From: Sphingomonadales bacterium
GTDB taxonomy: Bacteria; Pseudomonadota; Alphaproteobacteria; Sphingomonadales; Sphingomonadaceae
Direction: 5' to 3'
Assembly (NCBI GenBank): GCA_043750535.1
Contig: JAYVBJ010000043.1
Coordinates: forward strand, 104,674 to 168,673
Length of the DNA stretch: 64,000 nucleotides
Part shown: piece after piece, positions 1 to 64,000 of the stretch
How positions within the stretch are numbered: position 1 is the first letter of the stretch
Layout of the letters: every line of letters starts with the position of its first letter
Translations under genes and position numbers: made by a program
Notes under the pieces: model-generated
Seen by the model: the letters and a program-made list of their open reading frames with translations, nothing else
Database searches by the model: none
Told to the model about the DNA's origin: nothing

Positions 1-6
1 GCCCCC

Positions 7-798
7 TCACCCCACCAACGCCGCCACCAACGCTTTCACCTTTTTCTGCCGCCATTGGGGGAGCGGGGCAACCAGCCAATAGGCTTGGTCGCTATCCTTC
101 GCGTTGCCGCTCACTTGCACACGCGCCGCATCAATATCGGCCTGTGCCAAAAGCGCCGGCACATTTGCAGTGCCCAAACCGATTGCGGCGGCATCGATTG
201 CCAGCCCTGCATCGCCCAGCCGCAGTGCCGCGACGCCTTCTGCCACGGGACATTTGGGCCAGCTGATCGGCAAGTCGCTGCCGCCATTCGGCGACGTGAC
301 GGTTACGAATGCCCCCGCCGCCAAGCGCACGCCTTCATGTTCGCCGGGGCCGCTGGCAAAGCGGATGGCGATGTCTAGATTGGCCTCGGTAAAATCAACA
401 TCTTCGTCGGCGGACACCAGATTAAACCTTACGTCGGGATTGGCCTTGCTATAGTCCGCAAGCTTTACCGCCAGCCATTTTGCGGTAAAATCGCGCGGCG
501 CGGCGATGGTAAGGACGTTGGACGATTGCCCCGCTTGCATCGCACGAACGGCTTCTTCAAATTGCAGAAAACCGCTGCGCAATGCGTCCAATCCGGCCTC
601 GCATTCGCCGGTTAATTCCAATCCCTTGGGCGTGCGGCGGAACAGGACGACGCCCAGCAAATCTTCGAGCGCGCGTATTTGTTGGCCGACAGCGGCGGGG
701 GTCACGGCCAGCTCGTCGGCTGCCTTGGTAAAGCTCAAATGCCTTGCCGCCGCGTCCAAAACACGCAGGCCATTGAGCGGTATATGCGTACGTTTCAC
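7..798 (-). CDS. LysR family transcriptional regulator (GcvA-like, short effector domain)
   Basis: N-terminal HTH 'LRVLDAAARHLSFTKAADELAVTPAAVGQQIRALE', typical of GcvA/AmpR-type LysR. Confidence 0.93.
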   Translation of the reverse strand: MKRTHIPLNGLRVLDAAARHLSFTKAADELAVTPAAVGQQIRALEDLLGVVLFRRTPKGLELTGECEAGLDALRSGFLQFEEAVRAMQAGQSSNVLTIAAPRDFTAKWLAVKLADYSKANPDVRFNLVSADEDVDFTEANLDIAIRFASGPGEHEGVRLAAGAFVTVTSPNGGSDLPISWPKCPVAEGVAALRLGDAGLAIDAAAIGLGTANVPALLAQADIDAARVQVSGNAKDSDQAYWLVAPLPQWRQKKVKALVAALVG

Positions 799-830
799 GC
801 TTTCGCCTTGGACGCAATAATTTTGAACAA

Positions 831-905
831 AAAACCGTAGCCCTGAGCCTGTCGAAGGGTGTGTGTCTGCAACGCGCCCTTCGACAGGCTCAGGGCTACG
901 GTTTT
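831..905. repeat. Intergenic palindromic element (REP/RPE-like, family A)
   Basis: Inverted arms aaaaccgtagccctgagcctgtcgaaggg / cccttcgacaggctcagggctacggtttt; related copies at 4429, 38824 and 38952. Confidence 0.85.
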
Positions 906-922
906 ATTACGGAGCAACATTG

Positions 923-1333
923 TCAGCGCGCCGTGGCCGGAGCGATCAATGCAAAGCGCGGGATCTCTGCCAGAAAGGTACCGCCATCGGCGCGAATGAA
1001 ACGGAAATGTCCTTCCATGCTTCCGCTTGGCGTAGGTAACGGGCAGCCCGAAACATAGTCATGTGCGCCGCCGGGATCCAGCACCGGTTGTTCACCAACA
1101 ACGCCGTCACCATCGACGTGGCTAACGTTGCCGCGCCCGTCGGTGATTTTCCAATGCCGAGTCAGCAATTGCACCGCCTCGTCAGAATGATTTTCGATAC
1201 GGATATGATAGGACCAGAACCAGCGTCCCGATTGCGGTTGTGACTGGTCGGTCAAGAAATTTGGGGCAACACGTATCGTGATGCCATCGGTGGTTGCGGT
1301 TTCCCGAAACAGGCTGTCCAATATTCCGGTCAT
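923..1333 (-). CDS. apaG: ApaG protein
   Basis: 'YHIRIEN..VQLLTRHWKITD..GDGVVGEQPVL..YVSGCPLPTPSGSMEG' ApaG signature. Confidence 0.95.
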   Translation of the reverse strand: MTGILDSLFRETATTDGITIRVAPNFLTDQSQPQSGRWFWSYHIRIENHSDEAVQLLTRHWKITDGRGNVSHVDGDGVVGEQPVLDPGGAHDYVSGCPLPTPSGSMEGHFRFIRADGGTFLAEIPRFALIAPATAR

Positions 1334-2538
1334 AGCCCCACTGCCCTCAATGCTTGATCCAAATCCTCAATCAAATCCTGCGGATCTTCCAGCCCGACAT
1401 TGATGCGGATCAATCCTTCGCCCACGCCCATTGCCGCGCGGCCTTCGGCGCCGATGCCATGATGCGTGCTGGATGCAGGATGGCACATCAGGCTGCGTGC
1501 ATCGCCAATATTGTTGGAAATATCGATCAGCTCCAGCGCGTTTAACAGCCCATGGGCCTGCGCACGGCCGCCGTCCAATTCGAATGCAAATATTGGCCCG
1601 CACGCCTTCATCTGCTTCATGGCCAAGCTATGTGCTGGATGCGATGCGAGGCCGGGGTGCAACATAACCGGCACGCGATGTTCCATAAACTTGCCCACCG
1701 CCAGCGCGTTTTCCGATTGCCGCATCGCCCGCAAATCAAGCGTTTCCAGACCTTTCAGCACCACCCAAGCATTAAACGGGGCCAAATTGGGGCCAGTATT
1801 GCGTTGGAACGGCAACAATTTTTCGTTGATGAAGGCGTTGCTGCCGCACACTGCGCCTGCAAGCACGCGGCCCTGCCCGTCCATCATCTTGGTCGCGCTA
1901 TACGCCACCACATCCGCGCCAAAATCCATTGGCCGCTGTAGTACACTTGTCGCAAAGGCGTTGTCGACGACGGTGGTGATGCCATGCGCCCGCGCCAAAC
2001 CGCATACATATTCCATATCGACAATATCCATTGTCGGATTGGCCGGTGTTTCAAAAAAGAAAACCTTGGTATTGGGCTGGATCGCCGCAGCCCATTCGTC
2101 GTTATTGCGGCTATCAATCGTGGTTGTCGTAATGCCCCATTTGGGAAGCAGATTATCGGTCAACCAACGGCACGATCCAAACGCCGCGCGCGCCGCAACC
2201 ACATGGTCACCTTGTTCCAGCTGACACAACAACGCCGTGGTCATCGCCGCCATACCGGTGGCCTGCGCGCGGCAAGCATCGGCACCTTCCATAAGGGCAA
2301 TGCGTTCTTCCAGCATTTCCACGGTCGGGTTTTGCAATCGGGAATAGGTCATGCCCTCTGCTTCACCGGCAAAGCGCGCGGCCACAGTTTCAGCATCGTC
2401 ATAAGTGTAACCCGACGTCAGAAACAACGCTTCCGACGTCTCGCCATGCTCGCTGCGCCACGTACCGCCGCGCACCGCCTGTGTTGCGGCGCGCCATTTG
2501 CTTGTGATTGATCGGTCTTGGCCTGTTGTGCGTTTCAT
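1330..2538 (-). CDS. metZ: O-succinylhomoserine sulfhydrylase (trans-sulfuration family, PLP)
   Basis: YSRLQNPT, ETPANPT, VDNAFAT, YSATK (PLP lysine); apaG-metZ-leuB context. Confidence 0.88.
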   Translation of the reverse strand: MKRTTGQDRSITSKWRAATQAVRGGTWRSEHGETSEALFLTSGYTYDDAETVAARFAGEAEGMTYSRLQNPTVEMLEERIALMEGADACRAQATGMAAMTTALLCQLEQGDHVVAARAAFGSCRWLTDNLLPKWGITTTTIDSRNNDEWAAAIQPNTKVFFFETPANPTMDIVDMEYVCGLARAHGITTVVDNAFATSVLQRPMDFGADVVAYSATKMMDGQGRVLAGAVCGSNAFINEKLLPFQRNTGPNLAPFNAWVVLKGLETLDLRAMRQSENALAVGKFMEHRVPVMLHPGLASHPAHSLAMKQMKACGPIFAFELDGGRAQAHGLLNALELIDISNNIGDARSLMCHPASSTHHGIGAEGRAAMGVGEGLIRINVGLEDPQDLIEDLDQALRAVGL

Positions 2539-2591
2539 ACGCTTCTTTTCGGGGAGTTAGGGGTTCAGGTCAATGGCCGATGATTGCAATT

Positions 2592-3635
2592 TTAGAGAGC
2601 AGAGATAACAGAATCGCCCATTTCGCTGGTCGTCATCTTGCCGCCCAGATCCGGCGAGCGCGCGCCATTGGCCAACGCGCTTGCTACTGCTGTCTCGATC
2701 CTGACGGCGGCTTCCGATTGGTCCAATGAATAGCGCAGCATCATGGCGGCTGACAAGATCGTCGCGAGTGGATTTGCTTTGCCCTGACCAGCGATATCGG
2801 GGGCGCTGCCGTGGATTGGTTCGTATAATCCCTTGCCCGCGCTGTCCAACGATGCGCTAGGTAACATGCCGATTGACCCCGCGCACATGCTGGCTTGATC
2901 GGACAATATGTCGCCAAACAAATTGCCGGTGACGATGACATCAAACTGGCCCGGATTGCGCACCAGCTGCATGGCGCAGTTATCAACATACATGTGCGAG
3001 AGAGTTACTTCAGGATATTCGGCATGAGTTTCGATCACCACATCGCGCCACAGCTGTGATGTTTCCAACACGTTGGCTTTATCAACTGAACAAAGTTTTT
3101 TGCCCCGCGCCATGGCCGTTTGAAAGCCAACATGGGCGATGCGCCGAACCTCGTCTTCATTGTATGACATGATGTCATAACCTTCTCGCTTACCGTTGGC
3201 ATTTATGCAAATGCCCTTTTCACCAAAGTAAACGTCACCGTTTAACTCGCGCACAATCACCATATCGATCTGCGTCGCTATCTCGGGACGCAGGGCTGAT
3301 TCAGCGGCCAGTTCGGGAAACAAGGTTGCCGGGCGCAAATTGGCGAACAGCTCCAATTCCTTGCGTAAGCCCAATATCGCTTGTTCAGGCCGCAAATGTC
3401 GTTCCAAGCTGTCACAATCGGGATCGCCAACGGCTCCAAACAATATGGCATCCGCACGCCGCGCGGTGGCAAGTGTCTCGGCAGGCAGCGGATGGCCAGT
3501 GGTTTTATACGCCGCGCCGCCGACAAGCGCCTCTTCATACATCATGCCCGGCAAACCGAGCGCATCCAGCACCCGTTTGGCCTGTGCAATGACTTCAGGG
3601 CCGATCCCGTCGCCGGGCAATAAAGCGATTAACAT
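2592..3635 (-). CDS. leuB: 3-isopropylmalate dehydrogenase
   Basis: [37 protein letters not shown]. Confidence 0.97.
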
Positions 3636-3704
3636 TTATGTTCCATTCCATCAGCATGAATATGATTGCCGAAATACAGTAAGCCCCTGCCAATACCGCA
3701 GGCG

Positions 3705-4304
3705 TTATGCAACCGCCCTTTTCAGCCTTTCGACAAGTCGTTCGCGTGCGGCCATTACATCAGCACGCCGGTCTCCCAGCACATGTTCCACCAACCGCGC
3801 GCGATTATGCGCCAACAATGCCGTCGGCGCCGAAATTTGGCGGTCGCCGATCACTTCTTCTGCATAACCAAGTTCGGACAGCAGAATCTCTTCATAGCGG
3901 GCCACTGCACCTGCCCAGCGCCGCGCCGCAGGAGCCAATTCAACCGCCGCCAACACCCCGTCCAATGCGCTGTAAAGCTGCGGATAAGCGTGCCCTTCCG
4001 GCAGGCTAGCCGCAGTCAGCGCCGTCACCCAATCAATTGCCGCCACCGCCAATGGCTCGCCCAATAAATGCGCACGGCTATGTTCGGGCTCTGCGCTTAA
4101 CGCAGGCAATTGCCCCGATATGCGCGCCCGCCAATCGCCCTTGATAACATTGCCGGGAATTAAGACCGGCCGCAAATGCCGCCCCCGTGCGCCTTGCACA
4201 TAGCCCGCCATCAATCCATGATCCGCCGTCATAGCGCGAACGATGGCTCCCGCTTCGCCATGAGGGCGGACGGCACAGACGATGGCTGATGCGGTGATTT
4301 GCAT
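3705..4304 (-). CDS. recO: DNA repair protein RecO
   Basis: N-terminal OB fold 'AIVCAVRPHGEAGAIVRAMTADHG', 'LPEGHAYPQLY'; recO-leuB synteny. Confidence 0.9.
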   Translation of the reverse strand: MQITASAIVCAVRPHGEAGAIVRAMTADHGLMAGYVQGARGRHLRPVLIPGNVIKGDWRARISGQLPALSAEPEHSRAHLLGEPLAVAAIDWVTALTAASLPEGHAYPQLYSALDGVLAAVELAPAARRWAGAVARYEEILLSELGYAEEVIGDRQISAPTALLAHNRARLVEHVLGDRRADVMAARERLVERLKRAVA

Positions 4305-4428
4305 GGCGATAAGCTATGCCCGAAAATGCGGCGGTAGCGAAGCGATTATGGTCTGAGGTTGCGCTCAGGTCGCGAATTAGAGCGCGCGGACGTTTGAGTG
4401 AAACACAACTCCCTTGGACGAAACAACA

Positions 4429-4496
4429 CCGTTCGTACTGAGCTTGTCGAAGTACAGGTTGCTTGCCTCATCTTTCGACAGGCTCAGGACGAACGG
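4429..4496. repeat. Palindromic element family A
   Basis: ccgttcgtactgagcttgtcgaag...ttcgacaggctcaggacgaacgg inverted arms. Confidence 0.85.
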
Positions 4497-4556
4497 AGAG
4501 GGAGTTCTGTGGTAAAGTAATGTCCCCACGCTCTAATGCTGCCCACCCGTTCACCC

Positions 4557-6497
4557 CTACCCGCCACCATGATAATAGTCATAAACCGTCCGTGCCACCG
4601 CATCCGAAACGCCCGGCGTGCGCGCCAAATCTTCTAGGCTGGCGTCGCGCACTGCCCTGGCTGTGCCGAAATGCATCAGCAGCGCTTTCTTGCGCGCTGG
4701 CCCAACGCCGGGCACTTCGTCAAGCGGACTGGCGGTGATTGCCTTGCTGCGTTTCGCTCTGTGTGCGCCGATGGCAAACCGGTGCGCTTCATCGCGCAGC
4801 CGTTGCAGGTAAAACAGCACGGGCGCGCCCACTGGCAGGTCAAATTCGCGGCCATCGGGAAAATGGAAGCTCTCGCGCCCGGCATTGCGGTCTGGTCCTT
4901 TCGACACGCCGATGCACGGCACATCCTCAACGCCGATCTCTTCCAGAGCCGCCTTCACTGCGCTCATCTGCCCTTTGCCGCCATCGATCAGCACCAAATC
5001 GGGCCAGTCGCCCTTGCTGCGGTCCGGGTCTTCCTCTTGCGCGCGTCCAAACCGGCGCTGCATCACTTCACGCATCATCGCAAAGTCATCGCCGGGCGCG
5101 GTGTCGGGATTCTTGATGTTGAACTTGCGATACTGGCCTTTCATAAACCCGTCTGGCCCGGCGACGATCATCCCGCCCAGCGCGTTGGTGCCCTGAATAT
5201 GACTGTTATCGTAAACCTCGATACGCTGCGGCGGTTCGGCGAGTTCAAACAGATCGGCAACCTCTTGCAGCAGCTTACCTTGCGTTGTCGATTCCGCCTG
5301 CCGCCTTTCCAGCGCTTCTGCCGCATTGCGCACGGCTTGGCCAATCAGGCGCACCCTATCACCGCGCTGCGGCACCGATATCGTCACCTTGCCGCCTGCT
5401 TTTTCGGCCAGCGCAAGGGCAAGCAGCTCATCTTCGGCAGGCGCGCGGTCGACCAATATCGTGCGCGGTGGCGGCACGTCTTCGTAAAACTGGATTATGA
5501 AACTGGCGAGCACCTCATCCTCCGGAACTTCGGCTGTGTGCACCGGAAAGAAACTGCGATGCCCCCAATTCTGGCCGCCGCGAATGAAAAATGCCTGAAT
5601 GCACATCACGCCGCTTTTCGATGCCAGTGCAAAGATATCGGCGTCGCCAACGCCTTCTGCATTGATCGCCTGCGAACCTTGAATGAAAGTGAGCGCCTTC
5701 AAACGGTCGCGCATGATCGCGGCACTTTCAAAATCCAGCGCCTCCGCCGCCGCCTCCATTTGCCCCGCCAATTTCGATTGCACGGCGGTGGACTTGCCCG
5801 ACAAAAACGCCTTGGCATCATTCACCAGCTCGTCATAATTATCCTTGCTGATCCGGTCCACGCACGGCGCAGAACAGCGTTTGATCTGATAGAGCAAGCA
5901 AGGCCGGTCCCGATTGTTGAAAAAGCTATCACTACAATTGCGCAGCAAGAACAGTTTTTGCAGTGCGTTGATGGTCTGATTAACCGAACCAGCGGATGCA
6001 AACGGGCCATAATAATTGCCCTTTGCACGGCGCGCCCCGCGATGTTTTTGAATGCGCGGAAACGCATGGTCAGCGCGCAGCAGGATGAACGGAAAGCTTT
6101 TATCATCACGAAGCAGCACATTATACGCCGGGCGATACCGCTTGATCAACTGCGCCTCTAACAGCAACGCCTCTGCCTCGCTGCCGGTCGTCACAATCGT
6201 CATGCTGCGCGTTTGCGCGACCATGCGGCGCAGACGGTTGGGCAGACGGTCGACCTGCGTATAATTGCTGACCCGGTTTTTCAGCGCCCGCGCCTTACCC
6301 ACATACAGCACATCACCGCGCGCATCATGCATACGGTAAACGCCGGGCTTTATCGGCAGCGTCTGCCACACGTTGCGGATGGCTGCGATCCCGGCGTCCA
6401 GATCCGGCGTGCCAGCACCGCGCACCGCATAAGTCGCCTTCTCCTCGTTAAAACGAGAGGCGGAATTGGGCGTGTCGGGACGATCAGCTTTGGACAT
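4557..6497 (-). CDS. uvrC: Excinuclease ABC subunit C
   Basis: GIY-YIG (PGVYRM..LYVGKA), RIEVYDNSH, LIDGGKGQ, RDEAHRFAI, C-terminal HhH. Confidence 0.98.
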   Translation of the reverse strand: MSKADRPDTPNSASRFNEEKATYAVRGAGTPDLDAGIAAIRNVWQTLPIKPGVYRMHDARGDVLYVGKARALKNRVSNYTQVDRLPNRLRRMVAQTRSMTIVTTGSEAEALLLEAQLIKRYRPAYNVLLRDDKSFPFILLRADHAFPRIQKHRGARRAKGNYYGPFASAGSVNQTINALQKLFLLRNCSDSFFNNRDRPCLLYQIKRCSAPCVDRISKDNYDELVNDAKAFLSGKSTAVQSKLAGQMEAAAEALDFESAAIMRDRLKALTFIQGSQAINAEGVGDADIFALASKSGVMCIQAFFIRGGQNWGHRSFFPVHTAEVPEDEVLASFIIQFYEDVPPPRTILVDRAPAEDELLALALAEKAGGKVTISVPQRGDRVRLIGQAVRNAAEALERRQAESTTQGKLLQEVADLFELAEPPQRIEVYDNSHIQGTNALGGMIVAGPDGFMKGQYRKFNIKNPDTAPGDDFAMMREVMQRRFGRAQEEDPDRSKGDWPDLVLIDGGKGQMSAVKAALEEIGVEDVPCIGVSKGPDRNAGRESFHFPDGREFDLPVGAPVLFYLQRLRDEAHRFAIGAHRAKRSKAITASPLDEVPGVGPARKKALLMHFGTARAVRDASLEDLARTPGVSDAVARTVYDYYHGGG

Positions 6498-6524
6498 ATT
6501 CTCGTCTAAGCAAATAATGGACGC

Positions 6525-7064
6525 TTAGTCAGCAATCCTTTTCACCATCGTCGCCAATGGCACGGGCACAGTGCCATTTTCATCAAACCATTCGGATTCG
6601 ATTTCATAGCCGCATTTCAGATAAAACGGCTTTCCCGCCATGGTTGCCGCCATTTCTAGTGCGCGAAATCCTTCTGCGCGGGCGGCGGATTCTCCGGCCT
6701 CGATGACCATCCGGCCAATGCCGTGACCGACATGATCGGGGTGGGTGTACATGGCACGAATGCGGGCGCGGTCGCGTTTCGGGTCCAGCAAGCTGATGTC
6801 ACGTCCTGCACTGTGATTGCCGCCATATAGCGTCGCCCGCCGCGACCATCCGCCGCATCCCGCCAGAATATCGCCCGACCACACGGTGAAATACGTGCCA
6901 TCCTCGATCAGTTGCGTATCCAACCCCATTGACGCGGCGGAGGCGGTGACTTGTTCCGGGGTCAGATAGGCCTTCTGAAGCTGGCGTATCGACAGGTCCA
7001 TTAGGGCGCGAATGGCTTCGCTGTCTTCGGGTGTGGCGAAGCGCAGGTGATATGGGTTGGTCAT
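6525..7064 (-). CDS. GNAT family N-acetyltransferase
   Basis: 'RAMYTHPDHVGHGIGR' acetyl-CoA binding motif, 'FYLKCGY'. Confidence 0.9.
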   Translation of the reverse strand: MTNPYHLRFATPEDSEAIRALMDLSIRQLQKAYLTPEQVTASAASMGLDTQLIEDGTYFTVWSGDILAGCGGWSRRATLYGGNHSAGRDISLLDPKRDRARIRAMYTHPDHVGHGIGRMVIEAGESAARAEGFRALEMAATMAGKPFYLKCGYEIESEWFDENGTVPVPLATMVKRIAD

Positions 7065-7114
7065 GTTTGGGATTTAGCTAAAGCCTGAACGTGAGGCAAG
7101 TTGACATAGACAAA

Positions 7115-7199
7115 TCGTCATTGCGAGGAGCGAAGCGACAAAGCAATCCAGAGCGTCCTTACTCTGCTCTGGATTGCCGCGCTTCGCTCGCAATGACGA
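7115..7199. repeat. Palindromic element family B (GTCATTGCGAG...CTCGCAATGAC)
   Basis: Inverted arms tcgtcattgcgag..gcaatccagagc / gctctggattgc..ctcgcaatgacga. Confidence 0.85.
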
Positions 7200-7203
7200 A
7201 TGA

Positions 7204-7941
7204 CTAATTCTCCAACATATACCGGACCGAAATGTTAATCTGGCTGGCGACTTCACCCGGTTCAATTGGTGTGCTGGCCCCGGCGCTAGCATCACTCGCC
7301 ACTCTCATATTGGCCATTGGCAAGGGGCCGGCCATCTCTTGCACTTCGGAAATCGACAGCAATCGCGCTTTGGCAAAGCCGGCATTTTTGGCATAGAAAG
7401 CCGACAGCTTGCCCGCCTGCTGGATTGCGTCCAATCGTGCCGCTTCGGTCAGCGCGCTATCATTTTCCACCATGAATGTTGGCCCCGACACGTTGGTCGC
7501 CCCCGCATTGACGAGTGTATCGAGCACAGTGCCGATTTTGCTGATGTCCTTCATCCGCACGGTGACGCTGTTGTTGGCGATATAGCCTTTGAACACTTGC
7601 CCCTTTTCGCCGTAATCATAATCTTGATTCAGCGAGACACTCGATGTTTGAATATCTTTATCGGCAACGCCCTTGCCCTTCAACGCGGCCAACACCGACT
7701 GCATTTGCTTGGCATTTTGCGCCATCGCATCCGCCGCGCTGACCGCTTTGGTTTGTACACCCGCGTTCAACATGGCGCGGTCAGGCTTGGCGCGGGCAAT
7801 GCCCGTTACCGACAGCGTAACAACCGGCGCATCGCTTTTATGATTTTGGCTCATCGATTCCGTACTCGCAACATCGTGGGCAAATGCCATTGGCGGCATC
7901 GCAACCATAGCTATAGCGCCAAGCAGAGCAAATTTACGCAT
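7204..7941 (-). CDS. SIMPL (DUF541) periplasmic protein
   Basis: Signal peptide; 'LSVTG..AKPDRA', 'KDIQTSSVSL', 'PIEPGE'. Confidence 0.9.
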   Translation of the reverse strand: MRKFALLGAIAMVAMPPMAFAHDVASTESMSQNHKSDAPVVTLSVTGIARAKPDRAMLNAGVQTKAVSAADAMAQNAKQMQSVLAALKGKGVADKDIQTSSVSLNQDYDYGEKGQVFKGYIANNSVTVRMKDISKIGTVLDTLVNAGATNVSGPTFMVENDSALTEAARLDAIQQAGKLSAFYAKNAGFAKARLLSISEVQEMAGPLPMANMRVASDASAGASTPIEPGEVASQINISVRYMLEN

Positions 7942-8056
7942 AAAATATCCTATCCCGTATTGCGACGAAATGCCGCCGATAAGGGATATGGTACATTAAA
8001 ATTGCACAATTGCTGAACGGATTTTTGGGGATTGGATACGCAGCAATTTGCGGCGT

Positions 8057-8137
8057 GTGCTCCCTGGCGAAGGCCGGGGTCCAGCTCGAAGGTTAAAAAT
8101 GCTATGCAACTCTAGACCCCGGCCTGCGCCGGGGCAC
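8057..8137. repeat. Palindromic element family C, possible terminator of the atp F0 operon
   Basis: gtgctccctggcgaaggccggggtccag / ctagaccccggcctgcgccggggcac arms just downstream of the atpF stop. Confidence 0.7.
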
Positions 8138-8141
8138 GCAG

Positions 8142-8780
8142 TTAATTCAACGCAGCAATCGATGTATCGATTAACGCGGCATCGGCTTTGGCATCGGTGC
8201 TGCTGATGATGATATATTCGGCTGCAGCCGCTGCTGTGGCAGCTGCTGTGCCGCGAACATCGGCAATCGCGGCGGTTTCCGCTGCTGCGATTTTATCTTC
8301 GGCCATCTTGGCGCGGCGCGCAACCATTGCGGTCGCGTCTTTCTTTGCGTTGGCGATGATCAGCTTGGCTTCTTCGGCCGCGTTGGCTTTCATCGTTTCG
8401 GCGTCGGCTGCGGCTTGTTTCGCCTTGGCTTCATATTCCGCCTTGATCGCTTCGGCTTCGGCACGCAGATTTGTTGCGGCATCCAGTTGTTCTTTGATAC
8501 CGGCAATTTGTTTGTCGAGCAATCCGGCGACCAACGCGGGAACTTTCTTCCAAATCGCGATGCCGATGACAACCAGCATGGCCAAGGCCACCAACATTGT
8601 CGCATCAAACCCGAACGCCGATGGCACAGCATGCTCTTCGCCGCCGTGCGGAACTTCGGTCGTTGCTTGCGCACCATCAGCCGCCACATCATGCCCCATT
8701 GCGGCATGATCCACCGGAGCGGTTGTTGCTGCGGTTGCGGTTGCGGATGCGTCCGGTGTTGCGGTTACTTCATTAGCCAT
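8142..8780 (-). CDS. atpF: F0F1 ATP synthase subunit b
   Basis: Single TM helix followed by an Ala/Glu/Lys coiled coil; last gene of the F0 operon. Confidence 0.92.
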   Translation of the reverse strand: MANEVTATPDASATATAATTAPVDHAAMGHDVAADGAQATTEVPHGGEEHAVPSAFGFDATMLVALAMLVVIGIAIWKKVPALVAGLLDKQIAGIKEQLDAATNLRAEAEAIKAEYEAKAKQAAADAETMKANAAEEAKLIIANAKKDATAMVARRAKMAEDKIAAAETAAIADVRGTAAATAAAAAEYIIISSTDAKADAALIDTSIAALN

Positions 8781-9267
8781 TTGCCATCACCGTCTTCACT
8801 GCATTGGCGGCCTGCGCTGCGGTTACTTTAACGCCAGCGACCTTGGCCGCGATGTCGGCGGCGGCTTCGGCGGCTACGCTTGCAACGCTGGCCATGGCCT
8901 TAGACCGTGCCTGGGCGATATCGGCTTCTGCCACTGCAAGCTTGGCCGCAATATCCGCCTCCGCATCAGCCAGAGTTGCAGCAGATGTTTTCGCGGCCTT
9001 CGCCTTGGCTTCGTTTGCTTTGGCCAATGCCTCGGCGCGGGCAGCAGCGAGTTGTCCGTCGCCGCCCGATTCCATGCTTTGCGCCTCTGCCCGTGCCCGT
9101 TCCGCAGCAGCCAGATCGTCAGCGATCTTTTTGTCACGGGCGTCCACAGTCGCCTCAACCTTTGGCAACATCATCTTTGCGATCCCGAAATAAATCAGGC
9201 CAAAAGTGATCAGCATCCAGAAAAACTGCGATGCATAAGTGTCAAGTATCTGTGCGATTTGAGGCAT
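8773..9267 (-). CDS. F0F1 ATP synthase subunit b'
   Basis: 'MPQIAQ..YASQFFW' N-terminus typical of alphaproteobacterial b'. Confidence 0.92.
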   Translation of the reverse strand: MPQIAQILDTYASQFFWMLITFGLIYFGIAKMMLPKVEATVDARDKKIADDLAAAERARAEAQSMESGGDGQLAAARAEALAKANEAKAKAAKTSAATLADAEADIAAKLAVAEADIAQARSKAMASVASVAAEAAADIAAKVAGVKVTAAQAANAVKTVMANG

Positions 9268-9331
9268 TGGGTTCTCTTATTCGGTAATATTTGAAAAATG
9301 CCCCGGCATTGCGCCGGGACGCAATCAAAAA

Positions 9332-9559
9332 TTAGGCAACGAAGATCAGGATCATCGCAACAACGAACGCGAGCAGACCCAAAAGTTCCGCAGCCGCAAA
9401 GCCGATGAACAAACGGCCCTGTTGGCTGTCCGCTGCTGCTGGGTTACGCAATGCGCCCTGCAAGAACGATCCAAAAACATTACCCACACCGCCGGCGGCA
9501 AGGCCTGCTCCGATTGCTGCAAGGCCGGCACCGATCAATTTTGCTGCTTCTGCGTCCAT
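9332..9559 (-). CDS. atpE: F0F1 ATP synthase subunit c
   Basis: GAGLAAIG, RNP loop, conserved Glu in FAAAELLG. Confidence 0.98.
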   Translation of the reverse strand: MDAEAAKLIGAGLAAIGAGLAAGGVGNVFGSFLQGALRNPAAADSQQGRLFIGFAAAELLGLLAFVVAMILIFVA

Positions 9560-9603
9560 GGTAAAAACTCCTGTTTAAATGAAATGTAATAGGTTGAAAA
9601 AAC

Positions 9604-10389
9604 TTAGTGAAGATTGACTGCGTCGTTGATGTAGAGCGAAGTCAACAGTGCGAAAACATAGGCCTGAATGGCGCATACCAGCAGCTCAAGCAAAGTGATG
9701 CCGATCATCAGAATGAAGCTTGGGATCGCAACAACCGGCGTTACCCAAATTGCTTCGGCATTCAGTCCGTTGATCACAAAGCCAGCAAGAACCTTCATTA
9801 ATACGTGGCCAGCAGTCATCGCGACAAACAATCGCAGCGCAAGGCTGAACGGACGGATCAGGAACGAAAACAGCTCAATCGCCGGTATCAACCACAACAG
9901 CCACCAAGGTGTACCATGCGGCACAAACAGCGAGAAGAAATGCAGGCCATGCTTCCAAAAACCGACAACCAGAACCACCGAAAAGCTGATGATCGCGAGC
10001 AATGCCGTAACGGTCAAATGGCTCGTGACGGTAAAAGGATGAACGCCCGGTACGATTCCGAATGGCATCATGCCCATGAAGTTTGCGACCAAGATAAACA
10101 TGAACAGGGTGAACGCCAACGGTACGTATTTCTTGCCCTCTGGTCCAATGTTGCTCGACATCATGTTATTGATAAAGCCTGAAACGCCCTCGACGGCCAT
10201 TTGCCAGCGGCCGGGGATCATCGCGCGCTTCATTCCGCCAGCCATGAAAACCCAGATGGCGGCCAAGACGAGCAGCATAAACAATGATGAGTTGGTGAAG
10301 CTGATGTCGTAACCGAACAAATTCAGTTGAGCGAGCGGCTCAATCTGGAACTGGTGCATCGGATCAATTTTGCCGCTTTCAGATGCCAC
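9604..10389 (-). CDS. atpB: F0F1 ATP synthase subunit a (GTG start at 10389, or 10395)
   Basis: DPMHQF, PGRWQ, RPFSLALRLF, IQAYVF. Confidence 0.97.
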   Translation of the reverse strand: MASESGKIDPMHQFQIEPLAQLNLFGYDISFTNSSLFMLLVLAAIWVFMAGGMKRAMIPGRWQMAVEGVSGFINNMMSSNIGPEGKKYVPLAFTLFMFILVANFMGMMPFGIVPGVHPFTVTSHLTVTALLAIISFSVVLVVGFWKHGLHFFSLFVPHGTPWWLLWLIPAIELFSFLIRPFSLALRLFVAMTAGHVLMKVLAGFVINGLNAEAIWVTPVVAIPSFILMIGITLLELLVCAIQAYVFALLTSLYINDAVNLH

Positions 10390-10473
10390 GTTCACTACCC
10401 TGTTTTTGGCCCAAAATTTAGGCCTGTTTGGGCCATTTATTTAGGCCTGTTTTATACGCAACAAGCGTCCGAA

Positions 10474-10794
10474 CTATTCCGGACGCTCAGCAGAAATCTT
10501 TATGATGTTCCTGAACGCGACACCTATCCCTAAGAACAGGCATGCGAGCAAGAGCCAAGGTGTAGTCTCCAGAAAGCGGTCCAAGAACCACCCAACCAGC
10601 GCACCACCCGCAGGACCAGCGATCAATTCCGTCAGCACCCTGTTTCCCTGCCGCATTCCTTTGGCGGGGACTTGGTGTGCTTTGCCGGAACGAACGTCTT
10701 CCGCCTTTCGGACCTTTTTCAGCTGCATGTCTAACGAATCGAGCCGCGGGTCTTCAAGGCGTTTGCCGTCCTGCGCGGGATCTTCTGGAGCCAT
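10474..10794 (-). CDS. atpI: ATP synthase accessory protein AtpI/AtpZ family
   Basis: 'GWFLDRFLETTPW' motif; first gene of the F0 operon; start moved to ATG 10794 behind an aaagga RBS. Confidence 0.85.
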   Translation of the reverse strand: MAPEDPAQDGKRLEDPRLDSLDMQLKKVRKAEDVRSGKAHQVPAKGMRQGNRVLTELIAGPAGGALVGWFLDRFLETTPWLLLACLFLGIGVAFRNIIKISAERPE

Positions 10795-10945
10795 GTGATT
10801 CCGTCCTTTCGGGTTGCGAAACGGGCGGCCATGAAACCGGGACATCCCGCCTAGGCACGGGCGCATTAGGCGACGGCATGCGCCAAGTCAACATCGCCTG
10901 ATTGCAATTTGTGGATATAATGTTGCAGCGCGGAATGCGGACAAC

Positions 10946-10974
10946 AAAAAGCCCGCAGCTATTACGCTGCGGGC
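10946..10974 (-). terminator. Rho-independent terminator after ydbL
   Basis: gcccgcagc/gctgcgggc stem followed by a T run on the minus strand. Confidence 0.75.
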
Positions 10975-11024
10975 CTTGATTGTGTTGCCGTTCAAAAATT
11001 ACTTTTTGAACAAGGATGTCGTCA

Positions 11025-11411
11025 TTAAGGGCAGCGCGGATCCAGCACCGGCGCGGCTTCGCTCTTGGTGACCCAGCTGCCCGATGGTGTTTGATATTTC
11101 TCGCCCACCGCAACGCGTTCTACGATCAAGCGGCAACCATTGCGGAACGCCATTTCCTCAACGGTCGCACCATTGGCACTTGCCGCTTTGGTGTACGCAT
11201 CCTTGCGTTTGATGTTCAGATCCTTGACCAACGCATCAATCGCCGGTGCAGGCGCAGTGACATAGCCAAGATAGCCGTCTGGCTTCTCACCGATCAAGCC
11301 TTGATCACGTGCAGCCTGAAACGCGGGATCACGCTGCATCGCCGACGCGGCGGTTGCTGTCACGCTAAGTAGTGTCGCTGCAATCATCATTTCAACATAT
11401 TTATTCATCAA
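11025..11411 (-). CDS. YdbL/DUF1318 family protein
   Basis: Signal peptide; 'GLIGEKPDGYLG', 'NIKRKDAY', 'GEKYQ..GSW'. Confidence 0.88.
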   Translation of the reverse strand: MMNKYVEMMIAATLLSVTATAASAMQRDPAFQAARDQGLIGEKPDGYLGYVTAPAPAIDALVKDLNIKRKDAYTKAASANGATVEEMAFRNGCRLIVERVAVGEKYQTPSGSWVTKSEAAPVLDPRCP

Positions 11412-11590
11412 AAAATCTCCGGATTTTGATCAATCACCTGCTTCGAAGCCTGATCCAGCCTGTATAAAACCTCTTGCCGGATTTGGATATTCAAGTTGAT
11501 TACAATTGGCTTGTCGGGCGCCTGCACTTGCACGCAGCCCGTCATCGCCAAGGCAATCAACGGTGTGACTAAAAAGATCCTTTTCCCCAT
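11408..11590 (-). CDS. YnbE family lipoprotein (start uncertain)
   Basis: Lipobox MTGC, then 'VQVQAPDKPIVINLNI'. Confidence 0.85.
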   Translation of the reverse strand: MGKRIFLVTPLIALAMTGCVQVQAPDKPIVINLNIQIRQEVLYRLDQASKQVIDQNPEIF

Positions 11591-11672
11591 GTTACGGCGA
11601 ATCGCACTATTCATACGTTTCGTCAATTGGATGTTGTAATCGCACACACGTGCTTTCCAATGGCTGAACGGT

Positions 11673-14600
11673 CTATTCATCTTTTGGTTCACTTTCTTCT
11701 TCGCCTGTTATCGGCGGAACTCCGGCTTCGCGCTGCAATAAAAATGGCAAGCCTTGGTCGCGGGCATATTCAGCATCGTACAATCCGCGAACAGAGCTGA
11801 TCAATTGCATGAATTGAGCGCGAATGGATACATTGAACTGGATAGGGATTTTTGCCAGTTGTTTGGTAATGAAGTTCCGGCTTGCCCCTGTTCCTTGCTG
11901 CAGTCCGGCAAATTTTACTTCGGTGACGATTTCGCCGTCAATGTCCCCCGCAATGCCGATAACCAATTCATTGTAACGAATTGATTTGAGCGCATTGAAG
12001 GCAAAATTGGCGAATACTCCCATATCTTTATAGGTAAGTTCGCCAACATAGCTCACCTGCCCTCCGCCCGGCCTTGAAACCAGAGAACCGCCGACTATCC
12101 GCCCGCCTTCTTGGTTGAACACCATCGGCAATGTGCCGTCAAAGACTCCGGAAACTTGCAGGTTCTGGAAATCATATTGTTGAAGAAATTGAGCAGCATC
12201 CATGCCAACCACACGGAACGTCAAACGCCTGTCCTTGTCGATGCCAAAATCCAGAACTGTCGGCTCCAGGATCAGCTCGCCGCCGGCAAAAGGCCAAGTG
12301 CCGCCTTCTATTCCAACTTTTTTGCCGGGCAAAAGCTGATATCTGATCTTACCGTCGATTGCGGCAATGCCGGGATTAATCGACGCGATTTTGGCCAATT
12401 GGCCGGGTCCGGTTTCAAATCCAAGCAGATCGCTAAAAACAATCTCGGTTTGCAGATTTTCCACCGGGCCAAAAGCGGCGGCAACATTCATCGATTCGGT
12501 CACAAACCGGCCACTGCTTTTTACCCCATTGGCATTCCAATCAATTCGCCCGTCACCGCTAACCAAGCCGCGGGCGTTGGCAACAACGCCTAACGTCAAA
12601 GGGGTGAGAAGTTCGGGCTGGAAACCCTCATCGAAACGCAGCTTATCGACCGAGAGCAATGCGCCACCCGCACCTTGCGCAAGTGCATGGCGGATATCAA
12701 CCTGCGCCACTTGCCGTCCGGTTTTGGGTTCATGCAAGTTCCCAAGCGCGTTGATAATCCCGTTTTCCAGCGTAACCAAGGCATCGGGCACATTCATCGG
12801 TTGGAAACGGTCAACTTGCGCCTCGTCGCTTACGCGCAACGCGCCCGATAGTGACAGGTTGCCACCTCGAAAAGTCCAATCGCCTGCTGCTCCATCCAAA
12901 ATCAGCGGGACATTCGCAATATGCCCGTTTGCATCATCCAATCGCCCGGCAAAGCCGCTTTTTACCGGGCGACCAAAGATGCTGGCGATCTCGAATTCGG
13001 ATAGCTCGTTGGCAGGTCCGATTTCGACTTTAACATTGTTACTTTTGAAGCCGTCGGCGAAACTAAAGCGGAAAGCGGGCGCTTTGACCCGAATTGGCGA
13101 TTTTCCATATTCGGCGAACACATTGCTGGCGTTAAAACCCTGATCAAGATTGAACCGGACATCGCTGCCTTTTAAGTTGAGCTTTTCGCCTCCCATCGTT
13201 CCGGCGATTGCGAAATCGGGAACGCTTGTATTGAACCGCGTGCCGCCACTTCCCGCTTGCAATATGCTGCCCCCGCCATTTGGACATAGCCTGATGCTTT
13301 GCGCCGACAGTAGAAAATTGGAATAGCGAACGCCTTGAAACGTAAGGTTTTGGCAGCTTTGATAGAGCGAAAGGTTGCGCCCGTCCCATCGCGCATCGAT
13401 GGGAACATTTAAAGCCGTGATGAAGCCTTCGGGCAACGGCCCCGTCACCAATGCACGGCCGGAAAATTTCCAAGCGCCGCCGGGCGACCCTGAAAACGCA
13501 AGATCGGGTATCGCCAGGCTCGCGCCATCGGCGGCATATTGTTGCAGTTGTAGCGAGCCGCTCCACGCACTGCCACGCCCCTGCGCCAGTGCAACATTGG
13601 CTGTCGGCAATCCGCCGCCTGACATCGCTAGCTCTATTGATGAGCCCAAGCTCCATTTGCCGTTAAATCCATTCAGTTCCGCAAGTCCGCTTTGCGTCAA
13701 CTTTGTTCCAGACCGGCTAATCATCGCGAACCTGTCGATCAGAACATTGACATGACCGTCGGTTTCGACATTGGCATCATACCGCGCCAACGCATCGAAC
13801 TTGGATATGGCACTTCGCAATTGCGGCCGAATGCGTGCGAGCAATGGACCTACCGGAGATTTACTCGCTTGCGCCGTTACATCATCCAGCGCAGCCAGAT
13901 AGCTATCGTTCAATGTGCCGCCCTGCACCGCAACATCGCCGCGCGCACTTACGTCAAAACCCGATGCCGCAAGGCCCAGCTTTCCTTTGGCTGACGCGCT
14001 AACATTACGGGCGTTAAAGGGACGGCTGGCAAAACTGGCGCTCTTTATCTGGGTTTCAAAATTCGTCCGTTGTTTGTTGCCATCAAATTTTAACGACCCT
14101 CTTGGTTTGCCGAATGCCGCTTCATTTGTTTGGATAGTATCAGCAGAATAGTCAGCCTCCCCCAACCAGTTATCAAATTGTTCGGACAGCCGCGCATCGG
14201 CATCAATGGTTACATTGGAAGCCGCAAAGCCGGATCGCCCGCATTTCAGTTTATCGGCTGAAATCGGCCCAATCAAATTCGGCTGCCTAAAATCGAGCAC
14301 ATACCGGCCATCGAAATGAACATTTTGCGCTCGGCAATCCTGGTATTCAATCGTCGGCGCACGGACAGCCAGAAACCCTTCAAACCCCTGCCGCAACAGG
14401 CCAGATCCATCCAGCCCGGCACCAATTACCCCCCACGGCGTATCCAGCCGAACCCGCGCTGCGTTCAAATCCAACGCGATGTCGGGAAGCTCGAACGGTT
14501 CTTTGCTGTCGGGATCGGTAAATTTGTCGAGTTCACCAAAGCTTAGTTTTCCGTCACGATATGCGCCGTTTAGGCTGACACCAGACGCTCTTACCTCTCG

Positions 14601-14927
14601 CGGCGTGACACCGGAAAAGTTGATGGCGACATCAATCTCCAACCAGTCGGCTTTCAAATCCGGATTTTTCGGATCGCCAATCACGACATTTTCAAGCCGC
14701 TGGGTCCGCAGCCCGACATCCTTGATATTAAAACTCGCTTCGATACCTAACTCTTTGATCTTATCGCGCAGCAAATTGTTAGCAAGATCCATGCGTTGCC
14801 AATACGCAATGGCTAACAGCAAAAACAAAAGCAGAAAAACCGCGCCAAAAATTAAGCGCGGAATCCTCCGGCGCTTCGGCTTTACATCGATAGCATCATA
14901 GTCGGTTTCATCCGCCATTTCCTGCAA
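11673..14927 (-). CDS. YdbH family AsmA-like (bridge-type lipid transport) protein
   Basis: N-terminal TM, long beta-rich body, C-terminal 'SGVFDGTLP..GGGQVSY..ALKSIRY'; ydbH-ynbE-ydbL operon. Confidence 0.85.
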   Translation of the reverse strand: MQEMADETDYDAIDVKPKRRRIPRLIFGAVFLLLFLLLAIAYWQRMDLANNLLRDKIKELGIEASFNIKDVGLRTQRLENVVIGDPKNPDLKADWLEIDVAINFSGVTPREVRASGVSLNGAYRDGKLSFGELDKFTDPDSKEPFELPDIALDLNAARVRLDTPWGVIGAGLDGSGLLRQGFEGFLAVRAPTIEYQDCRAQNVHFDGRYVLDFRQPNLIGPISADKLKCGRSGFAASNVTIDADARLSEQFDNWLGEADYSADTIQTNEAAFGKPRGSLKFDGNKQRTNFETQIKSASFASRPFNARNVSASAKGKLGLAASGFDVSARGDVAVQGGTLNDSYLAALDDVTAQASKSPVGPLLARIRPQLRSAISKFDALARYDANVETDGHVNVLIDRFAMISRSGTKLTQSGLAELNGFNGKWSLGSSIELAMSGGGLPTANVALAQGRGSAWSGSLQLQQYAADGASLAIPDLAFSGSPGGAWKFSGRALVTGPLPEGFITALNVPIDARWDGRNLSLYQSCQNLTFQGVRYSNFLLSAQSIRLCPNGGGSILQAGSGGTRFNTSVPDFAIAGTMGGEKLNLKGSDVRFNLDQGFNASNVFAEYGKSPIRVKAPAFRFSFADGFKSNNVKVEIGPANELSEFEIASIFGRPVKSGFAGRLDDANGHIANVPLILDGAAGDWTFRGGNLSLSGALRVSDEAQVDRFQPMNVPDALVTLENGIINALGNLHEPKTGRQVAQVDIRHALAQGAGGALLSVDKLRFDEGFQPELLTPLTLGVVANARGLVSGDGRIDWNANGVKSSGRFVTESMNVAAAFGPVENLQTEIVFSDLLGFETGPGQLAKIASINPGIAAIDGKIRYQLLPGKKVGIEGGTWPFAGGELILEPTVLDFGIDKDRRLTFRVVGMDAAQFLQQYDFQNLQVSGVFDGTLPMVFNQEGGRIVGGSLVSRPGGGQVSYVGELTYKDMGVFANFAFNALKSIRYNELVIGIAGDIDGEIVTEVKFAGLQQGTGASRNFITKQLAKIPIQFNVSIRAQFMQLISSVRGLYDAEYARDQGLPFLLQREAGVPPITGEEESEPKDE

Positions 14928-15033
14928 ATGCGGGAAAGCTGCACAGGTTGCAACTTAGTTTGTGGCAAAGGGTCTTGCGTAGCCGACGAAAATCGCAGAC
15001 ACAGTCTACACAATGCACGGATCATATTGAAAC

Positions 15034-15720
15034 ATGGATGTAAAAATCGAAGCGGACGGCGCGGGACACCGCAGCAGGCTGCGCGGAAGGCTGCTTGAAA
15101 AAGGTGGTGACGCCTTGCTGGACCATGAACTTGTTGAATATCTACTCGCCCTGGCAATACCTCGCCGCGATACTAAGCCACTCGCGAAACAGTTGATTGC
15201 TCATTACGGCAGCTTTGCTGCGCTGCTGTCCGCCGACGCTGTGAATATTGCACGGCAGCCGGGCATGGGAGAAACCAGCACGGCCGCGCTCAAAATAGTC
15301 CAAGCCGCCGCACTGCGAATGTTGAGTGAGCCCGTCCGCGAAATGCCGGTTTTGGCGAGTTGGCAGTCCCTTCTCGACTATCTCCGCGCCGACATGGCCC
15401 ATCTGACGACGGAGCGCGTGCGGGTGCTTTATCTGAACAGCAAAAACCAATTGGTGCGCGACGAAATCGCCGGAGAAGGTTCGATTGACCAAGCCCCGAT
15501 CTATGTCCGCGAAGTCATTCGCCGCGCCATAGATTTGGGAGCCGCTGCCATCATCCTAGTCCACAATCATCCAAGCGGCGATAGCGCGCCCAGCCGCCAA
15601 GACATCACCCTTACCCGCGAAATAATGGAAGCCGGTAAAAGGTTGGGGATCGTTGTGCACGATCACATAATCGTCGGGAAAGACGGCTTTTCCAGTATGC
15701 GCTCCGCCGGATTGCTATAA
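15034..15720 (+). CDS. radC: RadC family JAB-domain protein
   Basis: GHRSRLR, HhH, 'HNHPSGD..S..D', 'HDHIIVG'. Confidence 0.95.
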   Translation: MDVKIEADGAGHRSRLRGRLLEKGGDALLDHELVEYLLALAIPRRDTKPLAKQLIAHYGSFAALLSADAVNIARQPGMGETSTAALKIVQAAALRMLSEPVREMPVLASWQSLLDYLRADMAHLTTERVRVLYLNSKNQLVRDEIAGEGSIDQAPIYVREVIRRAIDLGAAAIILVHNHPSGDSAPSRQDITLTREIMEAGKRLGIVVHDHIIVGKDGFSSMRSAGLL

Positions 15721-15727
15721 CCGCGAA

Positions 15728-16924
15728 CTACCGATGCAGTTTCACGCTGTACCGTTTCGCCACATCCATGACGCCGTTGCCATAGCTTTCATAAGAATCT
15801 GCGCCCCTTGTTTCCTCTATATGCGACGTCGCAGCCAACAGCCGTTGAAACGTCAGCCGCATTTCCGCGCGTGCCATTATGATGCCAAGGCAGGTATGAA
15901 TTCCGCTGCCGAAAGCGATATGGCGATTGGGGCTGCGGTCGATCAGGAACTCTTCGGGCCGGTCAAACACTTCCGGATCCCGGTTCGCCGAAGCATTCCA
16001 CAAAATCACGGAATCGCCCGCGGCAATTTTTACGCCATCAATCTCACTGTCATGCACGGCAACGCGCTCATGCCGGCGCAGCGTACCGCGATAGCGAAAC
16101 ATTTCTTCAATCGCGCTGTTCATCAAACCATTATTTTGGCGCAGCATGGCGAATTGATCGGGATGCCGGATAAGTTCTTGCATCCCGTGGACGATCATGT
16201 TGGTCGTTGTCTCAAGTCCAGCCGCGATCATCAACGCGCATATCGCGGCAATTTCGCGTGGCTCGGTCAAATGCTCTGAAAGCGAAGACAATATGCTGGG
16301 CGTTTTCGTCTTCTTCAGCACTTCGACATGCTGGATAAAATAGAATCCAAACTCCCAACCGACTTTGGCGACAATCTCTTCAATCTCCGGATGTGGCTCT
16401 TTCCAGAACAATCCCTTGCCGTAATGGGCCGCGACCAACATCGCCTTGGACCGGATAAACTCACGGTCTTCGTCGGGGATACCGCAAATCTTGCAGATCA
16501 AGCCGTTGACGATCGGACCGGCAAAATCCTCAACAAGGTCAATTTCGCCAGTGCCAAGGCATTTTTCCATCGCCACGTCGATTTCGCGGTCAATGATCGC
16601 ATCAAAGCTGTTCACCGAAACCGGCATGAAGAACGGTGCCATCAACTTGCGGTAGCGCGTGTGATCTGGCGGATCGTCTCCAACCATGATCGATGCGATA
16701 CCAAAGCCGCGCTTCTTCATAATTTCGGAGCGCCCTGATGACCAATTTTCCCAATCTTGCAACATCGGAACCACGTCGGAATGCCTAAACACGGACACTG
16801 CCGGGATCATCGTACCCTCGTGCCGGAAAACGCGGCAATTTTCGCGCATCAAGCGAATGTTGGTATAGAAATCCCGGTCAAAATTCGCTGAGGTAGGATC
16901 GAACTCAATTGCGTCGCTGGTCAT
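15728..16924 (-). CDS. Cytochrome P450
   Basis: I-helix AGLETT, ExxR (EEMFR), heme thiolate motif FGSGIHTCLG. Confidence 0.96.
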   Translation of the reverse strand: MTSDAIEFDPTSANFDRDFYTNIRLMRENCRVFRHEGTMIPAVSVFRHSDVVPMLQDWENWSSGRSEIMKKRGFGIASIMVGDDPPDHTRYRKLMAPFFMPVSVNSFDAIIDREIDVAMEKCLGTGEIDLVEDFAGPIVNGLICKICGIPDEDREFIRSKAMLVAAHYGKGLFWKEPHPEIEEIVAKVGWEFGFYFIQHVEVLKKTKTPSILSSLSEHLTEPREIAAICALMIAAGLETTTNMIVHGMQELIRHPDQFAMLRQNNGLMNSAIEEMFRYRGTLRRHERVAVHDSEIDGVKIAAGDSVILWNASANRDPEVFDRPEEFLIDRSPNRHIAFGSGIHTCLGIIMARAEMRLTFQRLLAATSHIEETRGADSYESYGNGVMDVAKRYSVKLHR

Positions 16925-16990
16925 TCTGTATCCCTGTGAAGTCGGCCAAAATTTCTATCGACTACGGGATTAGGCAAAATCAGCCGTGCG

Positions 16991-17305
16991 TCAAGCCTGC
17001 GGAATATGAACGACCAGCCCATCCAACGCTTCGTCCAATGTTAGCTGGCACGCAAGGCGGCTATACTTCTGCCGCGACAAAGTGCCATGCAGCAGAAATG
17101 CTTCTTCGCCGTCGGCTTCGCCTACCCGTACCGCCCAGGCTTCATCAACGATGACATGGCACGTTCCGCACGCCAAAAAACCGCCGCATACACCGGGGAT
17201 GCCATCGTGATTGGCTTCGACGGCGATATCACGGACCGTATCACCGGCTTGCCCCGTAAGCCGCAGGACAACGCCATCGCAGCTGGTTATTTCAAATGAT
17301 ATCAT
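16991..17305 (-). CDS. 2Fe-2S ferredoxin (adrenodoxin/putidaredoxin type)
   Basis: CGGFLACGTCH ... SRLAC. Confidence 0.93.
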   Translation of the reverse strand: MISFEITSCDGVVLRLTGQAGDTVRDIAVEANHDGIPGVCGGFLACGTCHVIVDEAWAVRVGEADGEEAFLLHGTLSRQKYSRLACQLTLDEALDGLVVHIPQA

Positions 17306-17343
17306 GCTGATGTGTCAAACGAGCTGATCCGGCCTGCCGGGTA

Positions 17344-17682
17344 TCAATCACCCTCGCCAGGTTCAGCGGAGAAATATTTGTCAAACTTGCCTTCTTCGCC
17401 CTTATGCTCATCGGCATCGGCGGGCGGTTCACGGCTGGTCGTTATATTTGGCCATTCCGCGCTGTAGGTAGCATTCAGTTCCAGCCATTGCTCCAAACCG
17501 CTTTCGGTATCGGGCAAGATGGCTTCTGCAGGGCATTCGGGTTCACACACACCGCAATCGATACATTCGCTGGGGTTGATGACCAACATATTGTCACCTT
17601 CGTAAAAGCAATCCACCGGACATACTTCCACACAATCCATATATTTGCATTTGATGCAGGCATCGGTAACGACATAAGTCAT
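17344..17682 (-). CDS. fdxA: 7Fe ferredoxin FdxA
   Basis: [29 protein letters not shown] ... [12 protein letters not shown]. Confidence 0.96.
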
Positions 17683-17811
17683 GGGTTATGAACTCCCTCT
17701 TTCTTAAGGCCGACACGCTCAGCCAGTTCTTATTGTTACGCCTATTGTGACTAGCCGCATGAAGTCAACAATCTGTTACCTCATGGGGCGATTTTTCTTT
17801 GCGAGTCATTC

Positions 17812-18078
17812 TCATAATAAGGAATAACATGCCGCCGCCTCTGCTGCCGGCCCCCGCCTTGCCGGTATCGACAATATTCGGATTGCGATAATATCGTCGC
17901 CGCGCGCCAATGTGATCACGTCGTCCACATGCACCAGAAAGCTATTACGTTCCAAGCGTTTGCTGTTGATCCGAACATGGCCACCAGCGATCGCCAGTTG
18001 CGCCAAACTGCGGCTTTTGAACAACCGCACATGCCAAAGAAACTTGTCGGCACGTATCGAATCGGCAGGCGCGCCCAG
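17812..18078 (-). CDS. S4-domain RNA-binding protein (Hsp15/HslR-like); start probably non-canonical
   Basis: The frame reads SIRADKFLWHVRLFKSRSLAQ, which extends upstream of the ORF-track GTG at 18030. Confidence 0.8.
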   Translation of the reverse strand: MGAPADSIRADKFLWHVRLFKSRSLAQLAIAGGHVRINSKRLERNSFLVHVDDVITLARGDDIIAIRILSIPARRGPAAEAAACYSLL

Positions 18079-18080
18079 AA

Positions 18081-20861
18081 CTATTTTGCCTTTTGCGAGG
18101 GCAAAATTTGCAACGCCGCCAGTTGCAGCGCGAGCGACGATGGCGCAGCAGGTTCGGGCTTCGCACGAGCCGCATCCGGGCGCGGCGTTTGCGGCTTCCC
18201 ACTTTGACGCCTATTTTTGCCGTCATCGCTGCGCGCCGGTTTATCATGCACGCGCTTGTCTGGACGGCGGTCATTGGACGCTGGTTTGACAGTGCGAATG
18301 CCGACCCACCGCCAGTGCGACAATATTGATTCGGCTATGTCGGTTGACGTTGGGACTTCTACGGCGACCGCTTCAATGGCTTGCGGATCGACCAACTCCA
18401 CCTTGCCGGCCACTGCGACAGGTACAACTTCAACCTCCGCAATATCGGCAGCGATTGTCTTTGGCGCATCAATCTTCTTGAAACCTGCGTCACGCATCAA
18501 CGCATTTAGGCCCGCTTCGCTAACGCCAAGCGAGGTGACAAAGACCATATCCATACCAAATGCCATACCCTGCCCGCGTGCCTCATGCGCTTTTTTGATC
18601 ACGCGCTCGGCAAGGTCAATTCGCAAATACTCATCGCCGATCTTGCGATAGCCCGCGTTTCGGCAATCGGAAATTGATTTGAAATGCCAGTCCTTCAAAT
18701 GCACGGCGCTTTCGGGGGGTAATTCTTGCATCGGTTTTGCATCACGCGCCGCAAACAATGCTGCGCGCCATTTGGCTGCCGCTGGTTTTAGTGCTGCATG
18801 ATGATAGACATCAAGCGCACCGAATACGATCCCGCTTTTGCGAGCCGCACCGCGCGCTTCTTTTGGCAATGCCGCCATGGCATCAGCAAGAAATGCACGT
18901 CCGGCAATACCGCCTTCTTCAGCCAATTGCGCCGCCAACGCCCGGACATTACCGTCAACACCCGCGTCTTGAGTCAATGCCTGCAGAGCAACAATTCCGC
19001 CCAAATGCTTTTCCAGCTGCGCCGCGATCCAGGCCTCTGCCCGTATCGTCACATCGCGCAGTGCGTCGCCTTCGAGCTCACCGACAGCGCGCACAGGTTT
19101 GAACACAGGTGAAATTAAGTTACGGCCCTTTTCAAGGCGGCCCAATATACCCCCCTGATAATAAACCGCAGGGTGGCCCTGCTCATCCGCATTGATTGCG
19201 AATTCAATATCGCCCGCCATCTTCACATCCTTCGCCTTCTGCCGCAATAAAACCGTCAAATGCCGTTCAGCAGCGGCCAGCAAAAGTTTTCGCTCACCCG
19301 CTTTTGCCCCCGCATCAACCCGAAACGCAAATCCGTCAAGTGTACCAATATTTTCGCCATCAACCAGCACCCGATTTTCAGCATCAATTTCCACCGGAAG
19401 CAATGCACTTTCTATACTGGCATTGCGCATCAAAGTCGTTGTTCGCCGGTCAACAAATCGCTGCCGTAATGCGGCATGCAGCGCATCGGATAGCTTTTCT
19501 TCGATGGCCTTGGCTTGCGCGCCGATAATGATCGGTTCCGCCAACCAATCCGCCCTATGCGCGATATAGGACCATGTCCGTACTGCGGCGATACGTTGCG
19601 AAATTGTCGCGACGTCGCCTTGTGTGCTGTCCAACCGCGAAATTTCTGCGGCAACATAAGCATGCGGCAAGTGACCGAAACCGGTCGCCAGATATTGCCA
19701 CAAATTTGCGATAAAGCGGCTGTGCGGTTCGGCGCCCAATTGCCGAAAGTCTGGCAGGCAGGCCGCCTCCCACAGCCGCTTGACTAAGACAGGCCTGTTC
19801 ACCAAGTCGGTGACTTCGGGCATTTCAGACAGCCGTTTTAATACATCGAGGTCAATCGCCTGGGGCGCGGCGCGCAGACCCGGCTCGGTCGGCTTCAACT
19901 CCAAATCTTCGATCAGCGCGGCAATATTGTCAAACCTGGGTTCTGCCTCACGCCAGTAAAGCCAATCCAGCGCCGCAAACCTGTGATCTTCGACGGCCAG
20001 TATCTCGTCTGCGGTCATTTCACCCGATTCACCGGCCAGCGTACCAAAGGTTCCGTTTTTCTGATGCCGGCCCGCACGCCCCGCGATTTGCGCCATTTCA
20101 GCGGCAGTCAGCCTCCGCCGCCGCGAACCGTCAAATTTGGCAAGACCAGCGAAAGCGACATGGACAACATCTAGGTTAAGTCCCATTCCAATGGCATCGG
20201 TGGCCACCAGATAATCGACCTCGCCCGACTGAAACATTTCAACTTGCGCGTTGCGTGTCCGCGGCGACAGCGCGCCCATGACGACGGCGCAACCACCGCG
20301 CAATCGCCGCAAAGTTTCCGCCACTGCATAAACTTGTTCCACCGAAAATCCTACTATCGCCGACCGTTTAGGCAGCCGCGACAGCTTTTTTGCGCCTGCA
20401 TAGCTTAGCGTTGAAAAACGCGGGCGTGTTGTAATTTCGGCTTCGGGCAGCAGTTTACGGATCAATGGCCGCAGGCTCTCCGATCCCAATATCATCGTCT
20501 CACTATACCCGCGGGCATGCAGTATGCGGTCTGTGAAAATATGTCCGCGTTCGGGGTCCGCGCCCAATTGTGCTTCGTCAATGGCAACGAAGGCAAACTC
20601 CCGGTCAAGGTTCATCGATTCGACGGTGCAACAATAATACCGGGCATTGGGTGGTTCGATTTTTTCTTCACCGGTGATCAACGCGACCTGCGATACGCCT
20701 TTTATCTTCACCACACGGTCATATATTTCCCGCGCCAACAAACGCAGCGGAAATCCCATCATCCCGCTAGCGTGCGCGCACATGCGTTCGACCGCAAGGT
20801 GAGTTTTGCCAGTATTTGTAGGGCCCAGAATTGCTGTTAACGAGGCGCGCTCATTGGACAT
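18081..20861 (-). CDS. SUV3/MgpS-like SF2 helicase
   Basis: GPTNTGKTH, DEAQ, ATDAIGMGLN, QIAGRAGR. Confidence 0.92.
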   Translation of the reverse strand: MSNERASLTAILGPTNTGKTHLAVERMCAHASGMMGFPLRLLAREIYDRVVKIKGVSQVALITGEEKIEPPNARYYCCTVESMNLDREFAFVAIDEAQLGADPERGHIFTDRILHARGYSETMILGSESLRPLIRKLLPEAEITTRPRFSTLSYAGAKKLSRLPKRSAIVGFSVEQVYAVAETLRRLRGGCAVVMGALSPRTRNAQVEMFQSGEVDYLVATDAIGMGLNLDVVHVAFAGLAKFDGSRRRRLTAAEMAQIAGRAGRHQKNGTFGTLAGESGEMTADEILAVEDHRFAALDWLYWREAEPRFDNIAALIEDLELKPTEPGLRAAPQAIDLDVLKRLSEMPEVTDLVNRPVLVKRLWEAACLPDFRQLGAEPHSRFIANLWQYLATGFGHLPHAYVAAEISRLDSTQGDVATISQRIAAVRTWSYIAHRADWLAEPIIIGAQAKAIEEKLSDALHAALRQRFVDRRTTTLMRNASIESALLPVEIDAENRVLVDGENIGTLDGFAFRVDAGAKAGERKLLLAAAERHLTVLLRQKAKDVKMAGDIEFAINADEQGHPAVYYQGGILGRLEKGRNLISPVFKPVRAVGELEGDALRDVTIRAEAWIAAQLEKHLGGIVALQALTQDAGVDGNVRALAAQLAEEGGIAGRAFLADAMAALPKEARGAARKSGIVFGALDVYHHAALKPAAAKWRAALFAARDAKPMQELPPESAVHLKDWHFKSISDCRNAGYRKIGDEYLRIDLAERVIKKAHEARGQGMAFGMDMVFVTSLGVSEAGLNALMRDAGFKKIDAPKTIAADIAEVEVVPVAVAGKVELVDPQAIEAVAVEVPTSTDIAESILSHWRWVGIRTVKPASNDRRPDKRVHDKPARSDDGKNRRQSGKPQTPRPDAARAKPEPAAPSSLALQLAALQILPSQKAK

Positions 20862-20873
20862 TTTGATGGGGTT

Positions 20874-22115
20874 CTACCCCGCCGCACTTTCAGCCAAAAT
20901 TTCTTTCAGCGTCTTTGATGTGTCTGCCAAAATTTCGGGATCAACTGCTACCGCCCCCAGTACAAGCGCCCGTCCTTGCGCATAATCCTTTGTCGAATTG
21001 ACGCAATCGAGCGCGATCACTTTACCCGCCTTTAGGTAAATGACGGAAAAGCTGCGCGTGGTCATATCGCCGCGAACAACAGTCGCGTCATAATCAACCG
21101 ATAACCCTATGGTTTGCAGTCTTAAGTCATATTGGTTTGACCAGAACCACGGGACCGATTGATAAACCGTCAATTCACCCATGATCGTTTTGACAACTGC
21201 CGATGCCATGTCATTGGCGTTCTGGACCGATTCAACGCGCATGATTTGGCCGCCGGCAAAGCTATTCACATGCGCGGCGCAATCACCAATGGCAAATATA
21301 TCGGGCAATGACGTGCGGCAATATTCATCGACATCAATGCCATTGCCGCTTGGCGCACCCGCCGCCACCAATGGCGCTACTGCTGGAATAATTCCAATGC
21401 CGACAATCACCATTTGCGCCGCGACAATTTCGCCATCATCCAAACGGACCCCGGTTACGCGGCCATTTTCACCCGTGATCGACTCGACGTTGACTCCCGT
21501 GCGCAGATCGACGCCGTGCGATCTATGTTCGGCCGCGTAGAATTGCGATAAATCTTTCCCGGCAACGCGCGCTAGTACCCGGTCTTGCGCCTCCAACAAT
21601 ACGACATTTTTTCCAAATTTGCGCAGCACGGCTGCGGCTTCCAGGCCGATATATCCGCCGCCGATAATCACGACTGTCTCGGCTGTGTCCATCTCGGACA
21701 GCATGGCGTCAACGTCGCTCTTGTTGCGCACGACATGGACACCGGCCAGATTTGCGCCATCACACAGAAGCCGCCGAGGGCTGCCGCCCGTTGCCCAGAT
21801 CAAATGGGTATAGCCGATTGTTAAACCTGTATTTGTGTGAACGGATTTTGCTTTTGCATCCAAGGTATCAACGCGCTGCCCCAGCAACATTTCGACACTG
21901 CGTTCTGCCCAGAACGCGGCCGGGCGGATCATAATACGCTCGAAAACCTTTTCGCCGGAGAAATATTCCTTCGACAATGGTGGCCGCTCATAAGGAAACT
22001 CGTTTTCATCGGTAACAATTGCAATGCTGCCTGCAAACTTTGCCTGCCGCAAGGCAATGGCCGCCTGCGCGCCGCCGTGGCCGCCGCCAACAATCAACAC
22101 ATCAAAATTGGCCAC
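20874..22115 (-). CDS. NAD(P)H:ferredoxin reductase (putidaredoxin-reductase type)
   Basis: [40 protein letters not shown]. Confidence 0.94.
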
Positions 22116-22120
22116 TTGGT

Positions 22121-22651
22121 TTACTCCGGTTGCGGCGGCGAAAGATATCGCCCGTCAACATATACGAGCGAGCTCAAATCGTCGGCAGCATGCGCGTCAA
22201 CAACTTCGCCAATGAAAATACTGTGCGTGCCATGGTCAATGCGTTGTTCCTGACGACAGACAAAATAGGCCGCTGCGTCTGTCAATATTGGCGGACCAAA
22301 TTCGCTTAGCTGCCAATCGCCCTGTCCAAATCGTTCCTCGCCGCGCAAAGCACCTGCACAATTGCGTGCAATATGTTCTTGCTGAGAATGCAGCATGTTG
22401 ATTGCAAAGCTGGTCCCGGCCATCAACGGGGGATGCATTCCCGCCGATCTGTTCACGCATATCAGCATCGTCGGCGGATCAAGGCTAATCTCGCAGACCG
22501 CCGTTGCCGCCATCGCGTATCTTGTCCCTTGATGTTCACAGCTGATCACCATGACCGATTTGGCGAAACGCCTCAGCCCCTGCAACATTGAAGCGACAAC
22601 ATCCAATTTGCCGATTTCATTTTCGCGAGCATCATTTTTCTGATTGGTCAT
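22121..22651 (-). CDS. Flavin reductase family protein (HpaC-like)
   Basis: '[12 protein letters not shown]', 'FAINML', '[10 protein letters not shown]', 'LVYVDGRY'. Confidence 0.9.
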
Positions 22652-22741
22652 ATTCTCTAGCGATTAGTCAAATCACGCCGCGCTTACCAGCATAGAATTT
22701 TTTAGGGCGTGACAGTGCATGCTTGCCGCAGCAATTGAATA

Positions 22742-23509
22742 GTGCCAAAAAACCGTATGAAAACACGTCCCGTCCTTGGTGTCATTGCCTGTAATAGAGA
22801 TTTCCCGACGGGCGACGGGACAAACGAACCTTCGCAAGCGGTTATGGACCGCTACATTATTGCGGCGATGCGCTACGCCAATGTTGCGGCGTTGATCATT
22901 CCATCGCTGCCCGATTTGATGAGCGCAGCCGAAGTAGCGCCCCGGCTTGACGGAATTTTGCTCACCGGCAGCCCGTCAAATGTGACGCCCGCCCGTTATG
23001 GTGACGCAACAGGCGACGGCCCGTTCGATGAACAACGCGACGAAATTGCCATCGGCATGGTCAAACAAATGATCGATTTGCAAAAACCGGTCTTTGGTAT
23101 TTGCCGGGGATTTCAAGAAATCAACGTCGCATTGGGCGGAACGCTGCGCCGTGATACATCAGACAGCACAGAGTTGCTGCGTCACCATGCCCCGGACGAG
23201 GTTGATTTTGACGGCATGTTTGATCACCGTCACCCCGTTGCGCTCAGCCAAGATGGACTGTTGGCCGCCGCATACGCAAAGTCAGAACTGGATGTGAATT
23301 CTGTTCATTTTCAAGGAATCGGCAACCTTGCCGCAGGCTTGACAATCGAAGCAACCGCTCCCGATGGTTTGGTTGAAGCATATTCAGCAAGGCCAAATGG
23401 CGCACCGTTGCTTGCCGTGCAATGGCATCCCGAATGGAACACAGAAAACAACCCCGATAGCCAGATCTATTTCCACATGCTCGGAAAGGCGCTAAGAGGG
23501 GAATTATGA
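22742..23509 (+). CDS. Gamma-glutamyl-gamma-aminobutyrate hydrolase family (peptidase C26, PuuD/SpuA-like)
   Basis: GICRGFQE nucleophile, VNSVHFQ, QWHPE; start may be ATG 22757. Confidence 0.9.
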   Translation: MPKNRMKTRPVLGVIACNRDFPTGDGTNEPSQAVMDRYIIAAMRYANVAALIIPSLPDLMSAAEVAPRLDGILLTGSPSNVTPARYGDATGDGPFDEQRDEIAIGMVKQMIDLQKPVFGICRGFQEINVALGGTLRRDTSDSTELLRHHAPDEVDFDGMFDHRHPVALSQDGLLAAAYAKSELDVNSVHFQGIGNLAAGLTIEATAPDGLVEAYSARPNGAPLLAVQWHPEWNTENNPDSQIYFHMLGKALRGEL

Positions 23510-23682
23510 ACAGTCAGATCACCCGATATAACCGCTACCAAGCGAGGATTGGCTTTTCGCCATAGAGTCTTTTTTGATCGTGCAGAGTTCGCTGGGACGC
23601 GCAGAGTTTCTTTTTCCGCGACCCAAAACTCTGCGTCACTTTGCGCCTTCCGCGCGAACCTGTTTAAAAAAGGATTATTATT

Positions 23683-25077
23683 ATGCCACGCAATTATGAC
23701 ATCGCCGAACTGAAACGCCTCGACATCGCGCACCATCTTCCAGCGCAGGCCGACTGGCAAGAAATCGAAGACTTGGGCGGCAGCCGGATCATCACCCATG
23801 CCAATGGCTGTTACATCCACGATGGTGACGGCAACCGCATTCTTGATGGCATGGCAGGGCTATGGTGCGTCAACGTCGGCTATGGCCGCGATGAGCTCGC
23901 CGATGTAGCGGCGGAGCAGATGAAAGAGCTGCCGTATTACAATAGTTTTTTCAAGACTGCCAATCCACCGGCAATCATGCTCGCCGACAAAATTGCGCGC
24001 TTAACCGGCGGAAAGCTGCCGCATGTGTTTTACAACAGTTCCGGTTCAGAGGCGAATGACACGATACTGCGATTGGTACGCCATTATTGGCAGGTAAAGG
24101 GCGAACATAAACGGACCGTATTCATCAGCCGCCATAACGCCTATCATGGCTCCACTGTCGCCGGGGTATCAATGGGCGGCATGAAGTCGATGCATGGCCA
24201 AGGCATGCCTGCGCCCGGCGTGTTGCCGATGCAAGGCATCGAACATGTCCGCCAGCCATATTATTATGGCGAAGGCCGCGACATGAGCGTCGAAGATTTT
24301 GGCACGGCATGCGCGCAGGCCATCGAAGACAAGATCATCGAAATAGGTCCGGAAAATGTCGCCGCGTTTATCGGTGAGCCTGTTCAGGGTGCGGGCGGCG
24401 TTATCATACCGCCAGCCAATTATTGGCCGCAAGTGGAGGCAATCTGCCGCAAATACGGGATATTGCTGGTCGCCGATGAAGTCATCTGCGGTTTTGGCCG
24501 CACCGGGCAATGGTTTGGTCATCAAACTTTTGGCTTTCAACCGGATATTATCGCAATGGCAAAGGGACTTTCGTCCGGGTATCTGCCGATTTCAGCGGTC
24601 GCGGTTTCCGCCGACATTGTTGCAACGATGAAAACGGGCGGCGATTTCGTCCATGGCTATACTTATTCGGGACATCCTGTTGCTGCCGCAGTCGCGCTTC
24701 GCAATATCGAAATCATGGAACGCGAAAATCTGGTCCAGCGCACGCGCGAGGAAACAGGGCCCTATTTAGCCAAGGCGCTGGCAAAGATCAGCGACCACCC
24801 GCTGGTTGGTGAAGCCAGATCAATTGGCCTGATCGGGGCGATCGAGATTGTCGCCGACAAGACCACCGGAGCCCGGTTTGGCGGAAAAGAAGGAACCGCC
24901 GGGCCAATAGTTAGGGATTTGTGCATTGCAAACGGGCTGATGGTGCGCGGAATTCGCGATAGCATTGTGATGTGTCCGCCGCTGATTATTTCAACCGCGC
25001 AGATTGATGATATGATAAATATTATACTGAAATCATTGAATAGCGCAGAACCGAAACTGCGTGCGTTTACAATCTAA
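23683..25077 (+). CDS. Class III aminotransferase, SpuC-like polyamine:pyruvate transaminase
   Basis: DGMAGLWCVNVGYG, EPVQGAGG, DEVICGFGRTG, AKGLSSGYLP, HGYTYSGHP. Confidence 0.88.
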   Translation: MPRNYDIAELKRLDIAHHLPAQADWQEIEDLGGSRIITHANGCYIHDGDGNRILDGMAGLWCVNVGYGRDELADVAAEQMKELPYYNSFFKTANPPAIMLADKIARLTGGKLPHVFYNSSGSEANDTILRLVRHYWQVKGEHKRTVFISRHNAYHGSTVAGVSMGGMKSMHGQGMPAPGVLPMQGIEHVRQPYYYGEGRDMSVEDFGTACAQAIEDKIIEIGPENVAAFIGEPVQGAGGVIIPPANYWPQVEAICRKYGILLVADEVICGFGRTGQWFGHQTFGFQPDIIAMAKGLSSGYLPISAVAVSADIVATMKTGGDFVHGYTYSGHPVAAAVALRNIEIMERENLVQRTREETGPYLAKALAKISDHPLVGEARSIGLIGAIEIVADKTTGARFGGKEGTAGPIVRDLCIANGLMVRGIRDSIVMCPPLIISTAQIDDMINIILKSLNSAEPKLRAFTI

Positions 25078-25086
25078 GGACAATAA

Positions 25087-26028
25087 ATGGCATCGGGTCT
25101 ACTGGCATTACTTGACGATATTGCCGCCATTGCCAAAGTGGCAGCGGCGTCAGTTGACGATGTTGCATTAGCCGCAGGAAAGGCGAGTACCAAGGCGGCG
25201 GGCGTCGTGATCGACGACACCGCCGTTACTCCGCAATATGTTACTGGATTCACGCCCGACCGTGAATTGCCGATCATCTGGCGAATTACCAAAGGCAGTT
25301 TCAAGAACAAGCTGCTCTTCATCTTGCCAGCAGCGTTGCTGCTCAGCTATTTTGCACCATGGGCGGTGACCCCGATATTGATGGTGGGCGGCGCGTATCT
25401 GTGTTTTGAAGGTGCTGAAAAGGTTCTGCACAGGATATTTCACGGTGCAGAAGATGATGACGACACGCCCGCCGAAATAGTTAGCGAATTGTCGTCCAAG
25501 GATCATGAAGCAGCAATGGTTTCGGGCGCAATCCGCACCGATTTCATCCTGTCTGCTGAAATCATGGTAATTTCGCTCAAGGAGATTCTAAAGGAACCGG
25601 GATATAGTGACTCGGTTTGGATGCAGACGTCCAGCCTGGCGGTGGTCGCGATTGCGATAACGATTGCTGTCTATGGCTTTGTCGGCTTGATCGTCAAAAT
25701 GGACGATGTCGGGTTGCACATGGCACAGCGCAATAATGGCCCGACGCGCGCGATTGGTCGAGGGCTTGTTACCGGCATGCCCAAATTGCTGACATTCCTA
25801 TCGGTTGTCGGCACCGCTGCCATGCTGTGGGTTGGCGGCCAGATTATCATTCACGGATTGCATATCCATCCAGCAGAATATTTCGGTTTGCACACCGGGG
25901 CACTCGCATGGTTAGTTGACGCCGCCATTTGCGGAATTTTCGGCCTGATTTTGGGAAGCATAATTGCCGGGATCATGCATGTGGTGACGGGCATTCGCAA
26001 AGAGGATGAGGTTACCGAAGGGATTTAG
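25087..26028 (+). CDS. DUF808 (YedI) membrane protein
   Basis: MASGLLALLDDIA, GAIRTDFILSAEIM, VKMDDVG. Confidence 0.92.
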   Translation: MASGLLALLDDIAAIAKVAAASVDDVALAAGKASTKAAGVVIDDTAVTPQYVTGFTPDRELPIIWRITKGSFKNKLLFILPAALLLSYFAPWAVTPILMVGGAYLCFEGAEKVLHRIFHGAEDDDDTPAEIVSELSSKDHEAAMVSGAIRTDFILSAEIMVISLKEILKEPGYSDSVWMQTSSLAVVAIAITIAVYGFVGLIVKMDDVGLHMAQRNNGPTRAIGRGLVTGMPKLLTFLSVVGTAAMLWVGGQIIIHGLHIHPAEYFGLHTGALAWLVDAAICGIFGLILGSIIAGIMHVVTGIRKEDEVTEGI

Positions 26029-26058
26029 TATTCTTGGCCGAACCAGCCGCATTTTGTC

Positions 26059-26264
26059 GATAGGGCGGTTACCCCTCACCCAGCTTCGCCTAATTCGCTA
26101 TCGCTCATAAGTCTTCTCAACCCTCTCCCTCAAGGGGAGAGGAGAGGTTAAGAATTATCCGCTCCTTTTAAAGTCTAAGCTCCCTCTCCCCTTGAGGGAG
26201 AGGGTTGTGCAGAGTTGGCAGCTTGCTGCTTACTCGAAGCTGGGTGAGGGGTAACCGCCTTATC
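26059..26264. repeat. ~206-bp composite palindromic element (MITE/RPE-like) between convergent genes
   Basis: Outer IR gatagggcggttacccctcacccagcttcg / cgaagctgggtgaggggtaaccgccttatc; inner ccctctccc..gggagagg hairpins. Confidence 0.85.
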
Positions 26265-26341
26265 GGCGCAAAGAAAAATCTCGATACCTAGCATCTCAGC
26301 GTAAAAAAATCAGAGCCATCAAAGCCCTACTCTAAACACCC

Positions 26342-27472
26342 CTAAGCCAACAGCACCACTGGGCTGGCGCTGGTCCAATGCATGCTGACCTTGTCATCCC
26401 AAGTAAAGTCATGCTGATCGGTTCGCGATAGATTGCCGCGGCGGACCCGCACCATCCGGCCGCTCTCCAATTCGATCTCGAACAAGGTGCTGTCGCCAAG
26501 ATAGCTCATGCCCTTGATCACGCCGCGCGCAAGATTATGGCCTTCGGGGGCATCTTTGGCGGCGGCTTTTACCGCATCGCCTTTGCCCGGAACATGCAGC
26601 AGCATTTTTTCTGGACGGATCGCTACCCAAACCTGCGATTCATGCGCGCCGGTTACGCCGTGATCCATGTAAATTTTGCCAACGTCCGGACAATCGACAA
26701 CCGCCCTGTCCTTTTCATCAACGGTCAGTTTTCCTTCAAAGATATTCACCGAACCCACGAAATCGGCGACAAAGCGGTTGGCTGGATATTCATAGAGATC
26801 GGATGGCGACGCCAATTGCGACACATCGCCCTTGTTGATAACCGCAACCCGGCTGGCCATCGAAAGTGCTTCGTCCTGATCATGCGTGACCGTCACAAAT
26901 GTGATGCCAACTTTATCCTGCAAGTCCGCCAGTTCAAACTGCATCTGCGCGCGCAATTTGGCATCAAGTGCGGACAATGGTTCATCCAGCAACAATACTT
27001 TCGGCCGCATCACCAGGCTGCGCGCGAGCGCGACACGTTGCCGTTGCCCGCCTGACATTTGGTCCGGCATCCGGTCACCAAAGCCGCCGAGCTTGACCAG
27101 TTCCAACGACTCTTCCACCCGCGATTTGATATCTGCGCGGGACACACCGGCAATTTTCAATCCGTATCCGACATTATCGGTGACATTCAGATGCGGGAAC
27201 ACCGCATAGCTTTGGAACACCATATTGACCGGGCGCTTGTTGGGCGGAATTCCGGCCATATCCTGACCATCGATTAATATCTGCCCCTCGGTCGGCAATT
27301 CAAAGCCAGCGATCATCCGCAGCAAAGTCGTTTTTCCGCAACCCGACGGGCCGAGCAATACGAAAAACTCGCCTGCCATAATGTCCAACGAAACATCGTC
27401 AACCGCAACCATCTTGCCAAAGCGTTTGGTGACGTTGCGAATTTGAATGATCGGTTTGGGGGCTTCGGTCAT
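26342..27472 (-). CDS. Polyamine ABC transporter ATPase (PotA/PotG)
   Basis: GPSGCGKT, MSGGQRQ, LLLDEP, C-terminal TOBE domain. Confidence 0.93.
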   Translation of the reverse strand: MTEAPKPIIQIRNVTKRFGKMVAVDDVSLDIMAGEFFVLLGPSGCGKTTLLRMIAGFELPTEGQILIDGQDMAGIPPNKRPVNMVFQSYAVFPHLNVTDNVGYGLKIAGVSRADIKSRVEESLELVKLGGFGDRMPDQMSGGQRQRVALARSLVMRPKVLLLDEPLSALDAKLRAQMQFELADLQDKVGITFVTVTHDQDEALSMASRVAVINKGDVSQLASPSDLYEYPANRFVADFVGSVNIFEGKLTVDEKDRAVVDCPDVGKIYMDHGVTGAHESQVWVAIRPEKMLLHVPGKGDAVKAAAKDAPEGHNLARGVIKGMSYLGDSTLFEIELESGRMVRVRRGNLSRTDQHDFTWDDKVSMHWTSASPVVLLA

Positions 27473-27475
27473 GGC

Positions 27476-28318
27476 TTAATGGCTTTCGGCAATAGATTTT
27501 GCGCCTTGAATTTTGAGCGCGGCGGCGGTCAAAATCACGGTCAGTAATATCAGCATCGTCGACGCGGCGTTGACCTCCGGCGTGACTGAAAATCTCAACA
27601 TCGAATATACTTTGACGGGGAATGTCACGGTATTGGGACCGCTGGTAAAGAAGGTAATTACGAAATCATCCAAGCTTAATGTGAACGCAAGCAGCGCGCC
27701 CGCAATCAACCCCGGTTTCATGTGCGGCAGCAATACATCGCGAAATGCTTGCCATTCGCTTGCCCCCAAATCCTTGGCCGCCTCCTCTTCTTCCTTGTTG
27801 AAACTTGCCAGGCGCGAACGCACGACCATCGCCACAAACGGGAAGCAGAAAGTGATATGTGCAATAATGATCGAGCTTAAATTCATCGGCCAAACCAGAT
27901 CGGTCGGCCATTCCATCCGCGCAAAGAAGATTAGCATGGCAACACCCAAGCAAATTTCCGGCACGACGATTGGCATCGTCATTGTGCCTTCAGTCGCTGA
28001 TTTAAACGGAAAGTTGAAGCGCCAAAGCATGATTGCCGCCATTGCCCCCAGCACCAAGCTGAAAATGGTCGCAAAAAAGGCAATGGTGAGTGAGTTGATC
28101 AGCGCCTCCATCAACGCCGCGTTTTCGAACAGCTTGCCATAATATTTCGTGGTAAAACCGCGCCACACAATGTTGGCCTTGCTGTCGTTAAAGCTAAACA
28201 CCATCAGCAAAACCAGCGGCGCGTACAAAAAAAACAAAATCGCCCCGACCCAGCTGCGCATCCAAAGTTTTCTTGTATATTCAAGTGGCGCAATCTGCCG
28301 CCGCGCAAATAAACTCAC
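27476..28318 (-). CDS. Polyamine ABC transporter permease (PotC/PotI)
   Basis: FSFNDS, EEAAKDLGA, SLDDFVIT; GTG start overlaps the upstream stop. Confidence 0.92.
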   Translation of the reverse strand: MSLFARRQIAPLEYTRKLWMRSWVGAILFFLYAPLVLLMVFSFNDSKANIVWRGFTTKYYGKLFENAALMEALINSLTIAFFATIFSLVLGAMAAIMLWRFNFPFKSATEGTMTMPIVVPEICLGVAMLIFFARMEWPTDLVWPMNLSSIIIAHITFCFPFVAMVVRSRLASFNKEEEEAAKDLGASEWQAFRDVLLPHMKPGLIAGALLAFTLSLDDFVITFFTSGPNTVTFPVKVYSMLRFSVTPEVNAASTMLILLTVILTAAALKIQGAKSIAESH

Positions 28319-29226
28319 GATACACCTGCTTTCTTTGGCATCCATCCGCGCAGCAACAATGCGATCAGCAGCAAATACATCGGTATCAACGAAAGTGCCG
28401 CGCCAAATGGCCAGTCATTCGCCCGCTTAAACTGACGCTCGATAACATTGGCGATCATCTGGCTGTCGGTGCCCCCCATCAAATCCGGCGTCAGATAAGC
28501 GCCCAATGCGGGAATGAAAGTAATCGCGACGCCCGATATAATGCCGGGCGCGGCCAACGGAGCAACAATCCGCAACATCGTGCGCAACTGGCTCGCGCCC
28601 AGATCGAGGCTGGCCTCAATCAGCGATTTATCGAGCCGATCAAGCGCCGAATAAAGCGGCAGCACCATGAACGGCAGATGGACATATACCAGCCCCAAAA
28701 TGACTGCGAAATTGTTATACAACAGCTGAAACGGTTCCCAGTCGCCCAGCGGCTGCAGCCCAACCAACGTCTTTAGCCAACTCGCGCCATCCCACAATCC
28801 GCCCATCGCCTGATTGGCAAAGCCCTGCGTTCGAAGCAGCGCGATCAGAGCATAGGTGCGGATCAACAGGTTAGTCCAAAACGGTAACATGATCGCCAAC
28901 AGCAACCATGGCCGCCACTTCGGCTGCGCAAATGTTATCGCCAACGCAACGGGGAAACCCAGGATCAGGCAGATCAAAGTCGTTAACGCCGCCACCGCCG
29001 CCGATTTGGCAAAGATGCCAAGATATAGCGGCTCAATTGCCCGGCCATAATTCTTGAACGTCGTCCACTGATCGATCGTAATCGGCCCGGTATTCTCGCC
29101 AAAACTATACCCCACCATCACCGCCATCGGGACAATGAAGAACAGGATCAGCCAGAATATCGGTGCGGTTGCAATGGCCGCAAATACGCCGCGTGAAGCC
29201 TTCCAATCTTGCACGGGAGCGGCCAT
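28315..29226 (-). CDS. Polyamine ABC transporter permease (PotB/PotH)
   Basis: PFWTNLLIRTYA, EASLDLGA, DWPFGAA. Confidence 0.92.
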   Translation of the reverse strand: MAAPVQDWKASRGVFAAIATAPIFWLILFFIVPMAVMVGYSFGENTGPITIDQWTTFKNYGRAIEPLYLGIFAKSAAVAALTTLICLILGFPVALAITFAQPKWRPWLLLAIMLPFWTNLLIRTYALIALLRTQGFANQAMGGLWDGASWLKTLVGLQPLGDWEPFQLLYNNFAVILGLVYVHLPFMVLPLYSALDRLDKSLIEASLDLGASQLRTMLRIVAPLAAPGIISGVAITFIPALGAYLTPDLMGGTDSQMIANVIERQFKRANDWPFGAALSLIPMYLLLIALLLRGWMPKKAGVS

Positions 29227-29241
29227 TTGCGCCTAGCCTTT

Positions 29242-30348
29242 CTAAGCTGCGTTGACGCGGGTGAACGCTTCTTCATACAGCGGCTGCATATCCGGCCGGT
29301 ATTTTGCATATTCACATTTTGCAATCAAATCAGCGGGCGGAAACACCACTGTATTCGCTTCATATTCCGGACCCATCAATTTCTTTACCGCGGCATTTGG
29401 CGTTGGATATTGAATGGTTTCAGTGATCTTCTTTCCGGCCTCTGCATCCAGCAAATAGTTGATAAACGCATGGGCATTCTTCGGGCGGGGCGCGCCCATT
29501 GGAATGCACATATTATCCGAATTCAGTTGGCTTCCTTCTTTGGGAACTACAAATCCGATATCCGGATCTTCAACCATTTTCTGCGCGATATCGCCATTAT
29601 ATTCCATCACCAGATCGACTTCACCAGACAGCAACAAATCCTGTCCGTCGTCTTCATGATATGCTTTGATAAACGGTTTTTGCTTCAACATCATCGCTTC
29701 GATGGTTTTGATGTCTTCGGCTGTCAGCGCATTGACCGACTTGCCCAGATATTTTCCATAGAGACGGAACAGATCGCCTGCCTCTGACAAAAGCGCAATT
29801 CTGCCTTTATACTGATCGGAATCAAACACATATTTCCAGCTGTCTGGCACTTCTTTCACTTTGGACTTGCGGTAGCCAATGCCCAGCACCAGCCATGTAT
29901 AAGGTGCCGAATATTTACGGCCGGGATCATAATCGACATCCATATATGCAGGGTCGATATTCTTGAGGTTCGGGATTTGCGCCTTGTCCAACTCCATCAA
30001 CATTCCGGCGCTGCCCATCCGTTCAACAAAGTCGTTCGACGGCATGATCAGGTCATATCCCGGATTGCCCGCGCGCAGCTTGGCAAACAGTTCATCATTA
30101 TTTGCGAAAATATCCATTTTCACATCGACCCCAGCCGATGCCTTATAGTCTTGCAGCGTCGTTTCGCCGATATAGGTATCCCAATTGTAGAAACTAAGCT
30201 TCGCCTCTTCGCCATTGGCGCCGATTTTTCCGGCCTGTTTTCCGCATGCCGACAATGCACCGGTCAGGCTAAGTCCGACGGCGGCGATGCCCATGCCTTT
30301 CATCAGCGAACGACGGTCCGCTGATTCAAGAAAGCTCTTGATGTCCAT
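29242..30348 (-). CDS. Polyamine ABC substrate-binding lipoprotein (PotD/PotF), twin-arginine signal
   Basis: RRSLM...LSAC signal; YNWDTYI, GYDLIMPS, PKEGS. Confidence 0.92.
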   Translation of the reverse strand: MDIKSFLESADRRSLMKGMGIAAVGLSLTGALSACGKQAGKIGANGEEAKLSFYNWDTYIGETTLQDYKASAGVDVKMDIFANNDELFAKLRAGNPGYDLIMPSNDFVERMGSAGMLMELDKAQIPNLKNIDPAYMDVDYDPGRKYSAPYTWLVLGIGYRKSKVKEVPDSWKYVFDSDQYKGRIALLSEAGDLFRLYGKYLGKSVNALTAEDIKTIEAMMLKQKPFIKAYHEDDGQDLLLSGEVDLVMEYNGDIAQKMVEDPDIGFVVPKEGSQLNSDNMCIPMGAPRPKNAHAFINYLLDAEAGKKITETIQYPTPNAAVKKLMGPEYEANTVVFPPADLIAKCEYAKYRPDMQPLYEEAFTRVNAA

Positions 30349-30475
30349 AATATTCTCCTTCGACCCTGGGTTGTATCACCCGTTTATTATTTGTATTTTA
30401 TGCTGACTTATTTGGCAGCAGAGTAAAGCATTATTTCACAAAACTGCAAAAAAATAGCTGATTCGAGCGAGAAGA

Positions 30476-31876
30476 TTATGCGTTCCGCAGATACCAATCA
30501 TAGTCGATATTAGGCACATGGCCGAAATAGCGGTCTTGTTCGACTCGCTTGACGATGGTGAACATATCGACAAACCGGTCACCCAAATAATCGCGCATCA
30601 ACGCTGATCCATGAAAGCGGTCGACCGCAGAAAACCAGTTGGATGGTGGCTTATCGTCTTTGCTGCTATCGCGTTCATAACCATTGCCGACCACGGCTGC
30701 GCCGGGATCAATCTTGCCGACAATACCGTGGTGCATTCCCGCCAGCACAGCTGCCACGGCCAGATACGGATTGGCATCGGCCCCGCAAGCACGGTGTTCG
30801 ACATGGCGGCTCTTGGGCGCGCCTGCTGGGATCCGGAACGAAACGGTTCGGTTATTCACGCCCCATGTCGGCGCAACCGGCGCATAGCTGTTGGCTTTGA
30901 AACGGCGAAAGCTGTTGGCGTGCGGCGCGAATATCGCAAAGGCATCACCGACGCTGCCGATCATGCCGCCAATCGCATGGCGCAACATCGGCGTGCCTTC
31001 GGGATCATTGTCAGCAAACAAATTGTTGCCTTCTGCGTCATTCATCGAAACGTGGATATGCATGCCATTGCCCGCTTGATCTTCAAACGGCTTGGCCATG
31101 AACGTTGCCTCCAACCCGTGCGCCTGCGCCACAGCCTTCACAATCCTTTTGTACATAATCGCATCATCGCAGGCGCGCAGCACGTCGGGCTTATAGCGCA
31201 ATGTCAGTTCACATTGGCCGGGGGCGAATTCAGATATGGCGGATTCGAGTGGAATGTCTTGTGCGTCACACGCCGCATATAGTGCGTCGAAAAAGGGACG
31301 GAAATCATCAAGTTCACGCAGGCCGTAAACCTCTACGCCTTTTGGCGCGGTCCGGTTATATTCTGGGCGCGCAGGGCGTATCCGGCCATCGCGTGACCGC
31401 CGCGGATCGAGCAGATAAAACTCCAATTCGACAGCGAGTGCAGGCGTTAGTCCGTCCGCAGCGTAACGGTCGAGAACCAAACCCAGCACGTGGCGCGGAT
31501 CCAGATCGTGCGGCTTTCCATCGAGCTCGTAAAAATCGACAAGGAATTGCCCAGCATTGTCGCCGCCCCACGGTGTTTTCACCAGCGTTCCGGGAATAGG
31601 CTTCATCGAACGATCAGCATCGCCGTCTTCCCATACAAGTCCGGTTTCGACCGTATCCTGTCCAGTGATGTCGACCACAGTGATCGATCCGGGAAAGAAG
31701 CGGCCTTGCGTGTAGACATCCAGTACCTCGTGCTGACGCAGCCGCTTGCCGCGCGGCACCCCGCCAAAATCGGTGTAAATCATCTCGATGGAATCTACGT
31801 CCGGGTTAGCTGCGAAGAACGCTTCCGCTTCGGATTTTGGTGCGACAATAGCCGACGATTTTGCGCGTCTAATCAT
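30476..31876 (-). CDS. Glutamine synthetase family gamma-glutamyl-polyamine ligase (PuuA/PauA-like)
   Basis: ELEFYL, EFAPGQCE, TFMAKP, GMHIH, WGVNNR, DANPYL. Confidence 0.88.
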   Translation of the reverse strand: MIRRAKSSAIVAPKSEAEAFFAANPDVDSIEMIYTDFGGVPRGKRLRQHEVLDVYTQGRFFPGSITVVDITGQDTVETGLVWEDGDADRSMKPIPGTLVKTPWGGDNAGQFLVDFYELDGKPHDLDPRHVLGLVLDRYAADGLTPALAVELEFYLLDPRRSRDGRIRPARPEYNRTAPKGVEVYGLRELDDFRPFFDALYAACDAQDIPLESAISEFAPGQCELTLRYKPDVLRACDDAIMYKRIVKAVAQAHGLEATFMAKPFEDQAGNGMHIHVSMNDAEGNNLFADNDPEGTPMLRHAIGGMIGSVGDAFAIFAPHANSFRRFKANSYAPVAPTWGVNNRTVSFRIPAGAPKSRHVEHRACGADANPYLAVAAVLAGMHHGIVGKIDPGAAVVGNGYERDSSKDDKPPSNWFSAVDRFHGSALMRDYLGDRFVDMFTIVKRVEQDRYFGHVPNIDYDWYLRNA

Positions 31877-33224
31877 GATTAATCTCCTGCAGTTCGCCTA
31901 TAGCATTCGCCATTTCTTGCAAGAGGTGATCAACTTGGGCGGCAGATGTCACCGGACTTAGCAACATCATATTGTGGAACGGCGCGAGCAATATGCCGCG
32001 ATTAACAAGGTAAAGGTGGATGGCCGATTCCAGATTGTGATCCATGATTGCCCGCGCCTCGCTGCCATTTTGCGGGGCAGTGGACGAACACCCAAATTCC
32101 ACCCGCGCGCCCACATTGGAGACATGCCAGCCGAGCGATTTTTCCGCAATTACCGACTGTAATCCGGTCACCAATCGCGACGCCATAGCCTGCATATGCG
32201 CGTATGCTGCGCGGGTAATCACTTGCCCCAACATCGCGTGCATCGCCTTAATGGAAAGCGCATTTGCCGATAATGTTGTGCCAATCCCGCTGTGCCCCGG
32301 TGGCCGCGCTGCATTCAGCGACGCCATCTGCGCGGCGACTTCGTCCGAAAATCCGTACACCGCACAAGGCACGCCGCCGCCGATTGATTTGCCGATCACC
32401 ATGATGTCCGGCATTGGTCCATGTGTGTTGCTATGGCCGCCATAGCCCGACGAAATTGTGTGGGTTTCATCGAAAACCAGCAATGTTCCATGCGCCTGCG
32501 TCAATTGGCGTAGGGCCTGCAAATACCCCGGCGCGTCGCGCACCATGCCCACATTGGTCATCAATGGTTCGGCCAGAACGCACGCAATATCGTCAGCTTT
32601 CAACGCCAACTCTAACGCAGCAATATCGTTGAATTCGATCACTTCGGTTGTGGGCAATATATCATGAACTTGGCCGATCAGACTGGGCCGATTGACCGGC
32701 ACGCCGCCGCGCAAATCCACCAGCACATCATCAACCGCGCCGTGATAGCAGCCATTGAAAATCAGTATTTTCTGGCGTCCCGTTATACCTCTGCACCAAC
32801 GGATAACGGCGCGGTTTGCCTCGCTCGCGGTGGTGGTCACTTGCCATTGCGGTAGGCCAAACATTTCCGCCAACATCTCGCCCAATTCCGCCCCTTTGGC
32901 GGTGGGCAGCATATAGCTCAGCCCCTCGCCCGCCTGCTGCGCCAATGCCTGTGCCAATGCGGGCGGTGAATGGCCAAACATGCTGGCCGTGTCGCCAAGG
33001 CAAAAGTCGTCATACACTTGGCCATCAATGCTTCGCAAAGTTGCGCCGGTGGCAGACTGCGCGACAATTGGAAACGGGCTCGGCCAGTCTTTCATCCAAT
33101 GAAACGGCACGCCTTGAAACCAGCCGCCGGATTGCGCGGAGTGCGCCGCCGATTTCGGATTGGCGGCAACAAAACGTGCAGCTTCACGCGCGCGCATTGA
33201 TGCGATGGCAGCTTCTGTAATCAT
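31869..33224 (-). CDS. Class III aminotransferase (glutamate-semialdehyde aminomutase-like)
   Basis: DFCLGDT, GCYHG, FDETHT, GKSIGGG; ATG 33224 overlaps the upstream stop. Confidence 0.85.
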   Translation of the reverse strand: MITEAAIASMRAREAARFVAANPKSAAHSAQSGGWFQGVPFHWMKDWPSPFPIVAQSATGATLRSIDGQVYDDFCLGDTASMFGHSPPALAQALAQQAGEGLSYMLPTAKGAELGEMLAEMFGLPQWQVTTTASEANRAVIRWCRGITGRQKILIFNGCYHGAVDDVLVDLRGGVPVNRPSLIGQVHDILPTTEVIEFNDIAALELALKADDIACVLAEPLMTNVGMVRDAPGYLQALRQLTQAHGTLLVFDETHTISSGYGGHSNTHGPMPDIMVIGKSIGGGVPCAVYGFSDEVAAQMASLNAARPPGHSGIGTTLSANALSIKAMHAMLGQVITRAAYAHMQAMASRLVTGLQSVIAEKSLGWHVSNVGARVEFGCSSTAPQNGSEARAIMDHNLESAIHLYLVNRGILLAPFHNMMLLSPVTSAAQVDHLLQEMANAIGELQEINHD

Positions 33225-34516
33225 CCCAACCGGTCCCGCAGCGCATACCAAAGCAGACCCAATGTCGCGAGCGGCCGGGCAAGTAACTTACCGCCCGGAA
33301 AACGTGTGTGCGGTAGCTTGGCAAATACGTCAAAACGGCCCATTGTTCCGATCAGAGCCTCCGCAATCAATTCACCCGCCAGCGTTGTAATCAACGCCCC
33401 GTGCCCGGAAAAACCGTGCGCAAAAAATACGCTGCCGTTGCGTCCCATATGCGGCAACCGGTTGCTTGTTACCGCCACCACGCCGCCCCACGCATAGTCA
33501 ATTTTCGTTTCAGCCAGCGACGGAAACACTTCGGCCATATGCTTGCGGACAAATTTGCCAATATCCTTTGGCGGCGTCTGTACGTATTTTTCGCCGCCGC
33601 CAAATATCATCCGTTTATCCGCGCTCAAGCGAAAGTAGTTGAGCACAAATCGGCTGTCTGCGATTGCCGCGTCGCTCGGCATCAACTGGTCGGCGTTGGC
33701 CAAGGGCTCGGTCGCGATATTATAGTTCATGATGGGAACCGTGTAAGCAGCCAAAGCGGGCGCAATCTGTCCAATCCATGCGTCGGTAGCGATGATCAAG
33801 TGTTTGGCCCACGCGCCGCTGTTTCCGGCATTGTCCGTGGTGCCCGCAAAAACTTCGACGTCGCCTTTTCCATGTTCAAAATAACCTGCTACGCGGCTGT
33901 TTTCAAATATCTGAACGCCAGCTTTTTTAGCAGCGGCAGCCAATCCAAGTGCATAATTAAGCGGGTGGAAATGCCCACCTTGGTGATCATATAGTCCGCC
34001 GTGATAATTGCCGCCGTTGATGTGCTTGCCCATATCACTGGGCCGGACAATCTCGATAGAATCCCATCCAAAATTAGCGGAGAGAAACGCCGCCTCGCGC
34101 TGCATCTCTTCAAAATGCGCGGGTCTATATGCGGCTTCTAAATGACCGCTTTTCAAGTCGCAGCTTATGTTGTGCTGGACCACGCGGGAATTTACGCGTC
34201 CGGCCGCGCTCCATGCCAAATCGAAAATTGCTTTCGCCCGCTCCCGTCCGAACTGCGCATCAATCTCTTGCATAGACCAGCGCAGGCCCGGTATCAATTG
34301 GCCTCCATTTCGGCCAGACGCGCCAAAGCCAATCGTCTCAGCTTCGAACAGAGCAACCGAAAGCCCGTTTTCCGCGCATGCCAATGCCGCCGACAGTCCG
34401 GTAAATCCGCCGCCAACCACGATAACGTCGCATTTTAAGCTGCCCAACAAATCTGGCTGCGTTTCCCACGCATTGGCAGTGGCGGCATAGTAACTGTTGT
34501 TCAAAGAATCGGACAT
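33221..34516 (-). CDS. FAD-dependent gamma-glutamylputrescine oxidase (PuuB-like)
   Basis: SYYAATA, GGGFTGLS, GASGRNGGQ, HPLNYALG, GFSGHG. Confidence 0.88.
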   Translation of the reverse strand: MSDSLNNSYYAATANAWETQPDLLGSLKCDVIVVGGGFTGLSAALACAENGLSVALFEAETIGFGASGRNGGQLIPGLRWSMQEIDAQFGRERAKAIFDLAWSAAGRVNSRVVQHNISCDLKSGHLEAAYRPAHFEEMQREAAFLSANFGWDSIEIVRPSDMGKHINGGNYHGGLYDHQGGHFHPLNYALGLAAAAKKAGVQIFENSRVAGYFEHGKGDVEVFAGTTDNAGNSGAWAKHLIIATDAWIGQIAPALAAYTVPIMNYNIATEPLANADQLMPSDAAIADSRFVLNYFRLSADKRMIFGGGEKYVQTPPKDIGKFVRKHMAEVFPSLAETKIDYAWGGVVAVTSNRLPHMGRNGSVFFAHGFSGHGALITTLAGELIAEALIGTMGRFDVFAKLPHTRFPGGKLLARPLATLGLLWYALRDRLG

Positions 34517-35862
34517 TACACCCGCAGCAATAAATGCTCACGCTCCCAACTGCTCACAACCGACTGGTAATTGAACAGCTCATAATCTTTGATCGCGAAG
34601 AAGATTTCAAAGAAATCATCACCCAGTAACGTCCGGACCTTTTTGCAGCTATTGAACCGGTCGAGTGCCGCTTCCAGTGTACGGGGCAAAGTGCGGGCGC
34701 GGTTATAGGCGCTGCCTTCGATCATCTTGGGCGGGATCATCCGTTCCGTCATGCCAATATATCCGCATACCAATGTCGCGGCCATCACCAGATATGGGTT
34801 CGCATCCGCGCCCGGCAAACGGTTTTCGACGCGGCGATTATGCCTGTCGGAAATGGGCACACGGAAACCACATGACCGGTTGTCGATGCCCCATTGGACG
34901 TTGATGGGCGCAGCACTGTCCGGCCGCATCCGGCGAAAGCTGTTTACATTGGGCGCCCACATTGGCGAAATCTGCGGCATCAGGCGCACAAGCCCCGCGA
35001 TATAGCTGCGGAACAAAGTGCTGTCGCGGCCATTGGATGTCGAAAACAGGTTTCTGCCTGTTTCCCAATCGACGACGGACTGATGAATGTGCATTGCGCT
35101 GCCCGGCTGCCCGGCCATCGGGTTCGCCATAAAGGTCGCAAAGACGCCATGCTGCTTGGCCACATTGCGCACGGCGCGCTTAAACAGGAATACCGAATCC
35201 GCGAGCTTCAACGGGTCGCCGTGGATAAAGTTCACCTCCAGCTGAGCCGCGCCCATTTCGTGGATCATGGTATCGATGTCGAGGCCCATCATCTCACAAT
35301 CGTCATAGATATGATCGATGATTTCTTCATATTCGTTCATCGCCTCAAGCCCGTAAGGCTGGCTGGCGGTTTCCGATCTACCCGATTGCCCGGCGGGTGG
35401 TTGCAACGGAAAATCAGGATCGATGTTTTGCGAAACCAAATAAAATTCAACTTCGGGCGCAACAATGGGCCGCCAACCTTTGGCTTTGAATAACGCAATG
35501 ACTTTTTTCAATATCGCGCGCGGAGCGATGGAAACGGGTGTCCCGTCGCTGTTCAAGACATCGGCGATAACAAACGCGGTGGGTGATTTGAAACCGGGCG
35601 CACGGCAAATCGTGTCGGGGTCTGCGACCAGAATTTTGTCAGGGTCCTTATCCCAGATATCGGGGATGTCTTCTGGATAATGGCCATCAATCGTGCTGAT
35701 AAACACGCTGCCGGGGATTCTGAGGGATTTATCATCGACCGAGGCCAGAAATTTTTTCGCAGGCAATACTTTGCCGCGCTGCACCCCGTTAATATCCGGA
35801 ACGATACATTCAACTTCATCGATTTTGTGTTCGGCAATCCATGCCGTCATTGCATTTGTCAT
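34516..35862 (-). CDS. Second glutamine synthetase family gamma-glutamyl-polyamine ligase
   Basis: EVECIVPD, PEVEFYL, HEMGAAQLE, GSAMHIH, ENRLPGADANPY. Confidence 0.88.
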   Translation of the reverse strand: MTNAMTAWIAEHKIDEVECIVPDINGVQRGKVLPAKKFLASVDDKSLRIPGSVFISTIDGHYPEDIPDIWDKDPDKILVADPDTICRAPGFKSPTAFVIADVLNSDGTPVSIAPRAILKKVIALFKAKGWRPIVAPEVEFYLVSQNIDPDFPLQPPAGQSGRSETASQPYGLEAMNEYEEIIDHIYDDCEMMGLDIDTMIHEMGAAQLEVNFIHGDPLKLADSVFLFKRAVRNVAKQHGVFATFMANPMAGQPGSAMHIHQSVVDWETGRNLFSTSNGRDSTLFRSYIAGLVRLMPQISPMWAPNVNSFRRMRPDSAAPINVQWGIDNRSCGFRVPISDRHNRRVENRLPGADANPYLVMAATLVCGYIGMTERMIPPKMIEGSAYNRARTLPRTLEAALDRFNSCKKVRTLLGDDFFEIFFAIKDYELFNYQSVVSSWEREHLLLRV

Positions 35863-35940
35863 GCTGGATTGTGCGCACAGCCCGCGAAGTTGGTCAAGTG
35901 ACCTTGTCGCAAAGCTGTGCGCAGTCCTTTATCAATTAAA

Positions 35941-36675
35941 TTAGAATGATAGTCCTACGGTCGCAACAATCGCTTTTCTGGCATCGCCGTCCACAAAAAT
36001 GCTGTTGCGGTTTGAATCGATGTAAGATGCGCCAAGTGTCAGGGCATCAAACGAAGCAGTGACGCCCAGTGACCAGTCAAGCTTGTTACCGGTTTCACCG
36101 CCAAACGCGCCGTCTTCATAACCGAACGATCCGGCAACGGTGAAAGGTGTGTTGGGAATGCCAACCGAAGCAGTGGTCGCGAGATATAGATTGTCGGTAC
36201 CGCCGATATTATCTTGTTTCGGTGCGTAAGAAATCTGTGCGCCCAATGTTGCCGGGCCGACAGTAGTGCCAATTTTGCCGGTTGTTTCGACGTAATTCAG
36301 GCTGCTGACACCGGGATAAACATAATAAGTCGCGCTGATGTCATAAGTGATGGCATCGCCGCCAGCAAATCCAGCGTACAAATCGACTTCAACATCGTCG
36401 CCGTCGTTTTCAGAAACCGTAGACGCCCAGACACCGACATAAGCGCCGGATTCATGGGCGACATTCAGGCTGCCTTGCAGCGCGGGATCTTTGCCGCTGA
36501 GCGATACGCCGCGAAACCGGTAGTCCGAAACAAAGGTAACAGTTCCAGATATATCAATCGGTCCCGACGCTTCTTCTTCTGCAGCTGGTTCGTCCGCTGC
36601 ACATGCAGGCAGGGAAATAGACATTGCGGTTACTGCCAACGTCGCCGCGCTCAGTTTAATAATGTGCTTACGCAT
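35941..36675 (-). CDS. TorF/TIGR02001 family putative outer-membrane porin
   Basis: Signal peptide, SDYRFRGVS, PALQG, EVDLYAG, C-terminal Phe. Confidence 0.88.
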   Translation of the reverse strand: MRKHIIKLSAATLAVTAMSISLPACAADEPAAEEEASGPIDISGTVTFVSDYRFRGVSLSGKDPALQGSLNVAHESGAYVGVWASTVSENDGDDVEVDLYAGFAGGDAITYDISATYYVYPGVSSLNYVETTGKIGTTVGPATLGAQISYAPKQDNIGGTDNLYLATTASVGIPNTPFTVAGSFGYEDGAFGGETGNKLDWSLGVTASFDALTLGASYIDSNRNSIFVDGDARKAIVATVGLSF

Positions 36676-36944
36676 AAATAGTCCTTTATTTTCATCGGTT
36701 CATCTTTCCAACAAACAGGCTTTCACCCTCTTGTCGGACTTATGTCGCCCCGGTCCCGTGAATTTTGCGCTCTCCACCAGTCTCTATTGGACGATTGAGG
36801 AATTTGAGTGCGCCTGCACCAAACAGCAAAGCGCAAACCGTTCAAGCAATATTGTGACAGTGTTGATGTCCTTTTCGGCGAATGTGATAATTGTATCACA
36901 GTTTTGAGACATCTTATTGACGCTTCATCCCAATGCCATTGCAC

Positions 36945-37406
36945 TCAATCCAGCACACGCGGGGGAACGGCGCGGTTGACCACTTCGCGCAAAGCAAACG
37001 CGGTTTCGATCCGGGCAACTTTTGGCAGAGTGGCGATTTCTTGCCGGTGGATACGCTCATAATCCTCAAGCGATGCCGCCTTCAGTACGATCAAATAATC
37101 ATCGCGCCCCGACATCAGGTGGCAACGAATGACCGATGGGCACAGGGCTACTGCCGTTTCAAACGTGCGCATCGTTTCTTCGCTTTGCCCTTCTAATGCG
37201 ATTGTGACCATGACGGTCGCACCTGCATTCAGCTTTGATAGATTCACATCAGCGCGGTAACCGCGGATAATGCCTTCATCTTCCATCGATTTTTGCCGCC
37301 GGAATGCTGCGCTTGGCGATAGGCCGGCGGCATCAGAAAGCTCTTGCTGAGTCGCGCGGCCATTTGCGACCAGTGCCTTTAATATTCTGCGATCAATATT
37401 GTCCAT
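36945..37406 (-). CDS. Lrp/AsnC regulator (AldR-like)
   Basis: DNIDRRIL..GLSPS HTH, SGRDDY; divergent from ald. Confidence 0.9.
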   Translation of the reverse strand: MDNIDRRILKALVANGRATQQELSDAAGLSPSAAFRRQKSMEDEGIIRGYRADVNLSKLNAGATVMVTIALEGQSEETMRTFETAVALCPSVIRCHLMSGRDDYLIVLKAASLEDYERIHRQEIATLPKVARIETAFALREVVNRAVPPRVLD

Positions 37407-37534
37407 ACGCCCATATTATCGGAAAAACCCGTATATAGCGAATTATTTGTGCAAAACTTCCCAGTTAAGCTATAACTTTCACACACTATATCTGGAATTT
37501 CGCTGTTATTATCCGTTTACAATTTTACCGGAGA

Positions 37535-38653
37535 ATGGCCATGCATATCGGCGTACCTAAAGAGATCAAAATTCACGAATATCGCGTCGGCCTCACCCCT
37601 TCGGCGGTGCGTGAATATGTGGCGCGCGGTCACAAGGTAACGGTTGAAACGGGCGCGGGCGATGGCATATTTGCCGACGACAAAATGTACCGCGCCGCCG
37701 GTGCCACAATCGCGAAGGATGCGGCGTCGATATTTGCCAAGGCAGATATGATCATCAAGGTCAAAGAACCCCAGCCGTCCGAATGGATCATGCTGCGCCC
37801 CGATCAATTGCTGTTCACATATTTGCATTTGGCACCCGATCCGAAACAGGCAAAGGGCCTGATTGCCAGCGGCTGCACAGCCATCGCTTATGAAACTGTA
37901 ACCGATGCGTCAGGTGCCCTGCCCTTGCTTGCGCCGATGAGCGAAGTTGCCGGGCGGCTCGCCATCGAAGCCGCCGGCGAAGCAATGCGCCGCAGTGAAG
38001 GCGGCGCTGGCATATTGCTGGGCGGCGTGCCGGGTGTTCCGGCTGGCCGCGTAGCCGTATTGGGCGGCGGCGTCGTGGGTACACATGCGGCGCGCATGGC
38101 CGTCGGTTTGGGCGCGGAGGTTACCATTATCGACCGTTCGCTGCCGCGTCTGCGTCAATTGGACGAGCTGTTCCAAGGCCGCGTCCGCACCCGTTATTCA
38201 ACGCTTGATACCATTGACCATGAAATCAGCATCGCCGATGCGGTGATCGGTGCCGTGCTGATCCCCGGAGCCAGCGCACCTAAATTGGTGACGCGGGCGA
38301 TGTTAAAGCGCATGAAACCGGGCAGCGTGCTGGTTGATGTTGCGATCGACCAAGGCGGCTGTTTTGAAACCAGCAAGCCGACCACGCATGAAAATCCGAC
38401 TTATGTCGTTGACGGCATTATCCACTATTGCGTCGCCAACATGCCCGGAGCAGTGCCGCAAACCAGCGCCGCTGCACTCAATAATGCTACTTTGCCTTAT
38501 GGATTGGCATTGGCAGATAAGGGGCTGGACGCCATTCGCGAAAGCAAGGGGTTGATGGATGGCTTAAACGTCCACAAGGGTAAAGTGACGAGCAAAGCCG
38601 TTGCCGAAAGCCTTGGCATGAAGTTTGTCGAACCAGAAATCGCGCTTGGTTGA
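37535..38653 (+). CDS. ald: Alanine dehydrogenase
   Basis: GVPKEIK..EYRV, KVKEP, YLHLA, DVAIDQGGC, YCVANMPGAV. Confidence 0.97.
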   Translation: MAMHIGVPKEIKIHEYRVGLTPSAVREYVARGHKVTVETGAGDGIFADDKMYRAAGATIAKDAASIFAKADMIIKVKEPQPSEWIMLRPDQLLFTYLHLAPDPKQAKGLIASGCTAIAYETVTDASGALPLLAPMSEVAGRLAIEAAGEAMRRSEGGAGILLGGVPGVPAGRVAVLGGGVVGTHAARMAVGLGAEVTIIDRSLPRLRQLDELFQGRVRTRYSTLDTIDHEISIADAVIGAVLIPGASAPKLVTRAMLKRMKPGSVLVDVAIDQGGCFETSKPTTHENPTYVVDGIIHYCVANMPGAVPQTSAAALNNATLPYGLALADKGLDAIRESKGLMDGLNVHKGKVTSKAVAESLGMKFVEPEIALG

Positions 38654-38823
38654 TGTAGCCGGAGCGGCTGCATCGGCTTTTAATCGCGGTTAATCGCGGT
38701 GAGGTTTGGCCATTCGCATTAACGCTTGTAATGTAGGATTTGTTCTGGGAACGAAGGGCATAGCTGCTTGTTTAGGGCTGGCTCTTTGACATTGTTGGCG
38801 GTCTAATATTTGAATGGGAACAC

Positions 38824-38933
38824 CTCCCCTTTCCGTTCGTCCTGTTTCCCGGCAGGGCGGTGTCGAAGGGCAGGTTACTGGTCTCATCCTTCGACATCGA
38901 CCCGCCGGGAAACAGGACGAACGGAAAGGGGAG
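38824..38933. repeat. Palindromic element family A, stem-extended variant
   Basis: ctcccctttccgttcgtcctgtttcccggc... / ...gccgggaaacaggacgaacggaaaggggag. Confidence 0.85.
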
Positions 38934-38951
38934 CTCTTGAATAAAACAAAA

Positions 38952-39002
38952 CCGTTCGTGCTGAGCTTGTCGAAGTACAGATTGCTTGTCACATCCCTCG
39001 AC
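38952..39002. repeat. Partial family A element
   Basis: ccgttcgtgctgagcttgtcgaagtacagattgcttg, nearly identical to 4429-4465. Confidence 0.75.
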
Positions 39003-39165
39003 TTCGTCCCGCAAATCGGCAAAAAAGCATCCTACAAGAAAAACACGATGTAGGTAATTATCTTACGCCGCTCTTTCGCAAAATGTCAAAATAGGTGTCA
39101 ATCTTGTCAACCAGGTGTCAACTTGGCCCAAATCGAGGCAATCGAGCCAGCTGGAAAACGCCTAC

Positions 39166-39199
39166 TTGACCGGCGTATAATAAAGAACATAATGCGAAC
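39166..39199 (+). promoter_or_regulatory. sigma70-like promoter overlapped by an alphaproteobacterial LexA box
   Basis: GAAC-ATAATGC-GAAC (39185-39199) matches GAAC-N7-GAAC; TTGACC (39166) -N16- CATAAT (39188); directly before imuA. Confidence 0.85.
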
Positions 39200-39202
39200 A
39201 TT

Positions 39203-39985
39203 ATGCGACTCACTTCTGCTCTGCCTATTGTATCCGCACGCGCCGCGACTGACCGGGCGGCGCGCAACGATGCCCGGTGGGCAACCGGCATAGCTGCGCT
39301 TGATACCATCATGGCCGGCGGGATAAACCAAGGCCGGGTGCATGAATTTTATACCGCCGAACAAGAAGACGCAGCGGCGATTGCGGGCTTTGCCGCCGCC
39401 TTGGCCATTGGAATGACATCAACCGCGCATCCTGCTCTGTGGCTGCGGTCGCGCCGCGCGGTGACCGCTGGCGGCGTCTTGCAAGGCGAAGGTTGGGCAG
39501 AATTGGGCGGCGCTCCTGACGCCTGCATCTTCGGGTTGTTTGGCGATTCCATGAACTTGCTGCGCGCCACTGTTGATGCCTTGCGGTGCGGCGGATTGGG
39601 CGCGGTGGTGCTGGAAAGCTGGGGCCGTATGACCGAACTTGACCTGACTGCCAGTCGCCGTTTCGCACTGGCTGCGGAAAAATCGGCGGTGCCTTTGCTG
39701 CTGCTGCGTATCAATGCCACCCCCGGCCCCAGTGCGGCGCAGACCCGTTGGCAGGTGACATCTGCACCCTCGCACGCACTTCCCGGAAACGCGCCGGGGG
39801 TGCCGACCTTTGACATTGAATTACTACGCCAGCGTTCCGGACCTTTCGGGATGCGTTGGCGATTGGAGTGGGATCGTGATCAACGCATATTCCGGGACAC
39901 GGCGTTATCTGGCGCTGTGGTTCCCGTTCCTTCCGTCAGACCGGCTGCGGATACAGGAACCGGAACGCTTCGCCGGGTCGCCTGA
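39203..39985 (+). CDS. imuA: ImuA (RecA-like mutagenesis accessory protein)
   Basis: TGIAALD..GGI..GRVHE, DLTASRR, SAAQTRWQV; first gene of the cassette. Confidence 0.9.
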   Translation: MRLTSALPIVSARAATDRAARNDARWATGIAALDTIMAGGINQGRVHEFYTAEQEDAAAIAGFAAALAIGMTSTAHPALWLRSRRAVTAGGVLQGEGWAELGGAPDACIFGLFGDSMNLLRATVDALRCGGLGAVVLESWGRMTELDLTASRRFALAAEKSAVPLLLLRINATPGPSAAQTRWQVTSAPSHALPGNAPGVPTFDIELLRQRSGPFGMRWRLEWDRDQRIFRDTALSGAVVPVPSVRPAADTGTGTLRRVA

Positions 39986-41441
39986 CGCACCCGTTGCCCT
40001 TATCACCAAGATGAAAGGCGCGCTAAAACTGGCCGCAGTCGATGAATGTGCGCAGTCCTTGGGCCTCTGCGCCGGGCTAACATTGGCGGATGCGCGTGCC
40101 CGGCAACCCGGCCTCACGGTCTATGAATTGGATGAGGAAGCGGACAAGCATTGGCTAAACCGCATGGCACGGCGCTGTGTCGCTTATTCTCCTTTGGTCA
40201 CAACAACGCCGCCCGACACCATCATAATCGACATTACCGGCACCGATCATCTGTTCGGCGGGGAAGCAGGGTTGATGGACAACATCGGAGAGAAATTTGC
40301 CGGGCGGGGCATGACCCTGCGCCTCACCTGCGCCGCAACGGCAGAGGGGGCACACGCGCTGGCCCGCTATGCCAAGTTGCCTGTCTGTGATGAACGGGCG
40401 GCAATCCGCAGCCTGCCGGTGACTGCGCTTGGACTTGACCCGCAAGCGACATTGGCGCTGAAACGAGCTGGGCTGAAATGCGTGGGCGACGTTGCCGTGC
40501 GCCCTACCGCCACGATTGCCGCACGCTTTGGGGCAAAGGCGGTAACAGCGATCCGCTTGCTAACGGGAGAAGTGCAGCACCCCATTCAACCTTTGGCGCA
40601 GCCCGCCCCCCTTATCTTTGAACGCCGCTTTGCCGAACCAATCGCGCATCAAAGCATGATCGCGCATAGTTTTTTGGAATTGATGCGCGAAGCCGCCCTT
40701 GCCCTTGAAGAACGCAGGCTGGGTGGACGGCGGTTCCAGCTGATCCTGTTTCGCAGCGACGGCGCACAACGCAGACTCGATATCGAAACCGGGGCCGCAA
40801 CGCGCGATCCAGCGCTGGTCCTGCGTCTGTTCGATGAAAGAATTGGTGCCCTCGCCGATCCGCTCGATCCCGGATTTGGTTATGATAGCATCACCCTGAC
40901 GATCACGGCGGCAGAGGCGCTCGCTGTCGTCCAGCCTGCTTTGGATGGCGGGGAAAAGGGCGATATGGCAATTGCCGAATTGATCGACCGGCTGAGCATG
41001 CGGCTGGGCGTGGGGAGCATCCGCCGCATTGTTCCGCACGATAGCCACATCCCCGAACAAGCGCAGCTCGCCCTTCCCGCGATTGAGTGCCGTGTCCCTA
41101 TCCGCTGGCCTAAACCTGCATTCGGGGAGCCGCCTGCACGCCCGATCTTTCTGTTTGATCCGCCCCAAATGGTCGAAGTTATCGCCGAGGTACCCGACGG
41201 GCCGCCCCATCGCTTTCGCTGGCGACGGACCCTGCATGAAGTGCGCTTGTATGAAGGACCGGAGCGGATTGCCGCCGAATGGTGGCGGAGCAAAGGGGGC
41301 GAACAAAGCGGCAAAGCTGGTCTCACCCGTGACTATTACCGGATCGAGGATGTTCGCGGGCGGCGATACTGGATTTTCCGGCATGGGCTTTATGAAGAAA
41401 AACCTGATCCGCGATGGTATTTGCATGGACTGTTCGCGTGA
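39876..41441 (+). CDS. imuB: ImuB, inactive Y-family polymerase (start approximate)
   Basis: RRYLALWFP, GLTLADARA, GPERIAAEWW, RDYYRIED, WYLHGLFA. Confidence 0.92.
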   Translation: MINAYSGTRRYLALWFPFLPSDRLRIQEPERFAGSPDAPVALITKMKGALKLAAVDECAQSLGLCAGLTLADARARQPGLTVYELDEEADKHWLNRMARRCVAYSPLVTTTPPDTIIIDITGTDHLFGGEAGLMDNIGEKFAGRGMTLRLTCAATAEGAHALARYAKLPVCDERAAIRSLPVTALGLDPQATLALKRAGLKCVGDVAVRPTATIAARFGAKAVTAIRLLTGEVQHPIQPLAQPAPLIFERRFAEPIAHQSMIAHSFLELMREAALALEERRLGGRRFQLILFRSDGAQRRLDIETGAATRDPALVLRLFDERIGALADPLDPGFGYDSITLTITAAEALAVVQPALDGGEKGDMAIAELIDRLSMRLGVGSIRRIVPHDSHIPEQAQLALPAIECRVPIRWPKPAFGEPPARPIFLFDPPQMVEVIAEVPDGPPHRFRWRRTLHEVRLYEGPERIAAEWWRSKGGEQSGKAGLTRDYYRIEDVRGRRYWIFRHGLYEEKPDPRWYLHGLFA

Positions 41442-44400
41442 AGACGACCTTTGCGGAACTTGTCGCGGCGACCAATTACAGTTTCCTGCGCGGGGCATCT
41501 CATCCGGCCGACATGGTTCATCATGCCCATATGCTGGGCATGGCCGGCATTGGCATTGCAGACCGTAACACCGTGGCAGGCGTGGTCCGCGCCCATATGG
41601 CATGGCGCGATTTGGGCGGAGCGGAAAGCGGATTCCGGCTGGTGGTCGGTGCGCGGCTCGTGTTCGCAGACGGCACCCCGGACGTTGTTGCATATCCCGC
41701 CACCCGTCATGGCTGGGGCCGGCTGACACGGCTGCTGACATTGGGCAATCGGCGCACGGAGAAAGGGAATTGCGAACTCCGCCTGGCTGATTTGCTCGAC
41801 CATGCGGATGATTTATTGCTGATCGCAATGGGCGCAGATGCGGCCCTGCTTGCGGCACTTTCAAAAGCCAGGCCTGGCTCGGTGTGGCTGGCAGCAACCA
41901 TGCACCGGGCAGGAGCCGATGCGCGCCGCCTTGCCGGACTGCAGGCTTTGAGTGCAAAAACTGGTGTGCCGTTGATCGCGATCAACGATGCGCTCTATGA
42001 CCAGCCAGACGCCCGCACGCTCCATGACATCATCACCTGCATTCGCAGCGGGGTAACGATACAAAGCGCGGGCAAGCTTCTGCTCGCCAATGCAGAGCGT
42101 CATCTCAAAGCCCCTGATGAAATGGCACGTTTGTTTCGTGCTTGCCCGGATGCAATCACGGCAACGGCGGACATCCTTTCTCGGATAAGTTTCACGCTGG
42201 ATGATCTGAAGTATGAATATCCACATGAGCCCGTGCCTAACGGATGGACGCCGCAAGGCTGGCTAGAACATCTGGTGATGACCGAGGCGCACCGCCGCCA
42301 CCCTGATGGCCTGCCCGATGCGCTTACCAAAGTGATCGCCGAGGAGTTTCGCCTGATCCAGATGAAGGCCTATGCCCCCTATTTCCTGACTGTGCACGAC
42401 ATTGTGCGGCATGCCCGCAGCCTTGATCCGCCGATCCTGTGCCAAGGGCGCGGTTCAGCTGCGAACTCTGTGGTCTGCTATTTATTGGGCGTGACGTCGG
42501 TTGATCCGGTCGCGAACAAGCTGCTTTTTTCGCGCTTCTTGTCCGAGGAACGCAATGAGCCGCCCGATATTGATGTCGATTTTGAACATGAGCGGCGCGA
42601 AGAAATCATGCAGTATATCTATGCCCGCTATGGCCGTGAACGTGCGGGGATTGCTGCCACCGTTATCCATTACCGCCCGCGCAGCACGATCCGTGAAGTC
42701 GGTAAGGTTCTGGGGCTGACCGAAGATGTCACGGCGCGGCTAACCTCTACAATCTGGGGCAGTTGGGGCAGAGATGTCTCGCAAGCGCGGGTGGTTGAGG
42801 CTGGCTTTGATCCGGACAATCCGGAAATTGCCCGGTTGAAGATATTGGTCGACCGGCTGCTCGAATTTCCGCGCCATTTGTCACAGCATGTTGGCGGCTT
42901 CGTATTGACGCAAGGGCGGCTCGATGAACTGGTGCCCATCCATAACGGCGCGATGCCAGACCGGACATTCATCGAATGGGACAAGGACGATATCGATGCA
43001 CTGGGCCTGATGAAGGTGGATGTGCTCGCACTGGGCATGCTCACCTGCATCCGCAAGAGTTTTGATCTGCTGCGCGCGAATGGTTTGGGTGATCATGATC
43101 TGCAGAATCTGCCCGCCGAAGACCCTGAGGTTTACCGCATGCTGCAAAAAGGCGACAGCATCGGTACGTTTCAAGTGGAAAGCCGGGCACAGATTAACAT
43201 GCTGCCCCGAATGAAGCCCAAAGTGCTTTATGACCTTGTCATTCAAGTCGCGATTGTCCGCCCCGGCCCCATTCAGGGCGGTATGGTCCACCCCTATCTG
43301 CGGCGGCGCAATGGTGAGGAAGCAGTCGTCTTCCCGGCCCCCGCACCGCCGCATGACCCCGATGAATTGCGCGGCGTTTTGGGGAAGACACTAGGCGTGC
43401 CGCTGTTTCAGGAACAGGCGATGAAACTGGCGATAGTAGCCGCAAATTTCACACCGGCACAGGCCGATGGCCTCCGCCGGGCCATGGCGACTTTCCGAAA
43501 CCATGGCACTATGCATCGTTATCAGGAACAGATGATCGGGGGCATGGTGGCCCGCGGTTATGAGCGCGACTTTGCCGAACGCTGCTTTGAACAAATTAAG
43601 GGCTTTGGCGAATATGGCTTCCCGGAAAGCCATGCGCAGGCCTTTGGTTGGCTTGCGTATATTTCATCATGGCTCAAATGTCGTCATCCCGCCATCTTCA
43701 CTTGCGCACTGCTCAATGCGCAACCCATGGGATTCTATGCACCATCTCAACTTGTCCGCGATGCGCGCAACCATGGGGTCGAGGTTCGCGCCGTTGATAT
43801 CAATGCCAGTGATTGGGACAGCACTCTTGAATCTTTGGGCGCAGATGAATCGTTGGGCGCAGATGAATCTTTGAACGAAGGGCGCTTCGCGCTCCGTCTT
43901 GGTATGCGCCAGATTGATGGATTTCGCCAGGATTGGGCAAAAACAATCACGCAGTCGCGGCTGTCTGGTCCATTTCAATCCACAGAGGATATAGTGCGCC
44001 GGACCAGATTACCATCAGCCGCTTTGCGTAAACTGGCGGATGCCGATGCGTTCAACTCGCTCGGCAAAACCCGGCGTGATGCCTTGTGGGATGTGCGGCG
44101 CACTCCGCCAGATCAGCTCCCTCTGTTTGCCTTTGCCGATGCCTCTGAGCTGGGGATGGAACCGGACGCCGCGCTGCCCGTCATGCCGCTCGCAGAAGAA
44201 GTGGTTGCCGATTATCAGACTACGCGCTTGTCCTTAAAAGCGCACCCCTTGCAGTTCCTGCGCGCATCGTTTGCGCACGAGGGGGTGTCGAGCTGCGCCG
44301 AAGCCAACGCCGCACCCGATGGCCGCAAAGTTCGCGCCGCCGGCATTGTCCTGATCCGCCAGCGTCCAGGCAAAGGCAATGCCGTATTCATCACCATCGA

Positions 44401-44704
44401 GGACGAAACCGGCATCGTCAACGCCCTGCTGTGGACGCGCGATATGGAACGGCAACGGACCGTGGTCATGGCGTCCCGGCTGATGTTGATCGAGGGAATA
44501 ATCCAGCGCAGCAAAGAAGGCGTCGTCCATCTGATGGCCAACCGCGTGCATGACCGAACGGCAATGCTCGCATGCCTTTCGGAAAATGATGACATCACGC
44601 CATCAATGGCGCACGCCGATGAAGCTGGCCGCCCCAAGCAAACCGGAACACGCGGCCATCCGCGCAATGTGCGAATATTGCCACGCTCAAGGGATTTCCA
44701 TTGA
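41438..44704 (+). CDS. dnaE2: Error-prone DNA polymerase DnaE2 (ImuC)
   Basis: NYSFLRGASHP, GRGSAANS, PDIDVD, C-terminal SRDFH; GTGA overlap with imuB. Confidence 0.97.
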   Translation: MKTTFAELVAATNYSFLRGASHPADMVHHAHMLGMAGIGIADRNTVAGVVRAHMAWRDLGGAESGFRLVVGARLVFADGTPDVVAYPATRHGWGRLTRLLTLGNRRTEKGNCELRLADLLDHADDLLLIAMGADAALLAALSKARPGSVWLAATMHRAGADARRLAGLQALSAKTGVPLIAINDALYDQPDARTLHDIITCIRSGVTIQSAGKLLLANAERHLKAPDEMARLFRACPDAITATADILSRISFTLDDLKYEYPHEPVPNGWTPQGWLEHLVMTEAHRRHPDGLPDALTKVIAEEFRLIQMKAYAPYFLTVHDIVRHARSLDPPILCQGRGSAANSVVCYLLGVTSVDPVANKLLFSRFLSEERNEPPDIDVDFEHERREEIMQYIYARYGRERAGIAATVIHYRPRSTIREVGKVLGLTEDVTARLTSTIWGSWGRDVSQARVVEAGFDPDNPEIARLKILVDRLLEFPRHLSQHVGGFVLTQGRLDELVPIHNGAMPDRTFIEWDKDDIDALGLMKVDVLALGMLTCIRKSFDLLRANGLGDHDLQNLPAEDPEVYRMLQKGDSIGTFQVESRAQINMLPRMKPKVLYDLVIQVAIVRPGPIQGGMVHPYLRRRNGEEAVVFPAPAPPHDPDELRGVLGKTLGVPLFQEQAMKLAIVAANFTPAQADGLRRAMATFRNHGTMHRYQEQMIGGMVARGYERDFAERCFEQIKGFGEYGFPESHAQAFGWLAYISSWLKCRHPAIFTCALLNAQPMGFYAPSQLVRDARNHGVEVRAVDINASDWDSTLESLGADESLGADESLNEGRFALRLGMRQIDGFRQDWAKTITQSRLSGPFQSTEDIVRRTRLPSAALRKLADADAFNSLGKTRRDALWDVRRTPPDQLPLFAFADASELGMEPDAALPVMPLAEEVVADYQTTRLSLKAHPLQFLRASFAHEGVSSCAEANAAPDGRKVRAAGIVLIRQRPGKGNAVFITIEDETGIVNALLWTRDMERQRTVVMASRLMLIEGIIQRSKEGVVHLMANRVHDRTAMLACLSENDDITPSMAHADEAGRPKQTGTRGHPRNVRILPRSRDFH

Positions 44705-44775
44705 GCCTAAAAGAGAGCCCCGCACCAAGGGATGGGCGGCGGCGCAACATAGTGACCGGCTATACCCTAGCCCGT

Positions 44776-46257
44776 TTATGGCTGGCCGATACGTATGGCT
44801 TCTTCGGCCGTAGTTTCGCCGCTGATCACCAATTTGCGCGCGGCGGAGCTCAGATTTGGGTTGTTTAAGAATGCGTGACTGGAGATTACCGCTTCATCGC
44901 CGCCGCTGTTGATTAACCGCCTAAGACTGTCATCGATAAAGACGACTTCGAAAACTCCGATGCTACCTAAGAAGCCGCTATTATCGCATGCGGCGCAGCC
45001 CCTTGGTTCAAAAATGCCGGTCCCGCGATCAAAGCCCAGTCGCGATGCAATGCTGCCTGCCGCTTGTGCAGGAACGCGGCAAATGTTGCACAAACGCTTA
45101 ACCAGACGCTGAGCGATAACACTACGCAAGCTCTCACTTAGCAACATGCGGTCGACCTTTAACTCGCGCAGTGCTGTAATCACGCCAACGGCATTGTTCG
45201 ATTGTAAAGTTGTAAGGACAAGCGGGCCGGAAAGCGCAGCTTTCATGGCGATCTCCGCCGATTTTCGGTCAGGCAATTGGCTGATCATCACAACATCGGG
45301 ATCTTGCCTTAAAACGTCACGAAGCGTCTCAGCGATCGATATATCAGTGGATTTATCAATCTGTACCTGGTTGATGCCCTCAACATCATATTCAACAGAA
45401 TTTTCGACAGTGATGATATTGCGTTTGCCGTTGTTCATCTGGTTTAGCGCAGCATATAGCGTGGTAGTAACGCCTGAATCCTGCGGTCCTGCGACAATGA
45501 TCATACCTCCGGGCGCTGCCATAACCTGCCTAAGCCGTGATTGAATTTCCGGTGACATGCCCGGCAAATTCATGACGAAATCTGTGTTGGCTGAATCAGG
45601 CAAGTGCAGAACCATCCGTTCGCCATGCTTATCGGGCATTGTTGAAATCGATATATCCAGCTTTGTGTTGTTCGCATCAATAGCAAATATGCCCTTTTGC
45701 GGGGCACTTGGATTGCTCTGGTCAATTCCGAACTTGTCCTTCAGCTGGTGAATTACAGCCTGAGAGTATTCCGACGACATCTTAAATCGCTCCCGCAGTT
45801 TGCCGTCTTGGCGAACACGGACAACAAACTGGCTATCGTAAGCCTCGATATGAATATCTGAAATTCCCTGCCCCGCGGCTTCGATTATCATCGCGTCAAT
45901 TAACTGGATTACTTTGGCGGCATTTACATTATCAACGGTTATTATTGACGGGGCATCTGCATCCTCGGCTTGTCCATAATGTGCAAAAAGATAAGCGTTA
46001 AAACGCGGCGCATTTACAAATTCTAACTCAAATGGCAGCGTTACAAAATGGCTGATTTCCAATAAGATCAGCGGGTCGGCATCATCACGCAGCGCAAAAA
46101 CAAGGCGCCCCTCGGCAAGCTGACGAATAACCAAGCCGTTGGTTTTGGCAAAAATATAGGGCAAATCCAGCACGGGTGAAGGCAATCTAGACGCTTGCGC
46201 CAGTTCTTCGCATTTGCGTTCAAACATCGTATTCAAACCCAAGCCCTCAATATCCAT
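44776..46257 (-). CDS. GspE/PilB family secretion ATPase homologue with degenerate catalytic motifs
   Basis: SDIHIE, LRQDPDVVM, AQRLVKRLC and CxxC..CxxC are retained; Walker A reads GPQDSGVT. Confidence 0.88.
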   Translation of the reverse strand: MDIEGLGLNTMFERKCEELAQASRLPSPVLDLPYIFAKTNGLVIRQLAEGRLVFALRDDADPLILLEISHFVTLPFELEFVNAPRFNAYLFAHYGQAEDADAPSIITVDNVNAAKVIQLIDAMIIEAAGQGISDIHIEAYDSQFVVRVRQDGKLRERFKMSSEYSQAVIHQLKDKFGIDQSNPSAPQKGIFAIDANNTKLDISISTMPDKHGERMVLHLPDSANTDFVMNLPGMSPEIQSRLRQVMAAPGGMIIVAGPQDSGVTTTLYAALNQMNNGKRNIITVENSVEYDVEGINQVQIDKSTDISIAETLRDVLRQDPDVVMISQLPDRKSAEIAMKAALSGPLVLTTLQSNNAVGVITALRELKVDRMLLSESLRSVIAQRLVKRLCNICRVPAQAAGSIASRLGFDRGTGIFEPRGCAACDNSGFLGSIGVFEVVFIDDSLRRLINSGGDEAVISSHAFLNNPNLSSAARKLVISGETTAEEAIRIGQP

Positions 46258-46339
46258 TTCATCCAGTTTCCATATTTTGGTTCAAATACTGCTCCTTTAG
46301 TCTGCGGCATAAGGACTATATCGGCAGCAAGACGCGCGC

Positions 46340-46368
46340 ATGACCGTTAGATGACAGCTATGTGACAT
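46340..46368 (-). promoter_or_regulatory. Pho box (three units)
   Basis: Minus strand ATGTCAC-ATAG-CTGTCAT-CTAA-CGGTCAT, 11-bp period. Confidence 0.75.
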
Positions 46369-46381
46369 TTAGGGTCAGGGC

Positions 46382-49096
46382 CTAAAACTTGATCTCTAAG
46401 CCCAGTGAAAAACTGCTTCCCGTTTTGTACCGATTGTAGAAGATTTTATTCTCGCCGATTGCCTGAAACTCTTGGTATTTTGTGCCGGTCAGGTTGCGAG
46501 CTTCTAACTTCAACTCTGCTTCTACTCCGCCCAATTTAATGCCTTGGCGGACGACAAAATCGATCTGAATTCCGGGCCGTTCGGTAATGTCAACTTGCCC
46601 AGATGCACCTCTGCTGGTGACACGGTCGCTGGCATATGTGAACAGCAACGTTTGCTGCGATAAGTTGCTGGTATCTTCCAAACCAATCTGCAGGTTGACC
46701 AGATGATCCGATTGGCCCGTCAATGGCGCGCCGCTGCGGAAGAAATCCAACGCTGATGTTGAAGAAGAGCCGAATACCGCGATGCGGTCGTTAGCGTTTA
46801 CGCGGATTTTGGATTTCGTATAGGTATAGTTCGCGATGACAACTGCCCGCCGATTAGCAAAAAATCCACTTTCCGCATCGCCCGCCAAATCGAAATATTT
46901 CTGCGTTTCAATTTCCGCACCGAACAAATCGGCTGTGGGCGCATTGGCGAAACTGGTGACGACAGAATTGTCATCGAAACTGGAAAAGGACTCGATAGGA
47001 TTATCAATTCGCTTAAAGAAACCGGCCACAGATACACGCTGATCACGGTCAAAATAATATTCATAACGCGCTTCGCCATTATACAACTGGCTATCCGTCA
47101 ATAACGGATTGCCGCGGAACAATCGGTTTGAATCCGGGTCATAGAAATTCTGAAAAATCAGTTCCCGAAATTGCGGTCTCGCTATAGTTTTTGATCCGCT
47201 CAAACGGAACTTCATCTGGTCGGTAATGTCCCAAGTCAGCGTTGCAGCCGGCAGCCAATAATTGTTCTTCAGCTGAGTCGATGCCAGTGAAGCGGTGGGA
47301 ACCGTGAATACTTGAACAGGTTCAACTGTTTGCTGTGCAGTCTCATAACGCACACCGGCATTAAGGCTGATTTCCGGTGTAAAGTTGATCTGTAACTGGC
47401 CATATCCGGCATTGGTCAGCAGCTGTGCATCAAACACCGGGTTGGCTTCGTTGGTATCGATCAGGCTGATGTCGTAAAAATCAATGATGCCGGGTTGCAA
47501 CAATAGATCGGGGCGCAGCAAGCCTGCCGCCGCTGGAAATGTGTTCGGCGCGGAAAACAAAAACTCCCGCCGCTCAGTACGCCGCGTTGTATCGGAATAA
47601 GCATAACCAATTGTGCCCGTAATATCCGGTGTTATTTTGACCGAAAGATCGGCGCTGCCAGCATATAGATCTTCATTGAGGTAAGAATAGCTTACCTCAG
47701 CCGTTCCTTGCTGTCCGTTATTCAAACGGTTGATGAAAAATGCGCCCAGTGGATCGCTCGCCACATTGCTACGATAATATTCAAAGCTAAATTCATCCGG
47801 CGCCTCACGCTGCGAATTGGCATAGGAGGCACGCAGATTGAGTGTGACGTCCGGCGACAATTTGAAATCGCCAACCAATTGCGTATCGATCAATTGGCGT
47901 TCGTAAAATGCCGTGTCTTGCTGCATCAAAGTTGCCGTTGCCGAAGTGGTTTGGCGCGTGCCAACGCCAAGCCGTGCTTGTTTCAAAGTGTCGCGGATAA
48001 ACAAGTTGGTCCAGCGGATTTTCTGCTCACCGCTTTCCAGACCAAAGCCGACCAAGCCATTTACCACAATACGATTATCGGTAATGACTCGTTGAAAATC
48101 CAGCTCTTTCTCGGACAGATCGAGTGTGGACGCGGTCTGTTGCAACGTATCACGGGTGCGCCATTTATTGCTGTAGCCGATAGTTGCGATCAAACCGAAT
48201 GAGGTGTCGGTGCCCAATTCAAAGTTTGTACCGCCGGTTATGTTGGCCGACGCGTTGACGGGCAGATGTTTGTTGCGCTGAATAACTGCATTGCGTCCGG
48301 TAACCAACTGCCCGGCAATCGCCTGGGTATCAACTGCACCGGTACTGATTCGGTTTCCGCTGGCGAGATATGCGGCAAGTGCGGGCTTTAGGTCGCGGTT
48401 GCCATTGTCAAATCCTGTCCAATCCAACGAACTGCCAAAATAGGTATAGCCAAGTTGATTGGTGGTCTCACTATTTCCGCTAACGTCCGCACTAATCGAA
48501 AGAAACGGTTCCCTTGGAATGGCCTTGGTGGTCAGGTTGATAACGCCGCCGCCAAACTCTCCGGGAAAGTTCGCCGAATAGGTTTTTTGCACCAATGAAG
48601 ACGCAATCACGCTGGTGGGGAACAGATCAAGCGGCACAACCCGCTTCAAAGGTTCGGGGCTAGGTAACGGTGAACCATTGAGCAACGCCAACGAATAACG
48701 ATCACCCAAACCACGCACATAAACAAAGCCATTGCCGACAACACTAAGCCCGGTGACCCGCGCCAACGCGCCCGCAATATCACCTTCACCGGTGCGTTCA
48801 ATATCGGCGCTGGACAGCACCGAAACAACTTGCGGTGCGGCTTTGGCAACGTTGCGGTCAACCCTGCCTCTGACGACGATTTCTTGTACATTGCCGGGAA
48901 TAGAGACATCGATTGGCTCTTCTTCCGCAGGCGCTTCAGGAGCAGGCGTTGCACTCGCGGCTTCCTCAACTGGAACTTCCGGTTCCGGAGCATCGCGCTC
49001 CGACACACCAGGCACAGTTTGTGCCATCGCCATTGACGGCGCAATAAGCGCGGATGAAATTAGCAGTAGGCTGATCGCCCCCAATGGCTTCAACAT
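46382..49096 (-). CDS. TonB-dependent receptor
   Basis: Signal peptide, 'EIVVRG', plug 'ALARVTGLS..VYVRGLGDRY', 'TIARPQFRE', C-terminal Phe; ATG 49096 behind an aaggga RBS. Confidence 0.93.
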   Translation of the reverse strand: MLKPLGAISLLLISSALIAPSMAMAQTVPGVSERDAPEPEVPVEEAASATPAPEAPAEEEPIDVSIPGNVQEIVVRGRVDRNVAKAAPQVVSVLSSADIERTGEGDIAGALARVTGLSVVGNGFVYVRGLGDRYSLALLNGSPLPSPEPLKRVVPLDLFPTSVIASSLVQKTYSANFPGEFGGGVINLTTKAIPREPFLSISADVSGNSETTNQLGYTYFGSSLDWTGFDNGNRDLKPALAAYLASGNRISTGAVDTQAIAGQLVTGRNAVIQRNKHLPVNASANITGGTNFELGTDTSFGLIATIGYSNKWRTRDTLQQTASTLDLSEKELDFQRVITDNRIVVNGLVGFGLESGEQKIRWTNLFIRDTLKQARLGVGTRQTTSATATLMQQDTAFYERQLIDTQLVGDFKLSPDVTLNLRASYANSQREAPDEFSFEYYRSNVASDPLGAFFINRLNNGQQGTAEVSYSYLNEDLYAGSADLSVKITPDITGTIGYAYSDTTRRTERREFLFSAPNTFPAAAGLLRPDLLLQPGIIDFYDISLIDTNEANPVFDAQLLTNAGYGQLQINFTPEISLNAGVRYETAQQTVEPVQVFTVPTASLASTQLKNNYWLPAATLTWDITDQMKFRLSGSKTIARPQFRELIFQNFYDPDSNRLFRGNPLLTDSQLYNGEARYEYYFDRDQRVSVAGFFKRIDNPIESFSSFDDNSVVTSFANAPTADLFGAEIETQKYFDLAGDAESGFFANRRAVVIANYTYTKSKIRVNANDRIAVFGSSSTSALDFFRSGAPLTGQSDHLVNLQIGLEDTSNLSQQTLLFTYASDRVTSRGASGQVDITERPGIQIDFVVRQGIKLGGVEAELKLEARNLTGTKYQEFQAIGENKIFYNRYKTGSSFSLGLEIKF

Positions 49097-49118
49097 TGTA
49101 TTTCCCTTAATCAAATTC

Positions 49119-49160
49119 AAAAAGAGGCGGGGCGCACACACAAAGTCGCACCCCGCCCCG
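49119..49160 (-). terminator. Terminator-like hairpin between the lipoprotein and TBDR genes
   Basis: Minus strand ggcggggtgcg...gcgccccgcc followed by tcttttt. Confidence 0.55.
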
Positions 49161-49176
49161 TATCACTTACTTTCGA

Positions 49177-50748
49177 TCAGAAAGTTGGCAACGAAGTACA
49201 CAGACCAGAAGTGCTGGTACCCAAATTTGCGGTCGCGCTATTGCATGTCCAACCCGCATACCAAGTATCCGTCGCATCCTTGACCGCACCAATATATGTC
49301 GTGACATCAAAGTACGGGTTCAGTGTGCTTGCATCAAATGCAGCCACGGCCGTTTCGCTGGCACCGTTGATGAACAACGACGTCAATGTTGGTGTAAAGG
49401 CGCTGTTATTGCCATTGGCACCCGAACCAAAGATGGCCGAAACTTGCGCTTCGGTCACGCCGTCCGAGCCAACAAATGCAGGAGTACCGCATTGCGCGAC
49501 AACTGAACGAACGAGCGGTGCGCCTGCTTCATCGATTGCTGCATTTGCGGTGGTAGATGCGGTTTGCGCGCGGCTAATCCGCAGGCAAGATGTATTCGGG
49601 CTGATGACCACGCCATTGGCCAACGTATAATCGGTGCCGCCGCGCAAGAAGATTGACGCAGCGTTGCCGGTGTTATTACGCTGAATGAAGGTGAAGTTGG
49701 ACAAGCGCGTATTCTGACGCGGAATGTTGCCATCCAGCGAATTGTTCGAATCCGCCTCGATCATCGAATCTCCTGCGCCAGCACGTTGCACTGCCAATAC
49801 ATATTGGAAGTTCGCTTTAACGCCGGTGTCGGTATCCAGATTGTCATCATCCGCACCGATTGATACGAAATATTTCATATTCACCGAACCGCCGAAAAAT
49901 TCGGCACCATCATCGGAGCTGTTGAACGACTGGATGTGATCAAGAATTGTGCCTGATCCGACGCCGCCTGTGGTCAATGATTGCAGTTCTGAGTTACCAG
50001 ACAACACAAATCCGGAATAACGGATTTGAACATAGCTCATCTGGCCGCTGCTATCAGCCGAATTTGCGCCGCCATAAAGTGCAGGATCAACCGCGCCTTC
50101 AACCTGACGTTCACATGCTACCGTTCCAGGTGCGGCAGCTGGCGCTGCGCAATCGGTAATTGGCGCACGGCCATTAAGAACGACGCCGCCCCATTGACCA
50201 ATTGTACTGTCGGTATTTGCACCGATAACATTGTTGAGACTGGTGAAGACGATTGGCAATGTAGCCGTACCGATAGCGTTCAGCTTGTTCCCGCGGTTTA
50301 CATTCAACCAAGAAACGCCGGTTCCGCCATAGACAATAACGCCGGGTGCGATGGTCAATGTGACCGCCGTATTCGTGGTCGACGGACCTTGATCGGTGCC
50401 GACATCAACGCGCCCACCCAAACGGTAAAGAACACCTGTAACTTTCGGCAAGGTTGAGCTCGTATTAATCCGCGCTGGCAATGTGCACGCGCGGTAAGTT
50501 CCAGTCGGGCCCGACACGATACCGGAGTCTACAAGACCTTGCGCATCAGTAATAGTTGGACACACCGCTGCTGCAACAACGGTTGCAGGCGGTGGCGGAG
50601 GTGTTGGCGGTGGCGGTGGAGCAGGCGGATTATTTATTGTAACACCGCCGCCGGTTCCGGGCGACGCAATATCATCAGCGCCGCAACCTGATACGATGGC
50701 CGCGGCGGCCGTCGCAAAAATGATCCCACGCAATTTCGGGTTAAGCAT
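49177..50748 (-). CDS. Surface lipoprotein, probable beta-helix (resembles Caulobacter ElpS-type phosphate-starvation lipoproteins)
   Basis: Lipobox VSGC, poly-Pro linker, 'LTIAPGVIVYG', 'GQWGGVVLNG', 'SYVQIRYSG', 'DDGAEFFGG', 'DDNLDTD'. Confidence 0.75.
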   Translation of the reverse strand: MLNPKLRGIIFATAAAAIVSGCGADDIASPGTGGGVTINNPPAPPPPPTPPPPPATVVAAAVCPTITDAQGLVDSGIVSGPTGTYRACTLPARINTSSTLPKVTGVLYRLGGRVDVGTDQGPSTTNTAVTLTIAPGVIVYGGTGVSWLNVNRGNKLNAIGTATLPIVFTSLNNVIGANTDSTIGQWGGVVLNGRAPITDCAAPAAAPGTVACERQVEGAVDPALYGGANSADSSGQMSYVQIRYSGFVLSGNSELQSLTTGGVGSGTILDHIQSFNSSDDGAEFFGGSVNMKYFVSIGADDDNLDTDTGVKANFQYVLAVQRAGAGDSMIEADSNNSLDGNIPRQNTRLSNFTFIQRNNTGNAASIFLRGGTDYTLANGVVISPNTSCLRISRAQTASTTANAAIDEAGAPLVRSVVAQCGTPAFVGSDGVTEAQVSAIFGSGANGNNSAFTPTLTSLFINGASETAVAAFDASTLNPYFDVTTYIGAVKDATDTWYAGWTCNSATANLGTSTSGLCTSLPTF

Positions 50749-50900
50749 GCAAATTCTCCACAACAAAAAAACAATCTCGGATGAGACGTGCAAGAAGCGG
50801 AGTGAAAGAATCGATTTATCGCCCCGCGTTTCTCGAGTTGCAGTTAGGGGCAGCGTATGACGCCAGTGTTGGGATATGATGATGTTTTTGAGAATCATTT

Positions 50901-50918
50901 ATGACAGAAAAATGTCAA
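50901..50918 (-). promoter_or_regulatory. Pho box
   Basis: Minus strand TTGACAT-TTTT-CTGTCAT. Confidence 0.7.
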
Positions 50919-50942
50919 CCGCCAGTTGCGCCATTTCAACGC

Positions 50943-50974
50943 AAAAAAAGGCGGAGATCAAGCTCCGCCTTTTT
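50943..50974. terminator. Bidirectional rho-independent terminator
   Basis: A7-ggcggag-loop-ctccgcc-T5. Confidence 0.85.
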
Positions 50975-51025
50975 GAAATTTATCCTCTATTAACTCAGAG
51001 CGAAAATATTATCGCTGAAACCGGG

Positions 51026-51403
51026 TCAGCGCGATGCAATCCGGTTGTTAAACTGCGCTAACGCTATCTTTGCCGCATCACGCGAAGACATGATGGTGCC
51101 GTCTGCCAATTCTACGTCAAACACATCGCGGCTTGCCATCGCGGACTGATACAAACGAATGGCGTCGGAATGCCGGCCCATACGTTGATATGCACGGCCA
51201 AGGTTCAAAAGCTTTGCAGGATCAGAAGTATTCTCATCTGCATGCGCCAAAATTTGCTGGACAGCGCGCTGATTATCACCGGCCATCAACGCATCATAAC
51301 CAAGTTCGCCGGTTTGATAACCAACTTCACCTTTGGGTTCATTGGCCTGCACAGGAACACTGATCATTACCGTCAAAGCAGCAATGCAAAATGCCTTTTT
51401 CAT
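51026..51403 (-). CDS. Secreted TPR-containing protein
   Basis: Signal peptide (VQA), 'DPAKLLNLGRAYQRMGRHSDAIRLYQSA' TPR. Confidence 0.8.
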   Translation of the reverse strand: MKKAFCIAALTVMISVPVQANEPKGEVGYQTGELGYDALMAGDNQRAVQQILAHADENTSDPAKLLNLGRAYQRMGRHSDAIRLYQSAMASRDVFDVELADGTIMSSRDAAKIALAQFNNRIASR

Positions 51404-51433
51404 TTCGACTCTCCTCAATCACAAATCGTCATT

Positions 51434-51451
51434 GTTACAATAATATGACAA
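51434..51451 (-). promoter_or_regulatory. Probable Pho box
   Basis: Minus strand TTGTCAT-ATTA-TTGTAAC. Confidence 0.55.
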
Positions 51452-51571
51452 ATATGAAATATTTTCAAATTAAATAAATTTATAATTATAGATTTATTTT
51501 CAGAATATTAAGAGGTTTTTTGGGAATCATGAGGTCCAACGGAAATCACAGCGAAACGACATTTGTCCATC

Positions 51572-51961
51572 TACTGATCCTGAAACTCGATCACATCGGG
51601 GGATATCTCGAAAGTTGTCGTTGAGCCTTTGCCTGGGCCCGCTTCGTCAATCATGCGGAAGTGAACCATGTTACCCTCAAGCTTGCAATCGTAGGTGAAA
51701 ATTTGCCATCGTCTCGGGTTTAGGAGAGCCGGACAATGCTATCTGAAACATCTCCAACTTTTAAACGGGCGCTGGCAGTTCCATTTCGAAACGAGATACC
51801 GCCTCGACACACCCAAACCATGTCCTCTTCTGACAAAACCGTGGCGGTTGCAGAGACTGAGTTCGCGCGTAATTCTTTTGAGGCCGTCCCGTTTTCGGCC
51901 GGCTCACTTTCTGCACAGCAAGCCAAAGCAACACAAAGGGGTCTGAAATATTTGCTTTCAT
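51572..51961 (-). pseudogene. Degraded gene for a secreted or lipoprotein-like hypothetical protein
   Basis: Protein-like frame (..VWVCRGGISFRNG..IVRLS) hits TAA at 51720, then RDDGK and a shifted frame TYDCKLEGNMVHFRMIDEAGPG; boundaries approximate. Confidence 0.45.
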
Positions 51962-52081
51962 CCGCGCTTACTAAAAGACCGTTAGCGGCACGCCAATATA
52001 ACCTGCAAATAGCCAGACACATGTATCACCACGTTTCTCCTTCATTGGGCGAACGTTTTCATTTCGCTCCATCAACCAACA

Positions 52082-52588
52082 TTAATGCTTTTGCCCTTTG
52101 CTCCATTCCCAGCATTCGTCACGGCAGCGGTGATGGAATTCAATCGGGTCGTCCACGGTCAGGCCTAAGAGATGCGCGCCAGCAACAAACCCAGCTAAAG
52201 CCTCTTCACCAAGCTCGCCACCGAGCTATATTGCCTTGGTTGCCGCAGATTGCCGTAAGAAGGGGAAGGCCCCGCGCGTGCCAAATGTCGAGCAAGCGAT
52301 CTAGGTGGCCATTACTCCCATTCATTTGGTGCCTTTCCTTTGACCATTCACCCCGCTAGCTGCTGCAAGTGCGCCATAAGACCTGCAAGACTGTTGGAAC
52401 GCCGTTTCTTTCAGATGCTCAAGCGACAAGTCAAAATTAAGTTTGTGTGTCAGCTGCTCACGTCGGACGCGTTCTTCAAGCAAGTCACGGTAAAGCGGAG
52501 CAGTAGTTTTGCCAGCCGCCTCATGGTTGCGGATCCATGATTCGATCTCGGCATTTGTCTTTGATGTCAGTTCCACAGGTCGCTCCAA
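52082..52588 (-). pseudogene. Hypothetical protein with two frameshifts
   Basis: Coherent protein-like text across three frames: ..SYGALAAASGV / EWSKERHQMNG..LPLLTAIC / GELGEEALAGF..ECWEW. Confidence 0.6.
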
Positions 52589-53010
52589 TGACGAATTTAG
52601 AATGGCCGGCTGCCCATGCGTTGCGCGAGCCGAGTTATCTTGTTTGCATAGCCGAAGAGTAGCGCAGTTGCATTAATTTCAAGCTAAACGCTGCCTTCAC
52701 CAGACGTGACGCCGACTTTAAACCCAGCCCATTTTTGGCAAATTGTCATGAAACTGTTTATAGAAGGAGCGCGATCTCAAATTGGTCGCTATGCTGCTAC
52801 CAAAGTTGCGTCCGGTTTGCCAGACGCTGCCGACTGTCCGGTTTTGGCCTGCGCCTGAGGTAAACTGCCATTAGTTCACAGGAATCATTCTCACTTGGTT
52901 TACGATCGATCATCACAGGTTATATCTCCCTTGAACAAAACTGGCCTCTTCCAACCAACTCGGAGAATGTAAAATTGTAGTGGAAAGCGATCCGCAAAAA
53001 CATGCACGTT

Positions 53011-53036
53011 GTAACCATCATCGGGTCGCCGACGAA
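53011..53036 (+). promoter_or_regulatory. ECF sigma promoter motif
   Basis: GTAACC-N16-CGAA. Confidence 0.8.
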
Positions 53037-53080
53037 TGGACCGATAGTTACTGCAACACCTATGACAAAAAGGACTGAAA

Positions 53081-53419
53081 ATGCGCGCTGTGTTCACACT
53101 TTCCATACTTGCTTTTGCGGCATTGCTTGTCGCTCCACCGGCTTTAGCGTCGGGCACATCTGGCGGAGGTTATGGCAGCGGCAGCGGCAGCGGGTCTTAC
53201 CCTGCGACCACGCGCGACCCCGCAGCCGAGGCTTATGCCCGCGGCAAATCTATGGTCAAGAAGCGCATTGCTTGCAAGAAATGTGCTTATCCCCAAGGGG
53301 TGCAGGATACACCGACCGCGCAAAAAGTTGCCGCTAGTGTTCGTTCTGGTGAATTCGCGCTGAAGACTGCCGAGCGCGAACAGGTGCTTTACTATCTAGC
53401 TGAGCGTTTCGGGGCATGA
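53081..53419 (+). CDS. Small secreted CxxC protein (cytochrome-c-like pattern, no His ligand)
   Basis: Signal peptide ALA, Gly/Ser tract, RGK..IACKKCAY; paralog at 62616; RBS aagga. Confidence 0.8.
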   Translation: MRAVFTLSILAFAALLVAPPALASGTSGGGYGSGSGSGSYPATTRDPAAEAYARGKSMVKKRIACKKCAYPQGVQDTPTAQKVAASVRSGEFALKTAEREQVLYYLAERFGA

Positions 53420-53456
53420 TTGAAGCCTGCTTCGTCTGTTAGATTGTCCTGACACT

Positions 53457-55454
53457 GTGGCTGAAACGCGGTCTTTGGCTTCGCTTGCTTTGCTGTTGAC
53501 TGCGATCGCAGGGCTCGTCTTGCTATCGCAGCAGCGTGAGCCTGATGTCTTGACCTATATGTTGCTGCTAGCAGGTTCGGCGGCGGCGATCACGGCTATG
53601 CTGTGGCGCGTTGAGAATATCAGCGCACCTGTGGTCTTCGTCGGGGCGCTGGTGGCCCATGTCATTACTCTGGTGGGTGCGCCTGCATTTGAAGATGATT
53701 ATTTCCGCTTCATCTGGGATGGTTGGCAAACGCTGCAAAAAGGCACACCTTACGGTGTTGCGCCCGATCAGTTTTTTGCCGATGATAGCGTATCCCCTGC
53801 GTTGAAATCGATTTTGGACGGCGTCAACAATCCTGAATATCCGACGATTTACGGGCCGGTTTTGCAAATCAGCTTTGCCGTGGCATTTGCACTTTTTGGG
53901 CCAAATCCGCTTGGTCTCCAACTGCTGTTTGCGGGCGTAAATCTGCTGTTGATTGGCGTGCTGTTGCGACGACACACACCCGCGAAGGTGGCACTTTATG
54001 CATGGAGCCCGCTCGTCATTGCAGAAACGAGTCTGCATTTGCATCCTGACGGGTTGCTGGGTGCGGCGCTGTTTGTAGCGATCCTGGCAGGTCAAAAGCG
54101 GCCCATATTAGCGGGCCTATTTTTCGGGCTGGCCGCTGGCATCAAGCTTGTGGCTCTGGCGGCGTGGCCGTTGCTGCTGCGTTTGCGTCTGCGGGCGCTT
54201 GTGACTGCGATTGCGTCGCTTGGCGGCCTTTATCTGCTGTTTCTCGTTCAAGGCCAAGGTGCAGGTTTTGATTCAACGGCGACGTTTGCCAAGCTTTGGC
54301 ATTTCAATCCGCTGTTGTACGAACCGTTGTTTCAGCTATCTGGATGGCAATCAGGACGCATGCTTGCGTTGCTGATTGCCGGATTACTGGTGCTGTGGCT
54401 CCACGCCCGCAGTCGTTCGATCGACGATGTTCCGTTGGCGGCCATTTTTGGCATCATCTTGCTGTTCGCCCCAGCGGTAAACAGCTGGTATCTGCTGTGG
54501 CTGCTTCCCTTTGCGGTGGGCCGGACGCAGATTTGGCCCTTTGCCGCGACGATAGCATTGCCATTTTCTTATCTGACAGGGCTAAATCTGGGCGATCCGG
54601 AATTGGAGGCATTTGCCGTTCACCCGCTGGCGCGCATCGCAGAGGTAACGATCCTGTCGTTGGCCCTCATCCATGATTGGCGGACCAACCGCCGTGCAAA
54701 GCTGAACGGCGAGATTGCGCTTACATCACCGCTGGCGGCGCCCAAGATCGCGGTAATCATGCCCGCGTTGAACGAGGAAGCTGCAATCGGCGGCGTCATT
54801 ACGAGCATCCGCAAGGCACTGCCCGAAAACTTGAAGCAAGTGATTGTCGTCGATAATGGCTGCACCGACGACACTGCTGCGGTCGCAGTGGCTAACGGCG
54901 CGATGGTCGTTACCGAAGCCCAGCGGGGCTACGGCGCTGCCTGCCTGACTGGCATTGACTGGCTCGATAAGGATATCGACATTGTCCTGTTTCTTGACAG
55001 CGACGGTTCCGATGTCGTGGCGGATGCGCCAAAGATCATAGCACCGATCACTGCAGGCAAAGCCGATCTTGTCATTGGCTCGCGTTCGCTGGGTGAAATG
55101 GAACGCGGCGCGATGACCGTGCCCCAGCGATATGGCAATTGGCTCGCGCCGCTGTTGGTTCGGCTGATTTGGGGTGTGCGCTATACCGACCTTGGACCGT
55201 TCCGGGCGATCCGGCGAAGCAGCCTGCATGCGCTTATTATGCAGGACCGCGACTTTGGCTGGACCATCGAAATGCAGGTCCGCGCGGCGAAGCAAGGATT
55301 GCGGACATTGGAGATACCAACCGGCTATCGACGCCGCATCGGTATTTCGAAAATTTCAGGCACTATCGACGGCGTGGTTAAAGCTGGTGTCAAAATTCTG
55401 TATGTGATTGGCCGCGAAGCCTTTGGCGATTTTGATGCTGTTCGGCGATCATAG
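53457..55454 (+). CDS. Fusion of a polytopic GT-C (GT87/DUF2029-like) domain and a GT2 polyprenol-phosphate glycosyltransferase domain
   Basis: N-terminal 'EDDYFRFIWDG..NNPEYPTIYGP' plus many TMs; C-terminal 'PALNEE..VVDNGCTD..RGYGAAC..DSDGSD..TDLGPFRAI..GWTIEMQ'. Confidence 0.85.
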   Translation: MAETRSLASLALLLTAIAGLVLLSQQREPDVLTYMLLLAGSAAAITAMLWRVENISAPVVFVGALVAHVITLVGAPAFEDDYFRFIWDGWQTLQKGTPYGVAPDQFFADDSVSPALKSILDGVNNPEYPTIYGPVLQISFAVAFALFGPNPLGLQLLFAGVNLLLIGVLLRRHTPAKVALYAWSPLVIAETSLHLHPDGLLGAALFVAILAGQKRPILAGLFFGLAAGIKLVALAAWPLLLRLRLRALVTAIASLGGLYLLFLVQGQGAGFDSTATFAKLWHFNPLLYEPLFQLSGWQSGRMLALLIAGLLVLWLHARSRSIDDVPLAAIFGIILLFAPAVNSWYLLWLLPFAVGRTQIWPFAATIALPFSYLTGLNLGDPELEAFAVHPLARIAEVTILSLALIHDWRTNRRAKLNGEIALTSPLAAPKIAVIMPALNEEAAIGGVITSIRKALPENLKQVIVVDNGCTDDTAAVAVANGAMVVTEAQRGYGAACLTGIDWLDKDIDIVLFLDSDGSDVVADAPKIIAPITAGKADLVIGSRSLGEMERGAMTVPQRYGNWLAPLLVRLIWGVRYTDLGPFRAIRRSSLHALIMQDRDFGWTIEMQVRAAKQGLRTLEIPTGYRRRIGISKISGTIDGVVKAGVKILYVIGREAFGDFDAVRRS

Positions 55455-55483
55455 CGAACTGATTTCCAAAAAATGCCCGGGTT

Positions 55484-55509
55484 GAAACCTTTTACCAAAG
55501 CGAGCCGAA
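55484..55509 (+). promoter_or_regulatory. ECF sigma promoter motif (one mismatch)
   Basis: GAAACC-N16-CGAA. Confidence 0.65.
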
Positions 55510-55549
55510 TTGCAGTCGACCTCAGAGCTTTTCGAAAGATGCATTCCCC

Positions 55550-55780
55550 ATGAATAAAATCTTGATTGCCGCAGCGATCATCACCCTTGCTTTCCTGCTC
55601 TACCGCTTTGGCCTGGCCATGCGGCATGGGCTGGGTCTCAACAAAATTTTGGGCACCGTTCACGCCTACCCCACGATGATAGAGGCAAATAAATTTGCCG
55701 CTGGTAAATGGAAAAAGGCTAATGCTCCCGAATGGGCCTTCACATGGCTGGAAAAATTCCATAGCTGGCGGCAGGGATAA
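55550..55780 (+). CDS. Small hypothetical protein with an N-terminal TM
   Basis: Follows the promoter motif; stop abuts the RBS (taaggag) of the next gene. Confidence 0.55.
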   Translation: MNKILIAAAIITLAFLLYRFGLAMRHGLGLNKILGTVHAYPTMIEANKFAAGKWKKANAPEWAFTWLEKFHSWRQG

Positions 55781-55788
55781 GGAGAGAG

Positions 55789-56214
55789 ATGATGAAGGCA
55801 CTGTCATTGTTATTTTTACGGGTTTCAACGGGCCTTCTCTGCATGATCTGGGGACTGATCCGTATTGGCAAACCGTCGATCGGTGCCATGGTCAACGGCA
55901 AATATTATGGCGGCATCCTGTCGGGTGAGACAGCGCAATATATCTGGGGTGGATTTCTGTTAGTCGTCGGCCTGCTCACCATATTGGGCTTGTTGCGGCG
56001 CTATGCCTATCCGCTGCAGTCAGCGATCCTGTGTGTTGGCGCGCTTGGTATCTGGAAATACTTGCTTGATCCGCTGGGCCTGTGGTTGCTTGACGAAAAA
56101 AGCGCGCAGGTATTGTTCTTCCCGTCATTGGGCATGGCCGCTGCAACGCTTGTGCTGATTGCCTTCCGCGATGATGATCGCATCGCTCTTGATCGCAAAA
56201 TTGGCCGCCAATGA
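55789..56214 (+). CDS. DoxX-like membrane protein
   Basis: 'LLFLRVSTG..WG', 'VGLLTILGL.RR', about 4 TMs, 'IALDR'. Confidence 0.75.
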   Translation: MMKALSLLFLRVSTGLLCMIWGLIRIGKPSIGAMVNGKYYGGILSGETAQYIWGGFLLVVGLLTILGLLRRYAYPLQSAILCVGALGIWKYLLDPLGLWLLDEKSAQVLFFPSLGMAAATLVLIAFRDDDRIALDRKIGRQ

Positions 56215-56798
56215 CTGTAGTACCGCGACTTGTCCTGTTCGCGCGCTACCCGGTCGCGGGCGAATGCAAGACCCGTTTGATCCCGGCGTTGGGGGCTGAA
56301 GGTGCCGCATCACTGCACCGCAAACTCACCGCACGCACCATCTGTGTGCTGCGCGCGAGCGGTGCTCCCGTCACACTTGCTTATACTGGCGCGGTACAGG
56401 ATGATTTTGAGCGCTGGCTGGGTAGCGACATCGCGTTGGTTGAGCAGGTGGACGGCGACCTAACCGACAAGTTACTCGCATGCCTCAACCCAGCACCCTT
56501 GATATTTTTCGGTGCTGACACACCTGATCTTGGCGCAAGTCATGTCGCGGCGGCAATAGCAGCCCTGCAGAAGCATGAAGTCGTGATTGGCCCGGCGGAA
56601 GATGGCGGCTATTATCTGATCGGAATGCGCAATGCCTTACCCCAATTGTTTGTCGACATGCCGTGGAGCACAGAACAGGTGCTGCCCGAAACACTGGCGC
56701 GGCTGGCGCGGCTTGGGATCACGCCTTTGCTTCTAGAAACATTATCCGATTGCGACCGGCCCGATGACCTTGCCCGCTGGCCAGACCTTTCACCATGA
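56211..56798 (+). CDS. TIGR04282/DUF2064 family (CofC-like) transferase
   Basis: FARYPVAGECKTRL, QVDGDL, GADTPDL, VIGPAEDGGYYLIG, PWST, DCDRPDDL. Confidence 0.9.
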   Translation: MTVVPRLVLFARYPVAGECKTRLIPALGAEGAASLHRKLTARTICVLRASGAPVTLAYTGAVQDDFERWLGSDIALVEQVDGDLTDKLLACLNPAPLIFFGADTPDLGASHVAAAIAALQKHEVVIGPAEDGGYYLIGMRNALPQLFVDMPWSTEQVLPETLARLARLGITPLLLETLSDCDRPDDLARWPDLSP

Positions 56799-57523
56799 TC
56801 CGTGTTACCATCCTCATCCCAACATATAATGAAGAAAAAGCGCTGCCCGAAACGCTGGCGTCGCTTGCCCGCCTCTCTCCTCCACCCAATGAAATCTTGT
56901 TGGTCGACGGCGGGAGTGAGGATCAAACGCAGGAAATTGCGCGCGCCGCAGGGATAAAAACTATCGAAGCCCCGCGCAAAGGCAGAGGTACGCAGATCAA
57001 TCATGGCGTTCAATCGGCCACAGGCGATGTCATCTGCGTGCTGCACGCAGACTCGATATTACCCGAAGATGCCGTTGCGGTGATCCGCGCCACCATGTCA
57101 GACACGCGGATCGCACTTGCAAGCTTTACGCCGCGCCTTGCCGGACCGAGCGGAACCCGGTGGGGCTCGACATTCCACAACTGGATCAAGACATGGTATG
57201 CCCCTTTGCTCACCCGGCCACATTTGTTTTTTGGCGGAGTGCGGCTGCTGTTCGGTGATCATGCTATGTTTTTCCGGCGCGAACATTTCCTTGCCGTTGA
57301 TGGCTGTGATGAGCGTCTCGTCGTCATGGAAGAGGCTGACCTGTGCATCAAATTCGCGCGCTTTGGCCGAACAAAAATGGTGCCGCGCTGGGTTTGGACA
57401 TCGGACCGGCGGATCACCGAATGGGGCCGATGGCGGGCGAATTGGATTTATTTCAAGGTTGGAATGATGTGGGCCCTTGGCGCACGTGCACGGTTGGCGG
57501 AACATTATCCGGATGTGCGGTGA
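56795..57523 (+). CDS. TIGR04283-like GT2 glycosyltransferase
   Basis: IPTYNEE, VDGGSED, GRGTQIN.G, LHADS, FGDHAMF, MEE, TSDRR. Confidence 0.88.
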   Translation: MIRVTILIPTYNEEKALPETLASLARLSPPPNEILLVDGGSEDQTQEIARAAGIKTIEAPRKGRGTQINHGVQSATGDVICVLHADSILPEDAVAVIRATMSDTRIALASFTPRLAGPSGTRWGSTFHNWIKTWYAPLLTRPHLFFGGVRLLFGDHAMFFRREHFLAVDGCDERLVVMEEADLCIKFARFGRTKMVPRWVWTSDRRITEWGRWRANWIYFKVGMMWALGARARLAEHYPDVR

Positions 57524-57535
57524 TTGCGGTTTACT

Positions 57536-58582
57536 TCAACAGCAGGACGCCGCCTGCGCCTCTTGCGACACATCATAGGGTAGCCCGCCGCCACATCCGG
57601 TGAACACGCCGAAATGGCGGCTGAAATCGCCGATGAAGTCGAAATGCGAGGCAAAGCGAGTGCCAGCCAGCATTTTCCAGCTGTTGCCGCATACCGGGAA
57701 CGCCCGGCCTGCTTCTATCATATGATATTTATCAAGGGTGAAGACGCGTTCTTCGCCGATGATGTCACCGCGATAGACGACGGCCTGGCCATAATCTTCG
57801 CATTCCGGCTCCAGCCCGGCCAGCTTGAACAATCGAGAGGTGGCAGAGAAGAAGTGGATACCATCGAGCTTATCGGCAATTTCAGTATCACCAATGCCCA
57901 GCGGGCGGTCTTTCACAAGTCGCGGATCATCGAAACCGGCGCGCTTGGCATGGGCGAGAAAATCACCCCAATAGAGCGCACCCGACAGGCACTCGCCATG
58001 TAGCACCGGATCGGCAAGCAAATGCACAGGCACGCGGCGATCAGAATAGACGTCGGAAAAATACATCTCGCCGCCCGGTTTAAGCAGGCGATGCGCAGCC
58101 TCAAACACTGCGGCCTTATCGGCGACCAGATTAATCACACAGTTGGAGACGATCACGTCAAAGCTTTCCGGTTCCAGATCCAGGCTGCCCAGTTGCTCAA
58201 CATCGCCCTCAATGAAACGCACATTGCTCTTGGCATAGCCAAAACGATCCCGGTGCCAGTCCAGATGAGCGTTCGCAACGGCCAGCTGTTCCGGGGTGGT
58301 GTCTACGCCGACAACCTCACCGCTCTCTCCCACCAATTGTGCAAGGAGATAGGCATCCTGCCCCGACCCTGAACCTAGATCGAGAATACGCGCCCCTTCT
58401 ATGGCTGATGGAGCCACAAGCCCACACCCATAATAGCGCGCCTTCACCTCTTCATGCACATTGGATAGCGCACGGCGGACATACGGCGGCGGCGCATCGG
58501 CCATGGTGCAGGCATCGGTGAGCAGGTCGCCAGAGCCTTGCAACACTTCACCATAATAGTTGCGGCTGTTTTCGATGTTCAT
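57536..58582 (-). CDS. arsM: As(III) S-adenosylmethionine methyltransferase (ArsM/AS3MT-like)
   Basis: YYGEVL..DL.TDAC, YYGCG, LDLGSGSG, SNCVINL, GECLSGALYW, C-terminal CC. Confidence 0.88.
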   Translation of the reverse strand: MNIENSRNYYGEVLQGSGDLLTDACTMADAPPPYVRRALSNVHEEVKARYYGCGLVAPSAIEGARILDLGSGSGQDAYLLAQLVGESGEVVGVDTTPEQLAVANAHLDWHRDRFGYAKSNVRFIEGDVEQLGSLDLEPESFDVIVSNCVINLVADKAAVFEAAHRLLKPGGEMYFSDVYSDRRVPVHLLADPVLHGECLSGALYWGDFLAHAKRAGFDDPRLVKDRPLGIGDTEIADKLDGIHFFSATSRLFKLAGLEPECEDYGQAVVYRGDIIGEERVFTLDKYHMIEAGRAFPVCGNSWKMLAGTRFASHFDFIGDFSRHFGVFTGCGGGLPYDVSQEAQAASCC

Positions 58583-58620
58583 TTAAATTTCCATTTGCTG
58601 GGTATATTATCAAAAAACGG

Positions 58621-58646
58621 TTCGTCTAAAACGATGTTTTTGTTAC
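58621..58646 (-). promoter_or_regulatory. ECF sigma promoter motif for arsM
   Basis: Minus strand GTAACA-N16-CGAA. Confidence 0.8.
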
Positions 58647-58673
58647 AGCATCAATGGCAGCAGGCCATGAAAT

Positions 58674-58699
58674 GTAACCTTTGAACGTCGGAGATCGAA
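58674..58699 (+). promoter_or_regulatory. ECF sigma promoter motif for the radical SAM gene
   Basis: GTAACC-N16-CGAA. Confidence 0.8.
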
Positions 58700-58707
58700 A
58701 CAGAGGC

Positions 58708-59670
58708 ATGAACCAGCCCATATCTCCATTCGCGCTTCAAGGCGCACATCCATTGTCACCGCAAAAATTTTCTGACCCGATTATGACGGCAAAAGGTGAG
58801 CTGCGGGCGCATGTCACAATGACTGGCCTGACTACCCTGTGGTTCAACACCGGCACCTTGTGCAATCTTTCCTGCAAAAGCTGTTACATCGAAAGCTCGC
58901 CGACCAACGACGCGCTTGTCTATATTAGCTTGGATGAGGTTCGCTGTTATCTTGATGAGATTGCCCGCGACGGACTAGCCACGCATGAGATAGCCTTTAC
59001 GGGCGGCGAACCGTTCATGAACCGGGAGATGATACCGATCATCCAGCTGTGCCTGGACCGTGGCTTTGATGTGCTCGTGCTATCGAACGCCATGCGCCCG
59101 ATGCAGCGGTTTGAACGCGAATTGCTGGCGCTGCATGGCCGCGAGCGTTTGACGATCCGCGTTAGCCTCGATCATCACACGCAAGAAGTGCATGAGGCGG
59201 AGCGCGGGCCAGATAGCTGGGACAAAGCGATGGGCGGCCTAGTCTGGCTCGGCAACAACGGCTTTGCCATTGCCGTCGCCGGACGCCATTTGGGTAATGA
59301 GGCAGATGCGGCGGCGCGAGACGGCTACGCCCAGCTGTTTGCCGACAATGGCCTGTCAATCAATGCGAATGATCCGACCCAGCTCGTGCTGTTCCCGGAA
59401 ATAGACGAAAACGCCGACATTGCGGAAATCTCCACCGGCTGCTGGGATATATTGAACATCAATCCTGCGAGCATGATGTGTGCGTCCAGCCGGATGGTGG
59501 TAAAGCGCAAGGACGAAAATGCCCCGCGCGTCGCGGCATGCACCTTGCTGCCCTATCAGGCGGATTTTGATATGGGCGCTACACTTGCCGAGGCTAGCCG
59601 CGAGGTGCGGCTCAACCACCCGCACTGTGCTCGCTTCTGCGTGCTTGGCGGGGCAAGCTGTTCGGCGTGA
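58708..59670 (+). CDS. Radical SAM protein with Cys-rich C-terminus (ArsS-like)
   Basis: CNLSCKSC, FTGGEPF, MMCASSR, HPHCARFCVLGGASC; ATG 58708 lies downstream of the promoter motif. Confidence 0.85.
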   Translation: MNQPISPFALQGAHPLSPQKFSDPIMTAKGELRAHVTMTGLTTLWFNTGTLCNLSCKSCYIESSPTNDALVYISLDEVRCYLDEIARDGLATHEIAFTGGEPFMNREMIPIIQLCLDRGFDVLVLSNAMRPMQRFERELLALHGRERLTIRVSLDHHTQEVHEAERGPDSWDKAMGGLVWLGNNGFAIAVAGRHLGNEADAAARDGYAQLFADNGLSINANDPTQLVLFPEIDENADIAEISTGCWDILNINPASMMCASSRMVVKRKDENAPRVAACTLLPYQADFDMGATLAEASREVRLNHPHCARFCVLGGASCSA

Positions 59671-59671
59671 T

Positions 59672-59697
59672 GTAACAAATCTCAGCGCCAGAACGAA
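59672..59697 (+). promoter_or_regulatory. ECF sigma promoter motif for the PiT transporter
   Basis: GTAACA-N16-CGAA. Confidence 0.8.
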
Positions 59698-59730
59698 CAG
59701 CTTGAAAACCCAAATTAATATGGAGTTCTC

Positions 59731-60720
59731 ATGCTGATCCTGCTTATCGCGACTGCCTTTTTTCTTTCCTTCAGCAATGGAGCTAACGACAATTTTAAGG
59801 GATTTGCGACCAGCTGGGGTTCCGGCTCACTCAGTTACCGGACCGCGTTAATCCTCTCCAATGTGGCGACTTTGGCAGGCGGTGTCGCCTCGATCATTAT
59901 TGCCGATGGCCTGGTTAAACAATTTTCAGGGCGCGGGTTGGTTGATGATGCTATTGTTGCCTCGACAGGCTTTAGTTTTGCCGCCGCCGCCGGGGCAGGC
60001 ATCACGGTGATGCTGGCGACACGTCTGGGCTTTCCCATTTCGACCACGCACGCACTGGTCGGCGGCTTGACCGGAGCAGGGCTGGCAAGCGGCAGCGCGC
60101 TGCAATGGGGGGCGCTCGGCAGTGGCTTCATGCTACCACTGTTAATCAGCCCACTCCTCTCGGCAACGCTTGCCTTTGCCATTTATGGCGGCGCAAGATT
60201 GCTGCAACGCCGATGGGTTCCAGTTTATGGAGGCGACTACCTCGTGCCTGAGAACGATGTCGAAAGCGGAAATCGAACGCTAACAAGCACGCATATCCTG
60301 TCGGCGGTGGCGATCTGTTTTGCCCGTGCGGTGAATGATACGCCAAAGCTTGCGGCATTGATGCTGGGCGCTGGAATATTATCATCCGTCAGCAGTGCCC
60401 TTGCCGTAACGGCTGCGATGATTGCAGGCGGCTGGCTTTTGTCGCGGCGTGTGGCGGAAACGATGAGCCTCAAAATCTCCACTCTCTCGGCGGAACAGGG
60501 CACTACCGCCAATCTTGTAACCGCAGGCTTGGTCCTTGCCGCAAGCCGGTTTAGCTTGCCGGTTTCCACAACCCATGTTTCGGTCGGCTCCATCATCGGC
60601 AGCGGAGCGGCGGCACGCACGCTTGATCTATCGACCGTCCGCAATGTCCTTCTGTCCTGGGTGGTTACATTGCCCTTATCAGCGATGCTCGCCGCCATCA
60701 TAAGATGGGTTATCCTCTAA
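59731..60720 (+). CDS. PiT family inorganic phosphate/anion transporter
   Basis: NGAND, GFPISTTHALVG, VNDTPK, LPVSTTHVSVGSIIG, SWVVTLP. Confidence 0.9.
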   Translation: MLILLIATAFFLSFSNGANDNFKGFATSWGSGSLSYRTALILSNVATLAGGVASIIIADGLVKQFSGRGLVDDAIVASTGFSFAAAAGAGITVMLATRLGFPISTTHALVGGLTGAGLASGSALQWGALGSGFMLPLLISPLLSATLAFAIYGGARLLQRRWVPVYGGDYLVPENDVESGNRTLTSTHILSAVAICFARAVNDTPKLAALMLGAGILSSVSSALAVTAAMIAGGWLLSRRVAETMSLKISTLSAEQGTTANLVTAGLVLAASRFSLPVSTTHVSVGSIIGSGAAARTLDLSTVRNVLLSWVVTLPLSAMLAAIIRWVIL

Positions 60721-61580
60721 AGGACGCGCCCGGCGACAGCATCAAGCCTTCCCATTAACTGCGGATCGCGTTTCGCCGGATCTGTAATCAAGGCAAAATC
60801 AAGGGCAGTGTCGATAGGGCTGGCGGCGCGTTGCAAGGGCAGCGATGCCGCCAAATGGGCAATCAGATCGCGGCCCTTTTCAGCATTGGCCGCCAATTGT
60901 GCGATGATCGCCTCGACCTCAACCGGCGCCTCATTCTCGCGCCAACAATCATAATCGGTGACCATACCGACCAGCGCATAAGGCAGCTCAGCCTCACGAG
61001 CGAGCTTTGCCTCGGGCATTGCCGTCATGCCGATGACATGTGCTCCCCATGCACGGTACATATGGCTTTCCGCACGGCTCGAAAACTGCGGCCCTTCCAT
61101 CGCCAGATAGGTACCCCCGCGATGAACATTTGCACCCGCCTTTTCAGCAGCGGTTGCGACATATTCTGACAGCCGCGGACAAACGGGATCGGCCATCGAA
61201 ACATGCGCGACCAGGCCATCACCAAAAAAGCTCTTTTCCCTTGCAAAGGTGCAGTCAATAAATTGATCGACGACGACAAAATCACCCGGAGCCATGTCTT
61301 CGGCAAGCGAGCCGATGGCCGAGATGGACACAATGTCGGTCACGCCCAACCGTTTCATCGCGTCAATGTTTGCACGGAAATTGAGCTGGCTCGGCCCCAA
61401 CACATGCCCCCGTCCATGGCGTGGCAGAAAGACGCATTCAACGCCGGAAACAGTTCCAGTTAACACCGCGTCGGATGGCGCGCCCCATGGAGTGGTCACT
61501 TCGACCCATTGCGGGTTTTCAAGCGCGTCGAGCTGATAAAGTCCCGAGCCGCCAATTATGCCGATTTTCCATTGTGCCAT
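60717..61580 (-). CDS. mtnP: S-methyl-5'-thioadenosine phosphorylase family
   Basis: GIIGGSGLY, TPWGAPS, PRHGRGH, EGPQFSSRAES, GMT, VTDYDCW. Confidence 0.92.
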   Translation of the reverse strand: MAQWKIGIIGGSGLYQLDALENPQWVEVTTPWGAPSDAVLTGTVSGVECVFLPRHGRGHVLGPSQLNFRANIDAMKRLGVTDIVSISAIGSLAEDMAPGDFVVVDQFIDCTFAREKSFFGDGLVAHVSMADPVCPRLSEYVATAAEKAGANVHRGGTYLAMEGPQFSSRAESHMYRAWGAHVIGMTAMPEAKLAREAELPYALVGMVTDYDCWRENEAPVEVEAIIAQLAANAEKGRDLIAHLAASLPLQRAASPIDTALDFALITDPAKRDPQLMGRLDAVAGRVL

Positions 61581-61590
61581 GCCTGATCCT

Positions 61591-61616
61591 TTCGAAACGC
61601 CGCGCCGACCGGTTAC
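61591..61616 (-). promoter_or_regulatory. ECF sigma promoter motif for the MTA phosphorylase
   Basis: Minus strand GTAACC-N16-CGAA, ending 10 nt before the ATG. Confidence 0.8.
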
Positions 61617-61648
61617 AATTGCCCACCGAAATAAATTATAGCCCTGCC

Positions 61649-61674
61649 GTAACTTTTAACTTCCTCCAATCGAA
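61649..61674 (+). promoter_or_regulatory. ECF sigma promoter motif for the DUF547 operon
   Basis: GTAACT-N16-CGAA. Confidence 0.78.
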
Positions 61675-61732
61675 AAGACAGCAAGAGCAATTCCCGGACG
61701 CATCGTTGGGGACAGGAAAAGGTGTTGCACAA

Positions 61733-62569
61733 ATGAAATATTCCAACGTCCATTCCAGCAACCGACACCTTGGGCGTCGGACCCTGCTGGGTGCGATCTC
61801 TGCTGTGTTGGTGCTTGGGGCGTGCTCAAAACAGACAACGAACACCGACCAGAAATGGACACAGGCTGGGACTGCATCCGAGACGATCGATCATGGCGTC
61901 TGGGATCAAATATTATCCAAATATGTAAAGGTCGCCGAAGATGGCGTGAACCGCGTTGATTATGCCGCGCTGAAAAAGGACGATGCTGCGGCGCTGACGC
62001 GCTACCTGGCCGCGTTGCAAGCGGTTGAGATCGAAAAATATCCGAAGAACGAACAGTTCGCATTTTGGGTCAACCTCTACAACGCTGCGACAGTCGACGT
62101 GATCCTAAAGAACTATCCGTTGAAATCGATCAGGGACATCGGCTTGCTTGGCCAAGGCCCGTGGAAAGCCAAAGCCGTGAAAGTCAGCGGCACGGATTTA
62201 TCGCTCGACGATATCGAACACGGCATATTGCGCCCTATCTGGAAGGATGTGCGCATCCATTATGCCGTAAACTGCGCATCCATTGGCTGCCCGAACCTCG
62301 CGCCCAAAGCCTATACAGCTGAAACGCTGAACGCGATGCTGGACGAAGCAGCGCAGTCTTACATCAACCATCCCCGCGGCTTTGCCCGGGTTGACGGCGC
62401 GCTCGTCGCGTCCAGCATTTTCGACTGGTACGTCGATGATTGGGGCGATCAGGCCGCTGTCCTTGAACATGCCCGCAAATATGCGTCGGAAAAGACCAAG
62501 GCCGTCCTGGGTGCCACCACCCAAATCGACAGCCATGATTATGACTGGTCACTCAACGACGCAGAGTGA
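61733..62569 (+). CDS. DUF547 domain lipoprotein (twin-arginine-like signal)
   Basis: RRTLL...LGAC signal; AFWVNLYNA, SLDDIEH.ILR, RIHYAVNCASIGCP, SSIFDWY, YDWSLN. Confidence 0.9.
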   Translation: MKYSNVHSSNRHLGRRTLLGAISAVLVLGACSKQTTNTDQKWTQAGTASETIDHGVWDQILSKYVKVAEDGVNRVDYAALKKDDAAALTRYLAALQAVEIEKYPKNEQFAFWVNLYNAATVDVILKNYPLKSIRDIGLLGQGPWKAKAVKVSGTDLSLDDIEHGILRPIWKDVRIHYAVNCASIGCPNLAPKAYTAETLNAMLDEAAQSYINHPRGFARVDGALVASSIFDWYVDDWGDQAAVLEHARKYASEKTKAVLGATTQIDSHDYDWSLNDAE

Positions 62570-62615
62570 CCGTCGCTAAACGCTTTCCCCCCAAGTCTCA
62601 GAAAGGTTTGTTACT

Positions 62616-62900
62616 ATGATAAAGTTAGGATTTGTTGTTTTTGGAGGAGTATTGCTCGCCCTCGCGTCTCCCGTCTTGGCCTCCGGCTCGATGGGCGGCG
62701 GTGCGCAGAGCGGCCAGCTTGGACAAAAAGTTTACCTGCAAAAGATAGCATGTTCAGGATGCCCGTTTGCCGGTGGCATCAAGACGCGTGATCAAAGAAG
62801 CATGGCTCTGGCAAAAATTGCGAGCGGCGAAATCAAGATGACCGGTTCCGAGATGAAAGCCGTGTCGACGTTTATCAATCGCCGGTTCAAGGGGCTTTAA
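62616..62900 (+). CDS. Small secreted CxxC protein, paralog of 53081-53419
   Basis: Signal peptide VLA, SGSMGGG, LGQKVY..KIACSGCPF, SGE, RF C-terminus. Confidence 0.8.
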   Translation: MIKLGFVVFGGVLLALASPVLASGSMGGGAQSGQLGQKVYLQKIACSGCPFAGGIKTRDQRSMALAKIASGEIKMTGSEMKAVSTFINRRFKGL

Positions 62901-62902
62901 TC

Positions 62903-63748
62903 ATGACTTTTCTCACAAAAGCCCTAGTTTCAGCCGTCGCACTTACTGCTTGCGTGCCAGCGGCATTCGCTAACGATATTTCCCCCTGGACGCCTGCCGA
63001 AGGTGGCGGCGAAGTGGAAATTTCCTACACGCGGCAGGAAGCCGATGAATTCAACCCCGGCGACGCCACCGCGCCGCTTCCAGAAGAGTTGACCCAAGAC
63101 AGCGTTTCGTTGTCGCTCAGCTATGGGATCAGCCAGCGGCTCGCCGCCGATGTAAAAATCGGATATGCGAAAAGCAGCTTTCTCACCGACCCCGGCCTTG
63201 CGCCGCAGGGCGGGCTTGACGGTTTAAATGATATCTTCGTCGGGCTTCGCTATAAGGCGCTCGACGAAGCCGATGGTGCGCCCTTTACGGCGACGCTGGG
63301 TGTTGCTGGCATTATCAATGGCGGTTACACCACAGGCGCATTACCAGCTATTGGCGACGGCGGTTCTGGTGGCCAAGTTGCCTTGGCGCTAGGTCGCAAC
63401 ATCGGCCCGTTCGCAATCAGCGGCGATATTGGTTACCGAACTCGCTCGAACAACATACCCGACGAAGTTTTTGGAGCGGTTAACGCGAGCATATCGCCGA
63501 CGTCGGGCATTTCGCTTTATGGTGGTATTTCGTTCGTGGATTCCACCAGCGGCCTCGACATCGGTGGCCCAGGCTTCTCGCCCGCACGCTTTCCTGAAGT
63601 CGAAGAGGATTATAAAATTTGGTCGCTCGGGGCCTCGGGGTCACTATCCGACCAGATCTCGGCCAACATAGGCTATGGGCAGAAATTCGATGGACGCAAT
63701 ACCGCGCGTAGCGAATTTTTCCGCATCGGTTTGGGCTATTCCTTCTAA
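62903..63748 (+). CDS. Outer-membrane beta-barrel / transporter-like protein
   Basis: Signal peptide AFA, alternating beta strands, 'GLNDIFVGLRY', C-terminal GLGYSF. Confidence 0.78.
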   Translation: MTFLTKALVSAVALTACVPAAFANDISPWTPAEGGGEVEISYTRQEADEFNPGDATAPLPEELTQDSVSLSLSYGISQRLAADVKIGYAKSSFLTDPGLAPQGGLDGLNDIFVGLRYKALDEADGAPFTATLGVAGIINGGYTTGALPAIGDGGSGGQVALALGRNIGPFAISGDIGYRTRSNNIPDEVFGAVNASISPTSGISLYGGISFVDSTSGLDIGGPGFSPARFPEVEEDYKIWSLGASGSLSDQISANIGYGQKFDGRNTARSEFFRIGLGYSF

Positions 63749-63749
63749 C

Positions 63750-63790
63750 TAGGCCCGATTTCATTTTGGTTGAACCAAAATGCGGGTCTA
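63750..63790. terminator. Hairpin closing the island's last operon
   Basis: cattttggtt-g-aaccaaaatg core with an outer taggcccg/cgggtcta pairing. Confidence 0.55.
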
Positions 63791-64000
63791 GATTGTTTGA
63801 TGTTTCGCGATTTCTTAATCATCAGATGATTCAATCGGATTGGAAATCGCTCTCGGCCATCGAGGGGGTAGATGGTGCAGTCATCTACCCTCTACCTCCT
63901 TGTTGCGGTTGGTCAGTTTCATCTCGGCAATGCGTCGTCCCAATAATGCAGTCAGCTGGGCCACCGAAGTTACAGATTCCAATTCGCTTCGGCTGATCAG

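Follow-up and report, generated by a model that had tools for sequence, protein, structure and literature searches.

Gene clusters of the arsenosugar type are known but poorly understood, and two of their families, TIGR04282 and TIGR04283, bear the NCBIfam title of arsenosugar biosynthesis glycosyltransferases. In ArnC/ArnT lipid modification, a GT2 enzyme makes an undecaprenyl-P-sugar and a GT-C enzyme moves the sugar to lipid A. The radical SAM enzyme ArsS adenosylates DMAs(III) to give DDMAA (PMC13598754). In Mycobacterium tuberculosis, MTX capping of lipoarabinomannan relies on MtxS (Rv0539), a GT2 protein that makes polyprenyl-P-MTX, and on MtxT (Rv0541c), a GT-C protein (PMC8780516, PMC12088412). 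Systems of the ECF16 type, such as Caulobacter SigF-NrsF, Brucella BcrS-AbcS, and Bradyrhizobium EcfF, are reported to be induced by Cr, Cd, HOCl, and ROS, and their heterogeneous regulons center on methionine-sulfoxide repair and on HOCl, ROS, or metal stress (PMC3511200, PMC8315932). In these systems sigF-nrsF adjoins a DUF2282-MNIO-DUF2063 (bufferin) operon, and NrsF has two cysteines (PMC11626156).

The locus described here lies in a 64-kb window, the whole stretch of DNA analyzed, from an 88%-complete genome assembly of 2.4 Mb. All 13 reading frames listed in the preliminary description were found at positions 53011 to 63790, but one of them is a 76-codon deletion relic. The other 12 genes are intact and keep their conserved catalytic residues. 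The genes do not form one operon; they fall into eight transcription units, with the coding strand changing several times between them, and a 14th co-regulated gene, with an eighth promoter copy, sits just beyond the window end. Canonical ArsM/ArsS clusters have a matching gene set, save for one exchange: here a distinct radical SAM family stands in place of ArsS. Comparison of related loci supported the kinship of gene content. Likenesses to the cyanobacterial ArsM/ArsS pathway include TIGR04282, a TIGR04283-like GT2, the ArsM cysteines, and a radical SAM gene in the matching position and, by way of the canonical locus L177, the flavin reductase, DPM-like GT2, GT-C, and DUF547 accessories. 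The differences are the radical SAM family, an ArsM that scores below its cut-off, fusion of GT-C to GT2, deletion of the reductase, and SigF-type promoters. The best explanation, which we consider on balance probable, is that the island is an alphaproteobacterial (sphingomonad) form of the arsenosugar-type cluster, under the control of the envelope stress sigma factor system SigF/NrsF (ECF16) and equipped with an envelope route. What is new is this sphingomonad variant, with ArsS replaced, SigF control, and membrane sugar-transfer genes.

The ArsM-like SAM methyltransferase (57536 to 58582, minus strand) scores under every curated ArsM cut-off (157 bits with NF008823, cut-off 263). Its residues C25, C53, C148, C198, C261, and C298 and the terminal C347-C348 are invariant relative to the bona fide AsSugarArsM of L177 (559 bits), and the protein is 59% identical to the ArsM-like gene beside a true ArsS in locus L109. 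The TIGR04282 (DUF2064) enzyme (56211 to 56798, plus strand) is GT-A/nucleotidyltransferase-like, related to PDB entry 3cgx, and scores 181.9 bits against a cut-off of 134. It is followed by a soluble TIGR04283-like GT2 (56795 to 57523, plus strand) with 175.5 bits against a cut-off of 182 and 96.6 bits with Glycos_transf_2.

The radical SAM enzyme, here called rSAM-X (58708 to 59670, plus strand), has a CX3CX2C core, six more conserved cysteines, and the C terminus HCARFCVLGGASC. An identity as ArsS was rejected on a score of 58.9 bits against the NCBIfam cut-off of 300. Profile comparison related the two families with 99.4% probability over an alignment confined to the generic core, and a three-cysteine motif forms the C-terminal end of both. 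rSAM-X represents an unnamed family, present in more than 590 species, that occupies the position of ArsS. Among 301 genomes searched, 161 encode TIGR04282; 124 of these have ArsS, 25 have rSAM-X or a relative with 31 to 36% identity, 12 have neither, and none has both. Nowhere in the 301 genomes did rSAM-X and ArsS occur together. On this distribution rSAM-X appears to replace ArsS in the cluster, and we infer an adenosylating activity for it from gene context. Within 10 kb of each of 80 rSAM-X orthologs, we found TIGR04282 at 45 loci, TIGR04283 and the flavin reductase at 37 each, MTA phosphorylase (MTAP) and a short-chain dehydrogenase (SDR) at 19 each, and an ArsM-like gene at 17, while 35 of the 80 loci had no cassette gene in that range.

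Loci with a true ArsS carry many of the same neighbors. L109 has the order ArsM-like, TIGR04282, TIGR04283, reductase, ArsS, MTAP, and MsrA, and L177 is a one-strand operon that comprises reductase, AsSugarArsM, ArsS, a DPM-like GT2, a GT-C-like protein, DUF547, and a TIGR04282/04283 fusion. The neighborhood check bore out the proposed association in part: MTAP, GT2, GT-C, DUF547, and the reductase recur beside both radical SAM types, but PiT, the barrel, and the smaller secreted CxxC protein occur in the nearest relatives only. The envelope-directed sugar arm in the preliminary description is a fair inference because GT2, GT-C, and DUF547 recur even in the canonical ArsM/ArsS operon of L177, and the membrane sugar-transfer genes suggest the cell envelope as the destination of the product.

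Central to that arm is a GT-C/GT2 fusion (53457 to 55454, plus strand), with a GT-C part at approximately residues 1 to 415 and a GT2 part of the polyprenyl-phosphate-sugar-synthase type at approximately 430 to 650. The protein scores 70 bits with Pfam Glycos_transf_2 and 129 bits as AglJ/DPM-like; its GT87 match of 20 to 23 bits is slightly below the cut-off of 25. Residue D81 is invariant in the first loop of the GT-C part. In a structure search, the predicted model (pLDDT 78.8) had PimE, ALG3, ALG6, ArnT, and EmbB as its best PDB matches, in support of the GT-C fold. The pairing of GT2 with GT-C, and ArnT among the structural matches, recalls the ArnC/ArnT system, but here both predicted activities reside on one polypeptide. 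The DUF547 lipoprotein (61733 to 62569, plus strand) has an RR motif, an LGAC lipobox, and an invariant C-x4-C-P; clusters of both the canonical and the variant kind carry homologs (L177, L184, and L079), and its confident model gave no fold match in the PDB. CxxC paralog A (53081 to 53419, plus strand) is a 112-residue protein, secreted judging by a signal peptide recognized by eye, for which no Pfam family was found. Its orthologs lie immediately upstream of GT-C/GT2 in L006, L010, L012, L115, L116, and L118, with the motif as CKKCAY, CKKCAH, CKKCDY, CKKCEY, or CTACEY, and never CxxCH.

A 141-residue membrane protein (55789 to 56214, plus strand), with a weak match to DoxX (E value, 0.037), has orthologs in L009, L118, L029, and L080. 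The secreted CxxC paralog B of 94 residues (62616 to 62900, plus strand) has an ortholog only in L009. The predicted outer-membrane barrel of 281 residues (62903 to 63748, plus strand), with a signal peptide and a C-terminal GYSF, matched only Phenol_MetA_deg (E value, 0.02) and also has an ortholog in L009. The 14th gene, encoding a cytoplasmic CxxC protein of 134 residues, has its 3' part at 63881 to 64000 (minus strand) and extends to window-equivalent position 64285; its ortholog sits within the L009 island. Among the loci compared, the barrel, CxxC-B, the 134-residue protein, and PiT are limited to the nearest relatives.

The shared promoter motif and co-regulation claimed in the preliminary description are well founded. 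GWAACH-N16-CGAA occurs seven times in the window, always between 53011 and 61674, in intergenic DNA, and oriented toward the next gene. Shuffled sequences gave a chance expectation of 0.69, and none of 100 shuffles reached seven. Across the 2.4-Mb genome the motif occurs 33 times; away from the island and the sigF locus, its rate is at chance level. The sequence is that of the known promoter of SigF/NrsF (ECF16), a point absent from that description (PMC3511200, PMC8315932). In the same genome DUF2282-MNIO-DUF2063 is followed by sigF-nrsF, as in other ECF16 systems, with the motif in front of both units, and NrsF retains two cysteines.

Judged by the motif, eight SigF-type promoters serve the eight island units. 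P1 (53011 to 53036, plus strand) has the GTAACC-N16-CGAA form of the ECF16 systems, lies 44 nucleotides before the CxxC-A start, and is kept upstream of its ortholog in L010, L115, and L118. P2 (GAAACC-N16-CGAA; 55484 to 55509, plus strand) has a counterpart before the intact reductase gene of L118. P3 (58621 to 58646, minus strand) precedes the ArsM-like gene, as it does in L010, L014, L021, L026, L027, L034, and L059. P4 (58674 to 58699, plus strand) ends 8 nucleotides before the ATG of the radical SAM gene, a near-leaderless arrangement, and is kept in nine loci, Caulobacter and Acetobacterales MAGs among them. P5 (59672 to 59697, plus strand) precedes PiT; P6 (61591 to 61616, minus strand) lies 10 nucleotides before the MTAP ATG and recurs before MTAP in L118; and P7 (61649 to 61674, plus strand), also seen in L115, precedes the DUF547/CxxC-B/barrel unit. 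P8, past the window end (window-equivalent 64316 to 64341; contig C43:168989-169014), precedes the 134-residue CxxC gene. In 30 of the 80 related loci the motif is kept upstream of the orthologs of rSAM, ArsM-like, reductase, and SDR genes, and it was absent from the 12 canonical ArsS loci examined. Published ECF16 regulons carry bufferin, Msr, and DoxX genes, and no arsenosugar-type island with eight promoters was found among the published targets. We know of no report of arsenic as an ECF16 inducer.

Under the favored arsenosugar-type explanation, thiol-reactive metal(loid) or oxidant stress would inactivate the two-cysteine anti-sigma factor NrsF and free SigF. The ArsM-like enzyme would methylate As(III), and rSAM-X would act like ArsS, attaching a 5'-deoxyadenosyl group taken from SAM to the methylated arsenical. 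Phosphorolysis by MTAP would strip adenine to leave a 5-substituted ribose-1-phosphate, which TIGR04282 could convert to a nucleotide sugar. From this the TIGR04283-like GT2 may form soluble glycosides, while the GT2 half of the fusion would load the sugar onto polyprenyl phosphate and the GT-C half would pass it to a membrane acceptor on the periplasmic face. As acceptor we would guess first at the glycerol in the head group of phosphatidylglycerol; the product would then be an arsenosugar phospholipid, with the DUF547 lipoprotein, CxxC proteins, and barrel as putative periplasmic partners. Points against this explanation are the low ArsS score of rSAM-X, the rSAM-X loci with no cassette gene nearby, the carrier genomes that lack ArsM-type genes, the failure to find acr3 or an ars operon here, the single MTAP copy, the narrow range of PiT, the barrel, CxxC-B, and the 134-residue protein, the loss of the reductase and SDR, and the reported ECF16 inducers.

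An alternative that we regard as unlikely is a mosaic regulon, in which the ArsM-like, radical SAM, TIGR04282, and TIGR04283-like proteins make a soluble organoarsenical and the remaining genes serve separate SigF stress functions. In that case GT-C/GT2, DUF547, the barrel, and the CxxC proteins would use an ordinary sugar in envelope remodeling. The separate promoters and strand switches fit this reading, as do the restricted range of PiT, the barrel, and CxxC-B, the numerous GT2-domain homologs on contigs without cassette genes, and the heterogeneity of known SigF regulons (PMC3511200, PMC8315932). MTAP (60717 to 61580, minus strand) scores as an ordinary equivalog (458 bits with NF006492, cut-off 437) and may be a plain housekeeping enzyme, salvaging MTA and 5'-deoxyadenosine, because no second copy was found in the genome. 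However, at least five unrelated gene arrangements, one of them with a true ArsS, place MTAP next to the cassette, and DPM-like GT2, GT-C, and DUF547 lie inside one-strand ArsM/ArsS or rSAM-X operons of distant lineages (L177, L184, and L125). The PiT/PHO4-family inorganic anion permease (59731 to 60720, plus strand; PHO4, 192 bits) would import phosphate or sulfate in the mosaic; its scores for CysP (69 bits) and PitA (47 bits), both far below cut-off, do not tell phosphate, sulfate, and arsenate apart. PiT is whole only here and in L009 and a fragment in L118, so its proposed place as a pathway step was not borne out, and within the favored arsenosugar-type explanation it is a lineage-specific accessory.

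We give still less credence to a natural product that is a 5-deoxy-5-(methylthio or other chalcogen/metalloid) pentose, with arsenic as a side substrate. On the envelope, such a pentose might serve as an antioxidant that is sacrificed and can be repaired, in analogy to the methylthioxylose that caps lipoarabinomannan in mycobacteria. ECF16 control, with its known regulons, agrees with this, as do MsrA beside the cassette in 6 of the 80 rSAM-X loci and in L109, and the frequency of the disulfide-reductase flavoprotein. ArsM-type genes are missing from 9 to 11 of 25 complete rSAM-X genomes (about 40%), and no acr3 or ars operon was found in the 88%-complete genome. MTAP converts MTA to methylthioribose-1-phosphate and is also encoded in the M. 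tuberculosis MTX locus (Rv0535). By pathway logic the two systems are alike. In the MTX system, as predicted for the island, an adenosine nucleoside supplies a 5-deoxy-5-substituted pentose that passes to polyprenyl phosphate (GT2) and then to an envelope glycoconjugate (GT-C), and the GT2/GT-C pairing of the island resembles MtxS/MtxT (PMC8780516, PMC12088412). They differ in phylum, in acceptor, and in the substituent, which is methylthio there and not arsenic, and the MTX system has no radical SAM enzyme, ArsM, or TIGR04282. Against the non-arsenic product, methylthio-sugar synthesis needs no radical SAM enzyme, the island ArsM-like enzyme retains the full As(III)-binding cysteine set, and the only known biochemistry of the sister enzyme ArsS is that of arsenic (PMC13598754).

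The complete, gap-free route first proposed was not borne out, as only a deletion relic of the reductase is left and the SDR found in the closest relative, L118, is missing. These losses, with a stop inside GT-C of L009 and the PiT fragment of L118, could mean that the island is decaying in this genome and its end product no longer made, but this is very improbable given the 12 intact genes with conserved catalytic residues, the intact state of every promoter, and a reductase deletion that is in frame and preserves the operon downstream. The relic (55550 to 55780, plus strand) derives from a fusion of a DedA/TVP38 domain with an FAD disulfide reductase, a membrane-anchored flavin enzyme kept in relatives. 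Compared with the L118 protein of about 712 residues, relic residues 16 to 23 (LLYRFGLA) match residues 26 to 33, near the N terminus, and residues 22 to 76 align with the last 55 residues at 87% identity.

The preliminary description counted 13 genes in the island. All of those reading frames are found, within 53011-63748, but only 12 are intact genes; the remaining one, a 76-codon open reading frame (ORF) at 55550-55780 (+), is a deletion relic. The order begins with a secreted CxxC protein (CxxC-A, 53081-53419), a 665-amino-acid (aa) fusion of GT-C and GT2 glycosyltransferases, the 76-codon ORF, and a 141-aa membrane protein. These are followed by TIGR04282, a TIGR04283-like GT2, a minus-strand ArsM-like methyltransferase gene, and a radical SAM enzyme (58708-59670, +). 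A PiT permease, MTAP (minus strand), a DUF547 lipoprotein (61733-62569), a second CxxC protein (CxxC-B, 62616-62900), and a barrel-like protein complete the series. The host genome measures 2.4 Mb in 65 contigs, is 88% complete, and has 55% G+C; contig C43, within which the window lies, extends about 7 kb beyond it. The closest relatives are sphingomonads, namely, isolates and metagenome-assembled genomes (MAGs) of Novosphingobium, Erythrobacter, and Blastomonas.

The radical SAM enzyme contains the cluster motif CX3CX2C as CNLSCKSC, and its best NCBIfam matches, to the Rv1681 family (94.6 bits, cutoff of 380) and then to ArsS (TIGR04167, 58.9 bits, cutoff of 300), cover the generic core only. 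The ArsS match is confined to positions 3 to 151 of 303, and true ArsS proteins score 380 to 480 bits on the same model. An alignment of profiles with hhalign gave a 99.4% probability over 178 columns, again with the core alone aligned. The C terminus, HCARFCVLGGASC, has three cysteines at a spacing similar to that at the ArsS C terminus, HCYGCTAGQGSSC, but in a different sequence. By its scores, the island enzyme is not ArsS. It belongs instead to a large and highly conserved family, here called rSAM-X, for which no curated family model was found. More than 8,000 matches were obtained in the protein collection, and the best 120 all have at least 60% identity, and all but one at least 70%. The family is present in at least 594 species of the genome collection, mostly Alphaproteobacteria, and cultured carriers include Erythrobacter donghaensis, Qipengyuania aquimaris, Aurantiacibacter, Parasphingorhabdus, and Sphingomonas humi. 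Among cultured strains, E. donghaensis CCH17-B8 (L012), Parasphingorhabdus sp. DH2-15 (L015), and Q. aquimaris JCM 12189 (L044) have a core nearly identical to that of the island. A family of long antisense ORFs (unk346) that emerged from locus clustering was discarded, since it reads the radical SAM gene on its complementary strand.

The neighbors of rSAM-X were counted among genes within 10 kb of 80 orthologs. TIGR04282 was the most frequent (45/80), followed by TIGR04283 (37/80) and a MerA/Lpd-like flavin disulfide reductase (37/80; 23 plain and 14 lengthened to about 734 aa). A thioester-reductase-like SDR and MTAP were each found at 19 of the 80 loci, a fatty acid hydroxylase at 18, an ArsM-like gene at 17, and MsrA at 6. 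Loci with true ArsS have the same neighbors; one of them, L109, contains ArsM-like, TIGR04282, TIGR04283, reductase, ArsS, MTAP, and MsrA genes. We also hand-counted co-occurrence in 301 Pseudomonadota genomes. TIGR04282 occurs in 161 of these, with ArsS in 124, with rSAM-X or a relative of 31 to 36% identity in 25, and with neither in 12; conversely, it is present in 25 of the 26 genomes carrying an rSAM-X enzyme. ArsS and rSAM-X were never found together, either in the 161 TIGR04282 genomes or across the 301, and this mutual exclusivity spans many families, although no P value is attached to it because related genomes are not independent. The common neighbors and the lack of co-occurrence indicate, from context, that rSAM-X stands in for ArsS. 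Among 25 complete rSAM-X genomes, an ArsM-type gene is present in 14, adjoining rSAM-X in seven of them, and is absent from 9 to 11.

The ArsM-like protein falls under every curated ArsM cutoff (NF008823, 157 versus 263 bits; NF038099, 85.5 versus 400; NF040538, 130 versus 500) and matches Methyltransf_31 with 110 bits. It aligns end to end with a true arsenosugar ArsM (559 bits on NF038099) from an ArsS locus, L177, and the two share C25, C53 (in YGCG), C148 (in NC), C198 (in ECLSGA), C261, C298, and a terminal CC as invariant residues. The protein thus has the conserved As(III)-binding cysteines and the SAM-binding fold of ArsM, and it is 59% identical to the product of the ArsM-like gene adjoining ArsS in L109. 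TIGR04282 (DUF2064) scored 181.9 bits against a cutoff of 134 over positions 1 to 189 of 189; its solved relative 3cgx is labeled a nucleotide-diphospho-sugar transferase, and a literature search for DUF2064 returned no result. The TIGR04283-like GT2 is marginally under its cutoff (175.5 versus 182 bits, positions 2 to 215 of 221), with that family as its best match by far. MTAP exceeds both of its cutoffs (NF006492, 458.4 versus 437 bits; TIGR01694, 306 versus 275) and is the sole copy found in the genome. No acr3 gene and no ars operon were found in the 88% complete host genome. Two matches to the ArsC family, one YffB/Spx-like and one Grx-type ArsC-like (101 bits, cutoff of 106), were set aside, neither being in an ars operon.

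In the fusion protein, the GT2 half resembles polyprenyl- and dolichyl-phosphate sugar synthases (AglJ, DPM, and PpgS). The GT-C half scored 23.4 bits against Pfam GT87 (cutoff of 25), and its predicted model (pLDDT of 78.8) best matched PimE (TM score of 0.52 to 0.57), ALG3, ALG6, ArnT, and EmbB among solved structures, with Foldseek probabilities of about 1 but E values of 0.003 to 0.1. All five of these enzymes use lipid-phosphate sugar donors. D81, in the motif FEDDYFRF of the first extracytoplasmic loop, is invariant, and the N-terminal half is predicted from the model to have a GT-C fold with an acidic first-loop residue. A metagenome scan with the fusion protein as the query gave four informative loci. 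L118 is the closest relative of the island (74 to 88% identity gene by gene). L177 forms an operon on one strand, with a reductase, the arsenosugar ArsM, an unknown gene, ArsS (414 bits), a DPM-like GT2, a GT-C-like protein, DUF547, and a TIGR04282/TIGR04283 fusion. L184 contains MTAP, rSAM-X (37% identity), DUF547, a reductase, GT2, TIGR04282, and TIGR04283, and L125 contains ArsM-like, GT-C, GT2, TIGR04282, and TIGR04283 genes. GT2, GT-C, DUF547, the reductase, and MTAP thus turn up repeatedly in the cluster, whether it is built around ArsS or around rSAM-X. The expectation that the accessory genes would recur elsewhere held for GT2, GT-C, DUF547, and MTAP, which are found beside ArsS or rSAM-X, but PiT, the barrel, and CxxC-B are confined to the nearest relatives.

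The model of DUF547 is confident (pLDDT of 85.3). It had no meaningful structural match in the PDB (best Foldseek E value of 0.57; best VIA-align Z score of 4.7), and a PDB sequence search was empty. Its family members share an invariant C-x4-C-P together with the motifs NLYNA and IEH..ILR, which look like a candidate active site. The CxxC paralogs matched no Pfam or NCBIfam family. A language-model search placed them near cytochrome c clusters (0.91, a lead only), and heme c binding was rejected because CxxCH is missing in all seven orthologs.

The preliminary description also placed the island genes behind one promoter motif, and this was borne out. The 64-kb window contains seven copies of the SigF-type motif GWAACH-N16-CGAA, all of them in the island, intergenic, and pointing at the next gene; 0.69 copies are expected by chance, and none of 100 shuffles reached seven. 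An eighth copy stands 5' of a 134-aa gene just past the window. The number and placement of the motifs argue that the island would consist of eight SigF-type transcription units and not one operon. There are 33 copies genome-wide, and once the island and one other locus are set aside, the rate is that of chance. That locus, on contig C40 (L003:3968-7323, minus strand), is a canonical bufferin-type operon encoding DUF2282, an MbnB-like MNIO, and DUF2063; behind it lie genes for an ECF sigma factor (sigF) and an NrsF-family anti-sigma factor (nrsF), and the motif precedes both the first gene of the operon and sigF. DUF2282 operons are known as bufferin operons (PMC11626156). As expected of an ECF16 regulon, the island genes are preceded by the published promoter motif, and the genome encodes a matching sigF-nrsF pair. 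The predicted island promoters and the layout on C40 correspond to the published SigF/ECF16 promoter and arrangement, and the island is probably regulated by the C40 pair. Inducers of this system are chromate and cadmium in Caulobacter and hypochlorous acid in Brucella, and C131 and C181 of Caulobacter NrsF are required for control (PMC3511200, PMC8315932). The NrsF of the host genome likewise has two cysteines.

Among 80 related loci, 30 keep the motif before orthologs of the radical SAM, ArsM-like, reductase, and SDR genes, Caulobacter and Acetobacterales MAGs being among them; it is also kept in L006, L115, and L118. No copy occurs in 12 loci (239 kb) that surround true ArsS genes in other proteobacterial classes. 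The promoters of the radical SAM gene and MTAP end 8 and 10 nucleotides, respectively, before the ATG, as measured from the -10 element (58699-58708 and 61580-61591), so the two transcripts would have little or no leader. In L086, a 20.9-kb stretch of a Sphingomonas sp. MAG, the radical SAM ortholog is surrounded by eleven exact motifs in 21 kb, a far denser array than that in the window.

Most organic arsenic in marine food webs is in the form of arsenosugars and arsenosugar phospholipids, and, to our knowledge, the later steps of their synthesis have not been resolved since the 1980s. In the literature searched, the known enzymes of the route, ArsM and ArsS, cover the first steps only. The island and its relatives supply concrete candidates for every later step. 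ArsS uses a 5'-deoxyadenosyl radical and dimethylarsenite to make DDMAA (PMC13598754), and rSAM-X may catalyze the same reaction or a close variant. MTAP would phosphorolyze the product, an analogue of MTA with arsenic replacing sulfur at the 5' position, and TIGR04282 could activate the resulting sugar phosphate to a nucleotide-arsenoribose. The soluble GT2 might then make soluble glycosides and the GT2/GT-C fusion membrane-bound ones, the DPM-like GT2 loading arsenoribose on polyprenyl phosphate. An arsenosugar phospholipid is phosphatidylglycerol ribosylated at its head-group glycerol, and for this reason we propose phosphatidylglycerol as the acceptor: GT-C would attach the sugar to it at the outer side of the inner membrane to give arsenosugar phospholipids. 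The closest worked-out precedent for this sugar arm comes from mycobacteria, in which the GT2 MtxS and the GT-C MtxT build the methylthioxylose cap (PMC8780516, PMC12088412). The SigF sensor of metal and oxidant stress would switch all of this on as a deliberate envelope response in alphaproteobacteria. What the sequences and models show is the gene content, an accessory set homologous to that of canonical arsenosugar clusters, the presence of SigF-type promoters, and the GT-C fold. The joint reading, in which island genes carry out the late arsenosugar and arsenolipid steps as a SigF-triggered alphaproteobacterial envelope response with a second radical SAM family forming C-As bonds, is one that we put forward tentatively and consider rather improbable as a whole.

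The natural substrate may instead be a chalcogen sugar, such as a thioether, serving as a sacrificial antioxidant, which would fit control by ECF16 and the presence of MsrA and the reductase nearby; against this, the ArsM-like enzyme keeps its As(III)-binding cysteines, and the known chemistry of ArsS is on arsenic. The units may also be co-regulated and yet not form one pathway, as eight separate promoters would permit; the same genes recur in both versions of the cluster. The island and its relatives are evidence that a second radical SAM family, in more than 590 species, takes the ArsS position. The link of the pathway to a defined stress regulator suggests how it might be induced in the laboratory, and the cultured carriers make the hypothesis directly testable. 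What is new from this window is a whole island wired by eight predicted SigF-type promoters, and the analysis adds the reductase deletion relic and the finding that ArsS and rSAM-X exclude each other at the level of whole genomes.

The relic is a clean in-frame internal deletion of about 640 codons in a reductase gene, with promoter, start, and stop kept. The intact gene in L118 encodes about 712 residues, with a DedA/TVP38-like membrane domain and an FAD disulfide reductase, and has the same promoter upstream. Residues 16 to 23 of the relic are identical to residues 26 to 33 of the L118 reductase, near its N terminus, and the last 55 match its C terminus with 87% identity. The SDR of L118 is also missing from the island. 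PiT is whole in the island and in a related island, L009; L118 has a 63-residue fragment (L118:19084-19275) between the radical SAM gene and MTAP. L009 alone yielded orthologs of the barrel, of CxxC-B, and of the 134-aa protein. Both L009 and L118 show gene decay, and the island itself, with one relic beside 12 intact genes, may be decaying. In L009, a GT-C domain (L009:2093-3334) has one in-frame stop.

The 134-aa protein is a cytoplasmic CxxC protein with a CALC motif, encoded on the minus strand with its own SigF-type promoter (L002:13555-14015 with the promoter, equivalent to window positions 63881-64341). Its ortholog lies inside the island of L009; Pfam and NCBIfam searches gave no family, and the atlas gave unnamed clusters only. 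An ORF at 63766-63996 (+) was rejected as a gene because it overlaps this minus-strand gene. No Rfam RNAs, including riboswitches, were found in 51000-64000, and sigma-70 promoters and intrinsic terminators were at chance level only. The 1.5 kb 5' of the island (51450-53000) has a G+C fraction of 0.46 to 0.50, versus 0.54 to 0.58 in the island, and contains no ORF with a Pfam or NCBIfam match. Past the window, at L002:14487-18784 (minus strand), there are three consecutive long ORFs (516, 511, and 398 aa) that appear photolyase/cryptochrome-like by eye and, so read, would mark the downstream end of the island.

Follow-up and report, generated by a model that had tools for sequence, protein, structure and literature searches.

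We consider it highly probable that the seven copies of a GTAACC-N16-CGAA-type motif in the window (the whole 64-kb stretch of DNA that was analyzed), together with an eighth copy just beyond it, are promoters read by the single ECF16 sigma factor of this genome, a SigF orthologue encoded on another contig (C40). The predicted outcome is very likely one membrane-sensed switch, responsive to metals or oxidants, over arsM, a radical SAM gene, and sugar-transfer genes. The mechanism is of a known kind, and the target set appears to be unreported.

The genome is a sediment metagenome-assembled genome (87.7% complete), and the sequence of positions 53000 to 62000 of the window was matched in five sediment metagenome runs, all of DNA, from two studies, and in no RNA run. 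The pattern GWAACH-N16-CGAA was scanned in the window and on both strands of the whole genome (2.40 Mb). It matched the window exactly seven times, at the very sites, each with a 16-nt spacer, listed in the first-pass annotation (Table 1). The statement that other intergenic regions of the window lack the motif holds for the exact pattern. As an account of the island, seven sites was one too few, since an eighth (G000:C43:168989, minus strand; L002:990-1015) is located 316 nt beyond the end of the window, with its CGAA box 30 nt from a start codon.

Table 1. Genes and predicted ECF16-type promoters of the island, and motif copies at the sigma factor operon. For P1 to P7, distances run from CGAA to the start codon.
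Feature	Coordinates	Strand	Remarks
P1, predicted promoter, GTAACC-N16-CGAA	53011..53036	+	44 nt before ATG at 53081
Small secreted protein, 112 aa	53081..53419	+	Signal peptide; no Pfam family
Membrane protein, 665 aa	53457..55454	+	GT87-like N-terminal part fused to GT2 domain
P2, predicted promoter, GAAACC variant	55484..55509	+	40 nt before ATG at 55550
Two small membrane proteins, 76 aa and 141 aa	55550..56214	+	Both kept in related clusters
DUF2064/TIGR04282 transferase	56211..56798	+	181.9 bits; above cut-off of 134
GT2 glycosyltransferase, TIGR04283-like	56795..57523	+	175.5 bits; slightly below cut-off of 182
Arsenite S-adenosylmethionine methyltransferase ArsM, 348 aa	57536..58582	-	Four catalytic Cys kept
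P3, predicted promoter, GTAACA-N16-CGAA	58621..58646	-	38 nt before arsM ATG; divergent pair 1
P4, predicted promoter, GTAACC-N16-CGAA	58674..58699	+	8 nt before radical SAM ATG, near-leaderless; divergent pair 1
Radical SAM enzyme, 320 aa	58708..59670	+	Uncharacterized family
P5, predicted promoter, GTAACA-N16-CGAA	59672..59697	+	33 nt before PHO4 ATG
PHO4-family anion transporter	59731..60720	+	Phosphate/sulfate type
S-methyl-5'-thioadenosine phosphorylase MTAP	60717..61580	-	458 bits; cut-off of 437
P6, predicted promoter, GTAACC-N16-CGAA	61591..61616	-	10 nt before MTAP ATG, near-leaderless; divergent pair 2
P7, predicted promoter, GTAACT-N16-CGAA	61649..61674	+	58 nt before DUF547 ATG; divergent pair 2
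DUF547 protein	61733..62569	+	
Secreted protein, 94 aa	62616..62900	+	
Secreted protein, 281 aa	62903..63748	+	
Motif copy at C40 operon	C40:23326	-	Ahead of DUF2282 gene
Motif copy at C40 operon	C40:21288	-	144 nt before sigma ATG

The sigma/anti-sigma locus

The first-pass annotation had placed the sigma factor outside the window and had linked this promoter type to a cysteine-containing membrane anti-sigma factor, and the assembly bore out both points. A single match to NrsF/DUF1109 was found in the assembly, above the cut-off (E value, 8e-38), on contig C40. The gene whose end overlaps the start of nrsF encodes Sigma70_r2 and r4_2 domains, identifying an ECF sigma factor. The gene order is bufA-bufB-DUF2063-sigF-nrsF, with DUF2282, MbnB/DUF692, and DUF2063 genes upstream of the pair. 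Placement of the sigma factor itself in ECF16 is indirect, resting on its NrsF partner, on the conserved gene context, and on 39 to 47% identity to sigma factors linked to NrsF in relatives. The hydrophobic segments of NrsF are those of a multipass membrane protein, and its residues Cys138 and Cys188 (129 and 179 counted from Met10) are both invariant in an alignment with NrsF of the related loci L004 and L081. Besides the two motif copies at this operon, rescanning the genome with a matrix revealed one further site, at C16:5165, located 24 nt before a small open reading frame followed by msrA; these three and the eight island sites scored at least 19.6, versus at most 16.6 for every other position. 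The remaining genome-wide matches to the pattern were mostly inside long open reading frames, as expected by chance. One, at C21:29675, lies ahead of a TonB-dependent receptor gene, and another, at C49:24911 ahead of mgtE, had a low matrix score and was taken as a chance match.

Alternatively, the island promoters could be read by a second ECF16-type sigma/NrsF pair that is dedicated to the cluster and missing from the incomplete assembly, in which case the C40 SigF would have no part in driving them. In several relatives (L004, L011, L012, L024, L074, and L075), a sigma/NrsF pair is encoded directly beside the radical SAM cluster, these sigma factors are just 30 to 47% identical to the C40 sigma factor, and a GTGAC box at five of the six sites of L004 hints at specialized paralogues. 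However, only one NrsF gene was found in the assembly, the GTAAC(C)-N16-CGAA boxes of the island do not differ from those of the C40 operon and have similar matrix scores, and the cluster-linked pair of L081 is the bufferin-linked pair itself. We regard a second pair as improbable and retain the C40 SigF as the reader of the island sites.

Anatomy of the predicted promoters

All eight island sites lie between genes and point at a gene, with CGAA boxes 8 to 58 nt before start codons, in keeping with the earlier description of seven sites facing gene starts. The two back-to-back divergent pairs in that description (P3/P4 and P6/P7) are real. The distances at P4 and P6 would require leaderless or near-leaderless mRNAs. 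The exact GTAACC box occurs at three of the seven window sites; three others deviate from it in the sixth position, and the remaining box is GAAACC. The two boxes alone are common to the sites, and T or C directly precedes GTAAC in 9 of the 10 sites of the island (eight) and C40 (two). The assignment of the motif to the ECF16/SigF type was supported: the motif equals the site mapped by experiment for Caulobacter sigmaF, GTAACC-N16-CGAA (PMC3511200), and fits the equivalent ECF16 consensus, (T/C)GTAAC-N17-CGAA (PMC8315932).

A bipartite motif might also be the site of a conventional transcription factor, such as the DUF2063 protein, with transcription carried out by another sigma factor. DUF2063 has a putative DNA-binding domain (PMC3511200), and its gene belongs to the sigma operon, but the motif lacks symmetry and always points the same way relative to the gene, with a fixed spacing of the -35/-10 kind at a short distance from start codons, and it is identical to ECF16 promoters mapped by 5'-RACE (PMC3511200; PMC8315932). 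In addition, sigma-70-like promoter sites were at background level in the island, and none stood out. This explanation is even harder to sustain than a second pair, and recognition by an ECF16 sigma factor is the reading that we keep.

Clustering of the motif and conservation in related loci

In 100 dinucleotide-preserving shuffles of the window, the pattern occurred 0.69 times on average and five times at most, so that none reached seven. Allowing at most one mismatch to GTAACC-N16-CGAA gave eight matches in the window, seven of them within the island. The genome-wide scan proposed as a check in the first-pass annotation returned 33 matches versus approximately 23 expected from base composition, and 8 of the 33 were packed into one 11.3-kb stretch (Poisson P, ~7e-12). 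The pattern is thus weakly specific genome-wide, and single weak variants, such as GAAACC at P2, are less certain. No repeat family overlapped any site. The GC content of the island (55.7%, versus 54.2% in the remaining window) gives no sign of recent transfer.

Conservation was assessed in 80 loci carrying a homologue of the radical SAM gene. The motif occurred 60 times in these loci with the 16-nt spacer, versus 10 to 21 times with spacers of 12 to 15 and 17 to 21 nt. Thus, although a short degenerate pattern is expected some 23 times in the genome, an origin of the match cluster in chance, composition, or repeat-element copies is effectively refuted by the shuffles, the Poisson estimate, the intergenic and correctly oriented placement of all eight sites, the repeat check, and the spacer control.

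Among the 80 loci, the motif was found in several genera upstream of arsM, the radical SAM gene, DUF2064/GT2 genes, DUF547, and the small secreted gene. A site was present 39 to 53 nt upstream of arsM in L005, L009, L016, L021, L022, L029, and L054. Two of the relatives with the motif are cultured: Aurantiacibacter rhizosphaerae GH3-10 (L054), at the arsM pair, and Qipengyuania aquimaris JCM 12189 (L039), at a pair formed by a reductase gene and the radical SAM gene. In L005, the motif also lies 9 nt before the radical SAM gene, an arrangement like that of P4, and a counterpart of P1 precedes the homologous small gene. The DUF547 gene has an upstream motif in L004 (GTGACC variant) and L074. 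Across relatives, the region between arsM and the radical SAM gene has kept the boxes, whereas the spacers have diverged. In 7 of the 80 loci, an NrsF-family gene was found no more than 10 kb away from the radical SAM gene, versus less than one expected. The motif was absent from many loci of Rhodospirillales and Reyranella that also carry this radical SAM gene, indicating that its link to the cluster is lineage restricted.

Arsenic chemistry of the island

The first-pass description of arsenic-chemistry genes was borne out for ArsM but not for the radical SAM enzyme. ArsM matched the solved structures 5evj (E value, 4e-103) and CmArsM 4fr0 (E value, 4e-78), and residues C44, C72, C174, and C224 of CmArsM all aligned with cysteines; its scores with the NCBIfam ArsM models were below their cut-offs. 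Judged by its sequence, it is a genuine arsenite methyltransferase. Canonical ArsS enzymes were defined by a match to TIGR04167 above 300 bits that includes the C-terminal Cys-rich domain. The radical SAM enzyme scored 58.9 bits over model positions 3 to 151 only and was rejected as a canonical ArsS; its similarity to a true ArsS (26% identity) was restricted to residues 41 to 195, in the N-terminal core. MTAP could be an enzyme cleaving a 5'-substituted 5'-deoxyadenosine.

As hypothesized in the first-pass annotation, a thiol or metal signal may act on these genes in place of ArsR. The island contains no ArsR, and a genome-wide search with Pfam HTH_5 gave two weak matches, on C10 (27 bits) and C28 (below the cut-off). 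No match to ACR3 was detected in the 87.7%-complete assembly, and two ArsC-family genes were present, on C12 and C47. Among the papers searched, none joined ECF16/NrsF with arsM; a Cupriavidus paper states that arsM is not RpoD dependent and nothing further.

Proposed mechanism and significance

We infer the following course for the inducing signal, the dependence on the C40 sigma factor, and the transcription starts. On the model of Caulobacter, Brucella, and Bradyrhizobium, the six-helix membrane anti-sigma factor NrsF would keep SigF inactive until a thiol-reactive periplasmic signal hits its two cysteines and frees the sigma factor. Responses to Cu, Cd, Cr(VI), and HOCl/ROS have been documented in other organisms, and arsenite may be an additional candidate here. 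Once loaded with the sigma factor, RNA polymerase would bind (T/C)GTAAC(C)-N16-CGAA and begin transcription a few nucleotides downstream. Three target sets would fire together: the sigma factor's own bufA-bufB-DUF2063-sigF-nrsF operon, from two promoters; the unit of the small open reading frame and msrA; and eight transcription units with about 14 island genes, encoding ArsM, the radical SAM enzyme, MTAP, the PHO4 transporter, three glycosyltransferase-type proteins, the DUF547 protein, and several small exported proteins. The DUF547 gene and the two secreted-protein genes after it likely form one operon transcribed from P7.

The regulons known for ECF16 sigma factors are small, with bufferins directed at copper and Msr enzymes at oxidants. 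In this genome, the majority of the predicted promoters serve ArsM and an uncharacterized pathway of radical SAM, glycosyltransferase, and MTAP enzymes, and this wiring recurs in several genera, sometimes with a sigma/anti-sigma pair inside the cluster. For a widespread, uncharacterized cluster, it points to likely inducers and to a way of manipulating regulation; overexpression of the sigma factor or deletion of nrsF in a cultured relative could switch the pathway on to identify its product. An arsM gene that would lie outside ArsR control also matters when arsenic methylation in sediments is to be predicted. A bolder reading, which we offer tentatively and think rather unlikely, is that SigF-NrsF of Sphingomonadales and Caulobacterales senses trivalent arsenicals or a similar thiol-reactive metalloid through the periplasmic NrsF cysteines and controls arsenic biotransformation in place of ArsR. 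It would switch on ArsM, MTAP, the radical SAM enzyme in an ArsS-like role, and a series of transferases by which an envelope glycoconjugate containing arsenic is assembled and exported. If true, no arsenic pathway before this one would have been known to be under an ECF sigma factor, and arsenosugar-type compounds would have a second route that does not involve TIGR04167.

Comparison with known systems

The closest likeness is to SigF-NrsF of Caulobacter crescentus/vibrioides, the ECF16 prototype (Kohler et al. 2012, PMC3511200), which shares the promoter sequence, a sigma gene followed by the gene for a six-helix DUF1109/NrsF anti-sigma factor with two conserved cysteines (C131/C181), a nearby DoxX gene, and, in buf1-sigF-nrsF, a linked, motif-bearing bufferin-type operon, DUF2282-DUF692(MbnB)-DUF2063 (PMC3511200; PMC11626156). 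The Caulobacter regulon is small, its eight genes being grouped into the three units buf1, buf2, and yedY. In contrast, 8 of the approximately 11 promoters predicted here serve the 11-kb island, which is on a different contig from the sigma gene, and its ArsM, radical SAM, MTAP, glycosyltransferase, and PHO4 genes have not been reported as SigF targets.

BcrS-AbcS of Brucella melitensis, EcfF-OsrA of Bradyrhizobium, and SigF-NrsF of Azospira (PMC8315932) share the consensus promoter and the anti-sigma cysteines (C129/C179 in AbcS). Their regulons include methionine sulfoxide reductase, msr genes being shared ECF16 targets (PMC8315932), and msrA has a high-scoring site here. In these systems, HOCl or ROS calls up the repair of periplasmic methionine, through MsrPQ and a Met-rich scavenger; unlike the system described here, they lack arsenic-methylation and radical SAM/glycosyltransferase genes.

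The island also resembles the ArsM-ArsS arsenosugar genes (TIGR04167, TIGR04282, and TIGR04283), since a true ArsM adjoins a radical SAM enzyme and both a TIGR04282 and a TIGR04283-like transferase are encoded, but the radical SAM enzyme departs from that pathway in failing the ArsS model. Unlike ArsR-controlled ars operons, the island is apparently controlled by an ECF sigma factor and not by a metalloregulatory repressor.

Motif copies in the island

A pattern search of the 64-kb window for G(T/A)AAC(C/A/T)-N16-CGAA returned exactly seven matches (P1 to P7), which are the seven sites from which the first-pass annotation had proposed a single ECF-sigma regulon. It had noticed no copy in the other intergenic regions, and the search found no further match anywhere in the window. 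Dinucleotide-preserving shuffles of the window gave a mean of 0.69 matches and never reached 7. With at most one mismatch to GTAACC-N16-CGAA, 7 of the 8 window matches still lay within the island. An eighth island site, P8, is located 316 nt beyond the window end, before a gene whose homologue is found within the related cluster of L004, a locus of the closest relative. Every site is intergenic and faces a gene, and the two divergent pairs are present as described, their back-to-back -35 boxes being separated by 27 and 32 bp. Origin of the sites as mobile-element copies was rejected, because site comparison revealed only the two boxes as common sequence and no repeat family overlapped the island sites. 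An exact copy with a 17-nt spacer (GTAACC-N17-CGAA) also occurs antisense within a 281-aa gene, probably by chance.

The sigmaF-binding sequence of Caulobacter, defined by 5'-RACE and primer extension, is GTAACC-N16-CGAA (PMC3511200), and the ECF16 consensus has been given as (T/C)GTAAC-N17-CGAA (PMC8315932). The island motif is the former and fits the latter, in keeping with the ECF16/SigF-type assignment of the first-pass annotation; the base preceding GTAAC is T or C at 9 of the 10 sites of the host genome.

Motif copies and related features of the host genome and of loci from relatives (window positions unless a contig, C, or locus, L, is named)
Feature	Position (strand)	Distance to start codon (nt; from CGAA for P1 to P7)	Predicted transcription unit or context
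P1	53011 (+)	44	Small secreted protein; 665-aa membrane GT87-like/GT2 fusion
P2	55484 (+)	40	Two small membrane proteins; DUF2064/TIGR04282 transferase (181.9 bits, cut-off 134); GT2 (TIGR04283-like, 175.5 vs 182)
P3	58621 (-)	38	Methyltransferase (ArsM)
P4	58674 (+)	8	Radical SAM enzyme
P5	59672 (+)	33	PHO4-family transporter
P6	61591 (-)	10	MTAP (458 bits, cut-off 437)
P7	61649 (+)	58	DUF547; two secreted proteins
P8	C43:168989 (-) = L002:990-1015	30	134-aa protein
17-nt spacer copy	63410-63436 (-)		Within 281-aa gene
msrA site	C16:5165 (-) = L085:1666-1691	24	Small membrane ORF (~58 aa) overlapping msrA start
Weaker copy	C21:29675 (+) = L084:1176-1201	156	TonB-dependent receptor gene
GTGAC sites	Region including L004:667-692, 9935-9990, 15581-15640		Closest relative
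GTAACC site	L004:4065-4090		End of membrane glycosyltransferase gene
Region with divergent pair	L039:7447-9980		Qipengyuania
Intragenic copies	L011:1831, L012:9519, L024:8806, L075:8402 (all -)		ECF sigma genes; GAAACCT(T/A)(T/C)GCCGA(C/T)CC...CGAA

Genes of the island

The eight promoters define eight predicted transcription units. The methyltransferase is a genuine ArsM, as judged from its similarity to solved arsenite methyltransferases (E values of 4e-103 for 5evj and 4e-78 for CmArsM) and the alignment of all four catalytic cysteines. Identification of the radical SAM enzyme as canonical ArsS was rejected (58.9 bits for a cut-off of 300, core region only): its identity to a true ArsS is 26% across residues 41-195, with no alignment possible further on, and its family is labeled in databases as "radical SAM protein", nothing more specific. 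Of the arsenic-chemistry genes originally proposed, one is thus established, ArsM being genuine but the radical SAM enzyme not a canonical ArsS; the other genes are plausible members, as yet unproven. Of 151 genomes sampled across the phylum, 73 encode a true ArsS, scoring above the TIGR04167 cut-off; the same-class and same-family genomes among those listed all lacked it. The radical SAM family of the window may be the ArsS counterpart in its class. The public gene call for this protein (P0001) starts at Met26 (295 aa), whereas homologues at 80 to 84% identity match over the full 320 aa; the start at 58708 (gene at 58708-59670) is thus the better supported of the two, and hence also the short gap after P4.

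Sigma factor locus and extent of the predicted regulon

The host genome encodes about 8 ECF-type sigmas and a single NrsF (DUF1109) protein (E = 8e-38). The nrsF gene, on contig C40 and so outside the window as anticipated, overlaps the 3' end of a gene for a 174-aa ECF sigma and adjoins a DoxX gene, providing the likely ECF16 sigma/NrsF-like pair. Both sensor cysteines of NrsF are kept (positions 129 and 179, numbered from Met10) and are invariant in an alignment with NrsF of two relatives. Upstream of the sigma gene, on the same strand, lie genes for a DUF2282 Cys-rich secreted peptide (BufA type), an MbnB/DUF692 enzyme, and a DUF2063 protein, the layout of Caulobacter buf1 (PMC11626156). 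This operon carries two motif copies. The first precedes the ATG of the bufA-like gene by about 100 nt; the second, 144 nt ahead of the ATG of the sigma gene, is still within the 3' end of the gene for the DUF2063 protein.

The window (C43:104674-168673) belongs to a sediment metagenome-assembled genome (MAG; 2.40 Mb, 65 contigs, 87.7% complete), and no RNA run containing this DNA was found. The genome-wide scan, suggested at the outset, gave 33 matches, with ~23 expected from base composition; 8 of them are concentrated in one 11.3-kb stretch, the island (Poisson P ~7e-12). Apart from these and the two C40 copies, the matches are mostly within long ORFs, as expected by chance. The genome was rescanned without the regular-expression constraint, using a position matrix built from ten sites (eight in the island and two on C40). 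These ten and one new site, on C16, scored at least 19.6, and all else at most 16.6. The new site precedes a small ORF/msrA unit that is a likely additional regulon member; no ECF16 targets are more widely shared than Msr genes (PMC8315932). Since the rescan adds one site to ten and the remainder is mostly chance-like, about 8 of the ~11 predicted promoters of the C40 sigma would serve the island. A weaker GTAACA-N16-CGAA on C21 (score 16.6) is either real or due to chance.

Conservation in relatives

A search with the radical SAM protein retrieved at least 594 relatives, and the best 80 loci (1.38 Mb; mostly Sphingomonadales, Caulobacterales, and Rhodospirillales) were compared, the closest being from Novosphingobium and Erythrobacter MAGs (70 to 73% identity). 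In these 80 loci, the motif with a 16-nt spacer occurred 60 times, compared to 21 times for 17 nt and 10 to 15 times for each spacer of 12 to 15 or 18 to 21 nt. Motif positions correspond to those in the window: 39 to 53 nt before arsM (L005, L009, L016, L021, L022, L029, and L054), before the radical SAM gene (L005, L012, L033, L036, L071, L074, L081, and L083), and also before the DUF2064/GT2, DUF547, and small secreted genes. In the arsM-radical SAM intergenic region of the closest relatives, the boxes are kept and the 16-nt spacers have diverged. ArsM is encoded no more than 10 kb from the radical SAM gene in 18 of the 80 loci and MTAP in 20; for DUF2064 and GT2 the number is about 45. In Qipengyuania (L039), and alike in related Erythrobacteraceae, a divergent motif pair would drive a gene for an SDR-type epimerase in one direction and, in the other, an operon in which the radical SAM gene follows that of a 471-aa FAD pyridine-nucleotide-disulfide oxidoreductase. 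This pair has no arsM nearby, an indication that the regulated cluster has a conserved core without strict linkage to arsM.

In 7 of the 80 loci (L004, L011, L012, L024, L074, L075, and L081), an NrsF-family gene is found at most 10 kb from the radical SAM gene, with fewer than one expected by chance (P ~2e-5), and all seven NrsF-family genes adjoin an ECF sigma gene. L081 contains 11 motif copies, its cluster being joined to bufA, DUF692, sigF, and nrsF genes. In L004, from a Novosphingobium MAG, a sigF-nrsF pair heads the cluster, and 5 of 6 sites have GTGAC(C/A)-N16-CGAA instead of GTAAC, the sixth being GTAACC; the -35 box may have covaried with a specialized sigma paralogue. The cluster-linked sigma genes of L011, L012, L024, and L075 carry a conserved motif copy within their own coding sequence, apparently placed to drive the downstream nrsF only.

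Proposed mechanism

The analysis establishes the identity, statistics, and geometry of the motif, the sigma locus, and, in relatives, the conservation and linkage. The best-supported account, in which the transcription starts, sigma dependence, and inducer are predictions from sequence, has four steps. NrsF would hold the sigma sequestered at the membrane until a thiol-reactive periplasmic signal hits its cysteines; the freed sigma would then start transcription, as a holoenzyme, at the eleven sites, switching on together the bufferin/sigma operon, msrA, and the eight island units. Leaderless or near-leaderless mRNAs are predicted for the radical SAM enzyme and MTAP.

The sole serious rival, in which the sites are read by another ECF16 pair that is dedicated to the cluster and missing from the assembly, is improbable in our estimation. 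Binding of a non-sigma factor to the motif is unlikely, the motif geometry being directional and -35/-10-like, and chance is excluded as the source of the cluster. Control by the C40 sigma rather than by ArsR, as the first-pass annotation had supposed of its ECF sigma, is still inferred; it is consistent with the lack of an ArsR in the island, with the weak matches to HTH_5 elsewhere in the genome, and with the lack of ACR3 in the 87.7%-complete assembly.

Our literature search found no paper linking ECF16/NrsF with arsM or with this cluster, and cultured relatives would be a worthwhile place to test the predicted regulon. Both switch and promoter are well known; what appears to be new is the target set, which is unreported, conserved, and unusually large.

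Follow-up and report, generated by a model that had tools for sequence, protein, structure and literature searches.

The window, that is, the whole stretch of 64,000 nucleotides that was analysed, contains a gene for an MTA phosphorylase (MtnP/MTAP) of 287 amino acids on the reverse strand (60717..61580, -), the product of which begins with MAQWKIGIIGG. The protein exceeds the curated cut-offs of the equivalog models NF006492 (458.4 bits versus 437) and TIGR01694 (306 bits versus 274.85), and is a distant match to the HpnG model TIGR03468 (E = 6.6e-6). In the alignment with human MTAP (PDB 1CB0; E = 3.5e-70), the residues of the active site are conserved. In the human enzyme, we take the phosphate site to consist of T18, R60, H61, T93 and A94, for which the equivalents are S12, R54, H55, S87 and A88. 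The F, S, M, T, D and D of the base site (presumably F177, S178, D220 and D222) and of the ribose site (presumably M196 and T197) are identical in the two proteins. At the 5' pocket, which is assumed to be formed by H65, H137, V233, V236 and L237 in human MTAP, H59 and the counterparts of H137 and V233 are kept, while V236 and L237 are both replaced by isoleucine. Compared with known MtnP/MTAP enzymes (1CB0 and the metagenomic RsfP, PDB 4GLF), the residues for phosphate, ribose, adenine and the 5' pocket are either unchanged or show conservative replacements; the length and the trimeric-family fold are predicted to be those of this family. We also searched the clade of island MTAPs for substitutions that could mark a change of substrate. 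Nine clade-specific positions were identified, none of them at a known active-site residue, and nothing thus points to a new substrate; judged from the alignments, the enzyme is catalytically ordinary and does not look adapted to an arsenical. Many 5' groups are tolerated by MTAPs, which weakens the canonical pocket as an objection to a new substrate.

The MTAP gene is located inside the island and is encoded on the strand opposite to its two neighbours, as originally described. A gene for a PHO4/PiT-family anion transporter (59731..60720, +; PF01384, E = 2e-56) is convergent with MTAP, with overlapping stop codons; it is a variable member of the cluster, found between the radical SAM and MTAP genes in G000, G072 and G109 only. 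On the other side, a gene for a DUF547 protein (61733..62569, +; PF04784, E = 1e-27) is divergent from MTAP and recurs in the genus, where 8 of the remaining 9 cluster loci have it. The transporter gene is preceded by a gene for a radical SAM enzyme (58708..59670, +; PF04055) that belongs to an unnamed family. This enzyme is not an ArsS, since the ArsS model TIGR04167, with a cut-off of 300 bits, gives only 58.8 bits and matches the N-terminal half alone. No other ArsS was found in the genome, and no relative of the radical SAM protein was found in the PDB.

The next gene codes for ArsM, an arsenite S-adenosylmethionine methyltransferase (57536..58582, -), with full-length similarity to PDB 5EVJ (E = 4.4e-103) and 4FR0 (E = 3.9e-78). 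The motifs ACT, GCG, NCV and GECL, in which the four ArsM cysteines are found, align with those of 4FR0/4KW7, and the protein is a genuine ArsM; none of the NCBIfam models for ArsM reaches its cut-off. Further along are genes for a nucleotidyltransferase-like DUF2064/TIGR04282 protein (56211..56798, +; TIGR04282, 181.9 bits versus 134), which also matches CofC weakly and the "putative nucleotide-diphospho-sugar transferase" PDB 3CGX (E = 2e-17), and for a TIGR04283-like GT2 glycosyltransferase (56795..57523, +; PF00535, E = 2e-27), which scores slightly below the TIGR04283 cut-off (175.5 versus 182 bits). The cluster further includes a gene (53457..55454, +; PF00535, E = 3e-19) for a GT2 domain resembling polyprenyl-phosphate-sugar synthases that is fused to a polytopic GT-C-like domain. 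The more specific matches of the fusion protein are sub-threshold: the GT87 match (E = 6.6e-4) and the matches to NCBIfam models of the AglJ, DPM-synthase and PpgS types are all below the cut-offs. No NDP-sugar epimerase domain of the GalE3 type was identified among the island ORFs scanned.

The MTAP gene is preceded by an exact copy of the sigmaF-type ECF promoter motif GTAACC-N16-CGAA (61591..61616, -), in which the CGAA is separated from the ATG by exactly 10 nt, as originally noted. Back-to-back with it is a sigmaF-like promoter with the sequence GTAACT-N16-CGAA in front of the DUF547 operon (61649..61674, +), and a further sigmaF motif precedes the radical SAM gene (58674-58699, +), the ATG of which follows 8 nt on, at 58708. 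The window contains three exact copies of GTAACC-N16-CGAA versus 0.13 expected, a number that was reached in 0 of 100 shuffles. Genome-wide, ten copies have a spacer of 16 nt as compared to two to six copies for each of the spacers 14, 15, 17 and 18, and four of these ten fall within 11.4 kb around the island. The promoter had been described as an island promoter; the motif is indeed exact, but it is not private to the island, since it also precedes msrA (C16) and sigF-nrsF, the locus at C40 that encodes an ECF sigma factor and NrsF. The same sequence has been defined experimentally as the sigmaF-binding sequence in Caulobacter, where the regulon includes the periplasmic sulfoxide-reductase-type enzyme YedY (PMC3511200). 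The genome studied here thus shares with Caulobacter crescentus both an identical promoter sequence and a locus for DUF2063, an ECF sigma factor and NrsF, and the very short leader has a precedent in that regulon, in which the transcription start site of CC2907 is at -7. The published C. crescentus regulon includes DUF692, DUF2063, DoxX and YedY genes, and differs from the island in that genes for MTAP, ArsM or glycosyltransferases are not part of it.

On the MTAP strand, a sigma70-like site upstream of MTAP was looked for and not found. Transcription of the gene would depend on sigmaF. In the genus, only 5 of the 10 loci keep a sigmaF motif in front of MTAP; G072, G109, G101 and G022 have a variant of it, at a distance of 8-10 nt from the start codon. 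Between the ArsM and radical SAM genes, motifs of the sigmaF type point in both directions in four genomes (G000, G072, G109 and G101).

The original prediction had also stated that no other methionine-salvage gene is adjacent to MTAP. This holds for the whole island, in which no such gene was found, and MtnA (TIGR00512) was not found in any of the five genomes tested (G000, G022, G043, G011 and G014). Neither MtnN above the cut-off nor canonical SpeE or LuxI was identified in the cluster-bearing genus genomes tested, and sources of MTA in these genomes look scarce. Since none of MtnA, MtnN, SpeE and LuxI was found in the genomes tested, methionine salvage is not the context of this MTAP. A check for a second, housekeeping mtnP was also proposed, and none was found: the island gene is the sole MTAP, and codes for the only MTAP/MtnN/PNP-type enzyme detected in the genome, which is a MAG of 87.7% completeness.

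We examined the inheritance of MTAP in a sample of 101 species from the genus. MTAP was identified in 10 species and the radical SAM gene likewise in 10, with 9 in common, while 90 of the 101 species have neither gene. In all 10 genomes with MTAP, the gene is located 0-3 kb from the cluster (DUF2064/TIGR04282, GT2/TIGR04283, ArsM and radical SAM), and it is absent from all 91 genomes in which there is no DUF2064/GT2 cluster for it to adjoin. A phylogeny based on RpoB shows at least five gains or losses of MTAP (changes of state on the starred branches), and in phylogenetically independent pairs the presence of the radical SAM gene follows that of MTAP in 4-5 of 5 cases and never in the opposite direction. 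Nine of the 10 island MTAPs form a single clade (SH-aLRT 99), which answers the question of whether the island copies group together. The finding that, according to the original prediction, would have spoken against a role in the island, a sole and vertically inherited mtnP, does not describe this gene: it is sole, but it is gained and lost with the cluster rather than kept vertically as a housekeeping gene. Within one genus, the coming and going of MTAP together with the cluster provides an unusually clean natural experiment.

These results bear on the explanation that MTAP is a chance neighbour, an ordinary housekeeping mtnP which borders the island by accident and has no part in the cluster. 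Such a gene would be expected to have the typical sequence and active site seen here and to be the only copy in the genome, and most alphaproteobacterial MTAPs are indeed not linked to the cluster: of the 80 closest MTAPs that were retrieved from outside the genus, only L055 and L068 have any cluster gene nearby, and the other 78 have none. Against this stand the constant position of MTAP beside the cluster with at least five joint gains or losses, the missing downstream salvage enzyme and a sigmaF-type promoter of its own, like those of other island genes. We consider a chance association very improbable. Unlike an ordinary MtnP/MTAP gene, the island gene is an accessory gene of the genus that is passed on together with a biosynthetic cluster; its promoter is of the ECF sigmaF type, and no partner in methionine salvage was found in the genomes tested. 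Because of the linkage to the cluster genes and the absence of salvage enzymes, we read it as an anabolic enzyme of the cluster, which would probably convert a 5'-substituted adenosine derived from SAM and thereby supply a ribose-1-phosphate to the DUF2064 and GT2 proteins.

The relationship to the radical SAM gene allows for another role, in which MTAP would only remove 5'-deoxyadenosine (or MTA) that inhibits the radical SAM enzyme, with the ribose-1-phosphate as waste. 5'-Deoxyadenosine acts as an inhibitor of radical SAM enzymes and is cleaved by MTAPs; the two genes are convergent in all nine genus loci that hold both, despite rearrangements, and no other enzyme of the MTAP/MtnN/PNP type was detected in the genome. 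Moreover, an apt-linked nucleosidase-like gene is present in only 2 of the 10 MTAP-bearing species, as compared to 70 of the 91 other species in the genus (Fisher p = 6e-4 on raw counts), as if MTAP had replaced a housekeeping MTA/SAH nucleosidase. This contrast is lost on the RpoB tree, where the nucleosidase state is mostly the same within phylogenetically independent pairs, and it was for this reason dropped as evidence. About 20 species in the genus have neither enzyme and must still run their housekeeping radical SAM enzymes. In G106, the DUF2064, GT2 and MTAP genes have been kept although both ArsM and the radical SAM gene are gone, so that MTAP seems bound to the transferases and not to the radical SAM enzyme, and the association of MTAP with TIGR04282 persists in the absence of the radical SAM gene (see below). 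The reaction of the ArsS type, for which this has been established for ArsS only, consumes the adenosyl radical and releases no 5'-deoxyadenosine. A mere clearance function is therefore quite unlikely in our assessment.

To place the cluster in a broader context, we analysed 401 genomes of Alphaproteobacteria, for which all numbers are raw counts uncorrected for phylogeny or genome size. The radical SAM family was identified in 127 of these, and MTAP in 120 of the 127 as compared to 80 of the 274 genomes without the family. MTAP is also present in 25 of the 37 genomes (68%) with TIGR04282 only, versus about 54 of the 237 (23%) with neither. The set of radical SAM, DUF2064, GT2 and MTAP is thus found in about a third of the Alphaproteobacteria, mostly without ArsM. 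The expectation that ArsM accompanies the radical SAM family throughout the class was ruled out: ArsM is present in only 3 of 45 genomes with this family and adjoins it in 0 of 20 sampled loci, from which it follows that arsenic is not an inherent part of the core module. MTAP is independently embedded in the cluster in G360, G484, L055 and G054, and three loci (G106, G054 and L055) keep MTAP and DUF2064 without ArsM, of which G106 and G054 also have a TIGR04283-like GT2.

A module of this kind without ArsM resembles the methylthioxylose (MTX) locus of Mycobacterium tuberculosis. In 2017, Angala et al. reportedly described Rv0535 of this locus as an MTAP and Rv0540 as a DUF2064 protein. We take Rv0536 to be GalE3, and the MTAP of the locus to be an anabolic supplier of a ribose-1-phosphate derivative, with MTA itself as the substrate. 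The lipid-linked MTX donor is made by MtxS (Rv0539), and MTX is transferred by MtxT (Rv0541c) (PMC12088412, PMC8780516). Compared by enzyme class, both loci combine an MTAP with a DUF2064-type protein and a small GT2, and the GT-C transferase has a putative counterpart in the island, for which the match is sub-threshold. The island differs in that a radical SAM gene takes the place of the epimerase, ArsM has been added and the GT2 and GT-C-like domains are fused, and also in its Gram-negative alphaproteobacterial host and predicted sigmaF regulation.

By analogy, the island MTAP could act on MTA to yield 5-methylthioribose-1-phosphate, from which DUF2064, GT2 and the GT2/GT-C fusion would build a lipid-linked methylthio-pentose for the envelope, as in the capping of lipoarabinomannan in M. 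tuberculosis. The radical SAM enzyme would then replace the epimerase or tailor the sugar, and ArsM would be a co-regulated stress gene. The shared enzyme classes, the canonical MTAP pocket and the predominance of modules without ArsM across the class agree with this scheme, and YedY in the Caulobacter regulon and the sigmaF motif before msrA would suit an oxidisable thioether sugar. It is difficult to reconcile with the lack of a canonical spermidine synthase or AHL synthase as a source of MTA in the cluster-bearing genomes and of an epimerase in the island. The arrangement of ArsM also speaks against it, in that ArsM is divergent against the radical SAM gene in 8 of the 10 genus loci, with sigmaF-type motifs facing both ways in four. 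Finally, orf55550, DUF547 and TIGR04282/TIGR04283 are found together with true ArsS in other classes. Overall, we regard the methylthio-pentose scheme as unlikely.

The anabolic role in an arsenical version, with a substrate of the DDMAA type, is in our view quite possible, although we stop short of calling it probable. In this version, As(III) would first be methylated by ArsM, after which the radical SAM enzyme, acting in the stead of ArsS, would attach the methylated arsenic to the 5'-deoxyadenosyl moiety from SAM, yielding a DDMAA-type 5'-substituted 5'-deoxyadenosine. Phosphorolysis by MTAP would release adenine and an alpha-ribose-1-phosphate derivative, which may be activated by the DUF2064/TIGR04282 protein through its nucleotidyltransferase-like fold. 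In the last step, the sugar could be installed as a beta-riboside by the inverting GT2 (TIGR04283) together with the GT2/GT-C fusion, on an acceptor that probably belongs to the envelope. Both the substrate and the order of the steps are what we infer from the gene content. With the cyanobacterial ArsM-ArsS route (TIGR04167/TIGR04282/TIGR04283), the island shares a genuine ArsM, a TIGR04282 member and a TIGR04283-like GT2, and it has a radical SAM protein with a Cys-rich C-terminus in the position of ArsS, yet one that fails the ArsS model. The proposal of MTAP as a candidate for de-adenylation in arsenosugar synthesis is thus partly upheld, by its membership in the island, by ArsM and by one locus from another class (G613), in which MTAP and a true ArsS form a divergent pair next to ArsM, TIGR04282 and TIGR04283; it is weakened by the radical SAM enzyme not being ArsS, by the set occurring mostly without ArsM, by the match of this set to the MTX genes and by the canonical active site of MTAP. 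The expectation that MTAP is common beside true ArsS was not borne out, as this was seen in only 1 of 20 sampled true-ArsS loci.

A similar sequence of reactions is known from the hopanoid side chain, where the radical SAM enzyme HpnH adds a 5'-deoxyadenosyl group and HpnG, of the PNP/UDP family, removes the adenine to give a ribosyl derivative. The logic of adenosylation followed by removal of adenine would be the same in the island, although HpnG is a different phosphorylase subfamily with a lipid substrate and the HpnH/HpnG system lacks the continuation by DUF2064 and GT2. To our knowledge, no enzyme has been assigned to the removal of adenine from the adenosylated arsenical since the pathway for arsenosugar synthesis was proposed. 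The literature that we searched likewise assigns no enzyme to this step, contains no link between arsenosugars and MTA phosphorylase, and does not mention DUF2064, Rv0535 or Rv0540. The locus offers a concrete and easily expressed candidate for this step, the activity of which would be informative for both arsenic biogeochemistry and envelope glycobiology.

As a tentative and rather doubtful generalization, phosphorolysis by MTAP might be the common link of a widespread "adenosyl-to-glycosyl" pathway, in which 5'-substituted adenosines made by an adenosylating radical SAM enzyme would be converted by MTAP to alpha-ribose-1-phosphates, nucleotidylated by DUF2064 and attached by GT2 enzymes, as beta-ribosides, to lipids or the envelope. 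Two special cases of this pathway would be the arsenosugars and the methylthioxylose of mycobacteria, and in the genus the complete set with MTAP would move as a sigmaF-induced island for metalloid or oxidant stress. If so, the adenosylating enzymes would be ArsS in many Proteobacteria and the unnamed radical SAM family in about a third of the Alphaproteobacteria. The TIGR04282/TIGR04283 transferases, the unnamed radical SAM family and MTAP constitute a common alphaproteobacterial triad, mostly without ArsM, and current annotation may assign arsenic chemistry too broadly to pathways for 5-substituted pentoses. The named relatives of the island MTAP and radical SAM proteins are from Sphingomonas, Erythrobacter and Blastomonas.

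The island gene for methylthioadenosine phosphorylase (MTAP, mtnP) is an open reading frame of 287 amino acids on the reverse strand (window positions 60717-61580), the product of which passed the cut-offs of two curated equivalog models, NF006492 (458.4 bits, cut-off 437) and TIGR01694 (306 bits, cut-off 274.85). The closest solved structures are MTAPs (4GLF, E = 2.8e-80; human 1CB0, E = 3.5e-70). In an alignment to human 1CB0, the residues that bind phosphate, ribose and adenine and those that line the hydrophobic 5' pocket were either identical or conservatively replaced (T18S, T93S, V236I, L237I). Its neighbours are a gene for a PHO4/PiT transporter, in convergent orientation, and one for a DUF547 protein, in divergent orientation. 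A search for a second mtnP, as proposed in the original prediction, identified none, and MTAP is thus single in the Sphingomonadales MAG (G000; 2.40 Mb, 65 contigs, 87.7% completeness, 54.8% G+C), of which the window covers C43:104674-168673. The only other member of the PNP/UDP family in this genome is a 485-amino-acid protein, which we take to be an AMP nucleosidase and which was recovered in all five genomes tested.

Within the genus, MTAP is an accessory rather than a housekeeping gene. Among 101 evenly drawn species, 10 were found to have MTAP and 10 the radical SAM gene of the island, with both genes present in 9. A radical SAM gene without MTAP was found in G097, on a contig of 2.3 kb, while a reduced cluster in G106 (locus L049, G106:C6:1-20000) contained DUF547, TIGR04282, TIGR04283 and an intact MTAP gene, and lacked both ArsM and radical SAM. 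MTAP was located 0-3 kb from the cluster in all ten MTAP-bearing genomes; that the adjacency is due to chance is very improbable. At each of these loci with a radical SAM gene, this gene and MTAP were convergent; the PiT, DUF547 and GT-C/GT2 genes shift position.

In a species tree of 41 species based on the first 774 residues of RpoB, the MTAP-bearing species were scattered; at least five changes of MTAP state were forced by the starred branches, and seven were needed on the best tree. The radical SAM gene changed together with MTAP in four to five of five independent pairs and in the opposite way in none, five pairs being too few for a sign test to reach significance. G055 formed a very long branch, and its RpoB (L164, G055:C5:131373-133676) was 71% identical to the others, as compared to 84-89% for the others; despite a typical-looking cluster, the G055 bin may be chimeric or wrongly assigned. 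The expectation that the island copies form a clade of their own held for nine MTAPs (SH-aLRT 99, within a Sphingomonadales MTAP clade), but not for that of G054, which grouped with L055, another cluster-linked copy. The island clade has nine private substitutions, none of which is at a known active-site position. When the 80 closest MTAPs retrieved outside the species were inspected, 78 had no island genes in their vicinity. A sole, vertically inherited mtnP, raised earlier as an argument against a role in the island, is only half true, because MTAP is the sole copy but travels with the island, as seen from its distribution in the genus and the RpoB tree.

MtnA could not be identified in five genomes of the genus, two of which have completeness estimates of 100%, and in the genus genomes tested no MtnN scored above the cut-off and no canonical spermidine synthase was found. 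AHL synthase was not found either, which is a weak result in that the LuxI search matched no control genome. A role of MTAP in methionine salvage is therefore not supported, and few sources of MTA seem to be available. Of 100 other genomes of the genus, 72 have a nucleosidase-like gene linked to apt, as compared to only 2 of the 10 with MTAP, but the apparent displacement of the nucleosidase by MTAP (Fisher p = 6e-4, raw) was lost in the independent-pairs test. In G011, apt, the divergent MTA/SAH-nucleosidase-like gene and rpoB lie in a row (L133, G011:C1:2313000-2316500), and the nucleosidase-like protein scored 72.4 against TIGR01704 (cut-off 73.8); neither this gene nor apt had a tblastn match in G000. 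About twenty species of the genus have neither MTAP nor the nucleosidase-like gene, so clearance of 5'-deoxyadenosine by such an enzyme is not obligatory in the genus. It is unlikely that MTAP serves to clear a by-product.

The wider association was examined in 401 Alphaproteobacteria drawn evenly over families, including one unpublished genome (G356), of which 127 encode the island-type radical SAM protein, 160 TIGR04282 and 200 MTAP. As raw counts in which phylogeny and genome size are ignored, MTAP was present in 120 of the 127 genomes with the radical SAM gene and in 80 of the 274 without it, in 25 of the 37 with TIGR04282 and no radical SAM gene, and in about 54 of the 237 with neither. 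Four of the seven genomes with radical SAM and no MTAP are only 67-77% complete, and the remaining three, which are more complete, each encode some enzyme of the PNP/UDP family. MTAP was mostly found at other chromosomal sites, and inside the cluster in G360 and G484, from two further families.

MTAP is probably an anabolic member of the cluster, which would supply a 5-substituted ribose-1-phosphate for activation by the DUF2064 protein and transfer by the GT2 protein. The DUF2064 protein matches 3CGX, a structure deposited under the name putative nucleotide-diphospho-sugar transferase, and weakly CofC, which fits a predicted activation of a sugar phosphate. An α-ribose-1-phosphate donor and an inverting GT2 enzyme would yield β-ribosides, and natural arsenosugars have the β anomer, an outcome that would tie the cluster to arsenosugars. 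The closest mechanistic precedent is HpnH/HpnG of hopanoid synthesis, in which radical adenosylation is followed by removal of adenine by a PNP-family enzyme. In its enzyme classes, namely MTAP, DUF2064, a small GT2 and a second GT2 joined to a GT-C-like membrane domain, the island also corresponds to the methylthioxylose (MTX) capping locus of M. tuberculosis, where Rv0535 and Rv0540 are said, in work by Angala et al. from 2017, to be the MTAP and the DUF2064 protein. The main rival, that MTAP acts on MTA in a pathway of the MTX type, is in our view rather unlikely. In M. tuberculosis, MtxS (Rv0539) makes a decaprenyl-phospho-sugar, which is transferred by MtxT (Rv0541c) (PMC12088412; PMC8780516).

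In the ArsM-bearing island, the likeliest substrate of MTAP is the adenosylated arsenical (DDMAA) of the original prediction, a reading that we place just short of even. The presence of a genuine, full-length ArsM (57536-58582, reverse strand; PDB 5EVJ, E = 4.4e-103, with four cysteine-bearing motifs aligned), the gene for which diverges from the radical SAM gene at 8 of the 10 loci of the genus, argues for arsenic. It is argued against by the radical SAM protein (58708-59670), which belongs to an unnamed family and is not ArsS (58.8 bits against the TIGR04167 model, cut-off 300), and by the fact that ArsM is mostly missing where this family occurs: ArsM was identified in 3 of 45 alphaproteobacterial genomes with the island-type radical SAM gene and in none of 35 without it, and adjoined the gene in none of 20 sampled loci (L136-L155), so that the core module is independent of ArsM. 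The 127 alphaproteobacterial genomes hold the family at 50-63% identity, and no solved relative was found. A Cys/Met-metabolism PLP enzyme (PF01053) adjoins the radical SAM gene in three of the 20 loci, L136 (G122), L137 (G307) and L155 (G176), from genomes of two other families, which hints that the form without ArsM is tied to sulfur or methionine. True ArsS was identified in 110 of 241 genomes in a phylum sample and in none of the alphaproteobacteria drawn, which makes the two families look complementary. Recurrent genes at 20 ArsS loci, each from a different family, were TIGR04282/TIGR04283, DUF547 and a conserved small ORF; at one of them, G613, a divergent MTAP gene comes after ArsM, TIGR04282, TIGR04283, the small ORF and ArsS. 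The two radical SAM families thus fill the same genetic slot. The 76-amino-acid ORF of the island (55550-55780) has homologs with 57-62% identity beside true ArsS in other classes (L208, L209, L214), an unusually high conservation for so small a protein that lacks a family assignment.

The exact GTAACC-N16-CGAA motif predicted 10 nt ahead of the MTAP start codon was confirmed (61591-61616, reverse strand), and no sigma70-like site was found upstream of the gene on the same strand. The window contains three exact copies (0.13 expected), and G000 contains 10 copies with a spacer of 16, as compared to 2-6 at neighbouring spacers, 4 of the 10 being located within 11.4 kb around the island. The motif, described in the original prediction as an island promoter, is not private to the island: it is identical in every letter to the sigmaF-binding sequence of Caulobacter crescentus, where sigmaF mediates the response to chromate and cadmium via cysteines of its anti-sigma factor, NrsF, and where transcription of one target starts 7 nt ahead of the start codon (PMC3511200). 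It is also present outside the island in G000, in a canonical sigmaF locus (C40:19970-21313; L023 1498-3472) with, in this order, a DUF2063 gene, the exact motif, an ECF sigma factor (174 amino acids) and NrsF, which identifies the "island promoter" as a signal of the sigmaF regulon. Another exact copy precedes, by about 200 nt, a gene for a 249-amino-acid MsrA (PF01625; C16:4237-5190, L003), so that methionine-sulfoxide repair seems to be part of the regulon. The fourth exact copy of the region is found just beyond the window end (C43:168554-169014; L002 2555-3015), ahead of a 135-amino-acid ORF that has no Pfam match; next come a DPRP gene related to photolyases and two genes of the photolyase/cryptochrome type (L002 3487-7784). 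At orthologous genus loci, the motif or a one-mismatch variant was located 8-10 nt ahead of the MTAP start codon in G072, G109, G101 and G022, and was absent from this position in G055, G096, G043, G106 and G054; copies elsewhere in the locus were found in all nine long genus loci scanned. The radical SAM gene starts at 58708, 8 nt past a sigmaF motif (58674-58699), because of which the listed TTG start at 58681 is unusable. Leaders in the island thus seem, as a rule, to be very short.
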